Of a stretch of DNA of 64,000 bases, positions 1 through 64,000 are shown one piece after another; within the stretch, counting starts at the first letter, position 1; each line of letters begins with the position of its first letter. The notes beneath the pieces are model-generated. The model was given only the letters and a program-made list of their open reading frames with translations. It ran no database searches and was not told the DNA's origin. The DNA is from Octopus bimaculoides (taxonomy: Eukaryota). Made by a program: the position numbers and the translations under genes. The stretch lies in contig NC_068982.1 of the NCBI RefSeq assembly GCF_001194135.2, forward strand, positions 56,921,524-56,985,523, given 5' to 3'.

Positions 1-401
1 ACATTAAATTTCGTAACATTTTACCTCATAACTCTTTTTCTACTAATTTTTGTTCAATGCAACTAGCGATTCTGAATTCCTCATGCATTTTGCTATCATT
101 TAAGCCTAAGAAAAGAATACTTTCAATTTGAAATTAAAAAATCTATTGAAGATGAATATCTGCCTTACTGCCCCCCCCCCCTGAAGTTGCAGATATTTTG
201 ATATAACGTTTTTTCTATTGAACCAAATCTCAAACTATTTATGCCAAAGTGTAGCCGAGGAGGTGTCCTCTTTAAAACTATCAACACTTTGCAATTTAGT
301 TGAGAACTGAATTAGTGGTGAAGCTTGGAAGCTGCTGCGATTGACGAAATGGTGAAGTTAAGAATATATTCAACTACTACCGTGGTTGAATGATATATAT
401 T

Positions 402-595
402 ATGTGTGTGTGTTGACAATTAGTGTTGGTTTGTGTACGTCTCCGTAACTTAACAGTTCTGCAAATGAGACCGATAGAATAATTATCAGACTTTAAAAAA
501 ATGCACGGGTTGATGACTATTTGTTCGACTCAACTTTTCAAAGTGGCACCTCAGTGTGACCACAGTCAAATGAGTGAAACAAACAAAAGAAAAAA
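402..595 (+). mobile_element. CORE-type octopus SINE, 3' half, decayed
   Basis: Matches the 3' module of better copies (33473-33884, 63524-64000): gtgtacgtctccgtaacttaacagttctgcaaatgagaccgatagaataa ... cacagtcaaatgagtgaaacaaacaaaag. Confidence 0.75.
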
Positions 596-937
596 TGGTC
601 CTTCAAAGAGAAAAAATTGAAAGGGTATCCAGTCTACATTATGACTAATATGGTTTCTCTGGCTAGTATATAATAAATCAGTTAATTCAGTTTGATCATT
701 TATTTGTCCCCACATTCGCGCTTGGTATTTTTTCTGCTGACTCAGTTTGTATTTTTTGATTAGTACAGTAATTCTTTTAACTATTTCTACTTATTAATTA
801 TTTCCATAGTCATTAAGTCTATTTTAAGTTCTTTCTACCTTTTAGAAATATTTCAATATTTCTCGTATCCAATACCCTTAATTTTATTCTGTTCATTGCA
901 GTCGTGCTGCTTTGGCTGTTAGTATTTTCAAAATCAA

Positions 938-1080
938 CTTTTATCTTTTATTTGTTTCAGTCATTTGAGAGCGGCTATGCTAGAGAACTGCCTTGAAAGC
1001 TTAGTCGAATAAATTGAACTAAATACTTATTGTTTTTAATGTCTGCTACTCTACGGGAAAGTAAAACTAACACCAAGTGA
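938..1080 (-). mobile_element. CORE-type SINE 3' end, decayed
   Basis: ttttatttgtttcagtcatttgagagcggctatgctagag is the reverse complement of the family 3' end. Confidence 0.7.
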
Positions 1081-1087
1081 TAGCAAG

Positions 1088-1241
1088 CGTGACTGTGTTG
1101 TAAGAAGTTTGCTTCTCAACCACATGGTTCTGGGTTCAGTCGCATTGCGTGGCATTTTGGGTATGTGTCTTCTGCTATAGCCTCGGGCTGAGCAATGCCT
1201 TGTGAGTGGATTTGGTAGATGGTAACTGAAATAAGCCAGTC

Positions 1242-1250
<9 letters not shown>
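1088..1250 (+). mobile_element. CORE-type SINE 5' half (tRNA-like head plus CORE-like domain) running into (TA)n
   Basis: aaccacatggttctgggttcagtc (B-box-like), gcattttgggtatgtgtcttc (CORE-like), ggatttggtagatggtaactgaaa. Confidence 0.8.
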
Positions 1251-1273
<23 letters not shown>

Positions 1274-1547
1274 NNNNNNNNNNNNNNNNNNNNNNNNNNN
1301 NNNNNNNNNNNNNNNNNNNNNNNNNNNNNNNNNNNNNNNNNNNNNNNNNNNNNNNNNNNNNNNNNNNNNNNNNNNNNNNNNNNNNNNNNNNNNNNNNNNN
1401 NNNNNNNNNNNNNNNNNNNNNNNNNNNNNNNNNNNNNNNNNNNNNNNNNNNNNNNNNNNNNNNNNNNNNNNNNNNNNNNNNNNNNNNNNNNNNNNNNNNN
1501 NNNNNNNNNNNNNNNNNNNNNNNNNNNNNNNNNNNNNNNNNNNNNNN

Positions 1548-1593
<46 letters not shown>

Positions 1594-1796
1594 GGCTTAT
1601 ATATATACGGCTGGCTTATTTCAGTTACCATCTACCAAATCCACCCACAGTTTCTCGAGACCACAGTTTTCAGGCTTTCAACATGTTATCTGTTTGAAGA
1701 ACGATATACCATTTGTTAATTTGAACTAATATTGCTTCTGTCGCTTATGACACACAGACTCACAAACACAGACACACACATATATATATATATATG

Positions 1797-1953
1797 CCTC
1801 ACTTCTATACAGTCTCTCATTTTCTAACCCACTCACAAGGCTTTGATCATTCAAGGGCTATAGCAGAAGATATTCGCTCAGGGTGCCGTACAGCGGGGCT
1901 GTCACTGAAACTACGTGGTTGCAAAATGAGCTTCTTAACTAAATAACCATGCT
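1797..1953 (-). mobile_element. CORE-type SINE 5' half, decayed
   Basis: cactcacaaggctttgatc...ggctatagcagaaga...cagggtgccg matches the reverse complement of the family head. Confidence 0.65.
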
Positions 1954-2061
1954 GCTCCTATCACTTTTTAAAATTTCTTAAGTTTGTTTTGCTACTTTTG
2001 TCTTCTTAATTGATGATATGAATGTTATGACTTGGCTAGCTTCTGGCTTCATGCTCTTATT

Positions 2062-2280
2062 TGATGGAGCTGTGGTCACACCAAGTTAGTGGTCCCAGAA
2101 ATGTCATCATGCGTAGAGCCGACCAGGACCACCAGTACTCTTCATCGCTGGCCGTCTCGTGGTAGCTCCTTTGCAACCTCCAAGGTGACGTCAAGTCTCT
2201 GGAGATTTTCCCCAATCACCTCCAGCCATCTGGTGCAGGGCCTATTACGAGGCCCCTTCCAACTTGCAACTGCTGCGTCA
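2062..2280 (-). mobile_element. RTE-clade LINE ORF2 C-terminal / 3' end fragment
   Basis: Minus strand translates AVASWKGPRNRPCTRWLEVIGENLQRLDVTLEVAKELPRDGQR*RVLV, resembling the RTE motif WKRPRGRPRTRWLDVI...A.DR..WR.LV (recalled). Confidence 0.7.
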
Positions 2281-4056
2281 AATTTTATATTTATTTATTT
2301 TTTTAATGTTTGTATGTTTCTTTGTAGTTGTTTTGTCTGCTCTCTTTAGCTTGTCGACCTACCGTGTAGATGTTGTATTGTTGGTTTCCGAAAGCTTATA
2401 ATAAATTTGGGATTAATTATTTCTGATCCTCAACAATTGTTCCTGTTATTTAGCCCCGTATTATTGCTAAAGAGTATACCTATCTTCAAAAGCCTTTAAT
2501 CCGTAACCAACCTTTATTATTTGCATACATGTAATTATATTTTGTATGTTACTTATTTTTTTAAGAAGGTAAGTTTTGATTTCAGAGAGATTTAGCTGCT
2601 ATGTCTAACATACCGAGGACTAAGCTCTCTCATTAAACTTGAACAATTTGAAATGAAGGTAATCTACCAAATGCATGGGATTAGAGAATTATCAAATCCA
2701 TAATGTATATTTCGTAGATTCCAGCAGGAGATTCTCCTTATAAATCTTGAGAACATTTACAAAGCAGCATGCTGTTATGTAACTGTCAAATAAACGTTCC
2801 TCTCAGCAAGACAGATATAAAAATGCTCTAAGCTATATACCCCCTCTAAATCTAGGTTTTGTAACTAAGAAATTCAATCTTCCTTTAAACATTTTTTCGT
2901 TTATTCCGCTTTCAATATTGGATGTTCGAACTACAGGTAGCAATAACGTAATGTAATAGAGTTTTACATCCTAAGGAAGATCTAAGAAAATGAAACATAT
3001 GCATATTGCGCATTCGTCAATGCTTTTCGTTTAGCTGGGAACTTGAAATCATGCTAACTTTCGAAATCGGATTCGTACATACGAAAGAAAATAAAAATCC
3101 AAAACAAAACAAAAAACTTACAAAGAAAAACAAAATGTCTTACGTTAATCCAATCAAGTACATAGTATTTAGGCTGTATATAATTGAAGAAACATGGTAC
3201 ATTTGAGTAGTTTGTTGAAGATTTCACACAAAAGAACAATATCGCCGGCAAGACAAGCCCACTCAAATGACTAAAGAGATTTCGCAATGTCTGTACACTA
3301 AAGTAAATGTGAGAATACACACATACACACACACACACACACATACAAACACGTATATATTTATAGATACAGGTATATATACATACATACTTACATGCAT
3401 ATGGCATATTTATATTAATTTGAATAATATTCGAATGTATACAGAAATGTAGTATGCATAAATACATATATACAGGCACAAATATGTAATGATAGGCATA
3501 GTAGGAAGGGAAGAACATTCTAGTTGCAAGTACACTGTCATGATAGACACATTTTCGGATGCTAGGTAGATCAAGCTGCTTGGTTTAATGTTATTTCCCA
3601 GCCAATAGTTGTTTTTACTAGAGTTAACTTTACCGGAAACTCCCGACGGAAAGACTTGTCGAATGCTTACAAGTGAAATAACTTTTTCTCCACTTTATCG
3701 AGTTCACCACAAGTGTTCTCCCAAATATTTTGCAGTAGGTATACGCAGGAATTTCCTAATGTGCAAGTTTTGTTTTTCTTTGCATAATATATGCGCCTCC
3801 TTGCCAGTAACCATCAGTCGACTTTCTTCAATTAAAAAACAAAAGTACAAACCCCAATGTTATCGGGAAAACTTTTTGTAAGCACATTTACTAAACATGC
3901 GCTTGGGCGGACAAACAGCTCAAAAGAAACACTGTCCACCACAATGCATACATACCCCAGGTGCAAAGATATTCCCGGTTGCTTCAAATCGTTCATATGC
4001 ATGAACCAATTTATCTAGATAGCTAGCTAGATCGATAGGTAGCTATTGCGTGCGCG

Positions 4057-4083
4057 TGCACACACACACATAGACACAGACAC

Positions 4084-4147
<64 letters not shown>
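4057..4147. repeat. (CA)n microsatellite
   Basis: Direct observation. Confidence 0.95.
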
Positions 4148-4149
<2 letters not shown>

Positions 4150-4762
4150 CCAAGAAATTAGTTTGTAAAAAATAGACATTTAGAAGACTGATGAATCAGA
4201 TTTATTTACATCAATCAGCAAATTTATCTTAATTATTAATTAATGTCTAAGTACTGAATAAATGCTTCAAATATATTTTGAGGGAATATGTGCATACTAC
4301 TATTTATTCAACTAATCTTGTTCTATGGCAGACTTTCGGACTACGGTAAGTAATGTGATGCAGCCTATAAGTGGACCACGAAAAGAAAAAAAAACAAAAC
4401 AAAACAAAATGGAACTGAACGCATTTCTAGAAATTTCAAGACATTTCTAGAACCTCCATATCGTAACATTGTTTGTGTACGTAATCACAGTGGACATGCT
4501 GAAAAAGATCTGTCTCAAATATACATCTAGTTAGAAATGCAATGAAGCTTTTCATTTAGCCTTTTTATTGATTAATTCTATGATATATAGTATTGATGAT
4601 ATATAAATCTAAATTGACTCAAAAATGTACGAGCCAGTATATACATACATATGCACACATGCAGTATAGACATATTTATTGTATACACGTATGCTTGTGT
4701 ATGTTTGCCTGTGCGCGCATCCGCTTGTTTTCAGCAGGCTTAGTTTTCAAATTAACTTTCAC

Positions 4763-4796
<34 letters not shown>

Positions 4797-4836
4797 TATT
4801 GTCGTTAGCATTATTATTATTATTATTATTATTATT
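4763..4836. repeat. (TTA)n microsatellite with duplicated spacer tttattgtcgttagca
   Basis: Direct observation; the spacer occurs at about 4795 and about 4835. Confidence 0.9.
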
Positions 4837-5861
4837 TATTGTCGTTAGCAGACTACTAATATCGATGGTGCTGCTGCCGTTGTTGTTGTTTTTGACCTTG
4901 TTGCTGTCCTCGTTAGTTACAACTCAATAAATACCATATCATTTCTTTTTCTTTTCTTACCATTTTGGTTTTTTCCTTTTTCCTTTCTCCTCGACAGCAT
5001 TTCAATTAGAAATGTTAATATCTTTGTTACTACTGTTTTATGCCTCATTTAACGTCATCAGCGAACACTGCACGAAAATAGGCCAATGAAACTAAGCGAA
5101 CTTACCGGAAGTTGTGTAACGTCACTGCCTTCAAATCTGCCTCATAAAATGACATATTTTTCCATGAGAGGCACATATGCATGCGTCAGCGATTTGTTCG
5201 TATATTTAAAATGACTGGAAAAAGCCATCAACTTTTTCGGTTTCGTTCGGGTTGGTTTCAGATGCTCAATGAATTTATCATGTATGATACAGGTTTTGCA
5301 ATAGTATATTTATGTGAATATGTGTATACTTCTGTCTTGCGATGTTAAAATGATTGTACATATTTGAGTTAATCCCTTCTCTATGCTTGCCTTTTCCTAA
5401 CTGTCCATGAACATTTGTTTGAATATCTGTTTTGACTTATATGTGCGTACGTGGACCATGCTTTTTTTACTTAAATACTTGAATGCGTGTGTTGAATGTT
5501 ACAAATTGTAAATGAATGAACTGATGGGTGCGTGTGTGTGTGTGTGTGTGTGTGAAGGAGAGAGAGAGAGAGAGAGAGAGTGTGTGTGTGTGTGTGTGTT
5601 TATAGTTGATTACGACGGCTGACATTCCTCACTGCTTCATATTTATATTTTCCTATTTTAACATGCAGATTGCTTCTTAAAAATTTAATTTTGATTTTCG
5701 GATCTTTCTAACTACAATGAAAAGGATTGCTGAAGGAAAATCGTAGTAATGTGACAAAAGCAAATAAAAAGATGCAGTATTCGGTAATGTTTTTATTATT
5801 GTAATACCGCTAACCATTTAGCCCAGCGTGCTAACAACTCCGCTAACTCGCCGTTTTACAT

Positions 5862-6033
5862 AATAATAACAATGGTCTCAAATTTTGCCACAAAGGCAGC
5901 AATTTTGGGGGTAATTAATTTATCGATCCCAAAAGTCGACCTCGGCGGAGCATTTTGCTTGGCGTGGTAAAAACGGACGAAATGCCGTTAAGCATTTTGT
6001 CCGGTGTAGTAACGATTCTGCCAGTTCGCCGCC
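5862..6033 (-). mobile_element. Meta-like tRNA-derived SINE, internally deleted
   Basis: aagtcgacctcggcgg...acggacgaaatgccgttaagcattttgtccggtg...acgattctgccagttcgccgcc. Confidence 0.8.
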
Positions 6034-6039
6034 TTTAAA

Positions 6040-6272
6040 TAATAATAATAATAACAACAATAATAATAATTTCAACACAAAGGCAGCAATTTTGGGGGAG
6101 AGCTTAAGTCAATTACACTGACCCCTTTGTTCAACTGGTACTTATTTTATCGACCCCGAAACGATGAAAGGTAAAGTCGACCTCGGCAGAATTTGAACTC
6201 AGAACGTGCGGACAGACGAAATACCGTTAAGCATTTTGCCCGGTGTGCTAACGGTTCTGCCAGCTCGCGGCC
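6040..6272 (-). mobile_element. Meta-like tRNA-derived SINE, near full length with (TTA)n tail
   Basis: Reverse complement of head ggcggcgagctggcagaa...ttctgagttcaaattc..cgaggtcgactttacctttcatcgtttcggggtcgataaaataagtaccag. Confidence 0.88.
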
Positions 6273-6979
6273 TTTAAATAATAGTAGCAACAACAAGAAC
6301 AACACCAACATCGACATTAAAGAAAAAATGGTAAACGAAAAATATATAATTTGAAAGGGAGTCGAACTGACACTATACGCAGTATTTGAACGAAGCACTT
6401 CGTCGAATAGGTCATGTTGACCTGTTTTGTAGAAATATCTCATAATTCTATCCAGGGAGAGACATTTTATTTCCGTCACATTTTCTACGGATTTTGCCAC
6501 TTGCTGTTTATGTATCAATCAAGCAACTCGTTTTAAGGATGATGTTTCATTAAGCAGGCGTTAATCCGTTTCACACGCACCAATATTCGTTTCTCCAGAG
6601 TACTTATGAATATTTATTAATCTGCAAGTCAAGCGACTTTGATCTGAAACCACCACCAGAAAAGATAGCAGAATTTTTTTGCCAACTCGTGTCTAATAAG
6701 GTGTGGAAAATTATGGTGTAGAATATCAGGATGTGCTGCTGTGTATGTTGGTACTGATGTGAGTATGAAGATGTTTGAGGCGGAGTTATTCTTCATTGAA
6801 ACTGTTGCTAATAGTGATTTGTGATTTCTTAATGAGGCACAAAATGTTTTTGTTTTGAGCTGAAGAGAATAGTTAGACCAGAATAATTGTATTACTCGTA
6901 CGATTAGAATAAAAATCTGTTCCAAATTGTTCTTTCCTGTTTCGCCTCATTTACTTCCATGGCTTACGTGGTTGTTTTC

Positions 6980-7330
6980 TTTTCCTGAGGCCTTCGCCTG
7001 TCATTGATGGCCATGGATCAAGATTCTAGTTTATCCATCTTACTGGAACAGCGTTGTTTGTGGCTGAACAGTCTGATGCGCGAATGACAGTATCTGCCAT
7101 ATAAATCGTACTTGTGAGCAGTCCCGGCGTTGTGTGAACTGTAGCGATGTATTATAACCGGTAACTTTTGCTCCTCATTTTCTCCTCGTGTTGTGTCAAA
7201 GCCATAGTGTCCTCTCCGGTGCGTTGCCCGTTGAGATCCATGCCTGGGAAGTATGGTATGGAGGAAAAGTTGCTGTCCATGCAATACATTTCGTCTCCAC
7301 GTCACATATGGATCCAAAGAAACAGCGCAG
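6980..7330 (-). mobile_element. RTE-clade LINE 3' fragment, decayed
   Basis: Minus strand HKYDLYGRYCHSRIRLFSHKQRCS resembles the RTE C-terminal CCHC finger (CD.CGR.C.SRIGL.SH.R.C); followed by an RTE-like 3' end ccatggccatcaatgacaggcgaaggcct. Confidence 0.65.
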
Positions 7331-8084
7331 CTTCCACAATAAAGCACTAGCGTCGTCGCAGGATTTGTCAGAGCGTGGTTGTAAAAAATGTCGAAACACC
7401 TCATGGCTGGGTAAGGCCGCAAGCGAGCGCAAGTTTGGAATCGAGGATTTCCTCCCATTAAATGACTTCTTATTTTCTGAATTCAAATAAGTTCAGAAGC
7501 TATTTAGCCAGTTTAACTTTCAGGATTCAGCAGAATAGATAACTTGGGATTTATGATTTAGGGAAGTTAATCTTCCCACTAATAAACTGCGATATACACC
7601 TAACATCGAAAAAGCGAGAACATCTTACCTGTCACAGAAATCAGTAGAATTAGCTACCAGATTCTCCTCAAATATTCATCTTATTTTCTTTAACACACAC
7701 ACACATATATTCGATAATGCACTCTGAAAACGTATCTCGACAATATAAGGGAAATGTCGAGGTGAGAGAGCTTTTGAAAATCGGTATGTTTCTTTAAAGT
7801 TGAACTAGAGCTAAATACACCGACAAAAGTAATCATTGAAATAGATTTAATTCCTTATTGTTCCAGGCTTTGGAATATAGGATCAGTTTGTACTTTTTGG
7901 TAGAAGTGCATTCTTAGGAATCTAAGTCAATAAGAAAACGCCTCTTGTTATTGTTGTTGCTGTGTAGCAGCAGAATAACTCTGAATATTGAGAGCTGTGG
8001 TCATAGGCGTTTCGGTCGTCACCATTCACTCTCGAACTAACAGCATCACAATATCCTTCTGTTTTATCACAGTAGTCAATTTAA

Positions 8085-8301
8085 TATTGGTTTCAAACGT
8101 TAGCACAAGGCCAGCAAGTTCGAGGGATGGGGGCAAATCGATTACATCGACCCCAGTATTCAACATTTACTTATTTTATCGACCCTGAAAGGATGAAAAG
8201 CAAAGTCAGCACTGACGGAATTTGAACTCAGAACGTTAGGACGGACGAAATGCCGCTAAGCATTTTTCCCGGCGTGCAAACGTCTCTGCTAGTTCGCTGC
8301 C
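8085..8301 (-). mobile_element. Meta-like SINE
   Basis: atcgaccctgaaaggatgaaaagcaaagtc...ggaatttgaactcagaacg...gacgaaatgccgctaagcatttttcccggcgtgc. Confidence 0.85.
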
Positions 8302-8334
8302 TTAGTAGTTGATTTAATATTAATAATAGTAATA

Positions 8335-8660
8335 ATGATGATTTCTTTATTAGCCATCAGGGCTCGCAAAAAAAAAACGAGGACATTACAAGGAGAGGGT
8401 TACAGAAAGTTAAGGAGTTTTATGTTTAAATAAAAACAAATATGATAATACTAAAATTTCAGCAGGTAAAATTTCCTTAAAGGCGTAGGGAGACTTCTAA
8501 AGACTAGACGTGAAAACACTACAAAGGCACGGTTATTAAGACGAATGAAGTAAGCAACCTCTCTAAGCTCTTCTGAAATACTAAAAGTATGTACTCAGAA
8601 AAGGTGAAAGTTCAACACTTTCATCCGTCTTTCAACGAATTTGCTTGAAGCCAACACTTC
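8335..8660 (-). mobile_element. Probable L1/Tx1-like LINE 3' end
   Basis: Minus strand EVLASSKFVERRMKV, then a UTR ending gagccctgatggctaataaagaaat plus (ATT)n; similar terminus to the remnant at 14480-15415. Confidence 0.4.
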
Positions 8661-8886
8661 CTTAACTTGTCAGTTTCTTTATATATCGTTTCCTTACTAA
8701 CGATATTGGTGCATAATTTGAAGGAGATTTGGTTGGTATTTCGATAGGCCGAGGGACCACTTGCTGGCTTCTCATTTTGTTAGTTCGAACTACAATTATT
8801 GTTATGGTCAGGTATTAGCAAATCTAGTACATTACTGGTAACTATTATGCCTATTCTAGATGTAACAATGACCACTCACACCAGTG

Positions 8887-8919
<33 letters not shown>

Positions 8920-8929
8920 NNNNNNNNNN

Positions 8930-8961
<32 letters not shown>

Positions 8962-9039
8962 GTTTCTCGATCTGAAAAAGACAGCTCTGTAGTTTCTTGC
9001 TGATCATTCTGCACAAATAATTTGTTTATTTGTTTATTT

Positions 9040-9240
9040 GCGCCATACATGAACCTGCTCCCTTCATCAAATCGACATTTCTTGTACTGGTGCACATTTT
9101 ATCACACGTCAAACGTCCAAGTGATCGCAGAACAGCCAGAAATGAACCATTTTGCTCAAGAACACAATGTACCTCCGGTCTGAGAATCGAGCCCACTAGC
9201 TTGCGACTGTGAGTGCAACACCTTAAGTACTAGACCACTC
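9040..9240 (-). mobile_element. tRNA-derived SINE fragment of a third type, decayed
   Basis: ttgctcaagaacacaat...ggtctgagaatcgagccc...cttaagtactagaccac; related to 24205-24325 and to the head at 46920-46998. Confidence 0.55.
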
Positions 9241-9667
9241 GCTCGCAGAGAAAATAGAAATAAAGGACTGACAAAACCAAGTATTTGAATGCATTTAGAG
9301 CACGTCCTGCAGGTTTGATAATATTCAATAGTATTTTATTACGTTGGTGCAAGGCCAAAAATGTTTAAGTAAGATATACAACACGTTTGTTCTTGTATAG
9401 TACATGTGGTGCTTATTTTATCAAAGAGTAGTGATGGGTAAAAATCAGCATTGTCAGATTTTGATCTCAGAAGCTGATGATGATGGTGTTAGGACATAAT
9501 GCAGGGTTTATTCAAAACAATGTGAATAAATAAACATATTTGATACAGTAACCTGAACGCTAAAATGTTAAATACTGAAAGGGAATTTAGTCCGGCGTTT
9601 TGTTTTTGACACTCTACAACCCGCCAACCATTTACAATAATTAACTTCAGCAAATAGATTCAAATCA

Positions 9668-9862
9668 GGGAGCCTTTATATGGTGTCTCGCTGGTGGAAA
9701 TAACAGCCAGCTCGCTTACAAGTTACATCTTACTCTCTTAGGAAAAAGAAAAAGATACTCAGGATAATGTAGTGCTGATTGCACTGATATAGGATGGCTA
9801 TGATTTCAACGCTACTTTTGATCATAAGTCTATTCCATAAGGGTCGATTGGAAGTAAACTAC
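9668..9862 (-). repeat. Unclassified ~200 bp dispersed repeat (family X), near full copy
   Basis: Reverse complement of the motif chain cctatgatcaaag..ccatgaccatc..tacattatcc..gatttgagggagatttggctgctatttctagcag seen about 20 times in the window. Confidence 0.7.
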
Positions 9863-10830
9863 ATCAACGATAACAACAACGGCAGCAGTTACAGTAAATT
9901 GATACCTTTATATATCAAAGCATAATAAAAATCAGAAAAATTGTTATCTCTTAAACAAATCAGAGCAAATTTTGATATGAATAGTGGTTGGAGTGAATGT
10001 CAAATAAATACATCAGTCACTTGACAAGTGACAAGTTAATTAACACAGCTAGGTTTTATCACAGAAGGCGTCAACTTACAGTCATCCTAAGCTGTGTCGC
10101 TCGAAAGAAACATCATTTGGAATTCGAAAAATTCGTAGCTCAAACTATTTCTTCTAATTATATGAAACAAATGACATTCATTGTTTTTCTAATAATTTAT
10201 TTCAATATACAGAAATTTATGAGATTTTGGCAAGAATCTTTTCGGATTTTTCTCCACCGTTATAAAAGTTTCAGATTAGAATTCAATTTTCGGGGCAATA
10301 AACGTTGTTCAAATTGAGTATAATTTCTAATCAAATGCTATTTGAATTGAATATTCTATCAACCGAATGCTTCTCCACTTCTTTCTTTCGTTCGTGACTG
10401 GTTATATTTTTCTTTTGCATTCTTTCTTTCCTTCTTATCACATATGGATTCGTTTATATACAGAAATTCATTATGTGGTGTTATACTTAATTTATTAGTT
10501 TGATTTGATATATGCACGCGCACAAGCACATAGATTATAGGATTTGATTATAATTATATATTCATCCTCCTTATACTTCTTTCTCTCTCTTTCTCTCTTT
10601 CTCTCACTATAGATATATTCACAACACACACGTACTCTCTAATATACAACATATATATATGTGCTTTGATTATATAATTTATGAATAATTTGCCAATACA
10701 CAAGGTTTCGCTGTCTTTATTTTGTGTCCGTCCATTGATATTTCAATTCATTTTTCGTTAATACGTATATCTTAATACACTTGCGCGCGCGCGCACAACA
10801 CACACACAAATATACATACATACATATATA

Positions 10831-10889
<59 letters not shown>

Positions 10890-11377
10890 NNNNNNNNNNN
10901 NNNNNNNNNNNNNNNNNNNNNNNNNNNNNNNNNNNNNNNNNNNNNNNNNNNNNNNNNNNNNNNNNNNNNNNNNNNNNNNNNNNNNNNNNNNNNNNNNNNN
11001 NNNNNNNNNNNNNNNNNNNNNNNNNNNNNNNNNNNNNNNNNNNNNNNNNNNNNNNNNNNNNNNNNNNNNNNNNNNNNNNNNNNNNNNNNNNNNNNNNNNN
11101 NNNNNNNNNNNNNNNNNNNNNNNNNNNNNNNNNNNNNNNNNNNNNNNNNNNNNNNNNNNNNNNNNNNNNNNNNNNNNNNNNNNNNNNNNNNNNNNNNNNN
11201 NNNNNNNNNNNNNNNNNNNNNNNNNNNNNNNNNNNNNNNNNNNNNNNNNNNNNNNNNNNNNNNNNNNNNNNNNNNNNNNNNNNNNNNNNNNNNNNNNNNN
11301 NNNNNNNNNNNNNNNNNNNNNNNNNNNNNNNNNNNNNNNNNNNNNNNNNNNNNNNNNNNNNNNNNNNNNNNNCATAC

Positions 11378-11686
11378 ATGATGATGGCCGTCCACTCGTG
11401 ACCGAGGAAGACCATTGCCGACCTTCAGGAACATTGTGCGCTCTAGGACTAACTTATATTTTGCATTTGCGGCTCCGTTGGTGGCTAATGAGCCCTGCTC
11501 TTGACAAGCATACACGACTGCAAACATTGCAGATTAAGCTTTCCCCATTCACTATTTGAGCCGTGCGCTTTCGCGCAGCTCGCTTATGTTCTTCATGCTG
11601 GATACGTGCTCTCTCAAAAGTGTCGATCCCCTCCTTAACCTGCTTCCTCCATCCGTGGCGATGACAGGCATTGTTCTCCCAGTCAT
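11378..11686 (-). mobile_element. RTE-clade LINE 3' end (5'-truncated), relatively intact
   Basis: ORF 11454-11702 minus: WENNACHRHGWRKQVKEGIDTFERARIQHEEHKRAARK...CNVCSRVCLSRAGLISHQRS, an RTE C-terminal CCHC finger; short 3' UTR ending in (CAT)n. Confidence 0.85.
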
Positions 11687-12470
11687 ACATACATACATAC
11701 ATACATACGTCCTTTCATCCTCTGTCAACTTGAATAAGGGCTATGCATTATTCTGGATAGACAAGAATAGCATACCAAATACTGAAGCAGTATAATTCGA
11801 AGAATGTACTGATGATGTTCTGCATGGGCAAAAAGTCGTTGTTTTGTAATTTCGGATGCAAGGATGGAATTGAAAAAAAAATGAAACTAATAGAGTGATG
11901 TCCAAAGACTTGATTCCAACGATGTGAGATGAAGTAAAAGACTAAGGGTGAAAACGTGGGACCAAAATCAATTGAATTGTTTCTTGTACAGTAATTAAAT
12001 AAATGGTAAATCGGAAAAGGGAACGGGAAGATGTTAGCAAGGATGCTGGAAGCAATAGAAAATAAAGAGTCTGTAATAGAAAACGCAAATAATTCAAAGA
12101 TTTAAAAATATACAAAGAACGGTAACAGAAAAATAACCTGAGGAGCGACAGGACATATTAACATGTCACACCAAATATTTATTATTTCAAAGAAAAAAAT
12201 AATTTTTTTTTTTGTTTACATAAAACTGGTTTATAAATTTTAAAGTTTACCCGAAACTCATTAAGAGTGACTTATTGACCGATCCCTGAAATCGGTGTTT
12301 ATAATTTACAATTTGCAAAATTCTTTGATCAGAGTTATTGTGACGCGAAGAAAACCTGCATATAGATACGGAGAGGAACGAGCGTGAGACGTAATTTTAA
12401 TCGAAAGATAAATGGATGGAGTGACAGGAATAAGTTGTGAAAGGATACAATAGACAAAATAAATATATAT

Positions 12471-12505
<35 letters not shown>

Positions 12506-12612
12506 AAGGGAGAGAGAGATAGAGAGAGAGAGNNNNNNNNNNNNNNNNNNNNNNNNNNNNNNNNNNNNNNNNNNNNNNNNNNNNNNNNNNNNNNNNNNNN
12601 NNNNNNNNNNNN

Positions 12613-12652
<40 letters not shown>

Positions 12653-13128
12653 TTAGAAGCAATGGGAATGATTTCATTTGATCAGATGACAAAAAACATT
12701 GGAGAGAGTTCGGCGACCCTGTGCGCTCACTTCGACATTGATCGTTTATTCTATCAGTCTCAGGCGGCAGTCTTCTTTAAACAAAAAAGAAGGATAGCCA
12801 TAATATACTAGAATTATAAAACAAATATTAAAAAATAAACAATCGAAGATAATATAAAGCAAAATATCAAAATTTTCAAACAACCAAATTAGCCTCTTCG
12901 GTTTGTGTGTGTGTGTGCGCGCGCGCACGTGTGTGCGTGCATGCGTGTGTGTGTGTGTGTGTGTGCGTGTGCGTGTATGTGTGCGTGTGGGGGGTAAATC
13001 ACTGTGTAGATACAGTGATTTACACCACCCCCACACGCGCACGCGCGCACACACACTGTCGTAGATTATTTTGTGTGTGATTTTGTTATTAAAACAAATA
13101 TAAGAAACCATTGTTATGAACGATTATT

Positions 13129-13310
13129 AGAGCTGGCAGAATATTAGCGGCATTTCTTCTGGTCTTTTTACGTTCTCTGTTCAAGTCCCACCGTGGTCAC
13201 CTTTGCCTTTTATTCCAGCGGGATTGATAAAACGAAGTACCAGTCAAGCACTGAAGTAAGGTGTAATCACCTGACTCCTCCCCTCAAAATTGCTGCCCTT
13301 GAATCTGAAT
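13129..13310 (+). mobile_element. Meta-like SINE, decayed
   Basis: gagctggcagaatattagcggcatttc...gtggtcacctttgccttttattccagcgggattgataaaacgaagtaccag. Confidence 0.75.
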
Positions 13311-13529
13311 CAAAGAATGTTACTCTCAAATAAATATCTGAAATGTTTTTGCTCATGATGTGTTGTCCCAGGTCAATCCAGATGAAAGATATTCTACCTG
13401 CAATCATCTTCTCTATTTAGTCACAGCAATGATTAATATCTTATATGTACGTCCCCTTTTTTAAGCATGTGATGTGTAATTTGAGAAATCTCAAAATTCT
13501 GTGATTAACATTCACCAACACAGCCTTTA

Positions 13530-13990
13530 ACAAGTACCGTCCACAAATTTGGCTAATATCGCAATGAACTCTTTCACCGAGATGGTCATTACTGCATTTA
13601 TATTCTTTATTGTGCTAGCTTACTGTACTTACGTGATGATTAATACTTTCGTTCACTTTTCCACAGATTTTACGTTTACTCTTTGGCTGAGTTTTATTAA
13701 TCTTTGTTTTGATCAAGTTCGTTGGCTATAATTAGCGATCCAGTTTCTCATGTCAGAATTGCATGTCAGCCACAACCAGCGTTCTTTACTTGCAGCATCC
13801 TCGGTATGTTAAATGAATTGACCTTATTCCTTCATCTAACTATTTGTCCGGTCATTCTTTCTGTTCTTCAATTCTGTTACTGTTTGACAGTCGAGTCTCG
13901 GTCTTACATTATGAGAGCTGCTAATCAATTTGGATCAACCGAATGTATTTGATAAGATCAACCATCCGTACTTAAAGTTTCATCCAGTTT
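13530..13990 (-). mobile_element. R4/Dong-like (RLE-type) non-LTR retrotransposon remnant
   Basis: Frameshifted minus-strand pieces GQFI*HTEDAASKERWLWLT / ETGSLIIA / IKTKINKTQPKSKRKICGKVNESINH / KEYKCSNDHLGERVHCDI follow the recalled R4/Dong order HGQF..W.WL..LKRETESLIIAAQ..IKAKIDKTQ..KCR.CG...E..NH..KEYKRRHD. Confidence 0.7.
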
Positions 13991-14479
13991 CAAGTTGCTC
14001 TCATGTGCTAGGTCGCTCATTATGCGGCATCTCATCGGTGGTGGTAGTAAATATCTGTCTATTAGAACCATATATTATCGAACGCTCGGTCTGCTAAGTA
14101 TTATGTTTACCTCTCATCGTATCTGTTTTGGCTCTTGAGCTTCTGTTGTTGAAACTGGAGGCGTTGGAGGATGTTCAATTCAATCCGAGGTGGAGGAGAC
14201 CGTTTTGGTATACAGGGACATCATCTATTGTACGTACTTGTCTTATTACACCTTATATCTAGAATTGTCACCATAGTAATAAAGGCCCAACTAATTATTC
14301 ATTGTATTCTGATTTAAGTTAATTTAGATTTATTTAGGATCCAGGTTTGTTCTTCGTTCTCTGTTCTGACACTCTTTAGAGTGAGGGCTCAGTATGTTGT
14401 CACTGATTATGCGCATTGAAGCTGTGGAGACTACAGAGATTCCAAAACAATGAGCAGTTGTGTTGGTTATTCATGAAAT

Positions 14480-15415
14480 ACTTGCACTCACAGTCCCACA
14501 GATTTTCTCTTTGGAGGAGAGGTAGTCCTGGATCTGTTCTCAGACGGGCACAGCAGTTGGTGGAATGCTGACATTAGCATTCTACAAAGGGAAAGTGAAG
14601 ATTTAGAGTAACGATGTTCTTGAGGAAACGCTAAATGTCAACGAAAAACAGCCAAGTAATTTATTCCTAAGGGCCTTCTACCCAGCGATCATGAGCAACT
14701 TCCTGAAATCCCCAGTCCGGTACTGATACTCAGAAGAATAGAAATTACCGCTTCAGAATTAGCCTGTCTAAAATGCACGTTGAACTGGGAGACTGTTCTC
14801 TATGCATCAGCTCAGTGTCTGAACACACATGACGCTTACACTGATGTCAAACATGTTATTTAGTGTGTAAAGATTTGGCTGAAAGCTGAGTTAATTGTTG
14901 AGACCACCCAATGCTCATTTTTGGTAAGGAGGGACTTGCAGATTAATTTTGTTTGGTCGCTATGGTAAATATAGTAAATGAGATCCTTTAGTGGACGCGT
15001 TTGGAAAAATTAACGACAAAGCTCTAATTATCCGATTAAGTTCTCATCTACTTTAAATGAAAGTTGCGGCTGGAGAGGGTGGCATTGCCTTGCAATAAAT
15101 CTCATTAAAAGATGTTTTCAAATTTAGAAAATGGTACATGTGAGAATGCTAACTTTTGAATTCTACACGAAGATTGCAGTTAGATAGTTACTGCTCCATT
15201 CCGTAATGTGGTCGGGGATTGGTGGTCGTCCGTTCTTCCATAGATGACAATTCCTCCTCTTTACTCTGTGCCTTCGATCGATTTAAATTGTGTCATATTA
15301 CATCTTTACCCCTTTCTCCACCTCCGTTTTATTGTTTATGTACATCACAGAATTTTGCATAAAATGAATGTGTGAGACCCCTGTAATCAATACAAAATCC
15401 TTCTCCTCCTCATTA
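14480..15415 (+). mobile_element. L1/Tx1-like LINE 3' remnant
   Basis: ACLKCTLNWETVLYASAQC (zinc-knuckle-like), IWLKAELIVET, FCLVAMV, KLRLERVAL; UTR ends gtgagacccctgtaatcaatacaaaat before a (TAT)n tract. Confidence 0.55.
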
Positions 15416-15553
15416 TTATATGATTATTATTATCATTATTATTATCATTATTATTATTATTGTTATTATTATTATCATTACTATTATTGTTGTTGTTGTT
15501 ATTATTACTACTACTACTACTACTACTACTACTNNNNNNNNNNTTGTTATTAT

Positions 15554-15601
<48 letters not shown>

Positions 15602-15612
15602 CACTACTAGTA
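15410..15612. repeat. Compound (TAT)n/(TAC)n microsatellite
   Basis: Direct observation; contains a 10-N gap. Confidence 0.95.
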
Positions 15613-15774
15613 CTATTGCTGCTGCCCCTACCGTTGTTGTTTTTATGTTGTTGCTATGGTTATTTGTAATGTTTGTTTGGTGGTGAAAGTTTGTTTTGAA
15701 TAAATTTTTGCGACACAGACACGGCAGCGTCATTCGGATAACCAGCACAGCAATACTCTCATCTTCCCCCTCTC

Positions 15775-15814
<40 letters not shown>

Positions 15815-16489
15815 TCTCTCTCGTTCTCTCTCTCTCTCTCTCTCTCTGTTTCTCTTACTTGTCTCTCACTAACACACATAGTATTACATGCGAATTTAGA
15901 AATCTGTCTCAGCGGTACATTAACCCTGTTGACTTATGAACGTAGACTCCTATACGCACAGTCATACAAACATACACATACATGGACACATAACTCACGT
16001 ACACACATACAACTGCAGTTATGCACATAGGTACACGCGCAGGCGCAGTCATGCATACATACTTATTGCGCTCATAAAAATACATGGGAACAACACACAA
16101 AACAAGCAAACTCATAAGCATACACGTATTACATACTCATCTTACCTTAGCACATACATCCCCTTAAACACTTACACTCATACGATCACGGATAGAAACA
16201 GAAATACTTTCACTCAAGCGCACTTACAACGCACATACATGCATACACACTCACTCAGACTTTCAAAGTTTTTGTTACACTAATCCCAAAAAATTGAGAA
16301 AATTGTTCATTACACTGATTTTTGTCTCTGGTCAGTAAGTGTTATTTTCTACTTGCTTCTAAACAGAAATCAAAGGAAATGACTATCATTCCCTTCAAAG
16401 TTTGTTTTTGTACATTAATGTTTTGAAACTGACATATTTTTCATTACATTTCAGACATTCAGTGCTTAGTTGCTGAGGCAGAAATATCG

Positions 16490-16920
16490 TTATAGTAAAT
16501 ATTCTGCTCAATACTACAGAATTACTTATTAGTTGTTTGACCGTAACCACCTGAGCATGTCCCTTAACCCATTACCTACCAGTGATCTCATATGAGATCA
16601 CTTAAAAATTACAAATTTCGTAAATATCTAACCTTTTTGCTATATCTACTAGGTATTCGATGAGGTTTGCTAATTTTTCACCCAATATCTCGCTTATTTC
16701 TATTTAAAATGTTATTTCGATCATTCCAGCGTGTTTCTAAGGCTGTTTTATGCTAGAAATCAAAATTTCGTAAAACAATTCCAGTTAATAGAATTATGGA
16801 AGGTAATGGGTTAATGGCTGACAATATGTGCATCTCTGATTATGAACAGGAGTAGTGAAGGAACATCATAGCCATATGTTGAGAGGGATTCTTAAGTGTT
16901 TGAATAAATGTAACAAAAGT
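16490..16920 (+). repeat. Dispersed octopus repeat interrupted by a piggyBac MITE
   Basis: gagcatgtccc|TTAA|tggctgacaatatgtgcatctctg reads as one continuous sequence once 16568-16814 is removed; identification as a common octopus repeat is from recall. Confidence 0.5.
16568..16810. mobile_element. Non-autonomous piggyBac MITE, 243 bp
   Basis: TTAA TSD at 16564-16567 and 16811-16814; TIRs CCCATTACCTACCA / TGGAAGGTAATGGG (13/14); subterminal palindrome gtgatctcatatgagatcac. Confidence 0.85.
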
Positions 16921-17249
16921 AAAATTTGAAGGCAATATTAACCATTTTTTATAGTTTCTAGGGGTAAGCAAATATGAAATAACAGTTGCTGCTCAAAGAT
17001 AAAAATCGTGTTACACAGTGTTGTTAGACAATATTGTCATTCCTATGAGAGGCTCACTCACTTAATGATATCATATACATACCCTTTGTGAAATCAGAAA
17101 GCTTTTTGCAATCCGAAAAAGAAAACGTTTAATGATCCTTATATGTCAGCCACACAACCCCATCATCAGAAGTAAACAGCCGAGAAATGTTTTCTATATA
17201 GTATTGGCCATCATGGTTGTTGTGTGTCCGCAAAAAACTAACATTTCTT

Positions 17250-17760
17250 GACTGTTTATCTCTGATGATAAGCCTTTGTGTCTGAAATACATTATTCTTT
17301 ACGTCTTTTTAATTTTGCTATTTTAATTCTTTCACACAATGCTTCGAGAAAGCTTCAATGCTCTTCATTCATAGGCTTATCTTTTATTGCACTTTAAATT
17401 CATTGATAAGAGACATTTTCACATGTCCATCTTTTGAGGAGTGTAAGTTCTAATACCCAAGTAGCCTCATTTTTACGTTGGCCATGAGAATGTTTGGCCG
17501 GAATGATCAGTTGTAACTACGCGCGTATTCCTGCTCTATTGGTTCTGATGAGTGCGTTTTCTTCCATGTCTTTAATTACTTTTTTAGTAGTGGAACCATC
17601 AATGTGGGTCACAGACAATGACGAAGTCTCCCACTTTGGAAAGGTTTCATATCGCTCCTCGGTGCTAATGCAGTTTCGCACCTCTCGATGAAAAATGCAT
17701 TTTTTTGAAAACTTTTTTCTGGATTCCTACGTTTTAGATGTTGGAGATTATTATTATTAC

Positions 17761-17803
<43 letters not shown>

Positions 17804-18000
17804 ATTATAATTTATTTTTTATTTTTTATTTTTTTTTTTTGCATATTCGTAATCTCCGACATCTAAAACGTAGGAATCCGGAAAAAGTTTTTAAAAAAAT
17901 GCATTTTTCAAGGAGAGGTGCGAAACTGCATTAGTCCCCGCTCCTCTTCAGATGTGTTAGGAAGGACTCAATAGGGAATGTGTTTATAAATCCACTGTTA
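17250..18000 (-). mobile_element. Possible L1/Tx1 endonuclease-region remnant, split by a MITE
   Basis: After excising the MITE, scattered pieces PNTSEEERYETF, VGDFVIVCDPH, HSGQTFSW and IEAFSKHCVKE weakly echo APE motifs. Confidence 0.3.
17661..17938. mobile_element. MITE with ~89 bp TIRs and 8 bp TSD (Merlin-like), (TAT)n core
   Basis: TIRs 17661-17750 and 17850-17938, roughly 90% identical; termini GG...CC; exact TSD cgctcctc at 17653-17660 and 17939-17946. Confidence 0.82.
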
Positions 18001-18149
18001 CAGGACAAAAAGACGAGATAACCATACAGAGAACAATATTTGATCATATATCTGCTTGATTAGGATTTCTTGAGAAACATTCCTAAAAACATATTCCCGT
18101 GTACTGCAATCATGTAACATATCGCAATTACATACATGCACACGCTATA

Positions 18150-18500
18150 TGCTTTGCAACCACGTGGTTTTGCGTTCAATCTAACTGCTCGGCAACTTGG
18201 ACAAGCGTCTACTATAGTCCCGGATTGACGAATGCCTTGGAAGTGAATTTGGTGACCGGATACTGAATTTCCGTCGTGCGCGAATGCATGTGTGTGCTTA
18301 TCCCCATCACCGCTTGACAACTGATTTTAGTTCTTTTAACGTTTTCGTTACTTAATGGATCGGTAAACGAGACCGATAAAATAAGTACCAAACTTTTAAA
18401 AAAGATACTGCATTTGATTTACGATTGACTTACGATCCTTCAAGGCTATCACCCAGCAGGATTGCTCTCCAATGATTGAAACAAGTGAAAGATAAAAGAT
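18150..18500 (+). mobile_element. CORE-type SINE, old full-span copy
   Basis: aaccacgtggttttgcgttcaatc...aacttggacaagcgtc...caccgcttgacaac...gagaccgataaaataagtacc...aatgattgaaacaagtgaaagataaaag. Confidence 0.7.
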
Positions 18501-19607
18501 ACAGGAAAAGAAGGGGAATGTCAAAGACACACACAATTACGTCGATGTAAATGTTTACACATAAGCCTACATAAATAAATGTGTGATGGAGTTCCACCCG
18601 AAATTCATACCAGCTGAAATAGACACCCGATCAGGATAGACTAGGGAAAATCTGCAGTAGCAGTTGCGGTCGCACTTCGCCAGGCGTGACCTACTAATAG
18701 TGCAATGCGACTACTGACCACATAATATAAAGAAGTCGGCGGTACGTGCAGACTTCTGCAGCCCGATAACATACGAACCGGAATTGACCTGTGGTGTTGT
18801 GCTTCATTTGGGATGAAACGGTAATAGGAATGGCTGGTTCCAATGAAACGAGTGCTAGGTTACTAATTGACGCATTCGCGCATGGATGAGATCTAAGATA
18901 TCCGTAATGAAAGGGAAATGCAGTTTGTACAGCACCATGCTGATATTTTGCAAAATCCTATGTAAAATCATAAGAAACTAAGTTAATACTAAGATTAATG
19001 GGTTGACATTAAAATATTATTAATTTGACATTAATATTATTAATGTCAAATGTTTGACATTAAAATATTATTACGGGTTCGAACGTGCCACAAGTACATT
19101 TGAACTGGTAATAACATTGCATAAGATACTATATTGACGTGATCGTCAAGGCTTTTGAGCGATTCAAAATATTTGAAATTTACTAACGCATGTGTTACTT
19201 GCAATATAACTTAATGTAGAAATCGAAAAGAGATGCTTCATCATTTGAAAATACACTCGCTGCATAAAGAAACAGTTTGGTTAATGATAATTTCTTTCTG
19301 GTGAGGCAAGGGAGAGGACTCGGAAACTGAAATTGATTGGAAATGAAACGATGACAGGCTGTGAGTAGTTACACTAACCTTTTGTATCTCTGGTGGTAGT
19401 ACAAAGTACGTTTCAGTTTTATTAAACCTTCTCAACGAAGTTTAGCCTAGCACATAATCAATTTTAGAATGCTTAAGCACATGTTAAAGTAGAAGATGAA
19501 TTTTATTAGGGTGACATAATTTGTTGGCCAATGGAATAAAGAATAGACACAGAGAAGTAGAATTGAACTGTGCTATGATTACAAACTTCTGTTTTGCTGC
19601 ATAAGTG

Positions 19608-19653
<46 letters not shown>

Positions 19654-19893
19654 CGAAACATGGGTGAACGAAAGCGATTATAATAGGTTTTGTTTGATGT
19701 AAATGTCTTGCTTCGTTTCGTTTAAAATATATACGCCTGTAAATATATGCATTTATCTTGAGAAAACCAACATATGCATGTGTGCGCTTGTTTATCTCAA
19801 AATAAATGTATGCGTACATACTGTACGAACACGCATAAATGCGCAAGCACATAGCCTACGAACACAAACACTCACACAAGCAGTGCGGGAGTG

Positions 19894-19955
<62 letters not shown>

Positions 19956-20521
19956 CGAAACATGGGTGAACGAAAGCGATTATAATAGATAGAGACATAT
20001 CTATTGGCAACAATGTCCATATCATTAAGCATTTGACATTGTACTGTACACACGTACAAGCGCGCAAAAGTACAAATAAAATACGTACTCATTAATTTGG
20101 ATATGTGTGCATGCTTCTGTTATTAGAATTCGTGAGAATAGGTACGTATACATATTCCAAACAGCTTTTAATACAAATCTTAAAATAACCGTTACCAATT
20201 TTCAAGTAGGGCTTATGAGAGGGGAAACTAATTTCAAAGATATAAAATTGTCCATGCATTCAAATGTATCGCATTAGTTACCTAATATCATATCAATTAT
20301 ATCGTATTCCATGCTTCTGTTGAACGTGTATACATGTGTACACACGCATGTTAACGCATGGATGTATGTACATACTGATAGTTGTTAGTGAAATAGGGAA
20401 TAAATATGTATATATGTATTTATAATTATATAATTATGAATAATACATTTGGAAATGTCCGTATTCTCATATATACATATACACATGTATGTTTGTATGT
20501 ATGTATGCATGTATGCATGTG

Positions 20522-20578
<57 letters not shown>

Positions 20579-20707
20579 TTTAATGAACGAGTGAAAAGTA
20601 ATTCAATACCATACTAAAGTGCAATTGTTTATTTAGACTGACGCAAACTCGCAAACTACGATATATAGTTTTTGACAACGGAGACCACCCTGAGTCTCCT
20701 CGGACTG

Positions 20708-20794
<87 letters not shown>

Positions 20795-20959
20795 GTGAGT
20801 TCATTCAGCTCTACATTACTCAAAATTTCATAGGTTCAAGGTCATGCGAATAGCATGATAATTTAAATATATGCTCTAATAATTTAAATATCTGCTTTAA
20901 CATGGTAGACGAGACACTGTAATGGCGTCAGGTACTCGGTGACCTGTAGTGTTTTTGGA

Positions 20960-22230
20960 ACTCCTTGACTTCCATCTTGTTTCTTAAGAAATTGTTGTTT
21001 GTTCCCCAAATGTTTCCAACTGGGTGAAAATAGAAGAGGATCCATTGCTCGACGCATGCATAAGAAATTACGACGGAGCCGAAGTCGCTGACTTCTTCGG
21101 GTCATTTATCCTGGATACTTCAAAAACTTAACCACTCTTCAGTTCACTCCTTCACAAGGATAACGTCCTGGCAGTCTCAAGCCACGTCATAGGTAAGCTG
21201 AAGAAGAATCTTATACAGATCTTATATAATAGTTATTACCAATTGAAATAAGGTCATAGTTTTATTTTTTTACTTGTTTCAGTCATTTTGACTGCGGCCA
21301 TGCTAGAGTACCGTCTTTAGTCGAGCATGCATACATATATATGTATATACGACGGGCTCCTTTCAGTTTCCGTCTACCAAATCGATTCACAAGGCTTTGG
21401 TCGGCCCGAGGCTATAGGAGAAGCCACTTGCCCAGGGTGCCACGCAGTGGGACTGAACCCGGAACCATGTGGTTGGTAAGCAAGCTACTTACCACACAGC
21501 CACTCCTGCGCCTAGTTGAAAGAAGGTCATAGTTGAAGAAGAATCTTATAAAGGTTTTATATAATATTTATTACCAATTTAAATAAGATCGACTTCTTGG
21601 ATATTACTCTAAGCTTCAAGACAGATACATACCATGCTTAAAAAGATCCTTACAAGTAATTTGATTATATCAATAGGAATACGAACTCAACCCCTCCGCA
21701 ATTATAACTGGAAATTTGGTCAGAGACATTGGCAGAAGAATCTCTGATTTTTGGCCGCAATCCAATAGTAAGTGACATGCGCGAGGAGGGGTTTCGTAGA
21801 TAGTTTAATTTATATGGGTCTTCGCTACCATGCACTCCAACACGAAGAGAGAAATATATTCTTGTTCAATCTTCTATTCAGTCAAGCTGTATCAACAACT
21901 GTAGGTAGAAGCTTCCTGTTACTAATTAGATACCACATCCCAAATACTATTAAATAAGCATAAGCTCTTTAATATCGAAAATCTTAAGGTTAGCTACTCA
22001 TGCTTAGAAAGAATTGCTTCCAACACAGCACGCTGCAACAGAAACAAGCACACAGACTCTACATTCCAACCTTTAACTGTCGGAATCCAACCAACTAACT
22101 TATTACTGGTAGGATATTTCTCCTAAAAGCTGTAATCTACAGTGCCACACTAACACAGTACTGTTACCAAATTATGTAGTTAAATAGTTGATGAAGAATA
22201 GAGATATTTCAATGCGAAACATGTTTTACT
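20960..22230 (+). mobile_element. Penelope-like element remnant (Naiad-type RT, linker and start of GIY-YIG), multiply disrupted
   Basis: WVKIEEDPLLDACIRNYDGAEVADFFGSFILD (cf. FDVTMGSYDGAEV), LHKDNVLAV (cf. LYRDDGLAV), DFLDITL, RNIFLFNLLFSQAVSTTVGRSFLLLIRYHIP, HKLFNIENLKVSYSC, NCRNP...VIYSATL, in the expected order. Confidence 0.8.
21261..21512 (-). mobile_element. CORE-type SINE with internal deletion, inserted in the PLE remnant
   Basis: Well-preserved head (ggcgcaggagtggctgtgtggtaagtagcttgc) and 3' end; apparent ~19 bp TSD ttgaaa(t/g)aaggtcatagtt. Confidence 0.88.
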
Positions 22231-22957
22231 AAGATTAAGATGGATCACGTAAGTTTATATATATATATATATNNNNNNNNNNNNNNNNNNNNNNNNNNNN
22301 NNNNNNNNNNNNNNNNNNNNNNNNNNNNNNNNNNNNNNNNNNNNNNNNNNNNNNNNNNNNNNNNNNNNNNNNNNNNNNNNNNNNNNNNNNNNNNNNNNNN
22401 NNNNNNNNNNNNNNNNNNNNNNNNNNNNNNNNNNNNNNNNNNNNNNNNNNNNNNNNNNNNNNNNNNNNNNNNNNNNNNNNNNNNNNNNNNNNNNNNNNNN
22501 NNNNNNNNNNNNNNNNNNNNNNNNNNNNNNNNNNNNNNNNNNNNNNNNNNNNNNNNNNNNNNNNNNNNNNNNNNNNNNNNNNNNNNNNNNNNNNNNNNNN
22601 NNNNNNNNNNNNNNNNNNNNNNNNNNNNNNNNNNNNNNNNNNNNNNNNNNNNNNNNNNNNNNNNNNNNNNNNNNNNNNNNNNNNNNNNNNNNNNNNNNNN
22701 NNNNNNNNNNNNNNNNNNNNNNNNNNNNNNNNNNNNNNNNNNNNNNNNNNNNNNNNNNNNNNNNNNNNNNNNNNNNNNNNNNNNNNNNNNNNNNNNNNNN
22801 NNNNNNNNNNNNNNNNNNNNNNNNNNNNNNNNNNNNNNNNNNNNNNNNNNNNNNNNNNNNNNNNNNNNNNNNNNNNNNNNNNNNNNNNNNNNNNNNNNNN
22901 NNNNNNNNNNNNNNNNNNNNNNNNNNNNNNNNNNNNNNNNNNNNNNNNNNNNNNNNN

Positions 22958-23152
22958 TATATATAGTTTTAGGGAAAACAACCAAGTTTCAAGAACTCAT
23001 CGATGAAAATCCACTATCACATATAGAAAAATTAATAATTAAAAGCACAATAAATGAGTATAATATAAAGTAAAGTAAATATCATAAGATAAATATAATA
23101 AAAAGATTACACGTGTTTCATAACTAATTTTCAAATAGAAAAGAAATTTAAA
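22958..23152 (-). mobile_element. Inverted, truncated copy of a PLE-type terminal repeat, ending in (TA)n
   Basis: 23039-23152 is the reverse complement of 23573-23686 at 113/114 nt; the outer end runs into (TA)n at the gap. Confidence 0.65.
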
Positions 23153-23174
23153 ACAATGATAACTTATGTAAGAT

Positions 23175-23354
23175 GGAATATATATGATATTATATACGGT
23201 TAGAGCTTCATTACCTTTATTATTATGTTTATTATTGTTGGGATATCGAGAGGGGTCTTATAGAATAAGATTAATTAGATTATTGTTTGTTGGTGATATG
23301 AGGTTATATTGGATTGTAGGGTTATTATTAGCTTTTTTAGTAAAATTGCCTATA
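23175..23354 (+). pseudogene. ND4: NUMT: internal fragment of mitochondrial NADH dehydrogenase subunit 4
   Basis: In translation table 5: GMYMMLYTVSASLPLLLCLLLL...GLLLAFLVKLPM, the ND4 segment between QPERLQAG and AFLVK.P; TTA-rich and T/G-skewed; no stops. Confidence 0.85.
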
Positions 23355-23393
23355 ATGGATGAAGGGATGATTATTGAATGGTTATTATTTTGA
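23355..23393 (+). pseudogene. Possible second mitochondrial fragment (ND5 N-terminal-like)
   Basis: MDEGMIIEWLLF; an IIEW motif is typical of the ND5 N-terminus (recall); only 39 nt. Confidence 0.4.
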
Positions 23394-23686
23394 TATTATG
23401 ATATTTTTAATAATTTTTCTATCTTTATATAATAAGTATTTCATATTAATTCATTTGGTACTTATTGTTGGTTGAGATATATATATCTAATTATTGTTCT
23501 ACTTACGATCTGACGAGTAGCTATATTTTTGAATAGAATTTATTTTCGATAATTTCAATTGATTTTAATCGATTTAAATTTCTCTTCTATTTGAAAATTA
23601 GTTATGAAACACGTGTAATCTTTTTATTATATTTATCTTATGATATTTACTTTACTTTATATTATACTCATTTATTGTGCTTTTAA
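23394..23686 (+). mobile_element. PLE-type terminal repeat (pLTR) carrying a hammerhead motif
   Basis: Contains the HHR at 23507-23620; AT-rich; runs through a 10-N gap into (TA)n; inverted partial copy upstream. Confidence 0.6.
23507..23620 (+). ncRNA. Type I hammerhead ribozyme motif with long stem II and palindromic stem III
   Basis: GAT / CTGACGA (23510-16) / GTAGCT..AGTTAT stem II / GAAA (23606-09) / ACACGTGT palindrome / A (GUA triplet) / ATC. Confidence 0.65.
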
Positions 23687-23696
23687 NNNNNNNNNN

Positions 23697-23741
<45 letters not shown>

Positions 23742-24204
23742 TAAACATAGCTGTGCAATTAAGAAACACTTTTTGCTGGCATGTGACTTCAGGGGAAGTC
23801 TGCGTGTGCCTGTATGCGTGTCTAAATCGTCTGGATATGTGTGTGCACTTATCTTGAACGATACTTTTTACCACTCCCTTTCCTTGTTCGACTTCCGTAT
23901 GTGTGATGCCGTTGAACTTTGGCACCACGTTTATAGACTTTTCCCGTATTACTTCTGTCATTAAAGTACAGAGTACTGTGTCTTCATTAGATTCGACTTG
24001 CACGAGGAAGCAGCTGCACAGCATGGGAACTTCAGAAGAACAGGTCTGTATGGGACACTTCTCCGTATATGCGTGTGTGAGTGTGTAAGACAAAGGGTCC
24101 TTCACCAACTATTGGCTCATAAAGACGGTTTTCCGAATTATGCGGTGTATCTATTCGTCTCTGGATGGAATGCCGGTCTGTCGCAGGTTTACTCCCTTTT
24201 GCCA

Positions 24205-24325
24205 GTTGTGTGGACTGGAGCAACTTGAAATGAAAAGTTTTTCAAAAGAACACAACAAATTGCCAGGTTGGGGAATCGAAACCACAATCTTATGATCATA
24301 GATGCATTACTCTAACCACTAAGCC
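24205..24325 (-). mobile_element. tRNA-derived SINE head, decayed
   Basis: aagaacacaac...ggttggggaatcgaaaccacaatcttatgatc...ctctaaccactaagcc (reverse-complement A and B boxes). Confidence 0.6.
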
Positions 24326-24714
24326 GCGCGCACGCACACACACACATACGCACGCACACACTTTAAAATGGCCGCAACTCGATGTGAAACAATGCCATCA
24401 GTTCAATGTTCTCTAAAACATGAGCTATGCAGATATGGGTTTTCAGTTCTGCTAAGGACCTACACTCTTTGTATGTGTTAACGATGGGCGCCTCTTGTAG
24501 CAGGTGTTGAGAGAACTTACCACCCATGTCGGTACATGGCTATTATTTATTGAGTGTTTCGCCTTTCTTGGTTACGGCCACCCATAGTAACACACAAACA
24601 CACGTGCGTGTGTGCGTTTGGGTAAACAGAAACATAATCGCTCTTACACATGCACCGACACACGCATACAGTGTGTGTCAGGGAGAGAGATAGGAAATAG
24701 GATGGATATATATA

Positions 24715-24777
<63 letters not shown>

Positions 24778-25814
24778 NNNNNNNNNNNNNNNNNNNNNNN
24801 NNNNNNNNNNNNNNNNNNNNNNNNNNNNNNNNNNNNNNNNNNNNNNNNNNNNNNNNNNNNNNNNNNNNNNNNNNNNNNNNNNNNNNNNNNNNNNNNNNNN
24901 NNNNNNNNNNNNNNNNNNNNNNNNNNNNNNNNNNNNNNNNNNNNNNNNNNNNNNNNNNNNNNNNNNNNNNNNNNNNNNNNNNNNNNNNNNNNNNNNNNNN
25001 NNNNNNNNNNNNNNNNNNNNNNNNNNNNNNNNNNNNNNNNNNNNNNNNNNNNNNNNNNNNNNNNNNNNNNNNNNNNNNNNNNNNNNNNNNNNNNNNNNNN
25101 NNNNNNNNNNNNNNNNNNNNNNNNNNNNNNNNNNNNNNNNNNNNNNNNNNNNNNNNNNNNNNNNNNNNNNNNNNNNNNNNNNNNNNNNNNNNNNNNNNNA
25201 TATATATAAAGATATATATAGAGAGAGAGAAAGAGAGGAAGAGGGAGAGAGCAAGAGGGAGAGAGGAAGAGGGAGAGAGAAAGAGAGAACGAGAGAGGGA
25301 AAGACAAAAACAAAGATATAAACATATATGAAATGTTGAAAGGTTTCTTTTATTAAATTGGTTTAGACATTCTTATTTATATTGTAATAATTGCTGATTT
25401 TCTCTTAGAATGTGGGTGTGGATGTACTGTTGTGTATATGGCCCATAAAGTTAAAACGTCTTATAGATAAGTTCGTAAATATGTATATAAATATTTATTT
25501 CTGTACAGTAGCGACCTATCAGTCTAAATATCTATCTATAATTTTCTTCCTTGTATATAAGTATTAGACAAGTTCTAGAGCATTAAATGAACTTGACATG
25601 TGTGTGTGTATTTACATATACACATGCATATATGATAGACACACATCTGTGTATGCCTGTTATGTATGCATAATAGGTAAACGCAGACAGACAGACAGAC
25701 ACACACATATACACACTATACATACATATATACATATATGGATATACACACATGCACATTACTATTTATTATAAATACATATACAATAAGCAAATGTTTA
25801 TAAATGAAGGTATG

Positions 25815-25886
<72 letters not shown>

Positions 25887-26351
25887 TACACATTATATCA
25901 TACGCACACACACAGAGATATTGTTGGTGTAAGCATACATCTTATGAACTAACCATGCACATGCAGAACAATGCTATATACAATTAATAAAATATGAAAT
26001 TACCAATAACATTGTTATTGGTAATATATATATTTTTCTTAATTTGTTTCTCAAATTCTATAACCACCACACTCATTCAGAACACACCCCGATATTAAAT
26101 CTTCTTTGATGTAATAGCTTTAATCGATAGATCGAATTTTTCCTCATTCTATCGCTGGTCTAATAAAACAAGCCTCGAAGCCCTGAGGTTAATTGATATA
26201 ACACATTTAAATAGAAACAACCACAAGTTTGGTTCCAGTGGTCGAATAATGATGATTTTTACCAATATGTAGCCACAGGGAATATTATTACTAAGACAAC
26301 AATCGTGATAGCGGTGGTGGAGGAAGGATTTTTTTGAAATTGTCAAAATAA

Positions 26352-26439
26352 TTGTGGGTTGGAAGTTTGCTTCCCAGCCACATGGCTCCGGATTCAATCC
26401 CACAACATGCCACATCGGAAACTGAAAAAGTCCGTCGTA

Positions 26440-26470
<31 letters not shown>

Positions 26471-26722
26471 GATTGTGTGTGTGAATGTGTGTGTAGAAGT
26501 GTGTGTCTGTCTCTCTGTCTGTCCGCCACCACCACTTGACTACCGGTCTTTGTGTGTTTACGTCTCTGTAAATTAGTGGTTCGGCATAAGAAACTGATAG
26601 TAATAAGGATCAAACTTAGAAAATATAAGTATTGCGGTCGATTCATTCAACAAAAAAATTTCTCAAAGCGGTGCCCCAGCATGGCTTTAGTCTAATAACT
26701 GAAACCAATAAAAGAAGAAAGA
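26352..26722 (+). mobile_element. CORE-type SINE with CORE deletion and (TCTA)n/(TG)n linker
   Basis: Head agccacatggctccggattcaatccc; 3' module through gcggtgccccagcatggc..aataactgaaaccaataaaag. Confidence 0.8.
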
Positions 26723-27644
26723 TAATAATACAAATCCTTATTTTGTTTTCTATGTTCCCGAAGAAAAAGAGAGAGGCTTTCATTGGCTTGACTTGTTAGA
26801 AAACTTGACATCTCTTTCGTATCACTTTTTATCGTTTATATGTAAAGAGAAGACAAAATATGTAAAGACGAGGGAAGTCTTGGTCAAGAATTTAGATGTT
26901 CGATTCATATTGTTGCTGTTTAGGGCCAGTTGTGTTGTTATATGTTCACAAACACTCAAAATTGACTATTTAATCTTATGTTTGATTTAAGACCACCTTA
27001 TCAGGGACCACATTATCTAATATGTCCTTCGTCTTTAAAAGAGTGTAGCTTGTGATTTCAGCAAGATTTGGCTGTTATTTCTACCAGATTCAGCTCCGAT
27101 GTACAAAGCTTCTATGTGGTTCAACTGATGATGTCTGAGATGGCGTCTGATCAAAGGTTTTCAACTATGAACCATTCTGGTTTTTTCCCCGACATAATGA
27201 GTCTAGGACTCGTACATTATTTAATGTGTTTCTTTAAAAACTTTTAATGCGAAGGAAATTTCATTACGATTAATATTTCTAAAATGTAGTGAACAGTATT
27301 GATGATCCCTGATTGTCGATGCTGTTCATGATGTAGCTGTGCATATGTAATTTTGTTTCTTTTAGAGCAGGTCTTTCTTCCGTAGAACAAACAAACACAC
27401 ACGCGCGCACGCACGCACACAAATTTTTATACTATATTGTGTATTTGTTCGAATGTAAATTATAGAAGTTTGTGTTGTTTTTTTCGCAAAATACCCTACG
27501 GATTATATTTTGATTTTCGTCATTCGAGGTCGATTATGTAAGTACCTAATATAAACTGGTTAGAATTCAACGAACACATAATCTCAAATAAAATTTGGGA
27601 GCTATACCCCAACACAAAAATATTCCTGTATATAGGTACACGCG

Positions 27645-27777
27645 GGGCTGGATGGCAAAAAGTTTATTTCACAACCATATGTTCCGGATTCAGTCCCAAT
27701 GCAACCTTGGGTAAAAGTCGGGCCGACCAAAGCTTTATTAGAGGTATTGCTAGACGGAAACTGAAAGAAACTCATCG

Positions 27778-27859
<82 letters not shown>

Positions 27860-27920
27860 NNNNNNNNNNATATATATATATATATATATATGCATATATA
27901 TATGTATGTGTGTGTGTGTG

Positions 27921-27956
<36 letters not shown>

Positions 27957-28158
27957 GTGTGTTCTCCACCACCGCTTCACAACCTGCATTAATGTGTTTA
28001 CGTACCCGATAATCTAGCAGTTCGGCGAAAGAACCCGATAGAATAAGTACCACACTTAAAAAAATAGTACTGGCGTCAATTAGTTCGACTAAAACCCTTC
28101 AAGATGGTGCCCCAGAATGGCTGCAGTATGATGACTGAAACAAGGGAAAGATAAAAGA
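27645..28158 (+). mobile_element. CORE-type SINE with expanded microsatellite linker
   Basis: caaccttgggtaaaagtcgggccgaccaaagc...gacggaaactgaaagaa...(tcta)n(tc)n(ta)n(tg)n...gatggtgccccagaatggctgcag. Confidence 0.82.
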
Positions 28159-28414
28159 TATTTGTATGTTTTCCTTGTGATGAGCAAGTTGTAACTATCA
28201 GATAAAAAAGACAATTCCAAATATATTTTATTTTATCATTGCTTATAATACATATGAAGACGGTGCTTATAAGGAACGAGACCATCGTATCTTTCTGTTT
28301 TACCTCATGTAATAATATAAAACGTCTTTGAACGCAGCCAAAATGAAACCAACATTTTCTCGCCTGTTTTCTGCGTTTAAGTAACACCGGATTTGAAATT
28401 TAAGAGCTAATGTA

Positions 28415-28585
28415 TGAGCTTCTATGTGGTAGATTGAGTTGCTAAAATACACAGCTAAAGCTAACCCAAATCGCAGTTTGGCTATTGCAGTTCTAAATTC
28501 ACTGCACCTAAGAAAATATCAGGATGGTCACAGTTTGAATACCTTTGATCACACGTCTGCTCGACCAGGGCTTTCATAGGTTTGG
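28415..28585 (-). repeat. Family X repeat
   Basis: ggatggtcacagtttgaatacctttgatcacacgtctgctcgaccagggct. Confidence 0.65.
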
Positions 28586-28884
28586 ACAAGAACAGCTTTG
28601 AGTACCCTTGGAAACATAATATGCTTTGATAATATTTTTGATTTCGGCGATTAGATGAAAATTCTTACCTCTCGTGTTATATATTCCCTTTCAAAGAAAT
28701 CGAAATAGTATTTTTTCGGTGAGTATGAAACAGTAGCCCGGTGATCAGTAAAATGTGTCTGTGAACCAATATCAAAGCCATTTCACTTACAAGACCCTAT
28801 TATCTTGCTTAACGGTAAAGAAGAAGAAAAAGGAATTAGAACCAATACTTAAAACCGCGCAGCAAACTAAGTAGACCGATGTTT

Positions 28885-29065
28885 CTATACAGCAGCTCTT
28901 GCTTGGCTTCAAATCCGGTTCTGTGCGAATTGACTTATGATCAACTGTGTTTCGACATTCGTCTCGACATTATTTACCCTGGATTACATTATCAAATATA
29001 TCCATTTATAAGATGATAGGAAGTAATTTGAAGAATATTTGGTTGTTATTTCTAGCATGCCTATC
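28885..29065 (+). repeat. Family X repeat
   Basis: gacttatgatcaa...ggattacattatcaaatatatcc...aatttgaagaatatttggttgttatttctagca. Confidence 0.65.
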
Positions 29066-30472
29066 AACTTTGTCATTAGCTAAGGAGAATTTAGCTCAAC
29101 TTTAAAAGTATTTATTAGGTTTTCGATGCAATTTTTGCTTCGTTAATTATTTTTCATTATTTTCTCTCTAAAATATAAAAAAAAAATTAATGTTATTTTC
29201 CTTGTTATATTATTTCACTGATCTTACAACTGATTTACTCATACTGTCTCAGCAGATTTGTGTAGCAAAATATTTAACCACGCTTCATTTCACTGAAAGC
29301 ATCTATCAGAAATGAAAAGACGCGCCATTTTGAGGTAGAGGTGTTTTATTCAAATATTTAGTAGACGCTATTTGTCCGGATATTAGATGAACCATTAAGC
29401 GACTATAAGACAATAAACTCAGTGTTTATTCATATGAATATGCAGACATGTTAAAGAGTGCTCAGGGAAATGGTATATTGCCACGAGTTCTCGTGAATAC
29501 GCTGCTATAAATATTTGCATATTACTCTACTGACATGTACTTTATGTAGATTTCTCTTCTTCCTTATCCTTTCATTTTTCATTTCTTTTTTACAGACAAT
29601 CACACATGCTTATGTACACGTACATAGAGAAACAGACAATAACCAAAACTAAGATATTCACTATACAATGGAGGCTATTTATTTACCTTACATATGGAAT
29701 TAGAAATTTAACAATGCTCTTGCGAGATGCACATTAAATAAAATTGTAATGAAACATTATTCAACGAACATTTTCCCACAACACTATCTCAAGACATTTT
29801 GTCTGGCAGCCATTTTGTCCTGTGACATTTCCCCTAATGAATCATACTAAATTTAACGAGTTTGTAAGGATATAACAAAATACATAATTATTAGTACGCC
29901 ATTAGTTCAGTGTATATATATGATTAATTCATACATTACAAATAAAGAAGTGAAAATATTAACCTTGTTTATGTTTAACGCAATTTATTCGAAGCAAAAC
30001 CTTTGTAAAAGTGTCGCCGTTATATTTTATGTTTTAGTTTTAATGTTTTTCCGTTGAACAAAGATCACATGCCATTTAGTAAGTGATGACGTTCGAGCTA
30101 GCCGCGTATCTTCGACACGATTTCCAATCCGGTTGTAGAAGCCCACGTACTCCTAAATGTAATATTTCTACGAAAAGCCATAAATGCCACAACATCCTAT
30201 TTATTGACGTAGAAAATATACTGCATGCAGCATAACGTTGCATTTATATTCTATTTGTATATATGTATCTAGTTTTCTATCAATATGTTAAGCTATATGT
30301 CAACAAAGAAGAAAACATTTGTTAGATGAAGTTTGGCAGGTTCGAACTTCACAAGTGAATACATATCGGACGATGTGTTCGGACATCAAAAATACGCTTT
30401 CGATAAACCAAGCATAATGGAAGACAGGAGGGTAACTCTTGAAAACTGAGACAATTCATGGAGACGAAAATA

Positions 30473-30537
<65 letters not shown>

Positions 30538-31499
30538 GGAATGAAGAGGGGAGTAAGAAATATAAATAGCTGAACAAGAGAAAGTAATAGAAAGAGATAA
30601 AGCACGAAATTAAAATAGTGATAACCGTCATATTGCCTCAAATTTAAAATATTAGAAAAGCTAAATGTAGAGGCAGATTTATTTTACCTCAAAATATAAC
30701 TGGTACCATTAGGTGAATTTCAAAATTAGATACGGCACTTTCTATATTGGAATTTAAATACATCCATGATAATTAATCTATCAACTCTTGTTTATGTTGC
30801 TGCTGTTGTTGTTACGGTTTTTGATTTTTAGCCTCTGGTCAACACCAATGGTGCAGGCCTAAATTCAAATGTATTCCATCAATGAGCATCATGCCAAGTT
30901 TATTTGATCTTCAGCTTGAAAATTTGCAAATAGGTTTCTAGAAGGAAAACACAAGGGCTAGGAGAGAAATCTGGGTGGTTAAAGTACTGAGGCGAAAGGA
31001 TTGGGTGAAACATTTAGGATAAGAATAGAAGAATTCTGAGAAGTGAGTGAGTTACAGTAATTTTCATCTTATTGCTTTTGTTTTTTTGCTTTTAATCGCC
31101 CTCAGATTAAAATCAAAACAAAACAAAAACAGTACTAAGTAAGTATTGAGAAATTAGCAGAGTCGCTTGATTCGCGGATAGAATGAATGTCTCACAGAAT
31201 TCGTTGAGTCTCTCAGCGATCTGAATTAAAATATCTGCTGTACTTAGCTTTGTCTCTTATCCTTTGAAGGTCGATGTATATTTATAAAGTGCCAGTCCAG
31301 GGATGGTGGTTTGGTATAGTTGTGAAAGCGTCGGACGAAATTGCTTTATGGTGTCTGTTCCTGCTATTTGCGTTCTCGTTTCAAATCCTGCTAAGGTGCC
31401 AATGGTCGAAGCTAATCCCACGGATTCGAGAACAACTGGTCAATGGAAACAAGCTGACATATAACAAGAAAGAAAAACTAGCAGTGTTCTAATCAGGAG

Positions 31500-31925
31500 C
31501 TTTCCCTACGTTTGCAGACTGTATCTAGGATATCATTCTCTAGTGCATCCTTCATTGTTTAAATTTTTTAATAGGTAATACATATGAGAGGGAAATCGCT
31601 GCTATTTCTAGCAATCTGAGAGATCCCATAAGAACCACCATCCTTTGTTCTGCAGTGATTTTTTCATTCCTTCACATAGGCTCCCCCTGTTTGTGGTGGC
31701 TTATTGTTGCTGTTTTGTTCTTATCATTATTGATAGTGATATTGGTCGAGCGATGTTAACTTTCAGGTCGACCTACATCTAATAAACCAATGATCAAAAA
31801 CGTTGCAGCCGTGACCATCTCTTTTGCATAACAAGGACTAACATGTTACTATGTCTCCTTCATTTTAAGACAGAAATTTAGTTGCTTTTCCTTGCAGGTT
31901 CTCCAACCTCGTAAAGGCTCTCTCA
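31500..31925 (+). repeat. Two family X copies (about 31500-31635 and 31755-31925)
   Basis: gagggaaatcgctgctatttctagca; caatgatcaaaaacgttgcagccgtgaccatc. Confidence 0.6.
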
Positions 31926-32249
31926 TTACGAGGGAAATGTTATTGTTCGTCATGATAGTGGTTAGTTTGTGTTGTTACAGCCACTCTTTCTTTCTGCAAA
32001 TGATTTCGTCTTAAGCAGATTCTTGTGCACCAACGCATCAAAGCCAATCACACGATATTGACCGTAACACTTTTCTCATTAGAGCGTGACACTTGTCTCC
32101 ATGGTACGAATTTTATCCCGAAGTAGAAGTATTTTTTTTTTCTTTTGCCGAAGCTTTACTCGTTTTTGTGCCTTATCGGCTGTCACTGGACACTGAAGCG
32201 AATATACAGGATCACATGAACGGAAAGCTGACATATAAGAATGACAAGA

Positions 32250-32490
32250 CGATAATTTTCCAGTGCCTTATTGAGAGTGCAGTAAAACTATTAGAAAGTG
32301 TGCCTGTACTTCGAAAACCGGCTGCCTCTTTCCACAATTCTCTACAGTGTATATTTATTACTAGTTTTCAAACAAAGGTAATGTTGATTATTACGAGATA
32401 CAGAAGAAATCGATCCTGCATTTCAGAAGAATTTGTTGACGGTTCTTTCACCAAACATAAAACCATTCAGTTTGCATTCAATTCCATCAT
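32250..32490 (+). mobile_element. Possible Academ-like DNA transposase remnant inside ORF 32093-32506
   Basis: IESAVKLLESVPVLRKPAASFH...TRY...EEFVDGSFTKHKT..FNSI has the spacing of the recalled motif IE...LL.F.RA.R.GNW.LH...NYARY...EF..G.F.V.KT...F..I. Confidence 0.35.
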
Positions 32491-33472
32491 TATAATGTTT
32501 AGATAGAAAAGAAGAAGAAAGATGATGTGAGTGGGATGATGGTGATGAATAGTAAAAGGTTCATTCCAAACGAAATAGTAAAACCTCCTCCTAGCTATTA
32601 ATTGAAATGTTATCAAAACTGACCTCCCTAAGCAACATATTATCACATTTCCTTTAGCAACACAATCACATTCTCGCTTTCGCCGCATCATCACATCGCC
32701 GTCGCCTTCTTGTACAGTGGGTCAACCAACCTATAGTTGACACCAGCCACTGTCTCACACACCATTCTGTCTGTTTATTTCTCTCTAACTACATATCGAC
32801 TTCCAGCTAAAGCCCACTTACTCAGGAGCGGTGTTTTTATGTATGTATATATAAATACAAATGCAAATAAGAATTCTCTAAAGAAGATATTGGCATTTCG
32901 GAATAAATTGAATTGGACAAAAACGAGAGAGAAAGAGAGAGGGGGTGGAAGAGGGAGGAGAAGAGAGAAATCTACGGGTTTCGGTGAAAGTCACGCGTGT
33001 TGGAAACCTCTTAACGGTATTAAATTTCAAAGGATGATCCCTGTCCGTGGTACGGCTCCTAGATAAAGCTGTTTCTCCGATTCTGTACAGTATATTAACC
33101 ATGAAGAAAAAGAAGAAAATAAAACAAACTAACAAAGCAACAACACATACGAAATAAATCAACCTATGTGAAAGCATTGACTTTAGCGTATCTTATTTAC
33201 AGTTTCTATTTAATTTATTTACGGCTTTCTAGCTAAGTCTTCGACCCAAGGCGAATTTGTTTCGTTTTCGGTTCTTTAAAAGTTGCATTTGTCACTAATT
33301 CAATCAAACACATGTTTTAGTCTTGTTTATTTGTTCAGTTCCTTTCATTCAATTTTATTTTGCTTAGTTTCGTTGTACCCAATTATGCTACTGTTTAGCC
33401 CAAGGACGATCCTGGTCAAGAAGGCCTATGATTGATAACCTCGCAACTATGATCAATCTTATCTCCCTTGTA

Positions 33473-33675
33473 TATTCTTTTATTCTTTTATTTGTTTCAG
33501 CTATTTGACTGCGACCATACCGGAGCACCGTCTTTAGTCGAACTAATCGACCCCAGGACTTATTCTTTGTAAGCCTAGTACTTATTCTATCTGACTCTTT
33601 TGCCGAGCCGCTAAGTTACGGGGACGTAAACACACCAGCATCGGTTGTCAAGTGATGGTGGAGAGACGAACAGAA

Positions 33676-33732
<57 letters not shown>

Positions 33733-33884
33733 GGATGGGCTTCTTTCAGTTTCCGTCTACCAAATCCACTGACAAGGCTTTGGTCGGCCCGATGCTATAG
33801 CAGAAGACACTTGCCCAAGGTGTCACGCAGTGGGACTGAACCTGGAACCATGTAGTTGGTAATCAAGCTACCTACCACACAGCC
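33473..33884 (-). mobile_element. CORE-type SINE, full length
   Basis: Complete head, CORE-like accttgggcaagtgtctt, (TA)(TG) linker, 3' module and aaataaaagaataaaga tail. Confidence 0.92.
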
Positions 33885-34394
33885 AACAGAGTTGTTGATA
33901 TTTCAAGGATATAAACATTGAATTTTGTATATTTGTTCATTATTAAAACAGCTGTGTATTTTGAGAGATTTGGCTGTTATTTTCAACAAGTAGAGCAATC
34001 ACGTAAGTTTGTATATTTTATTATTATTCGAATAGGTAAACGTAGATTCGTCAATAGACGGAAAGCCTTAGCATCGTAAAATGAAGAGAAAGATTATAGG
34101 TGGATGAATCATGTACGAATTCCTTTCGGTTCAGCCGTTTTCAGTCCCCTGAAAACTAAGCATCAGTGCTTAAAACGCAGGGGAGTGGAAGATTGCTAAA
34201 TGACAGACATTAACAAGGAGGTTTGTTTCCGCATCGAAAGTTGTCAAGATCTCTGATATTCATATTTCCCATCTAATTAGGATGAATGATAAATTAGTAG
34301 TAATATGAGTATGTGTTTTACGTTTATAAATTCGTTTTGCAAGATTCCCGATTAGAAATCGTGTGTTGAAACAAATATTGTTATATTTAGGGGT

Positions 34395-34850
34395 CTTTTT
34401 TTTTCATACCAAATAAACACACCCTCTATATATTCGTTATTCACTCATTTATTAATGTTCTTTTTTATCTTATGTCCATTGTCTGGAAATCTTTCGTGAC
34501 GCATCTGTGACCTCTTCAGTGACCCTTTCTATCCACGTCTATGCTCCAGCTCCGCCTAGTTCATTCTGTTTTATGTCTATCCTTATTTGCGCATACGTTT
34601 GCGTCTGTGTTTGTGTGCGCGCGCACGCGCGTGTACATGCGCATGTCTATGTTTATTGCATGTGTGTGTGTTTATTGGCTTGCCCAGACGGAGCAGGAAG
34701 ATATACGTGGATGGAAAAGGTTGCTGAAGAGATCACAGATGTCTGACGAAAGATTTCCACAAAACGGACACAACATAAAATAAAAACAATAATAAACGAG
34801 TAAAGAACGAATATATAGTACGTGTGTTTATTTGCCAAAAAGAAAAAAAA
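34395..34850. repeat. Long imperfect inverted repeat (arms about 165 bp, about 80% identical, about 120 bp TG-rich spacer)
   Basis: e.g. ggaaatctttcgtgacgcatctgtgacctcttcag versus the reverse complement of ctgaagagatcacagatgtctgacgaaagatttcc; pairing extends to caaataaacacac / gtgtgtttatttg. Confidence 0.85.
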
Positions 34851-35042
34851 GTGGCAATGATGCATTTCTAAATCTGTAAGAGAGACTTAAGCAGTAGTGA
34901 TACGATAAAGTAGTTGTATGTTGTCAACTTAACGTGACACTCCCAAGAAGGGAATCATACTACTGCTATTTAGCCCGAGTAAGCTGCACCGCTTCCTGTC
35001 GGCGTTGACACATTTCCTGTGTCCTTATGTTTATGAGGGGGA

Positions 35043-35147
35043 GACAAGCACCTACACCCAGCCAAGCCTGCAGCTAGGGACATGTTTCTGAGTTTTTGCT
35101 CGTCATCAGCCTGGAGTAGCATGACTTGCTGGCTGAAGATGCCTGTC
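35043..35147 (-). ncRNA. Type I hammerhead ribozyme motif with long stem I (Schistosoma-like)
   Basis: Minus strand: CCAGG / CTGATGA / CGAG-CAAAAA-CTCA / GAAAC ATGT C / CCTAG; distal stem GACAGGCATCT pairs with AGGTGCTTGTC at 11/11 including two G.U. Confidence 0.72.
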
Positions 35148-35251
35148 AAGCTCTCGTAAACATATAATAACTCTAGTGAATCACATTCATTGATTTCAAA
35201 ATTAGAAATGATCATCCCGAAATATAACAATACATTGTTCAGCCCTAAATA

Positions 35252-35462
35252 CGAAGGGATGCTGAGAAGTTTTTGGCTTTGGATAAAAGGAAGGAGGATC
35301 AGTTAATTATGATTTTATCTAACATATTCCCCTCTCAGATTCACACACTTATTGCAGCGGTCCTTCAGTTTTTCTAAGCCTTGTAAAAGAACTAGAAAAG
35401 TTGGACCTCCAGCCAAGTGTTTCACGATACCCTTTAAGCCAGGCGCTTTTCAGCACCTCGCG
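35252..35462. mobile_element. Mariner-type MITE, 211 bp
   Basis: TA flanks (35250-51, 35463-64); imperfect TIRs cgaagggatgctgagaagtttttggctt / aagccaggcgcttttcagcacctcgcg. Confidence 0.72.
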
Positions 35463-35609
35463 TAAGTATGTGTGGGTATTTATGTATGTGTGCGTATGTA
35501 TGTGTGTATATGTGTGTGTGGACATCTATGTAAGTATAGTTATACATCGGCGTGCATAGATACCAATTTCTATACATGCGTATACATCTCTTCCTCCTTC
35601 CACACCATG

Positions 35610-35674
<65 letters not shown>

Positions 35675-35733
35675 NNNNNNNNNNNNNNNNNNNNNNNNNN
35701 NNNNNNNNNNNNNNNNNNNNNNNNNNNNNNNNN

Positions 35734-35775
<42 letters not shown>

Positions 35776-35899
35776 ATTGTATTTACACACACAGACACAC
35801 ATACATCCTGCTTTACTTTCAGATATAGTATATCCTGATATATCAGATATAGTATGTCCCATCTTAGCTTCAAAAACAAAAATGTGGTTATAGATTGAT

Positions 35900-35930
35900 A
35901 GACAGACAGACAGACAGATAGACAGACAGG

Positions 35931-35983
<53 letters not shown>

Positions 35984-36216
35984 TAGATAGTAGAGAAAGA
36001 GAAAGACAGAGAGAGGGAGAGAGAAAGACAGAGAGACAGAGAAAGACACTGAGAGAGAGAGAAAAACAGGGAAAGAGAGAGTAAGATAGAGAGAGTAAGA
36101 TAGAGAGAGTAAGATAGAGAGAGTAAGNNNNNNNNNNNNNNNNNNNNNNNNNNNNNNNNNNNNNNNNNNNNNNNNNNNNNNNNNNNNNNNNNNNNNNNNN
36201 NNGGGAGGGAGGGAAG

Positions 36217-36250
<34 letters not shown>
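35900..36250. repeat. Compound (GACA)/(GATA)/(GA)n tract with a 14-bp minisatellite gagagagtaagata (about 4 copies)
   Basis: Direct observation; contains a gap. Confidence 0.9.
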
Positions 36251-37204
36251 TTTAATTTCTGTATCTAAAAGATTAAGGGAATTTATATCCCCTTAACACA
36301 TATTGAGTTCTGCACTAGTTACTGTTCGTAAGTGTAGTACCAAATGATATTTTTTGCCTAAATCGAATATTTCATGTCGAAGAGAAATCTCAATAAGCCG
36401 AGGAAATCTATTTCCAGTCATTTACTAGAAATATTGGCAACATTTCCTTTAGAATCATTCTTACAAAAGCAGAGACATAGCGAATAATGTTGAATGATGG
36501 GATGGTCATGGTAAGAATGTCTTTACACTTGTGACGAGTCTGTCCTACTAGAGCTGACCTGGGTCATAACAACAACGACAAAAAATCTTTTGCTGCCGGG
36601 GAACGCGATTCTGCAAAGCCGTATTGATTTCCATTGCCTTCTTCGAGCAGCGCATGTGGAAGATTTAAGGAGAATACTACAAAGTAAGAATGTCTACTCT
36701 CCGATAATACAATGCTTCTCGTGTTTAAGTCAGTGAACTGTGGTTTCTCCCATATACTTATTCTACAAAGTAGTCGCAAATAAGCGTCTGGAACTTACGC
36801 GGTATTGTAATGTCTCTCCTAGCGACACTCGTGATCAAGAAGCCGAAGGCACTTGGGTTAGAGTATTGACAAGCTGGGTGATGTGGCTTAAAGAAATTTA
36901 AATAAGCAACACTCTTCAGCTACGATTGTTAAACTCACTAGCTTGTACATGTGCACGCGAACACACATGCGTTAAATATGCATATGACAAATAATAATAA
37001 TGAAAAAAAAAAAAACTCTTTGAGAAATAGAAATGTTATTAACGTTTCGGAGGCATTTCCGTCAGCGGAAAGAGAGAATGAGAGGCAAAGAAAGAAAGAA
37101 AAATGCAGAAACAAAATATATAGCACATATTGAAGCATTTAAGTAGCACTTCTGATATGCAAACACACTCACAGGTTACACCAATATGTTAATGTGCTAG
37201 TATC

Positions 37205-37606
37205 TTTTACATCTTATCTTTTACTTATTTCAGTCATTTGACTGCGGCCATGCTGGGGCACCGCCTTGAAGGGTTCTTTTAGTCGACCCAAGGGCTTTCT
37301 TTTAAAACCTAGTGCTTATTTTATCGGAATCTTATGCTGAACTGATAAGTTACCGGGACCTAAACACACCAAAACTGATTATCAAGCGGTGGTGGAGGAC
37401 AGACGCAAAGACACGCACAGACACACTTACACACACACGGGCACATGAAAGGCTTCTTTCAGTTTCTGTCTACCAAATCCACTGACTCTGGTCGGGCCGA
37501 GGCTATATAGTAGAAGACATCTACCCAATGTGCCACGCTGTGGGACTGAACCTGGAACCATGTGGTTAGGAAGCAAGCTTCTTACCACACAGTCACGCCT
37601 TGCGCC
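37205..37606 (-). mobile_element. CORE-type SINE, full span
   Basis: tttcagtcatttgactgcggccatgctggggcaccgcc ... gtgggactgaacctggaaccatgtggttaggaagcaagcttcttaccacacag. Confidence 0.88.
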
Positions 37607-37728
37607 TATAATATATTCGCTTTTGCTTCTAAAATTTGATTGCAGCCACGCTGAGGCCCTGCATCCAAGAATTTAGACGATTATTTATACGTTGAATAGA
37701 CGACAAGCAAATTCGATATGTTTACAAA

Positions 37729-38651
37729 NNNNNNNNNNNNNNNNNNNNNNNNNNNNNNNNNNNNNNNNNNNNNNNNNNNNNNNNNNNNNNNNNNNNNNNN
37801 NNNNNNNNNNNNNNNNNNNNNNNNNNNNNNNNNNNNNNNNNNNNNNNNNNNNNNNNNNNNNNNNNNNNNNNNNNNNNNNNNNNNNNNNNNNNNNNNNNNN
37901 NNNNNNNNNNNNNNNNNNNNNNNNNNNNNNNNNNNNNNNNNNNNNNNNNNNNNNNNNNNNNNNNNNNNNNNNNNNNNNNNNNNNNNNNNNNNNNNNNNNN
38001 NNNNNNNNNNNNNNNNNNNNNNNNNNNNNNNNNNNNNNNNNNNNNNNNNNNNNNNNNNNNNNNNNNNNNNNNNNNNNNNNNNNNNNNNNNNNNNNNNNNN
38101 NNNNNNNNNNNNNNNNNNNNNNNNNNNNNNNNNNNNNNNNNNNNNNNNNNNNNNNNNNNNNNNNNNNNNNNNNNNNNNNNNNNNNNNNNNNNNNNNNNNN
38201 NNNNNNNNNNNNNNNNNNNNNNNNNNNNNNNNNNNNNNNNNNNNNNNNNNNNNNNNNNNNNNNNNNNNNNNNNNNNNNNNNNNNNNNNNNNNNNNNNNNN
38301 NNNNNNNNNNNNNNNNNNNNNNNNNNNNNNNNNNNNNNNNNNNNNNNNNNNNNNNNNNNNNNNNNNNNNNNNNNNNNNNNNNNNNNNNNNNNNNNNNNNN
38401 NNNNNNNNNNNNNNNNNNNNNNNNNNNNNNNNNNNNNNNNNNNNNNNNNNNNNNNNNNNNNNNNNNNNNNNNNNNNNNNNNNNNNNNNNNNNNNNNNNNN
38501 NNNNNNNNNNNNNNNNNNNNNNNNNNNNNNNNNNNNNNNNNNNNNNNNNNNNNNNNNNNNNNNNNNNNNNNNNNNNNNNNNNNNNNNNNNNNNNNNNNNN
38601 NNNNNNNNNNNNNNNNNNNNNNNNNNNNNNNNNNNNNNNNNNNNNNNNNNN
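37729..38651. other. Largest assembly gap (923 N)
   Basis: N run; other large gaps at 1274-1547, 10890-11372, 22273-22957, 24778-25199, 39438-39727, plus eight small ones. Confidence 1.
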
Positions 38652-38652
38652 N

Positions 38653-38720
<68 letters not shown>

Positions 38721-39389
38721 TATACATGTATGTATGTATGCATGTATGTGTGTATGTATGCATGTATGTGTGTATGTATGTTCGTATGTCTGCGCGGGCA
38801 TGTATAGTTTCTGCCAACCTAATGTCGCACAGAAAGCTTCGATCATCTCGATACTGTGCACCAAAGCAAATGGACAAATGTTCGGTGCTTCGTGATCGGA
38901 CCGAACAGCCACTGCCAATTGTGTGTGTATGTATGTGTAAGTGTGTATGTATATGTTTGTGTGTGCGTCTATTTATTATGCACATGCTCGCTCACACACA
39001 TATTAACTCTTGTACATACATGTACACATGTATGGTATCTGTTCAAACACGCAGCCGTTGCTGCTTTTCAACATTGCTCCCCGTCTATTTTTTTATATAT
39101 CTTTATTTCTTTTCAAGAAAGACAACAGTTCGAGGGTGTTTCTGAAAGACAGAGCGCCTTATAATGAGTTTTATAAACAGCAATAACACAGATTAGGCTG
39201 GGAAATATCTCTGAATACACTTGACACGTCGGAATAAATGACAGGCTTTCTTAAAACAACAAATAGTCAAACGAAACGAAAATAAATACTAGTAGTAACA
39301 GAAAAATTGAAATTTTCATTTAGTTTCTGTGAAAACAGAAAGGGAGCTTCTGTGCATATGTGTGTGTGTTTATGTATATATATCTGTGT

Positions 39390-39437
<48 letters not shown>

Positions 39438-39951
39438 NNNNNNNNNNNNNNNNNNNNNNNNNNNNNNNNNNNNNNNNNNNNNNNNNNNNNNNNNNNNNNN
39501 NNNNNNNNNNNNNNNNNNNNNNNNNNNNNNNNNNNNNNNNNNNNNNNNNNNNNNNNNNNNNNNNNNNNNNNNNNNNNNNNNNNNNNNNNNNNNNNNNNNN
39601 NNNNNNNNNNNNNNNNNNNNNNNNNNNNNNNNNNNNNNNNNNNNNNNNNNNNNNNNNNNNNNNNNNNNNNNNNNNNNNNNNNNNNNNNNNNNNNNNNNNN
39701 NNNNNNNNNNNNNNNNNNNNNNNNNNNTATATATATATATATGTATAAATATATATATATATATGTGTATATATATGTATATATATATATGTATACATAT
39801 ATATACATATTCATATATATACATACACATATACACACATTCACACACACATATATATACACACACTGTAAATCTGCATATATACGAATGTCAGCATTTG
39901 TATGTATGTGTACACGTGTGTGTGTGTGTGTGTGTGAATATATATAAATAG

Positions 39952-40004
<53 letters not shown>

Positions 40005-40050
40005 TACAAATTTATAAATACTTGTGCATACAAATGTGTGTGAGAGAAAG

Positions 40051-40087
<37 letters not shown>

Positions 40088-40137
40088 TTGTGGAAGGGAG
40101 TGAGAGAGGTAGAGAGAGAGGGAGAGAGTGTGTGTTT

Positions 40138-40179
<42 letters not shown>

Positions 40180-40539
40180 TAGGGTACCATAAACACAACT
40201 TTGAAGAAAGCAGTCTGTAAATACACTAGTTATTTTCAATGCAGTCGTTATAACAAGAACAGATGTAATTTCGTTGAGTTTTGAAGCGATAAAAATAGCA
40301 GAAGGTTTACATGAAAGATCCCATCTGGGCCATTAAATGGTACTAGCATCGTGGAATATTCTAAATGCAATAAGAAGCAAACAAAATGTGGCAGAGGAGA
40401 AGTAGAAGAAATGAGTTGGGGATCGAGGCACCAAGAAAGAAAGAATGGAGGGGATATTTATAAGAAAGGAGCAAGGACGGATCAATGCGTGTGTTCTAAA
40501 GAATATGGTTGTGAATAAGGCTGAGTGTTTGTGGATGTG

Positions 40540-40703
40540 AATACACACACATACATATATATATATATGCACACGTATACATACATATATACATATATAC
40601 CTACATATACATACATACATACATATATACACATATAGATACTCATATATATATATATACAATTAAACCTTGGGAGAGGCATTATGCCGGTAATACACAT
40701 ACG

Positions 40704-40795
<92 letters not shown>

Positions 40796-40806
40796 GTATA
40801 TACACA

Positions 40807-40848
<42 letters not shown>

Positions 40849-40960
40849 GACACATATATACGCACATATACATACATCAATAAATGCACGCATATACACA
40901 CATATACACGCATACACACATACATCCACACACATATATACACACATAGAGACATATATG
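40540..40960. repeat. (TA)n/(TACA)n/(CA)n compound microsatellite
   Basis: Direct observation. Confidence 0.95.
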
Positions 40961-41394
40961 GTAATTGTTTGGACTAATTAAATTTGATGTATGGCAAAGA
41001 TGCACGCTATAGCGTTGCCTCTGAACTTGGGAATTGGGATAATTTCGGTTACATACGCACCATCACACAAATACATAAAAATACGATTACTGAAACTTTG
41101 TATGTCATTCCTAACAAACTCTACAAACCTCACATAGTCTTTCTAACTCACGACATATTCCTGCCATAGATTTGACTGTCTGCAGTACATATGCTCCATT
41201 TTGTTATCAGAGACATATGATTTAATGTATAGACCTAAACAACTGCCACTGCTTTACAAGGAAAGTTACCCATGGCGTATAAAATCGAGTGTGTCACCAA
41301 GTATATTAAATATTTCTAATCACGAAATCTATGCGTTTTAGAATATGTTATCGTTGTTGTTGTAATTGTTGTCGTCGTTGCAGCTGTTTTCTCA

Positions 41395-41610
41395 TATCCT
41401 AGGTCAGCTCTGATCGAGTAGTCCTGTGTTCACAGGCATCGACCAGCAGCGGTCAATTTTCCACTTTATTCAATATTTTTGTGCTTCAGTCGGCGTGCTT
41501 CCGACTACATTATCCAGTATGTACTTCCCTTTAATGACGGCAATGTGATTTGAAGGAGATTTGATTGATATTACTAGCAGATCAAGAGGCATAGATGCTC
41601 ACTGCATAGA
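41395..41610 (+). repeat. Family X repeat, near full copy
   Basis: cctaggtcagctctgatcgagtag...gactacattatccag...tgtgatttgaaggagatttgattgatattactagcag. Confidence 0.72.
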
Positions 41611-41652
41611 GGCCCACTCGTCGAGTTGTTCTTGCAGGAATGTCTAATTAGA

Positions 41653-41904
41653 CATCTATCTTCGTTTATTACCGGTCGTTGGTTAGACATATGATGAAAA
41701 CAAGTTTTGTTCCAAGACCCGAAGTTGTCCCTGAGCATTATGGACGGTCGCTGGGACGAGCTTTCGCAGTTTAAGCATAATCTTTGATCGCCGACCCGTG
41801 TTGTATTGATCAATTCGTGATAAGTATAACACGGTTCACAATTGAACGTACCGTGTTATCTTGGATCAATGATGAAAAAGATCAGTGATAAACGAAGATA
41901 GATG
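41653..41904. mobile_element. MITE with ~27 bp TIRs, probably TA-targeting (Tc1/mariner-like)
   Basis: catctatcttcgtttattaccggtc versus gatcagtgataaacgaagatagatg; right flank TA, left flank GA. Confidence 0.55.
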
Positions 41905-42268
41905 TACTAGAAAATATAGTCATGTAAAAAAAAGACGTGCATTTATTCTTCTATAACGCGTAACAATTTTGAAGCCGAGTGGCTAATATACCTATATTTT
42001 GTATTATTGAGTTTCCATAGTTTACATTGTAGCTGCAACAGTTTTTACTACACTGAGTCTATTTGTACAGTTCGTGTTGCCGTAGATAGAGCTTTTACTA
42101 CCAATGAATAATTTATTTCCAAAGTTATTTTCGGAGATAATTCTGTTCACTATCACCATTTGAGTTTGCTGTTTCAAGGAATCAAAAATCTACTTCATAC
42201 ATAATCGTACCTAATGTCACATTAACAATGGGAGTCGGCAAGACTAAGCTTCTAATAAAAAATTATAT

Positions 42269-42588
42269 ATCCATCCATCTTTGCTTGAACTGGTTGTTGC
42301 ATCTCCTCTTGCATCTCCACTATAGGAGTCTATCAAGAGCATCTCTCATACTTCCAGTTAGATTCCCGTGTGTGAACAACTGAAATTATGGATAATATCC
42401 AAATCATCTCATTCGTGGTATATCACTAGGTCTCCTGCCAGTTGCCTTGATGACTTCATGACCTCTCAATTCCGGGAAGAAGCGGTGATTCAATCTTGAA
42501 AGATTCCATGACTTCCGATCTACTCACTCTGCGGAGTAAAGTTACACCAGAGATCCTTTGACGAAATCCTATGTCGGCAGTTTGTATT
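42269..42588 (-). mobile_element. RTE-clade (Expander-like) LINE 3' portion with (ATGG)n tail
   Basis: IQTADIGFRQRISGVTLLRRVSRSEVMESFKIESPLLPGIER and KATGRRPSDIPRMR resemble VQA.EM.FLRRI.GVTL...I.PLLL.IER and GKRP.GRPR.RW. Confidence 0.72.
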
Positions 42589-42589
42589 A

Positions 42590-42865
42590 GGGATAGGAAA
42601 AACGTCTTTCTAGTGCATTTTACGTGTTAGTGGAATATTACTGAGACAAGTGAAAAAGTATTTTGGGGCTATGTTCACCAGTGATAGAGAGCAGAAGGTT
42701 TAATTGGATGTGAGAATTGTAGATGCTAGCAGAGTAATGCGCCAGCTTCAGCATACGATCCTCAGGAGGGGAGAGGTTGGTGAAAAACCAAAACGGCTAT
42801 TTTCAATTCGTGCTTTTGTACCTATGGTCATGAATGTTAGGTAAAAACCGAAAGAGTGTAATCGC
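42590..42865 (+). mobile_element. Inverted 5' segment of the same RTE LINE (RT C-terminal region)
   Basis: CILRVSGILLRQVKKYFGAMFTSDREQ..LDVRIVDASRVMRQL...TYGHEC*VKTERV*S matches QVEKFKYLG..FTSDG..LD.RI..AS.VMR.L...TYGHESWV.TER.RS. Confidence 0.75.
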
Positions 42866-43789
42866 TGAACCCAACTACTTGCAGACGGTGTATCCCGTTG
42901 AATTCATTAATTTAATTCATAGCAAAAGTGACAAAAAAAGGAAGAAAAGAAAAAGAAAGAAAGAACCATGATTGAGATGGAGATCACTCTTCTTTGTGAC
43001 TGTGTTTCGCAAATCCCCAATAGCAATTAGTAACAAAATAATTCAGCACTATAAATCATATTCTAGTTCTGTGGTGAATAAGTTCTGTCATTTTAAATTA
43101 AAAGTATGTTAGTGCGTGTGCCACATTTTTTATAATTTTTTAGCCAATGTAGAACAGGCCAGTTTGTAACCGAAAATATAGTTCTTTTGTTGAAATTTAG
43201 ACATTAAATGGTTAGTCGTATATTGTGTATATATGTGTACACATAAGCATATGTCACTGCATGTTTGATTCTGCGTGATTTATGCATTTGTAACATATAT
43301 TCGTTTCAATATGCACGTGACTATATGCACTTACAGCTGGCTAGAATTATAGAGTGTTCGACACATTTTCACAGGGTCATTTAAAGTTTATAGCTATATT
43401 TTATTATTTCATGTCCTTTCTGAGTTGGTGAAGCCCAGCTTCCCAAGATTGATGCCTAGGTAGTTATTTACTTATAGTTTATCCATTGTATCATGTCTTT
43501 ATAGACACAGTATCCTCATGACATTTTCTGACAGCTGATTATTAGGTAGGCCACAATTTCAGTGTTAATTCCACAAAACCTTTGAAATTAACACCGAATT
43601 CCACAGATTACGTTGTTCTGCAGCCCTTTACTGTTTGTGAAATATTTTAGTATTTCTTTTTGCTAGATTACCAAAACCGTACTATCATTCTAAAATCTTC
43701 TGAAAACTGAGCATACATGTCCTTTGATTTTTCTTAAATTTATCTAGATGTTTGTCACTTGATGCTTTTGTTTTCATGATTGATAACCC

Positions 43790-44314
43790 GACATCTCAAT
43801 TTAATACTGCTGCTAAAACAGTAAAATATGAGAGTGCTACAGGTATGGCATCAGGTTTTGGAACAACTTATGTTTGTGAGCAAACTTTTTCAAAAATGAA
43901 ATGTGTGAAGTCAATACATCGAACAAGGTTCACTGATGAACATTTGAAAGCAATTCTTACGGTTGGCTGCAGCAATCATAATGCAAATGTTGATGATATT
44001 TTGGAAGCAAAACGCCAGTTTCACAAATCTCATAAACTTTTGTGCTGCTTACTTTTTATGCAATTCAGCTATGTGCACACTTTTTCTAAAAATTCTAACT
44101 TGGTAATATTTTGGTATTATTAACATATGTTTATTATTTTTATTATTTTGTGTATTTTATGTATTGATAAATAAATAGGATGATCGTCTTTATTTTTTGT
44201 GTACATTCAGTGTATTCTATATTGTACTGAATTGAACAAAATATTTATCCGGCCCGCGCTTGGCATTCTTTTAGCTATATTTAGCCCACTATAAAAAAAA
44301 GTTTGGTGCCCATG
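43790..44314 (+). mobile_element. hAT (Charlie/SPIN-like) transposon 3' end: dimerization-domain remnant plus right terminus
   Basis: FGTTYVCEQTFSKMKCVKSIHRTRFTDEHLKAIL...QFHKSH; subterminal cggcccgcg; terminus aaaaagtttggtgcccatg followed by ccttagaa (nnnTAGAn, Charlie-like target). Confidence 0.82.
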
Positions 44315-44839
44315 CCTTAGAATATTTGTGAAATAGCTTGTTTTCTGTAACGGGAAATAAAACCCGGATCTGAAATTGCTTTAAATTTATCAGATTTGTC
44401 ATTTGGTACTGCTAACCATATTTTAATAGGCTGTCTTCTTGACAGTGACATTTCCTCTCAAGCACAAATAATATTGACTGAATCAAAAATGATTGTACAA
44501 ATGGATCAATGATTTAAAATTCGATTGTTATTTATCTGTAATATACTTCTATAATAACAAATAATCTGCCAAAAATTCAAAGCGAATCATTTCAAAATTA
44601 CTACCAAAGTCGGTTGCCACGGTTTGTCAGCACGAACAGTCCGTTATTTCCTGCAGAAGAATGGTCAGGAACATAGACAACTGTAAAAAAAGCATTAAGA
44701 AGATAGATACGGCACCCGAAACCAGCTCAAGGTTGTTGTGGTTGATAAAAAAAGACAGCAAAGGCAACTAATTCTTCTTTGCTGCACCAGTCAGGCGAAG
44801 CGTACAGGCTAAAGGACGAAACGATTGTGACCCTGAAAT

Positions 44840-45050
44840 ACCTGCTGACAATACGGAAGAGATTCCAACATTGAAATGGATTCAGAAGAAGAGTATGCAG
44901 TATCTCTGAGTAGCTCCTGCAGTTTCTGCATTGGAGTAAAGCATCTCCGAAGTTTATTTCACCTGAATCCAATCGCATCTTCTACAAGATATCTGGCAGT
45001 AATGTATCAAGTGAATTCATTTAGAAGTAATTGATGAAGCATTTAGAGAA
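44840..45050 (+). mobile_element. Possible second hAT C-terminal remnant
   Basis: PTLKWIQKKSMQYL*VAPAVSALE and terminal FRSN* weakly resemble P.L...A..YL..PASSA..ER ... FI..N*. Confidence 0.3.
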
Positions 45051-45657
45051 GAAACAATCTAAAACGTTGCATTTTATTGTTACAATGTCAAGAACTACAA
45101 CTTGACTTTTAAGTTTGCAAATCATAATGAATGAAAACAAAGGTTAAGTTATTTTATTGTATTAAATATTTTATGAAAATTAAACATTGCCTTAATTATA
45201 TTCTATTAGAAGAGAGGAAAATGTCATTAACTTTTAATGAATGAATTTTAATCGAAGAAATCAGAACAGATGTTATTTCTTTAAAAACCATATCAATATT
45301 TTTAGATTTTATTTTTTGCCGTTTTACAATTGGCAGAATCTAATTGTGAGTGTAATGACAACCATAATGCAAAATTTTAAAATGAGGTAGAAAAATCATT
45401 GAATGATTACATATATTTGCATATGGGGCATATATATAAATATTAAGAAACAAGGCACACTTAACACACACACGCACATAAAAAATACATCACACACAAA
45501 TACATACAAGCACGCATAAAAATATTAAAATAACTATTCTTTCATTTACATATGCATCTCAACCAACGGAGTAATTAATATAAGTTTACTAACAGATAAA
45601 CAAGCATACCGATATCCTCAGGCAGGTGGATACATGGTTCAATATATGTATTACGAA

Positions 45658-45880
45658 GGGCGATGAGCTGGCAGAATCGTTAGCACGCCGGGCGAAATAC
45701 TTAGCAGCATTTCGTCTGCTGTTATGTTCTGAGTTCAAATTTCGCAGAGGTCGACTTTGTCTTTCATCCTTTCGGGGTCGATAAATTAAGTACTAGTTAC
45801 GCACTGAGGTCGATGTAATCGATTTAATCCCTTTGTTTGTCCCCTCTATGTTTAGCCCCTTGCGGGCAATAAAGAAATAA
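45658..45880 (+). mobile_element. Meta-like SINE, full length, alternative tail
   Basis: ggcgatgagctggcagaatcgttagcacgccgggcgaaa...gaggtcgactttgtctttcatcctttcggggtcgataaattaagtac...gcgggcaataaagaaataa. Confidence 0.92.
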
Positions 45881-46612
45881 ATATATATATTACGAAATAA
45901 GCGTGTATATGCGTGTCATAGTTACGCATACACATTACACTTATATATAGTTATAAGTATATTTGTGATAATATATATGTACATATGGACGCGTGTGTAA
46001 ATGTTCATGTAACGACTCACAGCTTCCTTTTAAATTGTTTCTATTTACTTATCATTTGGTTCAAATATATAATAGTACAGCTAGGTAAGGTTAATGATAA
46101 AATCACCCCACACAGGGACTCCGATTTATATACATATATATATAAAACACGCAAAAGATATATCCACATATATACATATGTGTACACAAATATTCATATC
46201 TGTATACAGGCACATGCCGTGGCACACTGATATGTAGAAATATATTTTTCTGTAAACTTAGACATACACTCAGACATGCACGCACCGGCGCACGCAAACA
46301 CACACACATACAAGCACATACTTGTATATGTATGTGTGTGTGTATACACATATAATACACACCTGTTAAGTAATGAATCGATTTGTTTGGCTAAACCCTT
46401 CAGAGAGGTGCCCCAGAACAGCCGCTGTCCATTGACCGAAGCGAGTAAAGGATAGAAGACAAAAATGATCTAATGTTCTAACATTTCCATCAGTTTACTG
46501 TCCTGAGTTGGTACTTAAGGCTATCGAGACACACAGGACGAAGAGCAAAGTTATCCTCAATGAAACTTAGAGCGTAGACAGTCAGAACAAAGACCGCGAA
46601 GTATTTAATGTT

Positions 46613-46998
46613 TGTTTGTTGGCACTCCGTCGCTTACGACGTCGAGGGTTCCAGTTGATCCGATCAACGGAACAGCCTGCTCGTGAAATTAACGTGCAAG
46701 TGGCTGAGCACTCCACAGACACGTGTACCCTTAACGTAGTTCTCGGGGATATTCAGCGTGACACAGTGTGGCAAGGCTGTCCCTTTGAATTACAGGCACA
46801 ACAGAAACAGAAAGTAAGAGTGAGAGAAATTTGTGGTGAAAGAGTACAGCAGGGTTCGCCACCATCCCCTGCCGGAGCCTCGTGGAGCTTTTTAGGTGTT
46901 TTCGCTCAATAAACACTCACAACGCCCGGTCTGGGAATCGAAACCGCGATCCTATGACCGCGAGTCCGCTGCCCTAACCACTGGGCCATTGCACCTCC
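46613..46998 (-). mobile_element. OK/Ceph-type tRNA(Arg)-like SINE, full length and young
   Basis: Head ggaggtgcaatggcccagtggttagggcagcggactcgcggtc..ggtttcgattccc; RTE-like tail ending (caaa)n; 10-bp TSD atttaatgtt at 46603-46612 and 46999-47008. Confidence 0.85.
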
Positions 46999-47184
46999 AT
47001 TTAATGTTACGCCCTAACCAGACCACTTGAGAATTTCACCGATTTATAAAGAAAGAACAGCCAAATTTCTCTCAAATTGTATGCTCTCCTCTCAAAAATG
47101 AGTGTAATTGCCACGTTTGGTAGACTTTTAACTATATGCTCGTTCGATAAGTGGTGTCCTTTGCTTCCATTAGATTAGAATTGT

Positions 47185-47555
47185 TTTATTCTTTTATCTT
47201 TTACATGTCTCACTCTTTTGACTGTGGCTATGACGAAGCACTGCCTTTGAGGTTTTAAGGGAACAAACCGGCCCCCAGCATTTATGTTAAAACCTCATAC
47301 TTATTCGATTGGTTCCATTTTACCGAGTCGCAAACTTACGAGAGCTTAAACAACACCGGTTGTCAAGCGGTGGTGGGGAATAAATACGACGGGCGTCTTT
47401 CAGTTTCCGTCTACCAAATTCATTCGCAAGGCTTCGGCTTCAATTGGTCCGAGGCTGTAGTAGAAGAAACTTATCCAAGGTGCCGCGCAGTAGGACTGAA
47501 CCCAAGATAACATGGTTGGAAAGCAAGCTTCTTACTACACAGTCATATCTGCGCC
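47185..47555 (-). mobile_element. CORE-type SINE lacking the microsatellite linker
   Basis: ggttgtcaagcggtggtgggg...gacgggcgtctttcagtttccgtctaccaaatt...ccaaggtgccgcgcagtaggactgaaccc. Confidence 0.85.
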
Positions 47556-48382
47556 TTGATAATTTTTTCTCCCCCCCCCCCACCACTTAACAGTGTTCAG
47601 AAACGCATCGAAGTTATGTCATATGCATCCGTTTCCGAGTGTCAGTTCTTAATAAACACCAATTCGTAATTACACACTCAATTGATAATGGACTGACAAA
47701 CGTTGTAAACAGATGCATTTACAATAACAACATAATTACAGCGTTAAACATAAACACATGTCTGTACATTTACTTTAAGTCATTAATGCGAGAGACGAAA
47801 ACTGTTCAGCTGTATAACTGTTATCAAAAACAAAACTAGGTATCTGCCTGGTGGTAGAGACCAAAACTTATCTATAACGCTTTACACATGACAGTTATGT
47901 AAGAGATTTTCTCGAGAGACAGGATGGAAAGGCTAGAATTTATGTTAAAGCTGTGTACTCGTGCGCAGGCACGGCTTATGATTAAGAAGTTTATTTTGTA
48001 ATTGCGTGGTTCCGGGTACGTTTCCACCTCACAACAAATGCCTTCTACCTTAATTCCGGTTTTAACTTCTGAATTTGATTGATAGAAATTATACAACGGT
48101 GAATGTTCAACCCTATGTTATAGGCATTCTCTCGTTACTCTCATAAATGCAGTGAACTAGTGATTGATCCGTTGTATATCAGTAATCAATAACACTAATA
48201 TCCACGTATTTCAATATAAAATAATTACACATATGTTTAAATAAATACATATTGAATATATTAGTTAGGTATACAAACGCATTTGCAATAATCTTGCTCT
48301 ATCTTGAATAGCTCGACTAGTTTCACTGTATGAGGAAATCTTCCTGTTACATAAACAAAATACCAGTATTACGCTGGTGTCA

Positions 48383-48571
48383 GACAGTGAGCTGGCTGAA
48401 ACGTTAGCACGCCGGGCAAAATGCTTAGCGGCATTTCGTCCGTCGTTATGTTCCAAGTTCAAATTCTCCCGAAGTCGATAAAATAAGTACCAGCTGAGTA
48501 TTGGGGTAGATGTAATCGACTTATCCCCTCCCCTAAAATTTCTGGCCTTGTGCCAATATTTGAAACCTATT
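48383..48571 (+). mobile_element. Meta-like SINE with partial internal deletion
   Basis: gagctggctgaaacgttagcacgccgggcaaaatgcttagcggcatttcgtccgtc...gtcgataaaataagtaccag. Confidence 0.85.
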
Positions 48572-49619
48572 TTATACTGGCGTGTTGATACATGACCAGA
48601 GATAGTATGATGTTTCGTTGGTACTCCATTTGTCCATCCTGGAAGGATGAAAGGTGAAGTTCATCAACGTTTGAAGCAGAACTAACTCAGTATTGCAATT
48701 TATTTAAACCACAGCTCCAGTTTTCACCCACATAATCTAATTATCTTAATTCAGCTAGCTATAGTCATGTATAACACGCTGATGCAAAACGCACAGGCGC
48801 ATTCTTTATTTCGAGGTGAGAAAATTGGAAACATAAGAGAAAAAAAAATAGTTAAAATAGTACATTCTAATGTTTTAATTCCTTGGTAAAAGAACCGACG
48901 TTGCTCTATAGTCTTAATTGTCTGAATACTGGAATCTGTAGAGCCTAGGTGGTACACAATGTATTGGGTTATATCTTCTCCACTGATGCTACATATGACT
49001 GTGGTACAAAGCTACACAAGAAGTAACACCTGTTGAGATACCTTCTAATACAAAGATCATGCACTTCTGACCTTGCTATGTATAAAACTAAGTAGTGGAG
49101 AAATGCGTTCAGTTGTAGTTGAAAATTCTTGCTAAAAGTGAAATAGATGTGGTATGAAAAAATCCCGTCTCAATTCCGATGAAATAGACCTATGATGAAA
49201 TATATATTCCAATGCCGACACAATCACTTTTAAAGGTTTAAAGATTTTACAGAAACACAGGATTTCATAGAAATGTTAATTAGTTTCTTCAGTAATTTTG
49301 CAATGATAAACATTTGTGACTATCTATGATAATTGTTAGTAATTATTACCTCTGTTTTTTTTTTTTTATATTTTTCTTTCTTTATATTTCACACACCTAC
49401 GACCTTTTATAACAGAAAAAACAAAAAGATTTAGTCTTTCAAAGAGCAAAACTATTCAGTCTCATGCGTCTTAACTGGAGTCAGCTGATATGCATGGATG
49501 CAACAGTTCTGCATGAATCGGTATTTTCGGACAAGCGACATTCTATAGCAATTTTCTGAAAACAGTAAATTCACTTGATTGTGTTTATTCTAAGTATTAC
49601 TAAAAGTTTGGCAATCGCA

Positions 49620-49950
49620 GTATGGCTAAATGGTTGAGAATTTCACGTTAGGGTTCGATCCCATTGCATTGTGTCTTAGATATGTCATTTCCTATAATCA
49701 CGGCTCGACCATACCTTGTGAATTAGATTGACTACACGGAGAGAAAACGATTCCGTCAAGAGAATTGTACTTTGTAATACGATTACTTGAACAGGTTTTG
49801 TTGTACTGAGTCAACCTGATTTTACTAGAAAATTATGCTACGAACACAGATGTCTGTGGAACGCTCAACCACTTATAGTTAATGCAGGAGCAGGTAATTC
49901 AGTTGATCAATCAATTGAATCCTCATCATCGAACGGTGGAGATTTATGAA
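49620..49950 (+). mobile_element. Old SINE with CORE-like head joined to an OK/Ceph-type tail
   Basis: Head ggctaaatggttgaga..ggttcgatcccattgc; tail cacagatgtctgtggaacgctcaaccactt..gagcagg..gttgatc matches the reverse complement of 46640-46750. Confidence 0.55.
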
Positions 49951-49994
49951 CGTCACAATCTAGATAAAATTATGCATTGCGTATACGAAGTATT

Positions 49995-50165
49995 GTCTAG
50001 CTCTGGTTGAGCAAACCTATGATCAAAGATATTCCTAACGTGATCATCCTGCCTTTCGCCTAGTTACAATATACTCTAAACTACTTTATCTAATGTATCC
50101 CCGCTTTTTCTGTAAAATGATAAAGAAATAAGGTTGTTATTTCGAGAAGGTTGCAGGAACCCCGG
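49995..50165 (+). repeat. Family X repeat
   Basis: ctctggttgagcaaacctatgatcaaagatattcctaacgtgatcatcc. Confidence 0.65.
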
Positions 50166-51508
50166 TAGGTTTGTACAGCCGAGATAGGTCCCTAACGAAT
50201 TTAGTCGGTTACATGCTGATAAATGATAATTTTTTTATACGTTAATTTATCAGCCTATCAATGCATGGTGGAGATGTGTATCGTTATTTTTGAAAATTTC
50301 AAAATCGATTGCTTTTTTTTTTTAAGAAACTACCTTGAAATTCAGAAAAACATGTTTATTTTTTAATTTCTAACTCTGATTTCCTTTCTTTTTCGAATTC
50401 ATTCTTGTCATTTTGAAACTCTCTTTTGTAAGAAAATTAAATATATATATATATCATTTTACAACATAAAACGTTACTATGTCTCGAATTATCTTCTTAG
50501 ATTTTTGTGTAAATCGTATTAGTTAATTTAATACAGGACACAGAATCAAAATTGGTTTCTAATGGACTTTTCTAGAAATATTTCTTTTACGAACATCACT
50601 GAATTTTAGGTTTTACAGTTGAAGCAAGCACTTCACTTTGCATAATAATGTTACGTGATTTTAATTTGATATGATTGAATCTAATGAATATGACTAGCGC
50701 AAAATTAAGAGTAATCTTCTTCTAGTAGTTATTTCAATTCAATTTGACATAAAAGATATTGAAGTCCCTCCTCTCTAAAAATCACAGCCAGCATACTTAA
50801 ACAGAACAGGCAAGTAAAAAGCCAACTCCCGCGTAACATCACACATCGCTTAGCCTACCTCTGAGAGAGATAACAGCCTGGATCTAGAAGCGTATCTGCT
50901 TAATTTTTTTATTTTTATCATTATAGGAATGTATTAAATTATGTTTATGTTTCATTTGCTAGACATTTTAAATAGCGTCTAGTATTAAATAGCACTATTT
51001 ATCTGAATTTTCTTAAATTTTTGTAATAACTTTTATAAACAAAGACACGAAAGGATTTGTTTGAAGATTCAGTCTACATATTTAGATTATATTTTCGATA
51101 AAGAGTTGAATGCATTAAAGAAATTTCTCAAGAAATATGAAACGAGAGATAAGCCTCTTCAGTAAACTGATAACGTTTTATCAGATATTGGTTTATAATC
51201 GTGAGAACTCTGTGCATGATTAAAGGATCAAGCTCGAGATTAAAGTAATTTTCTCTGTGGTAGAATCACTAAGAAAAGACAGATTATATCTTAGAGCTAT
51301 GACGTCATAACATAATGTAAGATTAGAACGCGGAAAACGATTTGAATACAAATAAACAACCTTCGTATAAAATTGAATTTTATTTTGTAATACTGTGGAA
51401 ACTAGCTCGAAAAACAAAGGAACAATCTTAGTTAATGAATTGATTTTCATTCTGTTTGAATTTCAGCTCACTTCATCCCACCTGAAACTTTCCTTTATAT
51501 ACCACAAG

Positions 51509-51543
<35 letters not shown>

Positions 51544-51670
51544 TCATGCACTATATTATGTGCTATAATGCAATACACGTTACTGAATGGATTATGGCTC
51601 AATATTCAGTTCACGTTGAATTCCTGAATTAAGTATTCCATACTTTACAATACATAAGCAACATATATCG

Positions 51671-51993
51671 TTTATCTTTTATTTATTTCAGTCATTAGAC
51701 TGCGGCCATGCTGTAGCACCACTTTGAAGAACTTTTAGTCAAATGAATCCACCCCTGTACATATATTTTTAAACCTGGTACTTATCCTGCCCCTTTTTAC
51801 CGAACCACTAAGTTATGGGGACGTAAATACACCTACACCGGTTGTCAAGCGGTGGTGGGGAACAAATACACACAGACACACACACACATATATACTTTCA
51901 GTTTCATTCTCCGTGTCTATATAAAAAGATACTTGCCCGAAGTGCCACGCAGTGAGACTGAACCTGGAACCATGTGGTTGGGAAGCAAGCTTC
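51671..51993 (-). mobile_element. CORE-type SINE with deleted CORE segment
   Basis: tttcagtcattagactgcggccatgctg...gttatggggacgtaaatacacc...gtgccacgcagtgagactgaacctggaaccatgtggttggg. Confidence 0.85.
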
Positions 51994-52169
51994 CAATATA
52001 GATCTTCGTAGACAATTTCGTTCGAAGAAAGTTTTGTATATAAAAAAAAATAACATTATTATGTAAAAAAAAATCTGCAAATAATTTTTTGAGATCATTG
52101 ACCGGTTGTAATGAAAGACGCGATATATCAATGTGTTTTCTCTGATAACTTCAACTTGATCTGTATGTT

Positions 52170-52206
<37 letters not shown>

Positions 52207-52624
52207 TAACACATACGCACATACTATTTGATTTATTTACAAGAGATGTTCGCAGATTCACTTACTTATGACAGTAATTATCGGCAGGGAGAAGTAACCG
52301 GTGACCAAATTTGATTGTGACCAAGTTTCTTCGGGCCCCGTTGGCGGGTCGGTAGTAATAATCAGTCACTCTTGGTTTCTAGCTCAGCCTCTCCCATTGG
52401 TTACAGACCCCCAACAAGAAGCCATCTCTGCTGTCTCATTTAATGTTAATGTCTATATCCCTCTCCCTTTCTGAAAGTGCCAGAACTAAGTATGCTACAC
52501 GTTGTGGGTCACGTGTTTTTACCTTTTTGAAAGTTGAAATTTTTACATAGGAGCACATCTTTACAAAAAAAATGATGCTAGCATTGTATTGTTTTCTTTT
52601 AGCTCTATATTTGAATCAGCTTCT

Positions 52625-52893
52625 GAATTTACATTATTTACATTATTTACATTTGACGGATATTTGTCCTCATTTTGTTTGATGTTAACACAACGTTTCG
52701 GCTGATATACCCTCCAGCCTTCGTCAGGTGTCTTGGGGAAATTTCGAACCTGGGTTCTCATTCCTAACGATGTTACTATTATTATTATTATTACTATTAT
52801 TAATCAGGTCGCTGCCGTGAATCGAACTCGGAATCGGAATCTTGGGGTTAGTAGCCCGCGCTCTTAACCACTACGCCATATGCCCGTGGGCAT
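52625..52893 (-). mobile_element. tRNA-headed short element with a hammerhead-bearing (PLE-like) tail
   Basis: A box TGGCGTAGTGGTT (52866-52878), B box GAGTTCGATTC (52819-52829), (ATT)n linker, HHR, tail (tgtaaataa)n; 5' palindrome atatgccc-gt-gggcatat. Confidence 0.8.
52687..52732 (-). ncRNA. Minimal type I hammerhead ribozyme motif
   Basis: GACAC / CTGACGA A / GGCTG-gagggtatat-CAGCC / GAAACGTT / GTGTT; stem III reduced to the palindrome AACGTT. Confidence 0.75.
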
Positions 52894-53138
52894 ATTCTGA
52901 GTAAATCAATATTCCTGGATCAAATGGAGATTTTACAACATATTTTTAAAGTAAATAATCTGAAATATGTGTATGTGTGTGTATGTATGTGTGCATGCGT
53001 ACCTATGTGTGCGAGTATGTTTGGACATTCCTTCTTTCTAGTAATATCNNNNNNNNNNNNNNNNNNNNNNNNNNNNNNNNNNNNNNNNNNNNNNNNNNNN
53101 NNNNNNNNNNNNNNNNNNNNNNNNNNNNNNNNNNNNNN

Positions 53139-53460
53139 GTATGTGTGTATGTATGTGTATGTATGTGTATGTATGTATGTGTGTATGTATGTGTGTATGT
53201 ATGTATGTATGTATGTATGTATGTGTGTATGTGTGTATGTATGTATGTGTATGTGTGTATATGTATGTATGTATGTGTATGTATGTATGTGTTTGTATGT
53301 GTATGTATGTGTATGTATGTGTGTATGTATGTGTGTATGTATGTGTGTATGTATGTATGTATGTATGTGTGCATGTATGTGTGTATGTATGTATGGGTGC
53401 ATGTATGTGTGCATGTATGTGTGTATGTATGTGTGTATGTGTGTGTATGTATGTGTGCAT
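53139..53460. repeat. (TGTA)n/(TG)n microsatellite
   Basis: Direct observation. Confidence 0.95.
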
Positions 53461-53539
53461 GCGTACCTATGTGTGCGAGTATGTTTGGACATTCCTTCTT
53501 TCTAGTAATATCCTTTCTGTTAACATTAAAGACTACTAA

Positions 53540-53653
53540 GGCAGTGACCTGAAAGAATCGTTAGCGCGCCGAGGAAAAAGACCTAGCGGCATTTCATCCG
53601 TCTTTACGCTCAGAGTTAAAATTCTGCCAAGGTCGACTTTGCTTTCATCCTTC
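53540..53653 (+). mobile_element. Meta-like SINE, 3'-truncated
   Basis: gaatcgttagcgcgccgagg...tagcggcatttcatccgtc...caaggtcgactttgctttcatcc. Confidence 0.78.
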
Positions 53654-53713
53654 ATTGTGTATTAGTTATAGGGATGAGATTTTTAAATCCCAAGTAAGGT
53701 TAATTTAATCATT

Positions 53714-54424
53714 GTTTGTTAAGAGTGGGTTTGAATTTCTTAATAAAGTCCTTTTCTCTTAATTTCATTTAAGTTGTAAAGTTTATGGAATGGAAATATC
53801 AAAAAAGTTTTTCGACCACATGTTGCCAGATGGTTACTCAGTGGTATTTGGCGGACCTCTGGGTTTTTAATCTGTTGTCGATGCACACGTGAGCGTTCCG
53901 ATAGTTCATTACCTGTCTGGCCAGCGTACAGTTCTTCACAATTTGGGCATTTGATGCAGTAGATTAGATTTCTACTTCTGCAGTTCATGTTCGAATTGGT
54001 GAATATTTTCCCTGTTTTTGTGTTCATATATGGTCCGGTATGAATTGATTGGCATGTACCGCATCGGCTATCATTGTATTTGGACACAGTGAATGTTTGA
54101 TTTTTGTTGCTGAGGTCAAACCTTGCCTTTGTTAATAACTTTTTCAAGTTTTTAGGTTGTCTCTTACTGAGAGTTATACTTTGATCTGTAATGATATTTC
54201 TCAATTCCTTATTTTGTGCAAGGATCGGTAAGTTCGCTTTAGCGATATTGAAGATGTTCTGGTGGCATGGATTTTGTGTCACTATAAATGGTATGATTTT
54301 TTCCTGTTTTTTTCTTCTTTGCGGTGTCCTCAGTTGTTGTATGGGTATTTTCGAAGCCCGCTGAATACCATTTTCTATGAGTAGTGACGGGTATTTTTGT
54401 TTGAGCAGAAATTCTTTCAGTTCC
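53714..54424 (-). mobile_element. Penelope-like element (Neptune-type) ORF C-terminus: thumb, Cys linker and GIY-YIG endonuclease; 5'-truncated
   Basis: ELKEFLLKQKYP...IPFIVTQNP...KRQPKNLKKLLTKA...RCGTC...NMNCRSRNLIYCIKCPNCEELYAGQTG..L.ER..VHRQQI; a frameshift near 53745 restores the PLE-type end FIKKFKPTLNKQ*; the ATG comes from the (AT)n junction. Confidence 0.92.
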
Positions 54425-54667
54425 ATATATATATATATATATGTGTGTGTGTGTATGTATTTGTGTCTGTGTTTCTCCCCTTTCCATCATCGTTTGACAA
54501 TCGATGTTGGTGTGTTTACGTCCCCGTAACATAGCGGCTCGGCAACAGAGACCCAATAGAATAAGTACTACGCTTACAAAGAATAGGTCCTGGGGTCGAT
54601 TTGTTCGACTAGAGGTGGTGCTCCAACATGGCCACAGTCAAATGACTGAAACAAATAAAAGAAAAAA
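54425..54667 (+). mobile_element. CORE-type SINE 3' half
   Basis: catcgtttgacaatcgatgttggtgtgtttacgtccccgtaac...ggtggtgctccaacatggccacagtcaaatgactgaaacaaataaaag. Confidence 0.88.
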
Positions 54668-56829
54668 TTATAATCAGAATGCGACTACATCATCGTAAAT
54701 ACACCCATACGTAGAAAAGTAACATCTACATCCACTACATGAGTGCAAGTACTTCAAGAATTTGTATCCATTGACAAAAGACTTGCTACTTTGTTGCTCG
54801 TCGGTTGTTCTGCGAAGAGAAAGCTTCAATTTCGAAAAGAAGCTGACATACATGCATGCATATATAAACGTTCAAATTTATATACGTATGTACGTATGTA
54901 CATTACGTTTTTGGCACCGTATAGGACTGTTAAAAATGTATGATTAAAAATCTAGAAATATGCCAACTTCACAGCCTAAAATCGTAAGTGCTTTTTGTCT
55001 GTAAGAGAAGCACCTCTTACTCAACTACTTATCGTTGATAAGACGGAATTAAATAAAATACTTCTCGCCGAGCGGAATTTCAGTTTGAATATTATGTCAG
55101 ATTGTGATAGGAACGCAACACTTATAGTCTTACCAAATCTGTGAGCTACGGGGGACGGCGTAAGTATTGCGATCACTTCATTTGGTTGTTTACATTATAT
55201 ATAACACGAAACAGAGATAAAACGTGCGGGCGCGAGATAGATAGATAGATACAGACAAAGGGCAGATGGAAGTTAGAGACACAGAATATATACAAAAAGA
55301 AGGAAAGGTTGTGACGGGCAGAGACACGCAACTTTCGTGCCATCTTTTTTTAACACAGGTTCGCTTCTCAACAACAAGAAAAAATAATGGATAAAGCAAG
55401 AAAAGATATTCTGTTTGATGGAAAGTGCTCTCACCCAATATCTCCAGACACTAATATCCTTAAAAGAAGACACTTAAAATCTTTTACTTTAGTTGGCTGA
55501 CCTCGTTTTTCCTACTCTGTTATTTTACACTTTCTTTTAACTCCTATCTTTCGGCCTTTCTCCCCTTCTTTATTTCGTTAATTTTTTCCCCTTGTGTTTT
55601 TCTTTCGTTCCGCATTTTTCTCTCTTGCTTTCCTTCTTTTATTCGTTTTTATCTGAAACTATAGTCGCTTTTTGCGAGTAACAGTGAAAGCGGGAGAAAA
55701 AGATAATTAGAGGGAGGTAGAGTGGAGACATTCACATTTTTTTTTCATTTCATCTCTTAAAATAAGGTTGAAATTTACAGGAACGAAAACAAAATTTACT
55801 TTTGTCCAAATTATTTAGGGAGAGACGACAATGCTGCGTGACAAAGGAAAGCAAGTCTCCTGTCTCTGGTTCATGAAACCAGAACTGTTAGACAGCAGTG
55901 TCTTTTTTTCTTTTGCTGACCCAGTGCTATTGCCATGCTGTAACATTCTCTCACCTTTCATAACTTGCTAGGCACCGTTCGATTTTATTATGTGATAAAA
56001 CAAAAAGAAAAAAGAAAAAAAGCTAGCTTTTTTACGGAACTGATTCAAGGTGACAAAACAGTTAGTTCTTTATGAATATCAACTGTTGACAGGTTCAGAA
56101 ACGATTGATTTTCTTAGAGATAGAATATACTTTTTTGAATCTTCATGTGTTAAGTGTAGATCTCCAAGAAACGAGGAAGACTGAAAAATATAATGAGGAT
56201 GAAAGCTAATTCTGAAGCACATTATTTAAAAATAAATATTGTCAAAGCAGGTGGACCTGGATTACTCAGAAAAGTTTTATATTCGGCCTTTCTTCATACA
56301 TCATGATGAGGGAAGTGGAGTGGAAGAGAAGTATTTGAGGGACTTTCTCTCTTTTTATATGAAAAATGGTGATGGAAGCAAAACTACTCGAGATTCAGCG
56401 TCTTTTTATCTTCAAGGTAAAAAGTAAAATTATTTGGTGTTTGGTGGGTAGGAAGATTTTTGCAAACATAGTACAAACCCCATTACCAAGGGACTAGAAA
56501 ACTTGTTTGCAACGCGGGAGGTGAGAAAGCTTATCAGATGTACAACGCACGAAGACACCCTTTGATTTCCTGATGGTAATAAAGCATGTTTTGCGATAGT
56601 AATAAGCATGTGTTATGATACTTCACTGTTAAAATTGTTAACTTACTTCCTTTCGGTATTGCTCGTTGTACCAGCAGCGGAATGTTTCACAGACAGGAAC
56701 AGAAATCTAACACGTTGTACACTTGTGTCGTGTAGGGGTTCTGCAATATTACTGAGCTAAAATGTTTTGATGTTCTTGAAGAAGCTTTGTCTTAAGAACA
56801 CTAGTTTTGCGAAGCTCAGAGACAGGCAA

Positions 56830-57040
56830 GCAACGTTTTTGGTTATCAATCTCACTATTCCAGAAACATGTCATGAAATTTCCACCTGATTCATGTGTGT
56901 ATACGTTTCCAACTGCAACATACACGTGTGAGAAAATTTTCTTCAAAGTAATGCGAATTACAACGAAGTTTTTTAATGGGGAATTAGAAGAAAATTGGAG
57001 GCTTCATTTGCAGATTGTGTATCAAGGGTTAAGTCGGTCT
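56830..57040 (+). mobile_element. hAT (Buster/Charlie-like) C-terminal remnant
   Basis: FWLSI...PTATYTCEKIFFKVMRITTKFFNGELEENWRLHL resembles FW..I...PF.TTYLCE..FS.L..IKTK.RN.L..E..LRL.L; a weaker echo at 56240-56430. Confidence 0.5.
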
Positions 57041-57195
57041 TGCGGACTCCGTCCATTTTTAGACGATTCACTACGAGTAAAAATCACTCAATAGGAAATG
57101 GGTGGAATTGGTGTTGGACCCATATTGCAGTGGTTGGTTTGTTAGATTACAACTACCTTATGTAGCCTCACGTTAATAATTGATAAAGAGCCTTA

Positions 57196-57518
<323 letters not shown>

Positions 57519-57519
<1 letters not shown>

Positions 57520-57710
57520 ATCGTTAGCACACCGGATAAATGCATGGTAGCATTTCACCCGTCGTTACGTTCAAAGTTCAAATTCCGCTGAGGTCGACTT
57601 TGCCTTTCATCCTTTCGGGGTCGATAAATTAAGTACCAGTTGCGTACTGGGATCGATCTAATCGACTGGACCCCCACAAAATTCCAGGCCTTGTACCTAT
57701 AGGAGAAAGG

Positions 57711-57777
<67 letters not shown>
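57519..57777 (+). mobile_element. Meta-like SINE with (ATT)n tail
   Basis: aatcgttagcacaccgg...gaggtcgactttgcctttcatcctttcggggtcgataaattaagtaccagttgcgtactgg. Confidence 0.9.
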
Positions 57778-57778
<1 letters not shown>

Positions 57779-57909
57779 GTAGATTGACAAGTTTATTTTT
57801 TAACCTGTGGAAGACACACGAAATGTTGAAATATTGTTCATTTGATAACAATGGCACTTTTCTTTATTTGCTTCTATACTTTCTGGAGGAGTAACCTCAA
57901 TCCTATAAA

Positions 57910-57999
<90 letters not shown>

Positions 58000-58003
58000 G
58001 TAT

Positions 58004-58228
58004 GGCGGTGAGCTGGCCGAATCGTTAGTACGCCGGACAAATTCATAACGGAGTTTCGTCGGTCGTTACGATCCGAATTCAAATCCCACCAAGGTCAACT
58101 TTTCCTTACATTCTTTCGAGGTCAATGAAATAAGTACCAGTTGAGTAGTGGAGTCGATATAATCGACTAATCCTCTGCAACTCACCTAAAATTTCAGGCC
58201 TTTTGCCTATGTAAGAAAGGATTATTAT
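58004..58228 (+). mobile_element. Meta-like SINE
   Basis: ggcggtgagctggccgaatcgttagtacgccgg...aaggtcaacttttccttacattctttcgaggtcaatgaaataagtaccag. Confidence 0.85.
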
Positions 58229-58631
58229 CAATTGTGTATGCTGGTAATTTGTAATTAATGTGTCAATATTTCAACTAATTCTAATTATGACCAATGTCTT
58301 TCTGTGTCACGCATACTCACAGCCACTTGATATCTTGGGATTACGTGAGGTTTGGAAGTCATGCTTTTGACTACAAAATGACTGACATAAAAAAGATAAA
58401 ATCGTAGTTAACGGAAAGCTGTCGCATGATGACAAGTATTTTTTCCTCTTGATAGAAAATAGTTTTGACGTAAAAAAAAAAAACCGTTGCTGAAATCATA
58501 ATGAAAATAATAATTTTAGAAGGTTTGGTATAATGGAACTCATAAAAATATACCCCATTCTTTAAGGACATAAAAAATAAACAACACACTCTAATAAAAT
58601 ATACTTAAGGAAAAATTGTTTTAAATGTCAT

Positions 58632-59165
58632 GCTATTATGAAACAATGTATCTTACCGAACCTATTATCCGGCAAATTTGGAACCGGAAGTGTCACAGAT
58701 TCTGAATTATCCGGCTTTCTAGAAAGTGCCTAAATATTTGCTTGAAATATAAAATAAGCTGTGTAGAGTAAAGAGCTAAATTATATTGAGCAGAGATTCA
58801 AATGAATACACTTGAAACGCCGGGTCTGATTGATATTTATTAATCCACTTAAAATTATTAAAATACATCATATCGTACCCTATATACAGTACAATATTTA
58901 AAGGATGAAAATTAAATGAAGCAAAGAACATGATTTTATTTAACCGATACATGTGCAAATTGATTCTAAAGAAGAATATGCCTAAGCTTTATTAATCTAC
59001 ATAAAGCATTAATGAACGAAATTATTCTTCATACCGTACGCAAATTAACCAATTTCAAAAACTTGGTTTATTTTTGTCAATACAAGTAAAAGAATATTAC
59101 ACTATATTGCCGGTATTGTACAGAATTTTCGGATTTCTGGAAGCCGGATAAGAGATCTAGTAGTG
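58632..59165. mobile_element. Possible pogo/Tigger-like non-autonomous element
   Basis: gaacctattatccggc at the left and gccggataagagatc at the right; ttatccggc repeated internally; TSD unclear. Confidence 0.4.
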
Positions 59166-59929
59166 CATTTAGGTATCGCAAGACAAGTTATGTGGTAATG
59201 GAAAACAGCTTAAAGCTCTAGGTAAACAGACCGGTTTGCAGGTTGAAATCCATAGGTTTCGATTAATAACAGCAACATAGAATAAATATTTGAATATAGT
59301 GATTGATGTTTGATTGGTTAAAATAGTCATCTGACAACAGCCATATGCCACCATTTTAGAGGGAGAGAGAGAGAGAGAGAAACAAGGAGAGAGAAAAAGA
59401 GGGAGAGAAAGAGAGAAGAGAGGGAGATTGAAAGAGAGGGAGAGAGCTATTTATGTATTGTTTTCACTTTTTGTGTTGATACTTTATTTCCTTTTTGGCT
59501 TCACCCTTTAGTTCACGATATGAATATTTGTGTGTGTATGCATAGATAGATCCCTCTATACAAGCATGCATGCATACATAGATGCACAGACACACACATT
59601 TATATACATACACAATATATATACACACACACACGTACGTACATGTGTGCATATATGAATATACAAACATAAGAACAAAGATTTACTCCATCAATCATGT
59701 AATCACAGAAACTCTAAAGCTTTCATGCAAAGGACACTCGCAGTAGTATAATAGATAACACACAGAATTGCATACGCAGTACATAATGTGATTTTTACAC
59801 AAACACACACGCACACACAGATATTCATCTATGCATGCTTATATATATATATATATTCATTCGCTTTTCTCGTAGTCAGAATTAGATACGGATACAACCA
59901 TAAATGTCACAGATCATTACATATTAGCA

Positions 59930-60660
59930 ACACCAACAGCAGGAAGAACAGCAACAATAATGAAACAAATGCACTACCATTAACTTCAACAATACCATCA
60001 AAAACTGCAGCTGCAAGCAGCAGCAGCAGAAGTAAAAATTACAGCAGCCACAGTAATACCTTCACTATTTCTATGAACATGACAAGAACAACTATCACCA
60101 CCAGCACCAGCACCAGCACCAGCACCAGTACTACCACCACCACCACCACCGCCGCCGCCGACAACACAATCATGGCTGCACTACTAACAAAATCCTATAA
60201 CTATATTCTTCACCACAATCATTACGAAAACACTAAGACTACCTACAAAATAATTATCCCAAACAGACCACCACTACCATCATCTACACCAGTGCTCCAC
60301 AACCGGTATGCCACAGCAAACTGGTGTAGCACGGGACGAAGCTAGGTGTACCGCTGTGTAAACTGAATATAATTTTAGTAATATTTTTAGTCCAGGTGTA
60401 CTTCCGAATTTCGAAAAGAATATGTGAAACGCAAATGAAAAAAGGGTTGCGGAGCATTGATCCATAAACCACAACACTGCCTACAACGAACATTACCATC
60501 ACAACTATCACAATTACTACTATGAACTTCACCTCCTTATCACTATATAACCACCGGTATTGCGACTTACCACCACCAATACTACAAACACTACCACCAC
60601 CTGTAACTACACTATGATCTTCATTACCCAAGAACGAGTATGATTTGGTAACGTGTATCA
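59930..60660. repeat. Degenerate (CAC/CAG/ACT)n low-complexity block
   Basis: Direct observation; source of spurious Thr/Ser-rich ORFs. Confidence 0.85.
60290..60459. mobile_element. hAT-type MITE, 170 bp
   Basis: TIRs cagtgctccacaacc / ggttgcggagcattg (13/15); flanks atctacac / atccataa (5/8). Confidence 0.6.
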
Positions 60661-60989
60661 TGCTTTCGCTGATTGTTTTAGGTGCTTATGTAGTCGCCAG
60701 TAGACATAGATACCATCACAACTCTCCTCCATTTGACCCAGGGGCACATACAGGATGAAACAGCTTGAGGGAGAAAGAGTGAGAGCTGCGCCAGCACTCG
60801 GCTGGTATTCATTTTCAGATTAGTAGACTACAGCAATGTGAAGTGAAACACCTTGCTCAAAGACCTTATGCACTGCACGATCCAGCAATTGAATCTACGA
60901 CTGTACAGTTGTTAGCCGAGTATCCTAACGGCTAGGTTACGCCCCTTCAACACTACAATCATTATAGAAACAGCTGTTGGGCTATCGAA

Positions 60990-61135
60990 GAAGCCACTTC
61001 GTGTAAGCAATAACAGCCAGATTGTTCTCGAATTGCGCCATACCATCTTAATAAAATAACGAATAGAAAGACGAGATTAAACTGGCTGGAAAACCTTTAC
61101 TAAGCCGACCTGACTTCAACTGATCTGAGATTAAA
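60990..61135 (-). repeat. Family X repeat
   Basis: gcaataacagccagattgttctcgaatt...ctggctggaaaacctttac. Confidence 0.55.
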
Positions 61136-61214
61136 CAGCAACTGCTACAACACAGCTCCACTCATCATCAGCACATCAATGACTGACATTAATACTGCTT
61201 CCGACAAGAACAAC

Positions 61215-61440
61215 ATTATTCGTGCTGTTATAGGCACAAAGCCTGACATTTTGTAGGGGGGGGATCTAGTCCATTACATTGACCTCAGTGCTCTACTGAT
61301 ACTTATTTTTATCGACTCCTGAAAAATAGAAATGAATGACAAAGTCGACCTCAGCTGCATTTGAACTCAGAACGTAAAAACCAGAACCAATACCGTCATA
61401 TAATTTGTTCGGCTTGCTAACGATTCCGCCAGCTCACCAC
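61215..61440 (-). mobile_element. Meta-like SINE
   Basis: tacttatttttatcgactcc...aaagtcgacctcagctgcatttgaactcagaacg...gctaacgattccgccagctcacc. Confidence 0.82.
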
Positions 61441-61639
61441 GTTCAGTATATTCGTTACTAACAGTTGATGACATTCACTCAACACAGGCCTTACGGCTGT
61501 AGACTACACTCATCACAAAACTGCTGAGTTGTAATTTCTTCAACCCATCGATGACATAATATACACTAATTTTCCTGCGCAAGATGATAGAAGTAATTTT
61601 TGGTGGTGATAGTGTGCTGACGGCGAAAAAGTTGTGACA

Positions 61640-61723
61640 GTTGTAGTAGTGGTGGTGGTGGTGGTGGTGACGGTGATAATATTAATTACCATTATGATGA
61701 TGATGATGACATTGATGATAATC

Positions 61724-61772
<49 letters not shown>

Positions 61773-62000
61773 CAGTGAGGTTGATGATGACGATGATGAA
61801 GATGGTAATGACGCCGAGAATGTCAGCAATGAGGACCATGAAGATGATGACAAAGGCTGGGGGAAGAGGAGAGGATGACAAAGAGTAGGAGGGGAGGGTG
61901 ATGAAAAGGAGGAAGAGAGGAAGAGAAAAGTGATGAAAATGGTAATGACGGCGAGAATGTTTGCGACGATGACGATGATAATGACGACAATGACTGAACA
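61640..62000. repeat. (GGT)n/(GAT)n low-complexity block
   Basis: Direct observation. Confidence 0.9.
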
Positions 62001-62009
62001 GATCTATGA

Positions 62010-62365
62010 TTAAGACGTTCTGACCATGACCACCTCTTTTTATTTTAAAGTATTCTATCTAGGATTATGTATTTCTATGTGTAATATACAAGGATTTTTG
62101 GATTACACTGTATATTTTTTAAGTCAGTTAGATATGATTTGAGGGAGATTTGACTGCTAATTCTAGCAGATTGAGGTGCTCAACTGTTGGGTCATGCTGT
62201 TGTTAAGCCTTTGGTCAGTCTTGATCGAATTAATTTTGGTCAAGCGCATTCCGGCCATGATCATTCAAACTTACTTATATTTTTAGGATGTTAGAATTTC
62301 ATTTGAGGGAGACGTGATTGTCATTTCTAGCTGGTAGAGTGATCATGTAAAGGCTCACTTGCTGG
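62010..62365 (+). repeat. Two tandem family X copies (about 62010-62185 and 62200-62365)
   Basis: gatttgagggagatttgactgctaattctagcag; catttgagggagacgtgattgtcatttctagctgg. Confidence 0.72.
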
Positions 62366-62369
62366 CTTG

Positions 62370-62830
62370 TGATAAAAGTGGTGGTGATGTTGGCAGTGGT
62401 GATGGTAGCAGTACTGATGGTGGTAGTGGTGATAGTGGCAGTGGTGATGGTGGTAGTGGTGGTAGTGGTGATGGTGGTGGTTTTCTGGATGGTCGTCGGA
62501 TTATTTGTTGTTTTTTCTGATGATGTTAAAACTATTAGTAATAGTAGTGGTGGTGGCAGTGTTGGCTGTGTTGATGGTGGTGGCGATGCGGATGCGGATG
62601 AAGCAGAGTTAGTGGCTAGGGTGGTTCTAGTCTTGATATCGGTGATGGAGTCGAGACGGCTTCTAATTAGTGTTTATGGAGTCGGTAAAAACGGTAGCAG
62701 CGATGGTGGTAATATTGCTGTTATTATCCTCCTTGCTGTTGTTCGTGGTGATGGTGCACGATAGGTGAGGTGGCTGTTGTTGTTGTTGTTGTTCGTGATG
62801 GTAGCGAATCTAATGGCGATGAAAGATGGT
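62370..62830. repeat. Degenerate (GGT/GTT)n low-complexity block
   Basis: Direct observation. Confidence 0.85.
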
Positions 62831-63523
62831 GCTGTCTGGCAAAATGGCTAAACAATATCTGTCGAAAACACAAATTCGTTGTTGGCTCAACTAATTTGGA
62901 TGATAGGGAAGACACAGAGAACTGGGAGGAAACCAAAATACACAAAACAATGAAAATAAAATTAAAAATAAAAATAAAAATATAAGACGATGAAAACTTG
63001 AAGAAAACGCAAAACAACAAGTTGTAAAAAAACACGACGAAAACAAAAGAAAAAAACAACATTAATAACAAACGAAAATAAACAAAATTTCTGTTGCCGC
63101 TACTGAAGATGGTGCTATTGTTGCTGTTACTGTTCATGTGTGCGAATTCATTCACATGACAAGCAACGTATGTGTCTTCCTCCTCCACAAATGTTCACCC
63201 TTTCTCTTCTCCATTTTCCATCGTCACGACGACCACCAATATCACAAACATCATCAGCACCACTACTACTGCCACCTACATCACCATTACAATCACAATC
63301 ACACAGCTTACAAACAAAAAACACAAACACAAACACAAAAGCAACCACAAAACAAAACTGCCAACACCCACAAGATAGTTGTCCCCACGACCAACATAAA
63401 CACAGTCACTACATACAGCCTGTATGTAGTCACTCATCCAGCTAGAAATAGCAGTTAAATCTCTTTCAAACCATATCTTAGAATTTTCAACAAAGAAAAA
63501 CAACAAAAACACTATGGCACGGG

Positions 63524-64000
<477 letters not shown>

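What the first reader, a model, noticed from the sequence alone, without database searches (positions are those of the whole stretch)
22958..23730. Mitochondrial ND4 DNA captured between inverted, hammerhead-bearing Penelope-type terminal repeats
Seen: (TA)n, then an inverted repeat arm (23039-23152), about 20 nt of filler, an unbroken ND4 fragment (23175-23354) and a possible second mitochondrial piece, then an AT-rich unit containing an HHR and the matching arm (23573-23686, 113/114 identical), then (TA)n. Known: PLE insertions often carry an inverted truncated pLTR, carry HHRs, and can sit in microsatellites. Inference: mitochondrial nucleic acid was incorporated at the inversion junction of one recent PLE insertion, i.e. 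a NUMT made by PLE template switching or repair. I do not know a described case of this route, but could not check the literature.
Basis: partly seen in the sequence, partly recalled or inferred. Interest (0 to 1): 0.85.

Follow-up and report, generated by a model that had tools for sequence, protein, structure and literature searches.

The report
Mitochondrial ND4 fragment between inverted repeats
A 180-base piece of the octopus mitochondrial ND4 gene is embedded in AT-rich non-mitochondrial DNA between two inverted copies of a repeat carrying a hammerhead-ribozyme-like motif, but it lies on a small contig fenced by assembly gaps and no link to a Penelope-like retroelement could be shown.

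Summary
The core observation holds. Window 23174-23353 is a 180-nt ND4 fragment: 171/180 identical to the Octopus bimaculoides mitogenome, without gaps, and 58/60 amino acids (codons 139-198). It is the only mitochondrial piece in the 64-kb window. It lies between inverted arms, 23039-23152 and 23573-23686 (113/114, 102 nt perfect). The arms and the remaining AT-rich DNA are no more mitogenome-like than shuffled sequence. The proposed "second mitochondrial piece" is not supported.

Rfam finds no hammerhead, but it also misses a textbook min-hammerhead at 52687-52732. My own descriptor finds a complete hammerhead core at 23507-23620. About 0.003 such hits are expected per shuffled window, and it is the only hit among 720 permuted-core controls. 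Only the right copy carries it whole; the left copy is cut inside helix II.

Three caveats:
- The 729-bp island is bounded by gaps on both sides (685 N and 10 N).
- (TA)n tracts are everywhere in this assembly, so the flanking microsatellite carries little weight.
- No RT/GIY-YIG link could be tested.

The ND4 piece differs by 5% from the reference mitogenome, almost only at synonymous sites.

Verdict: a real NUMT in an inverted, hammerhead-bearing repeat. The Penelope-like-element capture route is plausible but unproven.

The parts
22256..22272 (.). (TA)n at the end of the left neighbouring contig, followed by a 685-N gap (22273-22957)
22958..22965 (.). (TA)4 at the left end of the 729-bp island contig
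22966..23038 (-). 73-nt AT-rich segment outside the left arm. It is not mitochondrial. It may be the 3' extension of the left repeat copy; its counterpart on the right would fall in the gap.
23039..23162 (-). Left arm: the shorter, inverted copy of the repeat. It holds only the 3' half of the hammerhead (GAAAC-ACGUGU on the minus strand at 23109-23120) and is truncated inside helix II.
23163..23173 (.). 11-nt junction stretch. Over 23161-23173, 8/13 bases match the mitogenome just upstream of the ND4 piece, so it is either filler or a decayed edge.
23174..23353 (+). NUMT: ND4 codons 139-198, sense on the + strand. 171/180 to the O. bimaculoides mitogenome. Eight differences are at codon position 3 and one at position 1; eight are synonymous and one is I/M. 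The right junction is sharp.
23354..23506 (+). AT-rich segment of unknown origin. It is not mitochondrial and is not a third copy of the arm. It may be the 5' part of the longer right copy.
23507..23620 (+). Hammerhead-type motif. Helix I: 23507-23509 / 23618-23620. Core CUGACGA: 23510-23516. Helix II: 23517-23523 / 23599-23605, continued by 13 bp 23525-23537 / 23586-23598. G12 A13 A14: 23606-23608. Helix III: A15.1 C15.2 / G16.2 U16.1 inside the palindrome ACACGUGU at 23609-23616. Predicted cleavage after A17 at 23617.
23563..23686 (+). Right arm: the part of the longer copy that is shared with the left arm. It ends exactly at the gap.
23687..23696 (.). 10-N assembly gap of unknown true length and content
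23697..23739 (.). (TA)21.5 at the start of the right neighbouring contig

Best explanation
The island is a head-to-head pair of 5'-truncated copies of an AT-rich, hammerhead-bearing repeat. The repeat is a Penelope-like element, or a non-autonomous element that such elements mobilise, and the 3' ends of the two copies point outwards.

The left copy retains 124 nt, or up to 197 nt if 22966-23038 belongs to it. The right copy retains at least 180 nt and possibly 333 nt, and it includes the whole ribozyme motif.

The two inner ends had to be joined during integration. At that step a 180-bp stretch of mitochondrial ND4 was captured as filler, most likely as a fragment of mitochondrial DNA taken up by end joining.

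Shown:
- the ND4 identity of the fragment;
- its junctions with non-mitochondrial DNA;
- the inverted copies;
- the hammerhead-type core.

Inferred:
- that the repeat is a retroelement of the PLE type;
- that the two copies and the ND4 piece arrived in one event;
- that the contig truly lies at this chromosomal site.
For: - **ND4 piece.** It is 95% identical to the host-type mitogenome over 180 nt without gaps. Its flanks within the same contig are not mitochondrial.
- **Real NUMT, not mis-assembled mitochondrial reads.** The 9 differences fall at codon position 3 (eight) or are a synonymous Leu change (one), so the source was a coding mitochondrial lineage 5% away from the reference.
- **Inverted copies.** They match 113/114 and have different inner end-points.
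- **Hammerhead core.** The core is complete and has a 7-bp helix II that continues as a long hairpin. Helix III is palindromic and the cleavage triplet is GUA.
- **Not chance.** Expected hits are 0.003 per shuffled window at this helix II length and 3.5e-4 per shuffled island. It is the only hit in the island among 720 permuted core-box controls run on the real sequence.
- **Published PLE anatomy.**
  - Inverted 5'-truncated copies adjoin the element, and some clades prefer (TA)n targets (PMC8557442).
  - PLE min-hammerheads have a long helix II, a short helix I and a palindromic helix III, and occur in pairs on opposite strands 100-700 bp apart (PMC4209133).
  - A PLE protein cleaves and extends both target strands in vitro (PMC11167929), which would give two converging cDNAs that need joining.
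- **Timing.** Arm divergence (1/114) and the absence of obviously nuclear-type changes in ND4 are compatible with one event.
Against: - No RT or GIY-YIG coding sequence is in or next to the island.
- The arms do not match the PLE fragment at 53.7-54.4 kb or anything else in the window.
- The copy number of the arms in the genome is unknown.
- The hammerhead has G10.1 paired with U instead of C, lacks the unpaired base after A9, and has a helix I of only 3 bp. No second copy exists to test covariation.
- Rfam models do not score it, although they also miss the control.
- (TA)n tracts are so common here that the flanking microsatellite says little.
- The contig is bounded by gaps on both sides.
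- 153 nt (23354-23506) remain unexplained.
- Nothing separates a one-step origin from a two-step origin.
Confidence: 0.36

Rival explanations
1. Two independent events. An inverted pair of AT-rich repeat copies was already present. Such a pair can fold into a hairpin or cruciform and is prone to breakage. Later, a double-strand break between the arms was repaired by ordinary non-homologous end joining, which captured a fragment of mitochondrial DNA. This is the standard route for NUMTs.
For: - The ND4 piece lies in the spacer between the arms, and its right junction is sharp.
- The inner 22 nt of the arms are degraded (17/22) while the outer 102 nt are perfect, as expected if the centre was damaged.
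- The island is 17-29% G+C and palindromic.
- By established knowledge, NUMTs arise by end-joining capture at breaks and favour AT-rich DNA.
Against: - An independent hit exactly in the few hundred bases between the arms needs the extra assumption of fragility.
- Arm divergence (0.9%) gives no sign that the arms are older than the NUMT.
Confidence: 0.28
2. Reverse-transcriptase template switching. While copying the right element RNA, the element's RT jumped from its 5'-truncation point onto ND4 messenger RNA and copied 180 nt. The end of that cDNA was then joined to the short left copy. On this reading the NUMT is RNA-derived.
For: - The ND4 sense strand is collinear with the sense of the right, hammerhead-bearing copy, as this model requires.
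- The junction at 23353/23354 is sharp.
- The fragment lies entirely within one transcript.
Against: - The orientation match is a 50% coincidence.
- There is no RNA-specific mark such as a poly(A) tail, a processed end or editing.
- It is unknown whether 23354-23506 belongs to the element at all.
- By established knowledge, NUMTs are generally DNA-derived.
- No such case turned up in the literature searched.
Confidence: 0.1
3. Assembly artefact. The 729-bp contig is a chimera, or a correctly assembled NUMT-bearing contig placed at the wrong scaffold position. The terminal inverted repeat would be a fold-back produced by the assembler or gap-closer.
For: - The island is bounded by 685 N and 10 N.
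- The right arm ends exactly at the contig end, and its last 102 nt are a perfect reverse complement of an internal stretch.
- PLE-type inverted structures are known to trouble short-read assemblies (PMC8557442).
Against: - The ND4 piece is 5% diverged from the mitogenome, so it is not made of ordinary mitochondrial reads.
- Arm similarity decays gradually at the inner end (a mismatch, then 17/22) instead of stopping abruptly as in a fold-back chimera.
- A contig ending at a repeat boundary is normal assembler behaviour.
Confidence: 0.12
4. The 648-bp unit 23039-23686 is a non-autonomous DNA transposon or foldback element with 114-124-nt terminal inverted repeats. It picked up an ND4 fragment internally. 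The hammerhead-like motif would be incidental.
For: Long, nearly perfect terminal inverted repeats. TA-rich flanks are compatible with TA target sites.
Against: - The hammerhead core is unlikely to be chance, and hammerheads are not a known feature of DNA transposons.
- The left arm is followed by 73 nt of unique sequence before (TA)n, so the ends are not symmetric.
- No target-site duplication can be read because of the gap.
Confidence: 0.07

Closest known systems
NUMTs (nuclear mitochondrial DNA segments) formed by end-joining capture of mtDNA at double-strand breaks
   Same: A short internal fragment of a mitochondrial gene (ND4) joined on both sides to non-mitochondrial DNA. It lies in AT-rich surroundings, has sharp junctions, and has no function of its own.
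   Different: It sits exactly between two inverted copies of a hammerhead-bearing repeat. Nuclear placement rests on a contig fenced by gaps. Its differences from the reference mitogenome are almost all synonymous and are split between both branches.
Penelope-like element insertions with an adjacent inverted 5'-truncated copy, pseudo-LTRs and min-hammerhead motifs (Cervera and De la Pena 2014; Craig et al. 2021)
   Same: Head-to-head copies with different inner end-points. The hammerhead core has a long helix II, a short helix I and a palindromic helix III. A (TA)n neighbourhood. Extra sequence beyond one outer end.
   Different: No RT/GIY-YIG ORF and no tandem pseudo-LTR. Helix II carries a roughly 75-nt hairpin. 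G10.1 pairs with U and there is no unpaired base after A9. The outer extension is 73 nt rather than 30-40. There is no similarity to the PLE fragment in the same window.
Non-LTR retrozymes and hammerhead-bearing SINE-like repeats of animals (non-autonomous PLE derivatives)
   Same: A short non-coding AT-rich unit with a type I hammerhead whose helix III is palindromic, which suits action as a dimer.
   Different: No head-to-tail tandem array. Only one complete ribozyme is present. Circular RNA is not testable here.
Twin priming / inversion junctions of LINE-1, and filler DNA at retrotransposon or break-repair junctions
   Same: Two converging truncated copies whose inner ends must be joined. 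Foreign DNA sits at the joint.
   Different: The filler is mitochondrial, and the element type would be PLE rather than LINE. I found no described case in the papers searched.
Palindromic AT-rich repeats prone to centre breakage
   Same: An AT-rich near-perfect inverted repeat with foreign DNA at its centre and degraded inner arm ends.
   Different: The spacer is 400 nt, so this is not a true palindrome today. Breakage is inferred only.

Membership tests
NUMT | Clear homology to the host lineage's mitochondrial genome | tested here: met
   171/180 nt to the O. bimaculoides mitogenome with no gaps. 58/60 aa of ND4. 84% to NC_006353.
NUMT | Joined to non-mitochondrial DNA on both sides | tested here: met
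   The flanking segments of the same uninterrupted contig score no better against the mitogenome than dinucleotide shuffles. Junctions are shown.
NUMT | Located in a nuclear chromosome | tested here: inconclusive
   The contig is separated from the unique flanks by 685 N and 10 N. Placement rests on scaffolding that I cannot check.
Hammerhead ribozyme (type I) | Conserved core C3 U4 G5 A6 N7 G8 A9, G12 A13 A14, A15.1-U16.1, and H17 not G | tested here: met
   CUGACGA at 23510-23516, GAA at 23606-23608, A23609-U23616, A17 at 23617.
Hammerhead ribozyme (type I) | Three helices around the core, more than chance would give | tested here: met
   Helix I is 3 bp, helix II is 7 bp plus a 13-bp continuation, and helix III is 2 bp within an 8-nt palindrome. 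Expected hits are 0.003 per shuffled window. It is the only hit among 720 permuted-box controls in the island.
Hammerhead ribozyme (type I) | Match to a curated hammerhead covariance model (Rfam) | tested here: inconclusive
   No match even at E<=10. The same models also miss the textbook min-hammerhead at 52687-52732.
Hammerhead ribozyme (type I) | Self-cleavage at the predicted site; conservation and covariation among copies | not testable with these tools
   No other full copy is available and no experiment is possible.
PLE min-hammerhead (Cervera and De la Pena 2014) | [quoted passage not shown] | tested here: not met
   G23517 pairs with U23605. No register with a bulge gives a helix. The features are listed in PMC4209133.
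PLE min-hammerhead (Cervera and De la Pena 2014) | Long helix II (7-8 bp), short helix I, palindromic positions 15.2-16.2 and loop 3 | tested here: met
   Helix II is 7 bp, helix I is 3 bp, and the palindrome is ACACGUGU. However, helix II is closed by a roughly 75-nt hairpin, which is atypical.
Penelope-like element insertion | RT plus GIY-YIG ORF in the element itself or in related copies | tested here: not met
   There is no such ORF in the island. The arms have no similarity to the GIY-YIG-bearing fragment at 53740-54426 or to anything else in the window. A genome-wide link is not testable with these tools.
Penelope-like element insertion | Tandem pseudo-LTR and/or an adjacent inverted 5'-truncated copy | tested here: met
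   The inverted copy is present. No tandem copy is present.
Penelope-like element insertion | Microsatellite target and a 30-40-bp tail at one end | tested here: inconclusive
   (TA)n lies on both sides, but across gaps. (TA)n tracts occur about every 2 kb and 10 of 14 gaps abut one. The one-sided extension is 73 nt.
Non-LTR retrozyme | Head-to-tail tandem repeats, each with a hammerhead | tested here: not met
   Tandem Repeats Finder and the direct-repeat search show no such array.
TIR DNA transposon / MITE | Terminal inverted repeats flanked by a target-site duplication; many copies | tested here: inconclusive
   Inverted repeats are present. The right end runs into the gap, so no duplication can be read. 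Copy number is not testable.

The most novel reading that the evidence does not exclude
The integration intermediate of a Penelope-like element, or of a hammerhead-bearing element it mobilises, captured mitochondrial nucleic acid. The two converging truncated copies made from both target strands had to be joined, and the capture happened at that head-to-head joint. On this reading, PLE-type retrotransposition is a route of NUMT formation. Capture would be either of mtDNA as filler or of ND4 mRNA by RT template switching.
Probability: 0.3. Interest if true: 0.65.

Novelty: new member of a known kind. Interest (0 to 1): 0.35.

Why it matters
If the single-event reading is right, this locus links two processes normally treated apart: organelle-to-nucleus DNA transfer and the poorly understood integration step of Penelope-like elements. 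That step produces inverted copies whose joining mechanism is unknown. Filler at that joint would be a natural record of how the intermediate is resolved.

The locus also holds a hammerhead variant with a very long helix II that curated models do not detect. This suggests that hammerhead-bearing repeats in cephalopod genomes are under-counted.

As it stands, what is demonstrated is an ordinary short NUMT in an unusual repeat context, in a draft assembly. Its value is as a lead that a few BLAST searches and long reads could settle.

Tried and rejected
- **Rfam scans.** I scanned the region, the island alone at E<=10, and the whole window. There was no hammerhead. I do not treat this as evidence, because the textbook min-hammerhead at 52687-52732 is also missed.
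- **ARAGORN on the island.** No tRNA was found.
- **Pfam on island translations.** Nothing was found.
- **First protein search.** The 86-aa table-5 translation found nothing. This was a false negative of the word index: the full-scan search found a cirrate octopod ND4, and searching with that protein and listing the O. mimus cluster reached the Octopus and then the O. bimaculoides ND4.
- **Second mitochondrial piece at 23354-23393, and an exact 16-mer shared with ND4 (island bases 505-520 = window 23462-23477).** Neither is significant against shuffles.
- **A third, degenerate arm copy in 23354-23562.** This was suggested by two short repeats, but it is not significant.
- **Mitochondrial origin of the arms, including the control region.** Rejected.
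- **Microbial or viral contaminant origin of the arms.** An exact 22-mer from the arms is absent from the metagenome, prokaryote-genome and viral collections. This is a weak test.
- **Independent contigs carrying the island.** I looked up the exact ORF products and found none on record. The same was true of the GIY-YIG ORF.
- **CTGAAGAG...CGAAA strings at 34.5-34.7 kb.** These are arms of an unrelated inverted repeat, not hammerheads.

Full report
**1. What is at the coordinates**

The finding's span is not continuous genome. Bases 22958-23686 form a 729-bp island of 22% G+C. It lies between a 685-N gap (22273-22957) and a 10-N gap (23687-23696).
- The contig to the left ends in (TA)n, and the contig to the right starts with (TA)21.5.
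- (TA)n tracts are very common in this window. There are 30 tracts of six or more units in 64 kb.
- Ten of the 14 gaps abut a (TA)n tract. The other 10-N gaps at 8920 and 27860 lie inside (TA)n.
- "Sits in a (TA)n microsatellite" is therefore weak evidence. The 10-N gap is most simply a placeholder for unresolved repeat.
- Continuity across either gap cannot be tested without reads.

**2. The inverted repeat is real**
- 23039-23152 and 23573-23686 match 113/114, and the similarity extends to 124 nt at 96%.
- The outer 102 nt are perfect. There is one mismatch at 23141/23584, and the innermost 22 nt match 17/22.
- This gradual decay argues against a simple fold-back chimera.
- The arms occur nowhere else in the window.

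**3. The ND4 piece is real, and it is Octopus ND4**
- The only solved-structure hits of the table-5 translation were mammalian ND4 residues 146-210, at E = 0.045.
- A full scan of 1.8 billion representatives gave one hit, ND4 of the octopod Cirrothauma magna.
- Against 120 cephalopod ND4 proteins, the best were O. mimus (87%) and O. vulgaris (82-83%).
- The O. mimus cluster contains O. bimaculoides ND4, which the piece matches at 58/60 residues.
- At the DNA level, window 23174-23353 matches the O. bimaculoides mitogenome NC_029723 (L002 7243-7422) at 171/180 without gaps. It matches NC_006353 at 84%.
- It is the only mitochondrial segment in the whole window.
- The right junction (23353/23354) is sharp. 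To the left, 8 of 13 further bases match, which is ambiguous.

**4. What the nine differences say**
- Eight are at third codon positions and one is a first-position synonymous Leu change. Eight are synonymous and one is I/M.
- With NC_006353 as outgroup, four changes are on the island's branch. All four are to G at third positions, which fits the strand's positive G-over-C (GC) skew.
- Four more changes are on the reference branch, and one is ambiguous.
- The source was therefore a functional mitochondrial lineage about 5% from the reference mitogenome. It was a sister lineage rather than a direct ancestor.
- So the piece is not made of ordinary reads of the reference-type mitochondrion. This supports a genuine NUMT and speaks against "one recent insertion", unless the sequenced animal's own mitogenome differs from the reference. 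I could not check that.
- That the host is O. bimaculoides or a very close relative is itself an inference from these identities.

**5. The rest of the island is not mitochondrial**
- I scored the 73-nt left segment, the arms and the 209-nt stretch between ND4 and the right arm against both strands of the mitogenome. None scored better than dinucleotide shuffles, whereas the ND4 piece scored 315 against a shuffle maximum of 55.
- A suspected third, degenerate arm copy is also not significant.
- A 22-mer from the arm is absent from the metagenome, prokaryote and viral collections.

**6. The hammerhead**

Rfam gave nothing for the region, for the island alone at E<=10, or for the window at gathering scores. 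I then wrote a descriptor requiring:
- CUGANGA;
- helix II starting at the core;
- GAAA;
- helix III with A15.1-U16.1;
- H17 that is not G;
- helix I of at least 3 bp.

It finds exactly two sites in the 64-kb window.

The first site is a textbook PLE-type min-hammerhead at 52732-52687(-):
- It reads GACAC-CUGACGA-A-GGCUGG...CAGCC-GAAAC-GU-U-GUGUU.
- It lies in a SINE-like unit about 1 kb 3' of a GIY-YIG ORF.
- Rfam misses this one too, even at E<=10 on a 221-nt slice. The Rfam negative is therefore uninformative.

The second site is in the island, at 23507-23620(+):

| Element | Coordinates | Sequence or pairing |
|---|---|---|
| Helix I | 23507-23509 / 23618-23620 | GAU/AUC |
| Core | 23510-23516 | CUGACGA |
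| Helix II | 23517-23523 / 23599-23605 | GUAGCUA/UAGUUAU |
| Helix II continuation | 23525-23537 / 23586-23598 | 13 further pairs in the minimum-energy fold |
| G12 A13 A14 | 23606-23608 | GAA |
| Helix III | 23609-23616 | inside the 8-nt palindrome ACACGUGU |
| Cleavage | after A23617 | GUA triplet |

Chance expectation for the island site:
- 3.5e-4 per shuffled island, and none in 20,000 shuffles at a helix II of 7 bp or more.
- 0.003 per shuffled window at that helix II length.
- I also kept the real sequence and permuted the two core boxes. The true boxes were then the only one of 720 combinations with a hit in the island, and the only one with two hits in the window.

Departures from the published PLE min-hammerhead (PMC4209133):
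- G10.1 pairs with U rather than C.
- There is no unpaired base after A9.
- Helix II is closed by a roughly 75-nt hairpin.

I conclude that a hammerhead-type motif is present. Activity is untested.

**7. How the motif sits on the repeat**
- The CUGACGA half lies outside the arm.
- The half from GAAAC to the cleavage site lies inside the right arm. It is therefore also present, reversed, in the left arm at 23109-23120.
- So the right copy is the longer one and carries the whole motif. The left copy is cut inside helix II.
- "Hammerhead-bearing terminal repeats" in the plural is not accurate.
- The geometry is what two 5'-truncated copies with outward 3' ends would give: two copies, outer ends aligned, inner ends at different points.

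**8. Comparison with what is known**
- Published PLE insertions often carry an inverted 5'-truncated copy next to the element.
- Naiad elements often insert preferentially into (TA)n.
- PLE insertions are known to confuse short-read assemblies (PMC8557442).
- Min-hammerheads occur as pairs on opposite strands 100-700 bp apart.
- A purified PLE protein cleaves and extends both target strands (PMC11167929).

From this I infer a plausible mechanism: two converging cDNAs whose inner ends are joined, with ND4 captured at the joint. The ND4 sense strand is collinear with the longer copy, as an RT template switch onto ND4 mRNA would require, but that is a 1-in-2 coincidence. Capture of an mtDNA fragment by end joining is the more conservative step.

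Against membership in the PLE family:
- There is no RT/GIY-YIG ORF here.
- The arms do not resemble the window's PLE fragment.
- I had no means of searching the octopus genome for other copies.

**9. Rivals**
- A later, independent end-joining insertion into a breakage-prone inverted repeat fits the degraded inner arm ends about as well.
- An assembly artefact remains possible because of the two gaps and because the contig ends exactly at the arm. The 5% divergence of ND4 and the gradual decay of arm identity speak against it.
- A DNA transposon with long terminal repeats is the least likely, given the hammerhead.

**10. Novelty and verdict**
- Literature searches for NUMT together with Penelope, or with template switching, found no described case. 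No paper links hammerheads with O. bimaculoides.
- What is demonstrated is a new instance of a known kind: a short NUMT in an uncommon setting.
- The PLE-coupled capture is an attractive reading that a handful of genome-wide searches and long reads would settle.
- Interest is moderate-low (0.35).

Noticed in passing
window 52687-52890 (- strand): SINE-like unit. It has a head with tRNA-type A-box-like and B-box-like stretches (not called by ARAGORN), then an (ATA)n run, then a textbook PLE-type min-hammerhead at 52732-52687: GACAC-CUGACGA-A-GGCUGG..CAGCC-GAAAC-GU-U-GUGUU. Rfam does not detect it even at E<=10.
   Followed up: partly
window 53740-54426 (- strand): 228-aa ORF with a GIY-YIG endonuclease-like C-terminal part. 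The Pfam GIY-YIG match has E = 6.9e-4, just under the gathering score. It is probably the 3' remnant of a Penelope-like element. No intact RT ORF lies upstream, and a microsatellite plus a 90-N gap lie 3' of it.
   Followed up: partly
window 34487-34530 and 34715-34760: An inverted repeat of about 45 nt flanks roughly 190 nt of low-complexity GC-rich sequence. It contains CTGAAGAG...CGAAA strings that look hammerhead-like but fail the helix tests.
   Followed up: partly
whole window: There are 30 (TA)n tracts of six or more units in 64 kb. Ten of the 14 assembly gaps abut a (TA)n tract, and most of the rest abut other microsatellites. Contig breaks in this assembly are largely microsatellite-driven.
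   Followed up: yes
window 23174-23353 compared with L002 7243-7422 and L001 7247-7426: Of the nine ND4 differences, four are derived on the island's branch. All four are changes to G at third codon positions. The source mitochondrial haplotype was therefore a sister lineage of the reference mitogenome, which may reflect old polymorphism, a different population, or introgression.
   Followed up: partly
tool behaviour: The word-indexed protein search returned nothing for the 86-aa ND4 translation. Yet proteins 87-97% identical over the 60-residue ND4 stretch are in the collection. Short AT-biased queries can be false negatives there.
   Followed up: yes
window 43752-44123 (+ strand): A 123-aa ORF that resembles, from memory, the C-terminal dimerisation region of hAT-type transposases. 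Pfam gave no match at E<=0.01.
   Followed up: no
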